From: a virus
Lineage: Duplodnaviria > Caudoviricetes
DNA: 26,239 bases
Virus record (IMG/VR): IMGVR_UViG_3300044615_000441
Span: 1-26,239 of that record
Reading direction: 5' to 3' (one strand)
Shown here: piece by piece, positions 1-26,239 of the stretch
Layout of the letters: every line of letters starts with the position of its first letter
How positions within the stretch are numbered: position 1 is the stretch's first letter
Position numbers and translations under genes: made by a program
Notes under the pieces: generated by a model
What the model was told of the DNA's origin: nothing
The model's input: only the letters and a program-made list of their open reading frames with translations
Databases searched by the model: none

Positions 1-738
1 AAGGTCCTGTTCCTGGTGAACCCGAACGGGCTCACCCGTCCCGAGGTCCTAGCTCGCAGCCCGAACGGTGCGATCCGGGAGGGCATGGCTACCGATGTCA
101 CGGTCGTTCAAGTTCAGAAGCAAGCGGATCTCGGTGTGGCGTTTCAGACTGTCGGTGCCATCCGAGAGCGGCTCAACTACGCTTTCCTCCTCGCGGAAAG
201 TACTATTCGCGATGCTGAGCGTGTTACCGCGGAGGAAGTCCGTCTCACGACGGCGGCGGTCGAGCGGCAGCTAGGCGGCATCTACTCGGTGCTCAGCCAG
301 GAGTTCCAGCTCCCGCTGGTGAACCGGCTGCTCGACGTGATGAGCAAGGCCAAGCGGCTCCCCAAGGTGCCGAAGCAGTACGTCAAGCCGCTCATCGTCA
401 CGGGCGTGGATGCCCTCGGCCGGGGCAACGACCTCCAGAAGCTCGACGCCTTCCTGGCCGGCATCCAGCAGACCCTCGGGCCCGAGGCCGTCGCCCGCTT
501 CGTGAACGTCTCGGAGTACATGGCCCGCCGTGCGGCCGCCCTGGGCATCGACCCGAAGGGGCTGGTCCGCACCGAGGAGGACATGGCCGCCGAGGCCCAG
601 AACGAGCAGGCCATGGCCATGACCCAGAAGCTCGGCGGACCCGCCATCAACGCAATCTCGAAGGGGGTCACGGAAGGCTCCCTCGATCCCTCCCAGCTCG
701 CGAATGCCGCGTCGATGATGACGCAGGCGCAGCAGTAA
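1..738 (+). CDS. Portal (head-tail connector) protein, T7 gp8-like, 5'-truncated
   Basis: Frame is open from base 1 (KVLFLVNPNG...). It has the T7-type portal motifs RDAERVTAEEVR, LGGIYSVLSQEFQLPLV and TGVDALGRGNDL, and lies directly before scaffold and capsid. Confidence 0.95.
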   Translation, partial: KVLFLVNPNGLTRPEVLARSPNGAIREGMATDVTVVQVQKQADLGVAFQTVGAIRERLNYAFLLAESTIRDAERVTAEEVRLTTAAVERQLGGIYSVLSQEFQLPLVNRLLDVMSKAKRLPKVPKQYVKPLIVTGVDALGRGNDLQKLDAFLAGIQQTLGPEAVARFVNVSEYMARRAAALGIDPKGLVRTEEDMAAEAQNEQAMAMTQKLGGPAINAISKGVTEGSLDPSQLANAASMMTQAQQ

Positions 739-744
739 GGAACC

Positions 745-1416
745 ATGGAAACCTCAGTCGAAACCGTCCAGATCACTCCCGAGGAGGCCGCGAAGGTCAC
801 CCAGGAAGCCGCCGCCGAGAAGGCCGCCCCGGCACCGGAACCGCAAGTCGAGGAGCAGGCAGAGACCGCTCCCGCCGAGGCCGATCCTCCCAAGGACCTG
901 AAGGTCCCGGACCCGCCGAAGGAACCCAAGAGCCCGGCGGACAGGTTGTCCAAGTTCTCCGAGGAGTTCTCCGCCGCCGGCAAGCTCAGCGACCAGAGCT
1001 ACGGCGAACTGGAGAAGCTCGGGTACCCGAAGGACTTCGTGGACACCTACATAGCCGGCCAGGTGGCGATCGCCGAGCGGGCCCAGCAGGAAGTGTTCAA
1101 CTCCGTGGGCGGCGCCGACTCCTACCGGAAGATGACCGAGTGGGCTGGGTCGAACCTGAGCGAGGACGAGGTCAAGGCGTACAACGCAGCCGTCGAGAGC
1201 GGCGACCGCAACCAGGTCATGTTCGCCGTCAAGGGACTCCAAGCCCGGTTCCAGTCGTCGCGTGAACCGCAGACCCTGACCGGATCCTCCTCGAAGGGTG
1301 CCCGCGGGTTCCGGTCCTCCGCCGAGCTGGTCGAGGCCATGCGTGACCCGAGGTACCAGAAGGACCCCGCGTACCGGGCCGACGTCGAGCGACGCATGGC
1401 CGTCTCCAACATCTGA
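745..1416 (+). CDS. Capsid assembly scaffolding protein, T7 gp9-like
   Basis: Acidic/Pro-rich N-terminus; VGGADSYRKMTEWA and C-terminal FRSSAELVEAMRDPRYQKDPAYRADVERR are typical of T7-type scaffolds; AAGGA RBS upstream. Confidence 0.93.
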   Translation: METSVETVQITPEEAAKVTQEAAAEKAAPAPEPQVEEQAETAPAEADPPKDLKVPDPPKEPKSPADRLSKFSEEFSAAGKLSDQSYGELEKLGYPKDFVDTYIAGQVAIAERAQQEVFNSVGGADSYRKMTEWAGSNLSEDEVKAYNAAVESGDRNQVMFAVKGLQARFQSSREPQTLTGSSSKGARGFRSSAELVEAMRDPRYQKDPAYRADVERRMAVSNI

Positions 1417-1425
1417 AAGGAACCC

Positions 1426-1626
1426 ATGAACGACAAGAACAAGAGCTGGAAGACCACCGCTTCCGGCATCGTCACCATCGTGTCCGGCCTGCTGTTCCTG
1501 TTCTGCCAGTTCACCGGGATCGACGCCCCCGTGGTGGCCGATGCCGCCGGTGCCCTGGCGATCCTGTCCGCCGGCCTGACCGGGCTGTTCGCCAAGGACG
1601 CGGCGGTCACCGGACTCCCGAAGTGA
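1426..1626 (+). CDS. Small two-TM membrane protein, putative holin
   Basis: 66 aa with a basic N-terminus (KNKSWKTT) and two hydrophobic segments; AAGGA RBS; directly followed by a spanin-like overlapping pair. Confidence 0.6.
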   Translation: MNDKNKSWKTTASGIVTIVSGLLFLFCQFTGIDAPVVADAAGALAILSAGLTGLFAKDAAVTGLPK

Positions 1627-1805
1627 TCTGGATCGTCAACTTCGCCAGATGGATTCTCGAACTCGTGGTCGGTCGGGTTGTTGACCATGCCAGCAAACCT
1701 GTACAAGCTCAGGATGCTCGCCCCGCTCCTGGCGACGTTCGCCGTCGCTTCATTGACCGGGTGCGAAGCAAAAAGAGTGGTGTTCGTCCACCCGACCGAC
1801 CATGA
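1623..1805 (+). CDS. Putative i-spanin (Rz-like), very short
   Basis: GTG start overlaps the holin stop (GTGA); hydrophobic N-terminus and basic C-terminus; overlaps a lipoprotein gene in another frame. Confidence 0.5.
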   Translation: MIWIVNFARWILELVVGRVVDHASKPVQAQDARPAPGDVRRRFIDRVRSKKSGVRPPDRP

Positions 1806-1944
1806 CCTAGTCAGGCTCGGCCCCGACGTCCGGGGCCGCGTCTATTACTGGAACGGCTCCCAGTGGGAGCTGTCCTCCAACTCCGTGCGGCTCCCCGTGG
1901 GGTGGTACGCCGGATATGCCCCGCCCGCGGGCGCGGACCGCTGA
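1687..1944 (+). CDS. Lipoprotein, putative o-spanin (Rz1-like)
   Basis: MPANLYKLRMLAPLLATFAVASLTG-C gives a basic n-region, hydrophobic h-region and LTGC lipobox. The start is embedded in the preceding ORF. Start chosen at ATG 1687; 1714 is an alternative. Confidence 0.6.
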   Translation: MPANLYKLRMLAPLLATFAVASLTGCEAKRVVFVHPTDHDLVRLGPDVRGRVYYWNGSQWELSSNSVRLPVGWYAGYAPPAGADR

Positions 1945-2061
1945 CCCCTCACGCCTGAACCGGCAAGCGACCGGGACCTAGCCGCGGCAGGTCCGCTGTA
2001 GCCCATCGGCGACGGCACCGTTGTCCATTCCCATTCGCAGACACTCACAAAGGTCTTTCCC

Positions 2062-3138
2062 ATGTCTGTTTCCACCGTCAGCTTCCTTGGCCAGGCCGAA
2101 GCCGCCAACGCCAAGGACGCGCTCTTCCTCAAGCTCTTCGCGGGCGAGGTCCTCACGACCTTCGAGACCGCGACCGTGATGAAGCCGCTTCACACGATCC
2201 GCACCATCACCTCGGGCAAGTCGGCCCAGTTCCCGGTGACCGGCGTCGCGACCGCCAGCTACCACACGCCCGGCGACGACGTCGCCGTCGATGGTTCGTA
2301 CCTGAACCAGATCAAGCACAACGAGCGGCTCATCGCGATCGACGATCTCCTGCTCGCCTCGACGTTCGTAGACAAGCTCGACGAGATGAAGAACCACTAC
2401 GACGTGCGTTCGATCTACTCGACCGAGCTTGGCCGGGCCCTCGCCAAGACGTTCGACAAGAACCTGATCGCGGTGGCGAGCCTCACCGGCGCTACCTACG
2501 GTGGCACGGACGGACAGGTGTTGACCGCTCGTGCCGGCGTGGCCGACAACCCGGCCGGGTCCTTCATCGCGTCCGACTTCGGGGCCACGAACACCACCTA
2601 TGGTGACATCCCGACCTCCAAGGCTTCCTCGTTCGTCAACGCCATGTACACCGCGGCGGCTACCCTTGACAAGAACAACGTCCCGACCGAGGATCGTTTC
2701 ACGATCGTCACCCCGGCGACGTATTACAACATCATCAACTCGAGCGACGGTCGCACTGTCATCAATCGCGACTTCGGCGGCGGCGGCTCGTTCCAGGAGG
2801 CCAAGATCGCCGAGATCGCTGGCATCCGTCTGGTGAAGTCGAACATCGCCGGACAGGTGTTCGGCCGCAACCTCGGTGACGCCAACGGCGCAACCAAGAC
2901 CGCGGGCTCCGGCGGCGTGAACAACGTCTACGGGGCGAACTTCAAGCGGGTCTGCGGCGTGGTCTTCCACAAGAGCGCCTTCGGCACCGTCAAGCTGATG
3001 GACCTCTCGATGGAGTCCGGCTACGACATGCGGCTCCAGGGTCACCTGATGATCGCCAAGTACGCGATGGGCAGCTCGTGGCTCCGGCCCGAAGCCTGCG
3101 TCGTCCTCGCTCACAACGCGGCCGTCGGTACCACCTGA
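2062..3138 (+). CDS. Major capsid protein, T7 gp10A-like
   Basis: ALFLKLFAGEVLTTF, RTITSGKSAQFPVTG, DEMKNHYDVRSIYSTELGRALA and KYAMGSSWLRPEA are hallmark T7-type capsid motifs. Confidence 0.97.
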   Translation: MSVSTVSFLGQAEAANAKDALFLKLFAGEVLTTFETATVMKPLHTIRTITSGKSAQFPVTGVATASYHTPGDDVAVDGSYLNQIKHNERLIAIDDLLLASTFVDKLDEMKNHYDVRSIYSTELGRALAKTFDKNLIAVASLTGATYGGTDGQVLTARAGVADNPAGSFIASDFGATNTTYGDIPTSKASSFVNAMYTAAATLDKNNVPTEDRFTIVTPATYYNIINSSDGRTVINRDFGGGGSFQEAKIAEIAGIRLVKSNIAGQVFGRNLGDANGATKTAGSGGVNNVYGANFKRVCGVVFHKSAFGTVKLMDLSMESGYDMRLQGHLMIAKYAMGSSWLRPEACVVLAHNAAVGTT

Positions 3139-3156
3139 CCTGACTGACAACTGAAC

Positions 3157-3195
3157 GGGCCCGGTCCCTTGAGTGGGACCGGCCCTATTTCCCTT
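3157..3195 (+). terminator. Intrinsic terminator after the capsid gene (position equivalent to T7 T-phi)
   Basis: Hairpin GGGCCCGGTCCC-TTGAGT-GGGACCGGCCC (11 bp with one bulged C), followed by TATTTCCCTT. Confidence 0.75.
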
Positions 3196-3226
3196 ACGAC
3201 TCCGCCAAAACGCCTACGGAGAGACC

Positions 3227-3826
3227 ATGCCGCTCGGAACCACATCCAAGCTCCAGGCCATCAACATGATGCTGGGGACGGTGGGCACCGCCCCGATCAA
3301 CTCGCTGACCGGGGCCAACTCCGCCGACGTGGCCATGGCCCAGAACATCCTGGACGAGATCTCGGTCGCGGTCCAGTCGCAGCGGTGGCACTTCAACACC
3401 GAGACCGAGGTCGAGATGTCGCCCGACTCCTCGAACGGATCCATCGCGATCCCGCCGAACGCTCTCACGGTGGACGTGGACGACACCGTCGAGACCGATG
3501 TCGCCATCCGGGGCGGGCGGCTCTACGACAAGAAGACCCACTCCTACGTCTTCACCGAGCCCGTCAAGGCCAAGATCACCTACGCACTCGAGTGGGACGA
3601 CCTGCCCCAGGCGGCCCGCCACTACATCTCGATCCGTGCGGCTCGAGTCTTCCAGGACCGATCGGTCGGGAGCGAGAAGCACCATGCCTTCACCCTGCGT
3701 GACGAGATGATGGCCCTGGCCACCCTGAAGGACTACGAGGGCGAGACCGCCGACCACTCGATCTTCGACCACCCCTCGGTCTCCCGCGTCATCGACCGCC
3801 GCTACCCCTACCGAGTCATCGGCTGA
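3227..3826 (+). CDS. Tail tubular protein A, T7 gp11-like
   Basis: SKLQAINMMLGTVGTAPINSL, VQSQRWHFNTE and WDDLPQAARHYISIRAARVFQDR. True start is probably ATG 3227 after GGAGA, not the tracked 3173. Confidence 0.93.
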   Translation: MPLGTTSKLQAINMMLGTVGTAPINSLTGANSADVAMAQNILDEISVAVQSQRWHFNTETEVEMSPDSSNGSIAIPPNALTVDVDDTVETDVAIRGGRLYDKKTHSYVFTEPVKAKITYALEWDDLPQAARHYISIRAARVFQDRSVGSEKHHAFTLRDEMMALATLKDYEGETADHSIFDHPSVSRVIDRRYPYRVIG

Positions 3827-3829
3827 ACC

Positions 3830-6349
3830 ATGGCACTGCTCTCCCTGACCATCCCGAACATGCTGAACGGGGTGTCGCAGCAGCCCGACCAGCTGCGGTT
3901 CCCCAACCAGGGTGACATACAGGAGAACGGCTACAGCTCCGTCGTGGACGGGCTGGCCAAGCGGTACCCGACCGAGCATGTCGCCCGCGTGGTCACGGGT
4001 GCGGTCGGTCCCTGCAAGGTCCATACGATCGTCCGGGACGACGCCGAGCGGTACGTCGTGGTCGTCACCGACAACGAGATCCGGGTGTTCGACGAGAACG
4101 GCGTCGCCCAGACCGTCACCTATGCGACCGGGGCGAGGGACTACATCAACCTGGACACCGGGCAGGACCCGTCCAAGGTGTTCAAGCTGTGCACCGTCGC
4201 CGACTACACCTTCATCGTCAACACCTCGAAGACGGTGGCGATGGACACCGCGACGACCGCGGCCCTGACCGAGCAGTCGCTGATCTGGGTCCAACAGGGG
4301 GCGTACAGCACCAAGTACGCAGTGGCCGGGACTCCCAGCGGAAGCCACACGACCGGAGCCGGGAACAACCAGGTGACCGCGACGGTCGATGGGGAATCGT
4401 TCACGTCCGTGTCCGAGGCCGACACCACCTACATCGCCGCCAAGCTGTCTACTGCCCTCACCCTGCCGACCGGTGCCACGAAGTCCCGGTCGGGATACGC
4501 CATCCGGATCGCCAAGGGGACCGCTTCCAGCATCGTGATGAGCGTGACCGACGGCGTCGGGGGCGGGGGCCTGAAGCTCGTGACCAAGAGCGTGCCCTCG
4601 ATGGAGTCGCTGCCTGAGCTTGCCCCCAAGGGGTTCAAGACCGAGATCGTCGGCAGCGAGTCCGGCAGCGAAGACAACTACTGGGTCGAGTTCGACAACG
4701 ACCAGGCGTCCGCCGGCGACTTCGGCAAGGGATCGTGGGCCGAGACGGTCGCTCCCGGGGTCGCCTACAAGCTCAACGCATCCACGATGCCTCATGTGCT
4801 GGTGCGGACCTCTGTCAACTCGACCACGGGCATCGCCACCTTCGAGCTCCAGAAGGGTACCTGGGCGGACCGCGAGGTCGGAGACACCACGTCCAACCCC
4901 GACCCCTCCTTCGTCGGCGAGAAGATCAACCAGGTGTTCCTGTTCCGGGGCCGGCTGGGGCTCCTCGCGGGCGAGAGCGTGGTCCTGTCCGAGTCCGCCG
5001 AGTACTTCAACTTCTGGCGGACCACGGTCACGGCGGTGCTGGATTCCGATCCGATAGACGTCACGAGCGGGTATCCGGCCGTCACCACACTTCGCCACGC
5101 CATCCCGTTCGACGACCGCCTCGTCATCTTCTCCGACCGGGTCCAGTTCGTGCTGACGGCACCGAACGTGCTGACCCCGTCGTCGGTGCTGATGAACGTG
5201 GTCGGCAGCTACGAGAGCCTGCCGGGTGCCGCCCCCATCCTGGTCGGCGAGCAGATCTACTACGGGTTCGACCGCGGCGGCCACAGCGGGGTCCGGCAGG
5301 TCGTCGCGAACGCCGAGGACACCGCACTCCTGCTGTCGCCGGACATCTCGGCGAACGTGCCCAAGTACATCAAGGGGAAGGTCACGGAGCTGGTGGGGTC
5401 CTCGCACGACAACATCGTCGTCGCCATGACCGACTACGACCCGTCGGTGCTGTACGTCTACAAGTGGCTGGACATCGGACGGGACCGGGCCCAGTCGAGC
5501 TGGAGCTCATGGACCTTCACCGGGGCTTTCGTACGCGGGGCCAGCTGGATCGAGTCCACCCTGTACCTGGTCATCGAGCGGCCGCAGGGGCTGTTCCTGG
5601 AGAAGATGACCGTCGAGCCGAACCGGGCCGACCCGCAATCGAAGTTCGTCGCCGCCCTCGACCGCCGCACCGTCCCGACCTCGAAGACCTACAACGCGAC
5701 GACGAACCAGACGACACTGAACCTGCCGTACAACGTCCACAACTCCGCCCGGATGCGGGCGGTCACCCAGGCGGTCGAGCAGAGCCAGGACTACGACTTC
5801 GGTGCCAACTGGTCGCAGCCGGCACTGGACCTCGACGGCAACTCAGCGAACATCGACCTGAACTTCCTAGTCAGCACCCGCGAAGGCGGCTACCTGTTCA
5901 GGGTCGTCTCCGCGTCCGGCTCCACCATGGTCATCTCGGGGAACGCCATGGACCGGCCCGTGTGGGTCGGGGAGACCTACGACTTCCGCTACCGCTTCTC
6001 GATCCCGTACCTCCGGCAGGACCAGGAGCGGACCGGCACCTCGATCACCACGGGGCGGCTCCAGCTCAGGAACATGTCGGTCCGGTACGCCAACTCGGCC
6101 TATTTCAAGGCCACCGTGACGCAGCGGTTCGGTGGGGGATCCTACGAGAGCCTGTACACCGGGAACCTGCTGGGAACCGGGCAGTCGATCATCCACGGCA
6201 TCACGATCGACAGCGGCAGCTTCCGCATCCCGATCCTGGCTCGCAATGACGAGGCGGTCATCGAGCTCACCTCGGACTCGCACCTCCCGTGTGCGTTCGT
6301 CGGGGCCGAGATCGAGGCGACCTACGACGCGAGGACCCAGCGTGTCTGA
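3830..6349 (+). CDS. Tail tubular protein B, T7 gp12-like
   Basis: IPNMLNGVSQQPD N-terminus, VGDTTSNPDPSFVG, FFRTT-like FNFWRTTV...DSDPIDV and QSSWSSWTF; 839 aa; synteny. Confidence 0.95.
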   Translation: MALLSLTIPNMLNGVSQQPDQLRFPNQGDIQENGYSSVVDGLAKRYPTEHVARVVTGAVGPCKVHTIVRDDAERYVVVVTDNEIRVFDENGVAQTVTYATGARDYINLDTGQDPSKVFKLCTVADYTFIVNTSKTVAMDTATTAALTEQSLIWVQQGAYSTKYAVAGTPSGSHTTGAGNNQVTATVDGESFTSVSEADTTYIAAKLSTALTLPTGATKSRSGYAIRIAKGTASSIVMSVTDGVGGGGLKLVTKSVPSMESLPELAPKGFKTEIVGSESGSEDNYWVEFDNDQASAGDFGKGSWAETVAPGVAYKLNASTMPHVLVRTSVNSTTGIATFELQKGTWADREVGDTTSNPDPSFVGEKINQVFLFRGRLGLLAGESVVLSESAEYFNFWRTTVTAVLDSDPIDVTSGYPAVTTLRHAIPFDDRLVIFSDRVQFVLTAPNVLTPSSVLMNVVGSYESLPGAAPILVGEQIYYGFDRGGHSGVRQVVANAEDTALLLSPDISANVPKYIKGKVTELVGSSHDNIVVAMTDYDPSVLYVYKWLDIGRDRAQSSWSSWTFTGAFVRGASWIESTLYLVIERPQGLFLEKMTVEPNRADPQSKFVAALDRRTVPTSKTYNATTNQTTLNLPYNVHNSARMRAVTQAVEQSQDYDFGANWSQPALDLDGNSANIDLNFLVSTREGGYLFRVVSASGSTMVISGNAMDRPVWVGETYDFRYRFSIPYLRQDQERTGTSITTGRLQLRNMSVRYANSAYFKATVTQRFGGGSYESLYTGNLLGTGQSIIHGITIDSGSFRIPILARNDEAVIELTSDSHLPCAFVGAEIEATYDARTQRV

Positions 6350-6791
6350 CGCATACGTCGATGTCGTCCGTGACGGGGACTGGAAGCGTGTCCTTACGGA
6401 CATGAGATCGGCAGACCGGGCGGAGGTGGCCGCGTTGGGGGTGGATGCCGAGACGGCGCTGCGAGGGTCGATCGAGCTGAGCGAGGCCGTGTACACGATC
6501 CGGCAGGGCGACGACGCCCTGGGGATGTTCGGTGCCGGCTCGAACGGTGCCGTGTGGCTGCTCGGGACCCCGGGCATCGAACGCATCCGGTTTCGCTTCC
6601 TGCGGGGGTGTGCCCCGTGGATCAACGCGCTGCACGCGGTCTCCCCGATCCTCTGGAACTGGGCCGACTCGCGGAACACCCTCCACCTGCGGTGGCTACG
6701 GTGGCTCGGGTTCAGGCTCGGCGTGGAACGCCCCATCGGGGTCAACGGCGAGATGTTCATTCACTTCATCAGGACCAAGGAACATGTGTGA
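6342..6791 (+). CDS. Internal virion protein A, T7 gp13-like (DUF2833/GNAT-like)
   Basis: GTG start at 6342 after GAGGA; MRSADRAEV, VWLLGT and LWNWADSRNTLHLRWLRWLGF motifs; synteny. Confidence 0.85.
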   Translation: MSDAYVDVVRDGDWKRVLTDMRSADRAEVAALGVDAETALRGSIELSEAVYTIRQGDDALGMFGAGSNGAVWLLGTPGIERIRFRFLRGCAPWINALHAVSPILWNWADSRNTLHLRWLRWLGFRLGVERPIGVNGEMFIHFIRTKEHV

Positions 6792-7326
6792 GATCACGAC
6801 GGCACTGGCGGGGATGACCCTGGCTGGGGCCATCGCCACACCGATCATCCAGGCGAGGGGCCAGAAGCAGCTCGCCGACGCCAACAACCAGACCGCGAAC
6901 CAGGCTTACCAGGTCAACCTCCAGCAGGTCGCCTTGCGTCAGCAGCAGGAGCGTGACCGTGCGGCACAGGAGATCGACGCGGTCGCCCGAAGGTCCCTCC
7001 AGGCGAGCTCGGCCTCGTTCGCCTCGGCAGCCGATTCCGGCGTCATGGGCAAGTCCCTCGACGCGATCATGGCCGACTACCGCCGACGCGAACTCGAGTT
7101 CGTGGACCGGACCCAGCGGCAGGTGCTGTCGAGCACATACCAGCTGGAGATGGAGAAGCGGGGTCTGCAAGCACAGACTCGAGGGCGGATGCTGACCGGC
7201 CCGAACCCGTGGGCGGTCGGCATGGAATCGTTCGGTGCCGGTGCCAACGTGCTGGCCAACACCAACTTCGCCAACGCACTGGGCATCCAGTGGAACCGCA
7301 ACGTCCGGCCCGCAGAAGACTATTGA
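6784..7326 (+). CDS. Internal virion protein B, T7 gp14-like
   Basis: MCE start (MC- is typical of gp14), hydrophobic Ala/Gly N-terminus, Gln-rich helical middle and SGVMGKSLD motif; AAGGA RBS. Confidence 0.8.
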   Translation: MCEITTALAGMTLAGAIATPIIQARGQKQLADANNQTANQAYQVNLQQVALRQQQERDRAAQEIDAVARRSLQASSASFASAADSGVMGKSLDAIMADYRRRELEFVDRTQRQVLSSTYQLEMEKRGLQAQTRGRMLTGPNPWAVGMESFGAGANVLANTNFANALGIQWNRNVRPAEDY

Positions 7327-7327
7327 C

Positions 7328-10075
7328 ATGGCCAAACAACGCATCAACCCCGAGGGGGCACCGGAGCGATTCACGCAGCCGGTCGCCTCGCCGGTGGACA
7401 TGTTCTACCGGCCGCAGCCGAACGACTTCCTGAAGGTCGCCCAGGGTCTCGGCTCGCTGGTCCCGGGACTGGCCCGCCTGTCGGACTCGATCATCGAGTC
7501 GGTCGCCAAGCGAGAGGGCGTCGAGGGCGCCATCGAGGGTGAGCGGGTCGCCGGCCTGCCGGATGCCAAGGGAGAGGTCCGTCAGCAGAAGGTGGCTCGG
7601 GCGATCGAGGACAGCGGGGGCCTGAACCCTTGGCGTGCCCAGTCGCTGCTTGAGTCCTACGGCCGCAACACCGTGCTCCAGCAGTACAGCCGCCGGCTGG
7701 AGCAGGAGTTCGAGGACCTGTCCAACCCACTCGACGCCAACGGCCAGCTCCGGCCCGCCGACTACGCCCAGAAGCGGATGGCGGAGATCTATGCGCAGGC
7801 GTCCACGGCGATCCCGCAGAACAGCTACTACGCCCGCAAGGCCGCGGAAGCGACCCGGTCGGAGATCGACCCGGTGTTCCTGTACAAGGTCGGGCAGGCG
7901 TACGTCAAGAAGACGAAGGAAGAGCACGAGCGGCAGTTCGTCAACGAGGCCGTCAACGCCCTGGAGGACGGCGGATACGACGCTTTCAAGAAGGCCATCC
8001 CGGACCTGTCGAATCGGTACTACCGGGAGACCGGACGGAGCGGCAAGGACCTGGTGGCAACTGCCTTGATAACCCAAGCGAGGATCCGGGCACGCCGTGG
8101 GGAGGTCGGTGCGGCCGTGTTCATCCAGGAGGTACTTGACGAGGGGATCGACGGCCGCCCGCTCGACGCCACGGTGCGGGCGACTCTGGAAGACGCGATC
8201 GACATCATCGGAAAGATCGAGGAACAGTCGCTTGCCACGTCGGCCGCCAAGGAATCCAAGGCCATCGTGGCTGTCCGCCGGAAGATCAACGAGTGGCTGG
8301 AAACCGGAACGTACATCCCGGACCGGGATGAGCTGATCGCCAAGGCCGACGAGCTCATGGCGGATCTCGACCCGAACCTGCGGTCCGCCATCAGGGGCGA
8401 AGTGGTCAAGCAGGCCCGTGAGGATGCCAGCTCGCTGAACCGGGATCGGCTGTCCTCGGACGAACTGTCCGCTGACCCTGATTACGCCTTCAACCTCCGC
8501 CAGATACTGGAACGGCTGTCTCCGGACCAGCGGTTCAAGATGCTGGTCGAGGAGCGGAACTCGGGCCGGATCACGAGGGGGCAGTTCGCCGAGCTGGTGC
8601 AGTTCTCAGACGGGATCTCCGACATCTCGAAGGAGTTCGACCTGCACCTGAAATCGGTGATGGGCTCTTTCGTGGACGGAGAGGCGTGGACCGGGATCGA
8701 CCGGCAATTGATCTCTCCGGACAAGCGACCTGCACTGGAGCGGATCACCACCGGAATCCATCAAGATGTCGTCAACGAGGCCATGCGAATCTCCCGCGAC
8801 CCCGAGCTGCGTGCGATCCAGGACCCGCTCGTGCGGTCCATGGAGATGAACAAGCAGCTCTCGAAGTTCGTCACGGAGCGTGTGGCAACGGCCCGGGAGC
8901 AGAGCAAGGACATCCTCGGGAAGTCGGACCGATCGACGTTCTACCCGAACGTGATGAAGACTCAGGTGGATGGGACGGACATCCCGGATGCCGTCAAAAT
9001 CATCGCGGCCGAGATGGGGCTGGAACTGCAAGACCCACTGAGCGGCGGCACGAATCCCGATTACCTCAAGGTGGCACAGAGGGTCCGGACCGAGTATGCG
9101 GCCAGGGCCCGGCAGTGGTTCGACACGCAGATCGAGTCCGGGTTGGGTACCGACGAGATCATGGACGCATGGGACAACGGCGGCAGCTCCGAGGTGCTGG
9201 ACACCGTACGCGAGCAGTTCGGGTCTCTTGAATCCCTCCGCAAGATGAAGCTGGAGACCGCGGTTCCTCCCGACCGGATGCAGGCCATGCAAGTCCGGGA
9301 GCGGGGATACGACCGATCCAAGAAGGCCGATGCATCGTTGGTCTCGCTTGCGGAACCCGGGCTACAGGCCCCGATGGCTTCCGGCTGGTTCGAGCGGATG
9401 TTCGACGCGAACCTCGACCAGGAAAGCCGCCTTGCCGATGCGGTCAGGGCCGCACAGGACTACAAGAAGGCCGCGACGCCTGAGAGCGAACAGAAGCTCG
9501 ATACGGCGTTGAAGTCACTGAACCGATCGGCGTTCGCCAACATCGACCGACTCCGGATGCGTCGGGACATGGAAAAGGACTTGAGGTTCACCGAGGCGGG
9601 CGTGATGACGTACGGTCTCATGAAAACCCCGGGACAGTCGAGCTTCAATCCTGATGCGCGAATGACGGCCGGATGGTCTGCCGACCAAAGCATGACCCGC
9701 TCCTACTGGGCGTCGAAGATGATCGTCGGCTACAGCAAGACCGAGCGGGATTCCGGCAAGACCGCCGAGGGGCTGGCCCTCACGCCGGCACAGTGGAACC
9801 CGCAGGTGTTCAAGCTGTTCGTGGACCAGGCTGACCTCGACCGTGCGATCGACACCCGGGAGATCTACGCCGTCTATGAGAGGGTCCGCAAGGATCACCC
9901 GATCGAGAGCGTGGCCGACCTCATCAACCTACAGGCCGCACTGATCGCGGGCCGCACGCCGAAACCGAAGACCACCAAGACCGCCCCAGCAGAGCCGGCG
10001 GCCCCGCCGCTTCCTCGCGAAACGAGGACAACGAGGGCACCCGGCGTGATTGAACCCATGTGGCCCGTCGAGTAG
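7328..10075 (+). CDS. Internal virion protein C, T7 gp15-position (possible read-through extension to 10168)
   Basis: About 915 aa, helical; starts at TGAC-ATG; N-terminal QPVASPVDMFYRP as seen in gp15-position proteins of T7-like phages. Called mostly on synteny. Confidence 0.7.
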   Translation: MAKQRINPEGAPERFTQPVASPVDMFYRPQPNDFLKVAQGLGSLVPGLARLSDSIIESVAKREGVEGAIEGERVAGLPDAKGEVRQQKVARAIEDSGGLNPWRAQSLLESYGRNTVLQQYSRRLEQEFEDLSNPLDANGQLRPADYAQKRMAEIYAQASTAIPQNSYYARKAAEATRSEIDPVFLYKVGQAYVKKTKEEHERQFVNEAVNALEDGGYDAFKKAIPDLSNRYYRETGRSGKDLVATALITQARIRARRGEVGAAVFIQEVLDEGIDGRPLDATVRATLEDAIDIIGKIEEQSLATSAAKESKAIVAVRRKINEWLETGTYIPDRDELIAKADELMADLDPNLRSAIRGEVVKQAREDASSLNRDRLSSDELSADPDYAFNLRQILERLSPDQRFKMLVEERNSGRITRGQFAELVQFSDGISDISKEFDLHLKSVMGSFVDGEAWTGIDRQLISPDKRPALERITTGIHQDVVNEAMRISRDPELRAIQDPLVRSMEMNKQLSKFVTERVATAREQSKDILGKSDRSTFYPNVMKTQVDGTDIPDAVKIIAAEMGLELQDPLSGGTNPDYLKVAQRVRTEYAARARQWFDTQIESGLGTDEIMDAWDNGGSSEVLDTVREQFGSLESLRKMKLETAVPPDRMQAMQVRERGYDRSKKADASLVSLAEPGLQAPMASGWFERMFDANLDQESRLADAVRAAQDYKKAATPESEQKLDTALKSLNRSAFANIDRLRMRRDMEKDLRFTEAGVMTYGLMKTPGQSSFNPDARMTAGWSADQSMTRSYWASKMIVGYSKTERDSGKTAEGLALTPAQWNPQVFKLFVDQADLDRAIDTREIYAVYERVRKDHPIESVADLINLQAALIAGRTPKPKTTKTAPAEPAAPPLPRETRTTRAPGVIEPMWPVE

Positions 10076-10164
10076 GGGCCGTCACGACCTTTCCCGCCAC
10101 TGAGCCAAAGCGCTCCTGGCGTGCCTGACAACAAGACTGAGCAATCCGGAGCCGGAACCGAACA

Positions 10165-13100
10165 ATGAGTCAATTCGCATCGCTGGTTGCCCCGAGCGGG
10201 GTCCGTTCCTCATCTGGAGGCATGTCGCAGGACGAGATCCAGAAGCCCGACTGGGGTGCCATGGATTACGCCTCGGACGCGGCCCTGGCGATCCCCCGCG
10301 GCCTGCTGGGCGGTGCCTCGGACATCGTGAACCTCGTCGGGCTGCCGTTCGGCGAGCAGGTGGTCGATGACCGCTTCGGCCTCATGGACGAGTCCGAAAG
10401 CATGTTGGGCTCGTTCGTCGAGGGTGCCTCCAGCTTCTCCGTCGGGTTCGCCCTCGGTGGCGGTCTCGGCGTCGGGGCCAAGGCGGCCAAGCTGACCGGG
10501 CTGACCGGGGCGGTGGCCAAGGCCGGCACCTGGGTCGATGACGCGGCCCGGGTCGCCAAGTTCTCGGGCAACGTCGCGAAGGCGGACAGGTACGCCAAGT
10601 ACGGGACCGCCATCCGCAAGGGCGGCAAGTTCATCGAGCAGGGGGTCTTCAACTCCGCGTTCGCCGACTTCGTCTCGTTCGACGGCAACGAACAGCGGCT
10701 GTCCAACCTGGTCGAGTCGTTCCCGTCCTTGCAGAACCCGGTCACCGCCTATCTCGCCGCGGGCGAGGACGACGGGGAGATCGAGGGACGGCTCAAGAAC
10801 ATGCTGGAGGGGCTGTTCATCTCCGGCGGGACCGAAGGACTGTTCAACCTGATTCGGGTCACCCGGGCCGGCTCGCGGGCGAAGGCGGTCGGGCTCGACG
10901 CCGACCGTGCGGTCGCCGAGGAGTACGGCAATATCCGGGTCGAGCAGCGGGAGACCCTGCGGACCATCGCCCCGAACCTGACCGACGACCAGGCCGACGT
11001 CGCCAACCTGCTGATCGACAAGCAGGGACTCGACCGGCGGAAGCTCCTGCTGGCCGGCGAGGACGTGGCCACGGAGATCACCCTGGCCGCGGGTGCCAGC
11101 CCGGTCGGCAAGAAGGGGCTGTCGCACTTCATCCAGGACGGCACGGCAATCGTCGCCCTGTTCTCGAAGGCGGACATCTCGACGGTGGTGCACGAGCTGG
11201 CCCACGTCGCACGCCGGCAACTGCTCGACCCGAGCGTGAGCCCGGCCATCAGCGGGATCTCCGAGGTCGAGCGGCTCATGCTGGAGGACTGGGCCGGAGC
11301 CCGCAACGGGTGGAACGTGGCGGCAGACGAGAAGTACGCCCGGGCCATCGAGCGGTACGTCTACGACGGCAACGCACCGCGTGGCATGGAGCGGACCTTC
11401 CGCTCTCTGACCAACTGGATGCGGAACATCTACCGCGACCTGGAGGGGTCCTCGATCGCCGATGCGGCCCCGAAGCAGGTCAAGGACATCCTCGGGAAGA
11501 TGCTGGACCAGGGACCGGGAGTGAACCCGAAGCTCGCACAGGCGATGGGGGCGTCCCGGGCGGGTGGTGCGGGGACGCTGTTCCAGACGGAAACGCCGGA
11601 GTTCAAGCAGTTCTTCGACGGCAGCAAGGTCGCCGATCCCGAGGGGAAGCCGCTGGTCGTGTATCACGGAACCGCGTCGGTTGTAGATAAGGACGGAAAG
11701 CCTGCCCGGTTCATGTCGCCTGCTTATGGAGACGGATTCGAGGAGTTCTCGGAGTTCCTGCCCAATAGTCACTTCGGCACTGCAAAAGCCGCGCAGCACA
11801 GATACTCAAACCAGAGCCCAACGGCGTACTACGGACAACACACGCCCGGACTTCGCGTCTATCCCGTCTACCTCTCGATCAAGAACCCGCTGCGGGTATC
11901 AGACGCCGCTGCTTCGGAAGAGGCGTCGTTGTTGGGCGAGATCATTCGCTCGCAGAAAGAGGGGAAGCTCACTGAGATCGATCTCGACACGGCGAGGAAT
12001 GAAGGCGCGTACAAAGCGGTTGAAAAGGCGGGATACGACGGGCTTGTCTATAGGAATCTCATTGAAGATCCGGGCAACGACTCTTGGGTCGCCTTCAAGC
12101 CTGAGCAGATCAAGTCCGCCACCGGCAACCGCGGCACCTTCGATCCTGACAACCCGAACATCCTGTTCCAGGACGCCGATCCCGTCCGGGCGATGGAAGA
12201 TGCATTCGGGATCAAGCCCGAGGACGCCACGGCGGAATCGCGGGTTCCCGAAGGATGGCTGGAAACAGGGGGCACTGGTCCGGCACGCAAGGCACAACGC
12301 GGCGTTCGGGCACGCGGCCCCGAATCCATGATGTCGCAGATGGCAATGGGCCTTCGTCTGCGGACGGAGATGACGGCCGAGGACATGGCGTTCGCCACAG
12401 ACCTGATGAACAGGTTCGGCATGGCGAACTTCGAGAACATCGCCATGCGGTTCAAGAAGATGAACGGCCCTGCGGGTCAATACAACTTCTTTCAAGAACT
12501 CTTGACGATTGCCCGAGGCCAGAACAGCGATCACCTGAGAACGACGTTCGTCCACGAGGTCTGGCACGCCATGAGCACCAGGCTGGACGACACCACCGTT
12601 CGCGAGATGATGGAGGACTACAAGAAAGCGGTCAACCGGTGGTCAAAGAAGCTCGGTGTGAAGATCACGGATCTTCGGCTTCCTCCCAATGCGATGCACC
12701 CGAAGGTCAAAAAGGCTTTCGACGCAGGGGAAATTGACTGGAAGACCCTTTATTCGCTCACCAACTTGGACGAGTGGGCCGTCGTAAACCTGACGACAGC
12801 GACCGAGCGACGCCTTGAACTGAGCAAGGACACTGAATCCGTCTTCGGAATGGCCCGCAAGCTCGTGGCTGACATGCTTCTGGCGATCAAGAAAGCATTT
12901 GGCTACGGACGGTACGAGCAGATCGCCAAGGAGTGGGTCGAAGGCACCTATCGGAAGATGCCGGCCATCGAGGTGGCAAGGGCAACCGACATGGAACGAA
13001 GGGCGTTTGACCTGGCGAAAAAGCCCCGGCCAACTTGTGTAACCCTGTTTCAGTCCGAAGACCAGCCACGCCAGCTCGGCACCTTCTACTCCAAGCTCCA

Positions 13101-16100
13101 GCAGACCATCGACTCCGCACCCCAGCGGAAGATGACCGCGGACCAGCTCCGGGGGATGCTGAAGACCGCCGGCGTGAAGGACGAGGAGATGTTCTGGTCG
13201 GGCATCGACGATGTGCTCAAGGCGGGCGGTAAGGTCGATCTCGACGAGGTTCGGGCCCGCATGACCCCGGTGACGGTCACGGAGACCCTGAAGGATCCGG
13301 CGAAGTGGGCGACTTACCAAGCCGAGCGGTTGGTGGTTCCGGGCGGGACGGAGCAACGAGAGTTGCTGTTGAGATTCGGGGGAACGGTTGATCCGGCGGG
13401 GTTTGTCCCGAGGCCGGATGATCCCGAGCGGTTGATCCATCCAGACTTGACAGGGATCGAGATCAGGCGGAACGAGGAGGCTTCTGGCTTCAGCTGGTCC
13501 GTGTACAGGAACGGTGGATATCGGGGTCGATACCTACAGGAACAGGCTGCACGGCTGAAGGCGATCGAAGAAGCCCCGGCACTATTCAAAGGCCCCCACT
13601 GGGACGAGTCGAACGTCCTCGCCCACGTCCGCTTCAACGACCGCACCGGGCCGAACGGCGAGAAGATCCTGTTCATCGAGGAGCTCCAGAGCGACTGGCA
13701 CCAGCAGGGCAGGGAGAAGGGGTACACCAGCGACATGACTGTCGAGTCGCTGGCGGACCGTCTGAAGTTGAACGAAGCGAAAACTGGCTGGATGGGTAGT
13801 CGGCTTGACGTGACTTGGGACGACCCCAGCCGTCCAAATGCGGTGAGCAAGAACTTCTACCCGCAAGACAATTGGCAGCTTTCTAACAAGGAGCGGGAAG
13901 AATGGGAGGCCGGAGGGGATTCGCGGGCAGCTTTAGAGTTGAAGATCAAGCGGCAAATCGCGGAAGCAGAGTTGAAGACTGTCAGGCAAATGATGATCTC
14001 CGACGCCCCCTTCAAGTCCACCGACGCCTGGACCGGGCTGGCGATGAAGCGGATGGTCGCGTGGGCCGCCGAGCGTGGCTACGACGGCATCGCGTGGACG
14101 ACCGGCAAGCAGCAGTCGGATCGGTACCGCAAGCTGCTGGAGGAGAACTTCGACCGGGTTGAGGTGCGGCCTCACAGAACCGACATTGAGGGTGGAACGG
14201 CCATTGTCGTTGGATTCAAGGGTGAGTCGCAGACCTTCAGTCAAGAGTTCGGCCGGAAGCGGCTTCCCGAGGTCCTCGGGAACAAGATGGGCAACGAGGC
14301 CATGGAGCGGCTGACGGCCGGCGAGAAGTCCGTCGTCTTCAAAGGTGACTCGCTTTCGCTCGGCGAGGGGCAGGGCTACAAGGTCCACTACGAGACGATC
14401 CTGCCGAAGCAGCTCAAGGAGATCGGGAAGAAGTTCGGGGCCAGGGTGGGGGAGGTGGACTTCAAAGAGCGAAGCAAGGCTGCCAGCGAAATGAAGGGCA
14501 TGGCAATCGAGGAAAGCTCTATTCCTTCCGAGGATAGGGTGTGGGAAGGAGACAGTCCTGAGCGATGGATGCTTGATGCCTTTAGGTACAAGTTGGACCC
14601 GAACTATGGAGACAAGTATGAGTCTCAGTCTACCTATTTTGAGGCAGACGAGGATGCGGTTGACTTTGCCAAGCAGATCGAGTTCAAGTGGATAAAGCTC
14701 TTCGACGTAAACACCGACGACTCGCCCGTTGCCATGGGGACGATCGACGTGCTGGCTGCGGTCATCACCCATAACGGACGGATGTATGTCAGCGATGCGC
14801 AGTTTGGGAAGTACAGCGATCTCGATTTTGAATCCAGAGGCCTGTCTTTCGCCGAAGTGCAGTCTTTGGACGAGGCCAAGCAACGGCTTAGAGCGGAAGC
14901 TGTTTCCACTTTGGGCGAAGAGGTATTGAAGACGACCAGGCAAGATCTAGGTACCCAGCCCTACTTCCCGCTGACGAAGGAGCTCAAGGAGTCGGTCCTG
15001 TCCAAGGGCCTGCCCCTGTTCCAGGCCGAGGAAAGCCCCTACGCCCGCCAGACCCCGAGCTCGGCTCCCGACCTGGGCAAGCCGGGCGGAGACCCGGACG
15101 CACCGATCAACTGGGGCCGGTTCACCACGGTCGAGGAGACCGCACGGTGGATGGCTTCCCGCCGTCCCGAGGTCAACTACCGCAGCATGACCCGGGAGGA
15201 CTTCATGGCCCGGGCCACCGAGAAGGCCAACGAGCTGGAGGGGATGCTGGAACGGTCCTCGGCCGATGACTTCCGGCGTGCTGTCCAAGGTGGTCACCTC
15301 AGCAACTACGACCTCCAGCAGTTCCTGGAGTTCGCCGAGGGTGTCCGCATCACCGCCTCGCGTTACGCGAGCGATCTGCACGCAAGTGCCAAGCGGATTG
15401 CGACCGGCGGTGCGACCGACGTCGAGCTCGCCAACTTCGTGGCCCTCGAGTCTCGCAGCGATCTCCTACTAGCTGCCACCAAGCAGAACCAGGCCGCCGT
15501 CGCCCGTGCCCTGAACTTCAAGGGCGTCACGATCAACCCGAGGTACAACCGGAACCCCCGACTGTTCCCGGAGCTGCCGACGCCCGGTTCCCGTCCTGCG
15601 GAGACTCCTGCACCGGCACCGATGCCGATGCCCGAGGCGGCCCCGCGTCCCGCCGAGATGCCGGCTCCAGAAGCCGCCCCTCGACCTGCGGAGACGCCCG
15701 CTCCCGAAGCCGCCGCTACTGCACCCGAAGCGGCTGCTCCCCCCGAGGTGGCACCCGCTCCCGAAGCTGTTCCGACTCCCGAGGTCGATCCGCTGACCAA
15801 CCCCGAGGTGGCCGCCCGCATCGCCCGCGAGATCATCGAGATGGCCGGCGGACGCGAGGCGATCCTCGACCGGATCAACCGCATCGTCGAGATCGGCGTC
15901 GCCGACCCGATGCGGACGGTCCGGGCCGCCCGTGAGGCCCGACGGGGCAACCCGCTGGTCGAGTACTGGATGAACTCGATCCTGAGCGGACCGCTGACCC
16001 ACGCGGTCAACCTGACCGCGAACACCCTGACGGCCGTCTACCTGCCGCTGGAGCGAGCCCTCGGCGCCGCCATCATGGGCGACCGGCAGACCGCTGAAGA

Positions 16101-17979
16101 TTCCCTTCGGCAGATCGGGTTCGCCCTGTCCCAGTTCCGCGACGCTTTCGCACTCGCCCGCGAGTCGTTCCGCGACGACCGTCCGATCCTCGACTCGATC
16201 GGCACCCGCGACGACACGAACCAGCGGGCGATCTCGGGTGCCGGGATGCGGCAGTCGCGTCTCTTGCGGCGGGTCGCACCGGCCGAGGGCAGCAGGGCGG
16301 AGGGGATCCTGAACAACATCGGACGGGTCATCAACATCCCGACCCGGTTGTTGCAGGCGGAGGACGAGTTCTTCAAGCAGCTGAACTACCGGGCCGCGTA
16401 CCGGGCCGAGCTGTACTCCGAAGCGATGCGGCGTTTCCCCGGCGATGCCGCCCAGGCCGCCCAGTGGGTCGAGACCACGTTCCAGCGGACCATCCAGGAC
16501 GGGCAGCAGTATGCACAGGGCGTCGTGCTGGCCCGTGCCCAGCAGGCCGCTTCCCGTGCCGTCTCCGACGGCTCGATCGCCCCGGACGGCGTGCCCGAGT
16601 TCGTGGCCCGCTACATGGCGGACACGAACAACTGGGATCCGGCGCTCGGTGCCCTGAGCCGCAGGGCTTTGGAGTTCGCACGCACCGCCACGTTCCAGAC
16701 GCCACTGGAACGGGACTCGGCGAGCTGGTTTAGCCGGGGCGGTTTCCACCTCCAGCGTGCCGCCAACGACCTGCCCGCGTTGCGTTTCCTGTTCCCGTTC
16801 GTCCGCACGCCCACGAACCTCATCAACTTCGCCATCGCCCGCACGCTGCCGGGCAGCATGGTCAACGCCCGCCGGCTGTTCAACCAGACGGCACGGGAAG
16901 CGGCCAACCCGCGGATGCGTGCGGATCTCGCCGGCCGCCTGGCGTTCGCCACCGCATCGACCGGGCTCATCGCGACCTATGCACTGGCGGGAAACATCTC
17001 GGGGAACGGGCCTAAGAACAAGGAAGAGCGGCGGGCCATGGAGCAGGCCGGATGGCAGCCGTACTCGATCCGCGTCGGGGACAAGTGGGTCAGCTACCGC
17101 CGCATGGACCCATTCTCGACGGTCATCGGGCTCGTGGCGGACCTCGTGGAATCCCACCAGTACGACGAGCTACGAAAGGCCGACGAGAACCTGAGCAACG
17201 GCGTCTACACGGTCCTGCTGTCGATCGCCCGGAACATCACGAACAAGTCGTACCTGACCGGAATGACGAACTTCGTCAACGCCTTGAGCAACCCGGACCA
17301 GTATGCGCAGACGGTCGTGAACAACTACGCCGGATCGCTCGTGCCCTTCAGCGGTGCGATGGGGCAGGCCAAGATGGGCGTGGCCGACGACGACGTCATG
17401 CGGGAAGTCCGCACCATGGTGGATGCGGTGCGGAACAAGATCCCCGGACTTGCCGAGGGGCTGGCCCCGCAGCGGAACATCCTCGGGGACCCGGTCAAGC
17501 GGCCCCGTGCCGGTGGGGTCGGGATCGACCTGGTGTCGCCCTTCACCTACACCACGGTCAACTCCGACAAGATCCTCCAGGAGTTCGCCAAGGTCGGCCA
17601 CGGATTCGCCCCTCCCCGCGAGGCCCGGGGGGCGATAGACCTTACGGCATTCAGCCTGTCGTCGGGCCAGCAAGCCTACGACCGCTGGATGGAACTGCAC
17701 GGGGAGGTCCGGATCGGGGGCCGCACCCTGCGGCAATCCCTGGAGCGGCTCATCGCCGATCCCAACTACCAGAAGCTGAGCCCGGCTCCGAGCGACGACT
17801 ACGACTCGCCACGGGTCCGACGGCTCAGGTCCATCATCTCGATGTACCGGGAAGCGGCCTATCGGAAGCTGCTGACCGAGAGCCCCGAGCTGCGCGAGGC
17901 CGAGGGCATCGAGCAGTCGAACCGACGTGCCCTCCGGTCCGGCACCCCGATGGACCAGCTGCAACAACTCGTCCGGTGA
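10165..17979 (+). CDS. Giant internal virion (ejection) protein at the gp16 position; polyvalent protein with two HExxH metallopeptidase-like domains, an ADP-ribosyltransferase-like domain and a further unassigned module
   Basis: 2604 aa between the gp15-like gene and the tail fibre. N-terminal EGRLKNMLEG and C-terminal EYWMNSILSGPLTH, RLLQAEDEFFKQLNYR, FPFVRTPTN and GWQPYSIRVGDKWVSYRRMDPF (LPD38-like region) resemble gp16-position proteins. Internal motifs include HELAH, YHGT...QIKSATGNRGTFDP, HEVWH and IEELQSDWHQ. Confidence 0.85.
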   Translation: MSQFASLVAPSGVRSSSGGMSQDEIQKPDWGAMDYASDAALAIPRGLLGGASDIVNLVGLPFGEQVVDDRFGLMDESESMLGSFVEGASSFSVGFALGGGLGVGAKAAKLTGLTGAVAKAGTWVDDAARVAKFSGNVAKADRYAKYGTAIRKGGKFIEQGVFNSAFADFVSFDGNEQRLSNLVESFPSLQNPVTAYLAAGEDDGEIEGRLKNMLEGLFISGGTEGLFNLIRVTRAGSRAKAVGLDADRAVAEEYGNIRVEQRETLRTIAPNLTDDQADVANLLIDKQGLDRRKLLLAGEDVATEITLAAGASPVGKKGLSHFIQDGTAIVALFSKADISTVVHELAHVARRQLLDPSVSPAISGISEVERLMLEDWAGARNGWNVAADEKYARAIERYVYDGNAPRGMERTFRSLTNWMRNIYRDLEGSSIADAAPKQVKDILGKMLDQGPGVNPKLAQAMGASRAGGAGTLFQTETPEFKQFFDGSKVADPEGKPLVVYHGTASVVDKDGKPARFMSPAYGDGFEEFSEFLPNSHFGTAKAAQHRYSNQSPTAYYGQHTPGLRVYPVYLSIKNPLRVSDAAASEEASLLGEIIRSQKEGKLTEIDLDTARNEGAYKAVEKAGYDGLVYRNLIEDPGNDSWVAFKPEQIKSATGNRGTFDPDNPNILFQDADPVRAMEDAFGIKPEDATAESRVPEGWLETGGTGPARKAQRGVRARGPESMMSQMAMGLRLRTEMTAEDMAFATDLMNRFGMANFENIAMRFKKMNGPAGQYNFFQELLTIARGQNSDHLRTTFVHEVWHAMSTRLDDTTVREMMEDYKKAVNRWSKKLGVKITDLRLPPNAMHPKVKKAFDAGEIDWKTLYSLTNLDEWAVVNLTTATERRLELSKDTESVFGMARKLVADMLLAIKKAFGYGRYEQIAKEWVEGTYRKMPAIEVARATDMERRAFDLAKKPRPTCVTLFQSEDQPRQLGTFYSKLQQTIDSAPQRKMTADQLRGMLKTAGVKDEEMFWSGIDDVLKAGGKVDLDEVRARMTPVTVTETLKDPAKWATYQAERLVVPGGTEQRELLLRFGGTVDPAGFVPRPDDPERLIHPDLTGIEIRRNEEASGFSWSVYRNGGYRGRYLQEQAARLKAIEEAPALFKGPHWDESNVLAHVRFNDRTGPNGEKILFIEELQSDWHQQGREKGYTSDMTVESLADRLKLNEAKTGWMGSRLDVTWDDPSRPNAVSKNFYPQDNWQLSNKEREEWEAGGDSRAALELKIKRQIAEAELKTVRQMMISDAPFKSTDAWTGLAMKRMVAWAAERGYDGIAWTTGKQQSDRYRKLLEENFDRVEVRPHRTDIEGGTAIVVGFKGESQTFSQEFGRKRLPEVLGNKMGNEAMERLTAGEKSVVFKGDSLSLGEGQGYKVHYETILPKQLKEIGKKFGARVGEVDFKERSKAASEMKGMAIEESSIPSEDRVWEGDSPERWMLDAFRYKLDPNYGDKYESQSTYFEADEDAVDFAKQIEFKWIKLFDVNTDDSPVAMGTIDVLAAVITHNGRMYVSDAQFGKYSDLDFESRGLSFAEVQSLDEAKQRLRAEAVSTLGEEVLKTTRQDLGTQPYFPLTKELKESVLSKGLPLFQAEESPYARQTPSSAPDLGKPGGDPDAPINWGRFTTVEETARWMASRRPEVNYRSMTREDFMARATEKANELEGMLERSSADDFRRAVQGGHLSNYDLQQFLEFAEGVRITASRYASDLHASAKRIATGGATDVELANFVALESRSDLLLAATKQNQAAVARALNFKGVTINPRYNRNPRLFPELPTPGSRPAETPAPAPMPMPEAAPRPAEMPAPEAAPRPAETPAPEAAATAPEAAAPPEVAPAPEAVPTPEVDPLTNPEVAARIAREIIEMAGGREAILDRINRIVEIGVADPMRTVRAAREARRGNPLVEYWMNSILSGPLTHAVNLTANTLTAVYLPLERALGAAIMGDRQTAEDSLRQIGFALSQFRDAFALARESFRDDRPILDSIGTRDDTNQRAISGAGMRQSRLLRRVAPAEGSRAEGILNNIGRVINIPTRLLQAEDEFFKQLNYRAAYRAELYSEAMRRFPGDAAQAAQWVETTFQRTIQDGQQYAQGVVLARAQQAASRAVSDGSIAPDGVPEFVARYMADTNNWDPALGALSRRALEFARTATFQTPLERDSASWFSRGGFHLQRAANDLPALRFLFPFVRTPTNLINFAIARTLPGSMVNARRLFNQTAREAANPRMRADLAGRLAFATASTGLIATYALAGNISGNGPKNKEERRAMEQAGWQPYSIRVGDKWVSYRRMDPFSTVIGLVADLVESHQYDELRKADENLSNGVYTVLLSIARNITNKSYLTGMTNFVNALSNPDQYAQTVVNNYAGSLVPFSGAMGQAKMGVADDDVMREVRTMVDAVRNKIPGLAEGLAPQRNILGDPVKRPRAGGVGIDLVSPFTYTTVNSDKILQEFAKVGHGFAPPREARGAIDLTAFSLSSGQQAYDRWMELHGEVRIGGRTLRQSLERLIADPNYQKLSPAPSDDYDSPRVRRLRSIISMYREAAYRKLLTESPELREAEGIEQSNRRALRSGTPMDQLQQLVR
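15592..15792 (+). repeat. Degenerate coding repeat giving a Pro/Ala/Glu-rich linker
   Basis: RPAETPAP...PEAAPRPAEMPAPEAAPRPAETPAPEAA...; 12-aa (36-nt) period in the core, with divergent third codon positions. Confidence 0.8.
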
Positions 17980-17982
17980 CAC

Positions 17983-19632
17983 ATGCCCAAGAGCTACCAA
18001 CAGTCCACGTCCAACGGGACGACCAACTCATTCCCCTGGAGCGAGATCGACGGCTACCTCCAGCTGTCGCACATCAAGGTGTACGTCAACGGGACGTTGC
18101 AGGCGACCTCGGCCTACTCCATTGACGCATCGGCCAGGACGGTCGCGTTCGTCCCCAACGCACCGGCCAGCGGATCGGTGGTGCGGATCCAGCGGGAGAC
18201 CCCGAGCACCGTCGCGGGCCGCGTGGTGGACTTCGTGGACGGGTCCGTGCTGACCGCAGCCGACCTCGATGCGGCCAACCTCCAGACGATTTTCCTGGCA
18301 CAGGAAGCGGCGGACAAGGGCGGCGACGCCTTCCAGAAGAACTCGACCGACACCGCGTGGCTCGGGCAGAACATCCGGATCTCGCAAGTCGCCGCACCGA
18401 CCGCGGGGACCGATGCCGTCACCAAGGACTACGTCGATGCGCTGTCCCTGGCCGGCGGTCTCGGCGGTGCCCCGGTCGCCGATCCGCAAGCGTGGGTGTT
18501 CAGCGGCACCGGGTCGCAGACCGAGTTCACCTTGACCAACCCGACCCCGAACGCCACCCAGGCGAACATGTTCCTCGTCGAGGTAGGCGGTGTCCTTCAG
18601 CACCCCGGTACCAACTACACGATCACCTCGGCAGGCGTCCTCACGTTCACTGGAACGGCACCACCTGCACCAGGGACCAACCAGCCGCCCAACATCCGCG
18701 TCCGCAACTTCGGCATCGCCCGCAGCGTGAACGAGACGGTCACCACGGCGATGTTGCAGCTCTCGGCGGTCACGGCCGACAGGATCGCACCGAATGCGAT
18801 CACGACGGACAAGGTGGCGACGTCCGGCATCGCCGGGACCAAGGTACAAGGCTGGTACTCGTTCACCCCGAGGTTCACGCTGACGTGGTACCCGAACGAC
18901 ATCAGCAGCGGGGCGTCGCCAGTCTGGATGAAGAAGGAACTGCCGCTCGCTACCGGCGTGACGAACCCCTACTTCGTCCAGTACGGACGTGCATTGACCT
19001 TCGGGACCAATCCAAGCAGCCTGACGACGATCGTGTGGGGCCGCATCGCCCTGAACAAGCCGACCGCACCTACGACATCCGTCATCGACGCGACGAAGAT
19101 TCCGGGGTTCTTTAGTGGCTATCCGGCCCAGATCCGCATCGACGGCTTGCCCCAGATACGAGATTCCCAAGGGGGACTGGTCACCATCCCGTTCCACTCC
19201 GCATGGCCGAACACCTGGGCTGGACAGGACACCTATCCGGAAGCGGGGGCTATGGGTGTCGGGCAATGGCTGAACGGTGTCTATCGAGACTTCCAGGCCG
19301 AGACGACTTCCGGTTACAGCGCGCCGCCGTTGCAGGCTTCGGTGAGCCACTGGCACATGTTCCCTGATGGGGGTCTGGTCGGGGGGAATCCGGTTTCCGG
19401 AGGCACGAACGAAGCGAACATCCTGCTTCAGCACACCTTCATCAACCCGGCGTTCAGCGTGTACGCGGGCAGCTCGGGAACCACTCCCTACACCGGGCCG
19501 GGCGGTGCCTCGATCCCCTCATCCGGCCAATACAAGAACTGGATGCCTGCCACGGCTTTGCTCGGGCCTGACTGGGGAGGCCGGAGCTTCATCTGCGACG
19601 TCATGTTCGTCGGCATCTACGGCGGCGGGTAA
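17983..19632 (+). CDS. Tail fibre protein, T7 gp17-like N-terminal adaptor
   Basis: VRIQRETP...VVDFVDGSVLTAADLDAANLQTIFLAQE is the T7 tail-fibre N-terminal signature; DAVTKDYVD motif; divergent C-terminal region. Confidence 0.9.
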   Translation: MPKSYQQSTSNGTTNSFPWSEIDGYLQLSHIKVYVNGTLQATSAYSIDASARTVAFVPNAPASGSVVRIQRETPSTVAGRVVDFVDGSVLTAADLDAANLQTIFLAQEAADKGGDAFQKNSTDTAWLGQNIRISQVAAPTAGTDAVTKDYVDALSLAGGLGGAPVADPQAWVFSGTGSQTEFTLTNPTPNATQANMFLVEVGGVLQHPGTNYTITSAGVLTFTGTAPPAPGTNQPPNIRVRNFGIARSVNETVTTAMLQLSAVTADRIAPNAITTDKVATSGIAGTKVQGWYSFTPRFTLTWYPNDISSGASPVWMKKELPLATGVTNPYFVQYGRALTFGTNPSSLTTIVWGRIALNKPTAPTTSVIDATKIPGFFSGYPAQIRIDGLPQIRDSQGGLVTIPFHSAWPNTWAGQDTYPEAGAMGVGQWLNGVYRDFQAETTSGYSAPPLQASVSHWHMFPDGGLVGGNPVSGGTNEANILLQHTFINPAFSVYAGSSGTTPYTGPGGASIPSSGQYKNWMPATALLGPDWGGRSFICDVMFVGIYGGG

Positions 19633-19644
19633 ACAGGAGCACCC

Positions 19645-19995
19645 ATGTCACTGACCACCGTTTCGGCCGCGATGACGAGCGGCCTGTTGCAGACCGCAAA
19701 CAACCTGGCCGAGCTCGCATCGACCAAGACGTCCGCCAGGACGAACATCGGGGTCGATCCCTCGATCCCCCTGGGCACCGTCATGCTGTGGGCCGGATCC
19801 ACCGTGCCGACCGACTGGGTCCAGTGCAACGGCTCGGGGCTGAGCCAGACGACCTACGCAAGCCTGTATGCGGTCGTGGGCAACACCTTCAACACGGGCT
19901 CCCAGGGACCGAACGACTTCCTGGTCCCGAACCTGACGGCGCTGTCCAGCGGCAACGTCAAGTACATCATCAAGACAGGACCCGCGGTGGCGTGA
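19645..19995 (+). CDS. Small tail-collar-domain protein
   Basis: IPLGTVMLWAGSTVPTDWVQCNG...YASLYAVVGNTF...FLVPNL matches the phage tail collar pattern; AGGAG RBS. Confidence 0.85.
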   Translation: MSLTTVSAAMTSGLLQTANNLAELASTKTSARTNIGVDPSIPLGTVMLWAGSTVPTDWVQCNGSGLSQTTYASLYAVVGNTFNTGSQGPNDFLVPNLTALSSGNVKYIIKTGPAVA

Positions 19996-20213
19996 TGACC
20001 GAAGAAATCCTGTTGGCCATCGGGAGGCTCGAGGGCAAGGTCGATGCCATGCTCGGGATGGTCCGGATGCAGGAAGAGCAACTCCGGATGCACGACGAGC
20101 GGATCCGGGAGCTCGAACACTCCAAGGCGTTCCTCATGGGCATCGCGGCCCTCGCGGGCGGTGCCACGTCCACCGGCGTCACATTGATACTCAAACACTT
20201 CGGGAACCACTGA
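19995..20213 (+). CDS. Small coiled-coil protein with C-terminal TM helix (XhlA-like/holin-like)
   Basis: Starts at a TGATG overlap; MTEEILLAIGRLEGKVD...HDERIRELEHSK followed by hydrophobic AFLMGIAALAGG...VTLIL. Confidence 0.65.
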   Translation: MTEEILLAIGRLEGKVDAMLGMVRMQEEQLRMHDERIRELEHSKAFLMGIAALAGGATSTGVTLILKHFGNH

Positions 20214-20214
20214 C

Positions 20215-22206
20215 ATGCCCCTACAGATCAGACGCGGCACCTCCGGGAGCCTGCCGAGCACCCCCGCCGAGGGGGAGCCGCTCTTCCTGACGGACACCCA
20301 GGAGCTCGCGGTCGGCACCGGATCCAGCCGGGTCCTCATGGCCAAGAAGGACCACACGCACGCGATCGCGGACGTGACCAACCTGCAATCGTCTCTGAAC
20401 ACCAGGATCACCTCGGTCAACGGCCTGACCACGAGCAACGGCGGCGGGGTGGCGCTGACCTTGGACTCACTGTCCGACGTGAACGCAACCACACCGGCCA
20501 ACGGGCAATACCTCCAGTTCGACGGCAGCAACTGGGTGCCGGTATCCGGTTCCGGAGGCAACCTCGATGGATTGTCGGACGTCGTCATCACGAGTCCGGT
20601 CACCAACGGCCAGGTGCTGAAGTACAACGGCACCAACTGGGTGAACGGGACGGACGCCACCGGATGGGGCGGCCTGGATTCCATCACGCTGTCCACCACC
20701 AACAGGCTGCTCGGCTCCCCGGGCGACAAGTCCACGGGTGCGGAAATCGCGTTGGCCAGCCAGCTGGCCATCGGCAAGGTCAGCTCGGTGGACACCCTCG
20801 ACATCGTCCTGGCGTCGTCCTCGGGACTTGAGAAGTCCTCGGGCCTGAAGATCGCTGCAAGCGGCGTCACCTCGGGGATGCTGGCGTCGAATGCCGTGAC
20901 CACGGCGAAGATCAACGCAGCGGCCGTCACCGTGGCCAAGATCTCCGCTACGGGCACGGCCGACAGTACCACGTTCCTGCGAGGGGACGGGGCATGGGCG
21001 GCACCGTCAGGGACCGGGGGCGTCAGCGAGGGCGATAAGGGTGACATCAACGTCACGGCTTCCGGAGCCACCTGGACCATCGACCCCGGCGCCGTCACCT
21101 ACGCGAAGATCCAGAACGTCTCGGCGACCGACAAGATCCTCGGGCGATCCTCCGCCAATGCCGGCATCGTCGAGGAGATCACCTGCACCGCGGCGGGCCG
21201 GGCCCTTCTCGACGACGCCGACGCGGCCGCCCAGCGGACGACCCTTGGCGCTGCGGCGACCTCGCACACCCACGCGGCCTCGGCGATCGACAGCGGAACG
21301 CTGGACATCGCGCGGATCCCCACGGGGACCTCGGGATCCCAGGTTGCCCTGGGTAACCACACGCACGCGGCATCGGCCATCACCAGCGGCACGCTGGCGG
21401 TTGCCAACGGCGGCACCAACTTGAGCACGGCCCCCTCGAACGGGCAGCTGCTGATCGGCAACGGGACCGGGTACACGCTGGCTACCCTCACGCAAGGGTC
21501 GAATGTCACCATCACGAACTCTTCCGGGGCCATCACGATCGGTGCCACGGGTGGGTCGGCGTTCAATCCGGTTACGAAAGTCGAGGTTTACTCCGACTTC
21601 TTGGGTAACAGCACCGTCCCGTGGGCACCATTTACCACCGGCGGCACGGTCGGATTTACCCAACCGGGCGGAGGCCAAAATACCGGTGCTGCAAATATGG
21701 GAACCGGGACCACCGCGACTGGGCGTGCCGCAATCGGCAGTCAACTTCAAACTGCGATCTCGTTGGGAAACGGCGCTGTTACGTTTTCCGCGTCACACTT
21801 CTTAGTGGGCCAGCTGAGCAACTCTACGGAAACGTACATCGAGGAACTTGGATTCCTGGACAGCATATCCGGTGTGTTTCAGAACGCCGTGTACTTCACG
21901 TACACAGACAGCCTGAACGGCAGCCGGTGGCAGTGCATTTGCTCAGACGGGCTGGGCAGCACGACGGTGGACAGCGGCGTGGCGGCGGTCCTAGAGGTGT
22001 ACACACGGTTCGAGATTACGGTGGACGCTACCGGCTCAACTGCGGTGTTCAAGATCGACGGGGCCACCGTCGCCACGATCTCGAACAACATCCCGACTGG
22101 CACCAATAGGACGGGAGTGCTCGTCTCGAAGCGTAAGACCAACGGTACTACGTTGCGTCAAAGCCGTTTGGACTACCTCTACTTCAGTCAGGACGTGAAC
22201 CGATGA
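20215..22206 (+). CDS. Second tail fibre / receptor-binding protein
   Basis: N-terminal LQIRRGT...AEGEPLFLTDTQELAVGTG (Mtd N-terminal-like), two LSDV...NGQ.L..(D/N)G.NWV repeats, three HTHA motifs and a beta-rich C-terminal domain. Confidence 0.85.
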   Translation: MPLQIRRGTSGSLPSTPAEGEPLFLTDTQELAVGTGSSRVLMAKKDHTHAIADVTNLQSSLNTRITSVNGLTTSNGGGVALTLDSLSDVNATTPANGQYLQFDGSNWVPVSGSGGNLDGLSDVVITSPVTNGQVLKYNGTNWVNGTDATGWGGLDSITLSTTNRLLGSPGDKSTGAEIALASQLAIGKVSSVDTLDIVLASSSGLEKSSGLKIAASGVTSGMLASNAVTTAKINAAAVTVAKISATGTADSTTFLRGDGAWAAPSGTGGVSEGDKGDINVTASGATWTIDPGAVTYAKIQNVSATDKILGRSSANAGIVEEITCTAAGRALLDDADAAAQRTTLGAAATSHTHAASAIDSGTLDIARIPTGTSGSQVALGNHTHAASAITSGTLAVANGGTNLSTAPSNGQLLIGNGTGYTLATLTQGSNVTITNSSGAITIGATGGSAFNPVTKVEVYSDFLGNSTVPWAPFTTGGTVGFTQPGGGQNTGAANMGTGTTATGRAAIGSQLQTAISLGNGAVTFSASHFLVGQLSNSTETYIEELGFLDSISGVFQNAVYFTYTDSLNGSRWQCICSDGLGSTTVDSGVAAVLEVYTRFEITVDATGSTAVFKIDGATVATISNNIPTGTNRTGVLVSKRKTNGTTLRQSRLDYLYFSQDVNR

Positions 22207-22514
22207 CTTACGCGATTCTAGACAGCAACAACCGTTGCACCGCTCTCGTGGCTTCGGAACCTTCCAGCGGCTGGGCGTTCGACGCACCCCGGTGGACCTC
22301 GTACGAGTTCCTGAACAGGTTCACCCCGGTCGAACGCAAGTTGATCTGGGCCCGGTCCAAGACCGACGAGGACATCGCCGACTTCCTGATGCTGTCCCAG
22401 GCGGCCCAGGAGGTCGTCTCGGACGACCCCGCGACGATCGCCGGGATGGGCCTGCTGGTCTCCAAGAACATCCTGACGGCCGCCCGCAAGGATGCCATCC
22501 TGGGTGGAACCTGA
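22203..22514 (+). CDS. Hypothetical protein, probable tail-fibre-associated/assembly chaperone
   Basis: ATGA overlap with the fibre stop; EFLNRFTPVER...DDPATIAGMGLLVSKNILTAARKDAIL is a pattern often found after tail fibres. Function is inferred. Confidence 0.6.
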   Translation: MTYAILDSNNRCTALVASEPSSGWAFDAPRWTSYEFLNRFTPVERKLIWARSKTDEDIADFLMLSQAAQEVVSDDPATIAGMGLLVSKNILTAARKDAILGGT

Positions 22515-22515
22515 C

Positions 22516-22740
22516 ATGGACGAGAAGGAACTCCTTGAGAAGCTCCACACCGGGATGATCCGGTGCCTGCTGGAGAAGATCGAGTCCGGGGAAGCCACCG
22601 CGGCCGACCTGGGCGTGGCCCGGCAGCTGCTCAAGGACAACGGGATCGACGTCGCCGCCAGGGCGGGCGGTCCCATCCTGAAGCTGACCGACTCGCTGCC
22701 GTTCGACCCGTCGGAGGACGATGTCGCGAAGTTCGCCTGA
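22516..22740 (+). CDS. terS: Terminase small subunit, T7 gp18-like
   Basis: LEKLH...GEATAADLGVARQLLKDNGID...LPF motif; immediately upstream of TerL. Confidence 0.88.
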   Translation: MDEKELLEKLHTGMIRCLLEKIESGEATAADLGVARQLLKDNGIDVAARAGGPILKLTDSLPFDPSEDDVAKFA

Positions 22741-24376
22741 CCCGAGGCTGCTCGACTTCAGGAACTTCCTGTTCCTGGCGTGGAAGCACCTGGGGCTCCC
22801 GGACCCCACCCCGGTCCAGTACGACATCGCCGAGTACCTGCAACACGGCCCACGGCGGTCCGTCGTCGAGGCGTTCCGCGGCGTCGGCAAGTCCTACATC
22901 ACCTCGGCCTTCGTCGTCCACCAGCTTCTGCTGGAGCCCGCCAGGAACATCCTCGTGGTCTCCGCCTCGAAGCAGCGGGCCGACGACTTCTCCACCTTCA
23001 CCCTGCGGCTTATCGAGGAGATGCCGGTCCTGGCACACCTCAGGCCCAAGGAGACCCAGCGATACTCCAAGGTCGCCTTCGACGTCGGACCGGCTCCCGC
23101 ACAGCACGCACCCAGCGTCACCTCCAAGGGCATCACCAGCCAGATCACCGGGTCACGGGCCGACCTCATCGTCGCCGACGACATCGAGGTCCCCAACAAC
23201 TCGATGACCCAGACCATGCGGGAGAAGCTCGCCGAGAGCGTCAAGGAGTTCGACGCGGTCCTGAAGCCCAAGGGCCGCGTGGTCTACCTGGGCACCCCGC
23301 AGACCGAGTCCAGCATCTACAACCTGCTGCCCGACCGCGGCTACGACGTCCGCGTCTGGCCGGCACGGGTCCCCGGGGAACAGCAACGGGCCACCTACGG
23401 ACACCGGCTCGCCAAGCTCGTCGCCGAGGGAACACCCGGATCGCCCACCGATCCCCTCCGGTTCTCCGACCACGAGCTCATCGAGCGTGAGCTCTCCTAC
23501 GGACGGTCCGGGTTCGCACTCCAGTTCATGCTGGACACGTCCCTGAACGACCAGGACCGCTTCCCGCTCAAGCTCCGCGACCTGGTCGTCATGGACCTCA
23601 ACCCCGACCTCGCCCCCGAGAAGGTCGTCTGGGCCTCCGGGACCGACCAGCAGGCACTCGACATCCCCTGCGTCGGACTCAACGGCGACCGCTACCACAA
23701 GCCGATGGCACTCGTGGGCGACTGGGTCCCCTATGCCGGGTCCGTCATGGCCATCGACCCCTCCGGCAAGGGTGCCGACGAGACCGCCTACGCGGTGGTC
23801 AAGATGCTGAATGGGTTCCTGTTCGTCACCGACGCCGGTGGCATCCCCGGCGGCTACTCCGCCGAGACCCTGGAACGGCTCGGGGAGATCGCCCGCCGGC
23901 AGAAGGTCAACCACGTCATCGTCGAGGAGAACTTCGGCGGCGGCATGTTCACCGAGCTGCTCAAGCCCGTGCTCGCCAAGGTCCACCCCTGTGCCATCGA
24001 GGAGGTCCGGCATTCCATCCAGAAGGAACGACGGATCATCGACACCCTGGAGCCCGTGATGAACCAGCACCGGCTGGTGATCGACGCCGGCACCATCCGG
24101 CGGGACTACCAGAGCACCGCATCGAGGTCCTCCGAGACCGGCGTCCAGTACCAACTCATGTACCAGATGTCACGGGTCACCCGGCTCAAGGCGGCACTGG
24201 CACACGATGACCGCCTCGACGCACTGTCCATGGCCGTCCAGTACTGGGCACTCCAGATGGCACAGGACGTCGATCGCAAGATCTCCCAACGCAAGGACCG
24301 GCTGCTGGACAAGGAACTGGAACGGTTCCTGGAACATGCCATCGGCAGGAAACCCCAGCCGGCCACCTGGATGTGA
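22721..24376 (+). CDS. terL: Terminase large subunit, T7 gp19-like
   Basis: AFRGVGKSYIT (Walker A), GSRADLIVADDIE (Walker B), YLGTPQ, IDPSGKGADET and HDDRLDAL nuclease motifs. Confidence 0.97.
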   Translation: MSRSSPDPRLLDFRNFLFLAWKHLGLPDPTPVQYDIAEYLQHGPRRSVVEAFRGVGKSYITSAFVVHQLLLEPARNILVVSASKQRADDFSTFTLRLIEEMPVLAHLRPKETQRYSKVAFDVGPAPAQHAPSVTSKGITSQITGSRADLIVADDIEVPNNSMTQTMREKLAESVKEFDAVLKPKGRVVYLGTPQTESSIYNLLPDRGYDVRVWPARVPGEQQRATYGHRLAKLVAEGTPGSPTDPLRFSDHELIERELSYGRSGFALQFMLDTSLNDQDRFPLKLRDLVVMDLNPDLAPEKVVWASGTDQQALDIPCVGLNGDRYHKPMALVGDWVPYAGSVMAIDPSGKGADETAYAVVKMLNGFLFVTDAGGIPGGYSAETLERLGEIARRQKVNHVIVEENFGGGMFTELLKPVLAKVHPCAIEEVRHSIQKERRIIDTLEPVMNQHRLVIDAGTIRRDYQSTASRSSETGVQYQLMYQMSRVTRLKAALAHDDRLDALSMAVQYWALQMAQDVDRKISQRKDRLLDKELERFLEHAIGRKPQPATWM

Positions 24377-24456
24377 CGGGACAAGGCAAAGGTCACGGCT
24401 CAGGATTGTCCAGGGCCGGGATCCGGGTTCGGAAACGACGTGGATCGGGGGTGACC

Positions 24457-24522
24457 ATGTTCGGGGACGAAGACGATGACTTGGACGACGCGGCGTGGCA
24501 GGAATGGGTGGAATTGGTCTAG
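24457..24522 (+). CDS. Possible 21-aa acidic peptide (MFGDEDDDLDDAAWQEWVELV)
   Basis: ATG preceded by GGGGGTG; strongly acidic composition; too short to verify. Confidence 0.3.
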   Translation: MFGDEDDDLDDAAWQEWVELV

Positions 24523-24687
24523 CGGGCTCCATGGCGATCTCGACGTGCGATGTCGGGATTTCATGGATGGAGAGAACTGTTGCGGCAGTACAATGGTGAA
24601 GGTCGAAGGCAGTTCCCCCACAGGGAACACAGCCCGGTGTGGAGTAAAGGGCCGCACCGGGCATTCCAACCCAGCACTCTCTTCCTC

Positions 24688-24730
24688 AGCCCCCCGGCAG
24701 GTCTACACGGCTTTCCGGGGGGTTCTTCAT
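24688..24730 (+). terminator. Candidate intrinsic terminator of the late operon
   Basis: CCCCCCGG (24690-24697) pairs with CCGGGGGG (24715-24722), followed by TTCTTCAT. Confidence 0.45.
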
Positions 24731-24734
24731 CGGG

Positions 24735-24774
24735 TGGGGAACGGCTGATTGCAAGGTTGGGGAGCGGCTGATTG
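24735..24774. repeat. 17-nt direct repeat x2 (period 23)
   Basis: TGGGGAACGGCTGATTG and TGGGGAGCGGCTGATTG, one mismatch. Confidence 0.8.
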
Positions 24775-24874
24775 TCTGGTGGAAAATCGGCCATTTGGTG
24801 GAAAAATCTCAAAGCCAGTAACGTGTTGCGTTAGTCGCGATTCCCCCCCCTGGCCCCGGTGCCCGAACGGCCGG

Positions 24875-24893
24875 AACGGATTCCGAATCCGTT
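24875..24893. repeat. Perfect 19-bp inverted repeat (operator-like)
   Basis: AACGGATTC-C-GAATCCGTT. Confidence 0.75.
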
Positions 24894-24942
24894 GCCGATC
24901 CCGGCGGGGCAACGGTTTACGCTCGGGCAGTGGCATCGCCGC

Positions 24943-24989
24943 GGGGCAGTGACTCGAGGACGGGGGGCAGTGACTCGAGGACGGGGGGC
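24943..24989. repeat. 21-nt tandem repeat x2
   Basis: CAGTGACTCGAGGACGGGGGG starts at 24947 and at 24968. Confidence 0.9.
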
Positions 24990-25032
24990 GGGGGATCGGC
25001 GAGAGTCTGAAGTAGGGGCCGTAGTTTCGGTC

Positions 25033-25063
25033 AATGGAAAGCCCCGGCCATGGGCACCGGGGC
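25033..25063 (-). terminator. Candidate intrinsic terminator for the minus-strand operon
   Basis: On the minus strand: GCCCCGG-TGCCCATGG-CCGGGGC followed by TTTCCATT, about 30 nt after the last minus-strand ORF. Confidence 0.55.
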
Positions 25064-25092
25064 GAGCGGGGGAGCGGGATCGGTCGGGGCCG

Positions 25093-25164
25093 CTAGTCTT
25101 CAGCGAGGATCCAAGCGACGACGAGCGCGACGACGGCAGCGACAATGTACGCGGCGCGCCTCAT
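25093..25164 (-). CDS. 23-aa single-TM peptide (MRRAAYIVAAVVALVVAWILAED)
   Basis: ATG overlaps the upstream stop (ATGA), with GGTGGTG upstream; RR followed by a hydrophobic helix; below the ORF-track size cut-off. Confidence 0.55.
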   Translation of the reverse strand: MRRAAYIVAAVVALVVAWILAED

Positions 25165-25595
25165 AGGTCACCACCGATCCGGATCCGGCGTCCGCACGCG
25201 GTACAGGTCACCAGCTCCGGCGGCGCGTCGTCGTCCCGGTACACCGGATCCCCGGTCCGGGCGCAGTCGGTGCACCGGACCGAATCATCGGCACCGATCC
25301 ACGCGAGAACGCGGGTATACCCTTCGTCACTGAGAACGTTGGCCGCGATCCACACGATACGCTCGCGATTCTCGGCGTCGTCGGCGAGCTGGTCCGGCGT
25401 CCAGGCACCATACCCTCGGAGCTCCGCCCGAATCGACTCGGGATCCGTTCCCTTCCAGTCAATACGCGGCGTCCAGTGTGCGACGGCATCATCGGCCGGC
25501 TGGCCGGGCCGGGAACAATCGACAACGGCCGCGGCCGGCATCGTGATACAGACCCGATCGAAGTAGCAAGTAAAGAGCGGGGCGGAACGATTCAC
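25161..25595 (-). CDS. Hypothetical phage protein with C-terminal Zn-ribbon
   Basis: Probable GTG start at 25595 overlaps the upstream stop (GTGA); IRAELRGYGAW...DDAENRERIVWIAA core; CTDC...CTAC pair. Confidence 0.7.
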   Translation of the reverse strand: MNRSAPLFTCYFDRVCITMPAAAVVDCSRPGQPADDAVAHWTPRIDWKGTDPESIRAELRGYGAWTPDQLADDAENRERIVWIAANVLSDEGYTRVLAWIGADDSVRCTDCARTGDPVYRDDDAPPELVTCTACGRRIRIGGDL

Positions 25596-26239
25596 GCCGG
25601 CACCGCCCTTCCGCCTACCGTGAGAACTATCGCCCGCTCCCGCGGGGTGACAGTGTGGCCATGCCGAAGATAGTTCACCGGAACGGCCGGATCCGTCCAG
25701 CACGTCCGGCACCGTTCCGCGCCGCAGCTGGAATGTTCGGCAGTCTTCGGGCAGGTCCGGGCCGAATCCGTCGGGGCATCATGCGACGTCGTGCCGGCGG
25801 ACAATCCGTCCACTACTGGCGGGGGATCCCCGAATCGGAGCGCCGAAGGCCGTACGGTGACGTTCGGCAGCTCCGCCAGGCGACGCAGCTCGGGAATCCA
25901 AGCGGGGAAACGGTAAACCCTGGTCGGAAACCAGAAGCGGCACGCCGGCAGCGATTCGGCCACGCGACGCCAACGGACGATCGCGGCCCGATTGTGGAAG
26001 TCTCCCGAATCGTGGACGCGGAAGAATTGCAATCCGAATCCGTCGATAAACTCGGCGATCGCCCCTAGGCACCGATCCGGGGAAGCCTTCAGGTAGGCGA
26101 ATCGTGCCCATTGTGCGTCCCGTACGTTGCGGAACATGTAGGTACCTTGCTGCGCGTAGCAGCCTTCACATATCGACCCGGGCCCGCGAAACTCCGCGGG
26201 GCACGCACCCGCCTTTCCGGCCGGGATCGACCAGCTCCA
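25592..26239 (-). CDS. GP88-like Cys-rich protein, 5' end outside the window
   Basis: Frame is open to the window end: WSWSIPAGKAGACPAEFRGPGSICEGCYAQQGTYMF...FRVHDSGDF...FWFPTR...LPNVTVRPSA...CPKT...CGAERCRTCW, the motif series of the GP88 family as recalled. Confidence 0.75.
   Translation of the reverse strand, partial: WSWSIPAGKAGACPAEFRGPGSICEGCYAQQGTYMFRNVRDAQWARFAYLKASPDRCLGAIAEFIDGFGLQFFRVHDSGDFHNRAAIVRWRRVAESLPACRFWFPTRVYRFPAWIPELRRLAELPNVTVRPSALRFGDPPPVVDGLSAGTTSHDAPTDSARTCPKTAEHSSCGAERCRTCWTDPAVPVNYLRHGHTVTPRERAIVLTVGGRAVPA

What the first reader, a model, noticed from the sequence alone, without database searches (positions are those of the whole stretch)
11578..15024. Same LFQ / CTGTTYCAG motif at all four module junctions: candidate cleavage site or cassette-exchange signal
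Seen: GTLFQT (11578, aa 472), NILFQD (12163, aa 667), VTLFQS (13045, aa 961) and LPLFQA (15016, aa 1618). These are the only LFQ tripeptides I found in the protein, and each falls where one motif set ends and the next begins. The DNA is CTGTTCCAG three times and CTGTTTCAG once, and each site is followed by a small or acidic stretch. Inference: (a) a protease site making this a polyprotein (the P3-P1 residues match the picornaviral 3C site LFQ, an analogy only), (b) a recombination micro-homology for in-frame cassette shuffling, or (c) a repeated docking or unfolding signal for ejection.
Basis: partly seen in the sequence, partly recalled or inferred. Interest (0 to 1): 0.85.

Follow-up and report, generated by a model that had tools for sequence, protein, structure and literature searches.

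The report
LFQ cut-marks in phage ejection polyprotein
A 2,604-residue protein that a T7-like phage likely injects into its host carries the same three-residue tag (LFQ) at all four joints between its modules, and relatives gain and lose modules at that tag, so it likely marks where the protein's own predicted zinc protease cuts it into working pieces, although no cut has been observed.

Summary
Observation confirmed: four LFQ at aa 472, 667, 961 and 1618 of ORF 10165-17979, the gp16-position protein of a T7-like phage. Each closes a module: zincin MP1, ADP-ribosyltransferase (PF18760), a second zincin, and an unnamed 657-aa module. The count alone is weak (46% of shuffles hold an equally enriched tripeptide); homologues make the case. 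The ART module ends in xxQ in 44 of 46 proteins carrying an MP1-type zincin, against 8 of 134 without. Two unrelated modules end alike in 58 of 72 proteins (shuffles 27). In six close pairs, 12 of 12 gain/loss breakpoints lie within 16 residues of LxQ. The DNA signal is rejected: CTG 22/31 at sites versus 91/121 before other F/Y codons. Best reading (0.6): LxQ is the self-processing site of MP1, the cut that Iyer et al. 2017 predicted for polyvalent proteins without naming a site in the parts I read. No cleavage is shown, relatedness is only partly controlled, and 32 proteins bear tags without a recognisable zincin. The scan found the same phenomenon before on other DNA with other tags. New variant of a known kind.

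The parts
10165..17979 (+). Gene for a 2604-aa polyvalent protein in the T7 gp16 (internal virion/ejection protein) position
   Evidence: Lies after tail tube, nozzle, T7 gp14-family and a 946-aa ORF, and before a T7 tail-fibre gene; phrog_6651 'internal virion protein' E 3.5e-66 on aa 2196-2597
10165..11061 (+). N-terminal region (aa 1-299), shared with internal virion proteins of T7-like marine phages; borders approximate
   Evidence: tblastn hits to 'internal virion protein (D)' of Pelagibacter and MedDCM phages over aa 111-275
11113..11514 (+). MP1: zincin-like domain, HELAH at 11191-11205 and downstream Glu389 at 11329; candidate processing protease
   Evidence: H, E, H and the downstream E invariant in 38 of 38 aligned rows; model pLDDT 73 with two strands, HExxH helix and Glu helix; no Pfam hit
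11578..11586 (+). LFQ site 1 (aa 472-474), closes MP1 and its linker
   Evidence: equivalent LxQ or LxS after MP1 in relatives
11587..12171 (+). Cargo 1: ART-PolyVal ADP-ribosyltransferase module (aa 475-669, 21.5 kDa)
   Evidence: PF18760 E 3e-19, aa 491-659; mass
12163..12171 (+). LFQ site 2 (aa 667-669), closes the ART module
12172..13053 (+). Cargo 2: second zincin-like module MP2, HEVWH at 12553-12567 (aa 670-963, 33.5 kDa)
   Evidence: motif in sequence; homologues in gp16 relatives with and without MP1; no Pfam hit
13045..13053 (+). LFQ site 3 (aa 961-963), closes the MP2 module
   Evidence: TLFQS at the same place in L028, L030, L040, L107
13054..15024 (+). Cargo 3: conserved module M3 of unassigned activity (aa 964-1620, 74.4 kDa)
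   Evidence: 64-row alignment with conserved motifs at both ends; no significant Pfam, PDB-sequence or Atlas assignment
15016..15024 (+). LFQ site 4 (aa 1618-1620), closes M3 and opens the conserved core
15025..17976 (+). C-terminal gp16-family core (aa 1621-2604, 108 kDa) with a Pro/Ala-rich variable linker near 15592-15767

Best explanation
LFQ is a protein-level tag that closes each of four modules in the middle of a T7 gp16-type protein, and it is likely the recognition site at which the built-in zincin domain MP1 would cut the likely ejected chain into separate pieces. Shown: the tag marks module ends; relatives gain, lose and reorder modules at it; across polyvalent proteins a Gln-ending tag goes with this zincin type; the DNA under it follows ordinary codon use. 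Inferred: the protein is packaged and ejected like gp16; MP1 is an active protease; it cuts at or next to LxQ, most plausibly after ejection or late in head maturation, giving N-region+MP1 (50 kDa), ART (21.5), MP2 (33.5), M3 (74) and the core (108). A newly arrived module is kept only if it ends in the tag that the resident protease reads, which would explain why unrelated modules end alike within one protein and differently between proteins. The scissile bond is not determined: after Q fits the small residue that usually follows; before L or F would fit the hydrophobic P1' preference of many zincins (recalled).
For: ART ends in xxQ in 44 of 46 MP1-bearing proteins vs 8 of 134 without; M3 in 21 of 22 vs 4 of 61; ART and M3 ends agree in 58 of 72 proteins, shuffle mean 27, max 41 (226 proteins examined). 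After removing ARTs over 70% identical: 36 of 37 vs 7 of 108. MP1 proteins fall in 12 of 43 C-terminal clusters, and all 4 mixed clusters point the same way; P0220 is the only MP1 protein and the only Q-type in a 31-member cluster. gp16 family: 27 L[FY]Q in 15,241 middle-region residues and 0 in 23,616 terminal residues of 20 MP1 proteins (window included), against 3 in 10,007 and 8 in 59,526 for 54 without. 12 of 12 breakpoints within 16 aa of LxQ, null mean 2.2, max 8. Site profile over 93 ends: L 86, variable, Q 89, then S/G/D/N/A 63. Zinc ligands and catalytic Glu invariant in 38 rows. Other zincin clusters go with other tags. Iyer et al. 2017 (PMC5512222, section 8) predict autoproteolysis by such domains and cite processing of P1 DdrB.
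Against: No cleavage data. Relatedness is only partly controlled: the ART tree is poorly resolved, with 2 independent pairs on starred branches; in the gp16 family MP1 changes only 3 times on the tree; the second C-terminal cluster is heterogeneous. 32 of 191 tagged proteins have no HExxH or HExxxH. 4 of 19 MP1 loci have LxS after MP1, and 3 of 17 aligned MP1 have Glu in place of the first His yet keep tags. 8 MP1-less proteins also end in Q. The fold search did not single out zincins (best zincin rows Z 3.5, below unrelated rows). N4 vRNAP, ArdC and TraC1 carry such domains and are delivered full length; the passages seen of the 2026 N4 structure paper report the HExxH motif and no cleavage. 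Cutting would part the N-terminal region from the core of a protein thought to build the DNA channel (recalled for T7 gp16).
Confidence: 0.6

Rival explanations
1. The tag is bound but not cut: MP1 or another part of the ejection apparatus docks on LxQ to pack, unfold or thread the modules in order.
For: Explains the pairing with MP1 as well as cleavage does. Three MP1 copies with an altered first zinc ligand keep tags. N4 vRNAP needs its zincin region for encapsidation yet is packaged uncut (PMC5512222).
Against: The catalytic Glu and the other ligands are invariant, more than a pure binding role needs. The L-x-Q-small profile is narrow around one bond.
Confidence: 0.2
2. The tag is cut, but by a host protease or another phage protease; MP1 is co-inherited cargo aimed at host proteins or peptidoglycan.
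For: 32 tagged proteins lack a recognisable zincin. Only 26 kb of this genome is held, so a separate protease gene cannot be excluded. The phi24B preprint proposes peptidoglycan degradation for the metallopeptidase of its polyvalent gp47 (untested there).
Against: Q-tags follow MP1 across different backbones, including a lone switch in a 31-member cluster. Portal fragment, scaffold, capsid, gp14 and the gp15-position ORF hold no [LIMV][FY]Q, unlike a general head-maturation protease. Several zincin-less proteins begin directly with cargo modules, so they may be second halves of split pairs (not tested).
Confidence: 0.13
3. CTGTTYCAG is a DNA signal (micro-homology or recombinase core) for in-frame cassette exchange, and LFQ is only its translation.
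For: Breakpoints do fall at the sites. 15 of 31 L[FY]Q sites read CTGTTCCAG, including 4 of 4 in phage LS06-2018-MD07.
Against: CTG at 22 of 31 sites (71%) vs 91 of 121 (75%) for other Leu before Phe/Tyr; CAG 29 observed vs 27.3 expected; 13 different 9-mers. One gene has three different 9-mers at three joints (L015). No shared DNA beyond the codons. The middle residue varies freely while L and Q hold. The codon-biased 9-mer may still help insertion incidentally.
Confidence: 0.05
4. Chance, or merely the conserved last residues of each domain.
For: 46% of shuffles hold an equally enriched tripeptide.
Against: The same modules end in FS, KS, FA or FR in other proteins and change together within a protein.
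Confidence: 0.02

Closest known systems
Phage polyvalent proteins with zincin-like MPTase domains (Iyer, Burroughs, Anand, de Souza, Aravind 2017, PMC5512222)
   Same: Large virion-cluster protein joining disparate domains, with ART-PolyVal and two HExxH domains; autoproteolytic release of domains predicted there (abstract, passages, sections 8 and 9 read).
   Different: No cleavage-site or junction motif in the parts read ('linker' 0 hits; 'cleavage site' counted once, passage not shown); its FTP supplements were not seen. Here a concrete tag is tied to one zincin type and to module breakpoints, on a T7 gp16 backbone ('gp16' 0 hits in that paper).
T7 gp16 / internal virion protein D of T7-like phages (phrog_6651)
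   Same: Gene position and N- and C-terminal regions.
   Different: Most MP1-less relatives are about 1140-1370 aa with a short middle; here about 1300 aa of zincin and cargo are inserted. T7 gp16 is not known to be cut (recalled).
Coliphage N4 virion RNA polymerase, phage P1 DdrB and crAss-like gp65-gp67 polyproteins
   Same: Ejected or packaged giant proteins with an embedded zincin motif; cleavage proposed for crAss polyproteins (10.1101/2020.03.07.982082, one passage) and reported for DdrB (as cited in PMC5512222).
   Different: N4 vRNAP is packaged uncut; no RNA polymerase or ParB domain was found here.
Picornavirus 3C and coronavirus main protease polyprotein processing (recalled, not from a call)
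   Same: Works like it: one embedded protease and a repeated L-x-Q-small tag at domain borders.
   Different: Those are chymotrypsin-fold cysteine proteases; none was found here. The candidate is a metalloprotease, so the likeness of the tag would be convergence.

Membership tests
Phage polyvalent protein (Iyer 2017) | Several biochemically disparate domains in one large polypeptide | tested here: met
   ART-PolyVal PF18760, two HExxH modules, conserved module M3, gp16-like ends
Phage polyvalent protein (Iyer 2017) | Encoded among virion morphogenesis genes | tested here: met
   Portal, scaffold, capsid, tube, nozzle and gp14 upstream; tail fibres and terminase downstream
Phage polyvalent protein (Iyer 2017) | Packaged in the virion and delivered with the DNA | not testable with these tools
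   Inferred from gene position and phrog_6651
Zincin-like MPTase (MP1) | HExxH helix plus a Glu on a later helix | tested here: met
   H343 E344 H347 E389 invariant in 38 of 38 rows; both on helices in the model; first His is Glu in 3 of 17 rows of the second alignment
Zincin-like MPTase (MP1) | Three-stranded sheet with N-terminal helix; structural match to solved zincins | tested here: inconclusive
   The model of aa 305-480 shows two strands; Foldseek no match at E 0.001 or better; VIA-align zincin rows only Z 3.0-3.5 among unrelated rows
Zincin-like MPTase (MP1) | Proteolytic activity at the tag | not testable with these tools
   Needs a bench assay
T7 gp16-type ejection protein | Third internal virion gene before the tail fibre, with homologous N and C regions | tested here: met
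3C/3C-like protease polyprotein | Embedded chymotrypsin-fold cysteine protease | tested here: not met
   No such Pfam family in the protein or in 18 other window ORFs; the genome held is partial
Prohead-protease maturation (T4 gp21, SPN3US gp245 type) | The same motif in several head proteins, plus a separate protease gene | tested here: not met
   No [LIMV][FY]Q in portal fragment, scaffold, capsid, gp14 or the gp15-position ORF (11 genes scanned); no protease family among 19 ORFs; SPN3US paper seen as listing and start of abstract only
DNA cassette or recombination site | Nucleotide conservation beyond codon use | tested here: not met

The most novel reading that the evidence does not exclude
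DNA phages run a protease-and-tag code on their injected giant proteins: each zincin clade reads its own short tag (LxQ for the MP1 clade), incoming cargo modules have their last residues retailored to the resident tag, and the gp16 DNA-channel protein thereby doubles as a self-processing delivery vehicle whose effectors can be read off the sequence.
Probability: 0.45. Interest if true: 0.82.

Novelty: new variant of a known kind. Interest (0 to 1): 0.64.

Why it matters
Self-processing of phage polyvalent proteins was predicted in 2017, and in the papers I could search no site is named. A defined enzyme-site pair (MP1-type zincin, L-x-Q-small) makes the prediction testable with one construct and two point mutants, and in a cultured phage of a harmless host (Caulobacter phage Jess A has this zincin type with an LAQ tag just upstream). 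The tag also marks exact borders of unnamed cargo modules such as M3, candidates for early anti-defence or host-takeover factors. If confirmed, it is a DNA-phage counterpart of RNA-virus polyprotein processing with an unrelated protease.

Tried and rejected
DNA signal: rejected once codon context was controlled; without that control CTG looked enriched (22 observed vs 13.9 expected). No repeat family links the four junctions. ART tree as a test of independence: Q-ending ARTs are scattered (29 changes on 145 rows) but 77 of 142 branches are unsupported and the automatic domain cut-out is noisy, so little weight. gp16 core tree: MP1 is nearly one clade, so the within-family contrast is not independent evidence. 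M3 folded as a single sequence: pLDDT 40, useless; PDB sequence, Atlas and Pfam gave nothing; a GNAT-like look of one M3 stretch is recalled and untested. MP1 against PDB sequences, Foldseek and VIA-align: no clear match; the Atlas gave unnamed clusters only. The MP1 model rests on 17 sequences; it calls the LFQ stretch a strand but at pLDDT under 50, and no coordinates were available, so it is not used as evidence. Prediction of MP1 with a junction peptide was not available, so binding is untested. MP2 as the LxQ protease: unlikely, since relatives with MP2 but without MP1 lack LxQ at their joints. Single-protein locus searches found few relatives (6, 2). Breakpoint test: 6 of the 11 pairs were used; dropped were three too divergent to give clean blocks, one redundant and one partial; the motif pattern was set after seeing the data and the pairs share lineages. 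Literature: eight searches found no report of the tag; 'LFQ' itself was not searched because it is the common abbreviation of label-free quantification; most subscription papers are outside the library.
Full report
Setting. The window is the morphogenesis block of a T7-like phage: portal, scaffold, capsid, tail tube, nozzle, gp14-family gene, a 946-aa ORF, the 2604-aa ORF 10165-17979, tail fibres and terminase. The held genome is this one contig. The big ORF sits in the gp16 position, matches phrog_6651 'internal virion protein' at its C end and internal virion proteins of marine T7-like phages at its N end.

Observation. The four LFQ and their codons are as reported, and they are the only [LIVM][FYW]Q in the protein. 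The count is not persuasive alone: 46% of 300 shuffles contain a tripeptide as enriched. The anatomy is N region, zincin MP1 (HELAH, aa 343), LFQ, ART-PolyVal (aa 491-659), LFQ, second zincin module MP2 (HEVWH, aa 797), LFQ, conserved module M3, LFQ, C-terminal core. No tag lies between the N region and MP1.

Protein-specific tags. Among 226 proteins (the window's and the best-listed hits of two searches that found 298 and 2387), the ART module ends NILFQ-like in some and DIRFS-, DITKS- or DIRFA-like in others, and M3 ends GLPLFQ, GLPLFS, GLPLFA or GLPLFR. These two unrelated modules carry the same residue at the Q position in 58 of 72 proteins that have both; 10,000 shuffles gave mean 27, maximum 41. 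So the last residues of a module follow the protein it sits in.

Link to one zincin type. With a profile built from MP1, ART ends in Q in 44 of 46 MP1-bearing proteins and 8 of 134 others, M3 in 21 of 22 and 4 of 61. After removing ARTs over 70% identical the counts are 36 of 37 and 7 of 108. MP1 proteins fall in 12 of 43 clusters of C-terminal backbone; in the 4 mixed clusters the Q fraction is 1.0, 0.83, 1.0, 1.0 with MP1 and 0, 0.05, 0.1, 0 without; P0220 is the single MP1 and single Q-type member of a 31-member cluster. Other zincin clusters go with other tags, such as RFSR with an HExxxH group. Against: the ART tree is too weak to count independent switches (2 starred pairs), one of the mixed clusters is heterogeneous, and 32 of 191 tagged proteins have no HExxH or HExxxH; some of these start directly with cargo and may be halves of split genes, which I did not test.

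Gain and loss. In 20 complete MP1 proteins, the window's included, L[FY]Q occurs 27 times in 15,241 middle residues and never in 23,616 terminal residues; in 54 without MP1, 3 times in 10,007 and 8 in 59,526. L095 is N-MP1-LMQ-X-LLQ-core; L093 adds an ART after LLQ that ends in LYQ; P0003 has the ART one slot earlier, between LFQ and LYQ; L015 and L018 part after ALAQ and rejoin at LFQ/LMQ. In six close pairs all 12 breakpoints lie within 16 residues of LxQ, median 4, against a null mean of 2.2 (6 of 11 pairs used, pattern chosen afterwards, lineages shared). MP1 changes only 3 times on the core tree, so this family shows where modules swap but is not an independent test of the MP1 link. Exceptions: after MP1, 11 of 19 loci have LxQ close by, 4 have LYQ further on, and 4 have LxS; three have Glu for the first His. 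Relatives with MP2 but no MP1 lack LxQ at their joints, so MP2 behaves as cargo here.

DNA or protein. At 31 L[FY]Q sites in 14 genes CTG is used 22 times (71%), against 91 of 121 (75%) for other Leu before Phe or Tyr; CAG 29 times against 27.3 expected; 13 different 9-mers occur. From the window gene's own rates (0.61 and 0.81), four CTG..CAG in four sites has a chance near 0.06. The four junctions share nothing beyond the codons. The signal is in the protein.

Mechanism. Over 93 module ends in MP1 proteins the profile is hydrophobic, L (86), variable, Q (89), then mostly small or acidic residues. I infer that MP1 cuts at the tag, giving pieces of 50, 21.5, 33.5, 74 and 108 kDa, probably after ejection or late in maturation, since the two gp16-like ends presumably must act together to build the channel (recalled for T7). 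Short relatives with MP1 and little cargo (L016, L110, L111) keep tags, so a cut between MP1 and the core may be the older role, with cargo added at the same site. Whether the bond cut is after Q or before L/F is open. The chief rival is a binding role without cutting; N4 vRNAP, ArdC and TraC1 are delivered whole despite such domains.

Literature. PMC5512222 (abstract, passages, sections 8 and 9) defines polyvalent proteins, predicts autoproteolysis and draws the RNA-virus polyprotein analogy, with no site in what I read; its FTP supplements were not seen and could bear on novelty. PMC9503650 (passages) adds nothing on sites. The phi24B preprint 10.64898/2026.04.10.717836 (passages and section 5) finds a polyvalent protein in virions and proposes a peptidoglycan role for its metallopeptidase; its figures and supplements were not seen. 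PMC13434306 (passages) notes the HExxH motif of N4 vRNAP and mentions no cleavage in those passages. The crAss preprint 10.1101/2020.03.07.982082 (one passage) proposes zincin cleavage of a polyprotein. Eight searches found no report of the tag. The 3C and coronavirus protease motifs are recalled. Earlier notes of this scan describe the same pattern with other tags on other DNA; they are unchecked and were read after the tests above; no look-alike of this stretch was on file.

Verdict. The feature is real and belongs to a known class of proteins; the tag and its pairing with one zincin type turn an old prediction into a simple experiment. New variant of a known kind, interest 0.64; self-processing by MP1 0.6.

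Noticed in passing
window 16545-16564 and 16886-16905: Perfect 20-nt inverted repeat, arms 321 nt apart, inside the coding sequence of the C-terminal core.
   Followed up: no
window 15592-15767: Pro/Ala-rich tandem repeats in the core; relatives have other low-complexity repeats at this place, such as GAGPGMGP runs in P0006/L015.
   Followed up: no
L128, L159, L160, L165 (middle of the gp16-like gene): An MP1-less sister lineage seems to use its own junction tag, (F/L)A(D/E/S)(L/M/V/I), with MP2 or another zincin; seen by eye, not counted.
   Followed up: no
L094, L104 (gp16-like gene): A well-supported two-member clade keeps MP1 but has LLxS-type tags at its joints, a possible switch of specificity.
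   Followed up: partly
L016, L024, L098 (MP1 domain): First zinc-ligand His replaced by Glu (EExxH); tags are a mix of LxQ and LRS.
   Followed up: partly
P0003, P0008, P0009, P0018, P0019, L095 (middle region): A shared cargo module with motifs FSAATSP, DTxMAR and QERVWG and no Pfam hit; it recalls helix-hairpin-helix DNA glycosylases (recalled, untested).
   Followed up: no
window 11134-11244 vs L001: 7 of the 12 differences between the window and the near-identical contig L001 over 10165-15600 cluster in the MP1 region; catalytic residues and the four tags are unchanged.
   Followed up: partly
window 19645-20213: A 116-aa tail-collar ORF overlaps a 141-aa ORF in another frame between two tail-fibre genes, a possible frameshift or split gene.
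   Followed up: no
L007 (phage BPP-1 bbp10), L010 (Jess A gp39), L009 (LS06-2018-MD07): Named phage records carry the MP1-type zincin with Q-ending tags (FYQ, LAQ, four LFQ), so the pattern can be tested in cultured phages.
   Followed up: partly
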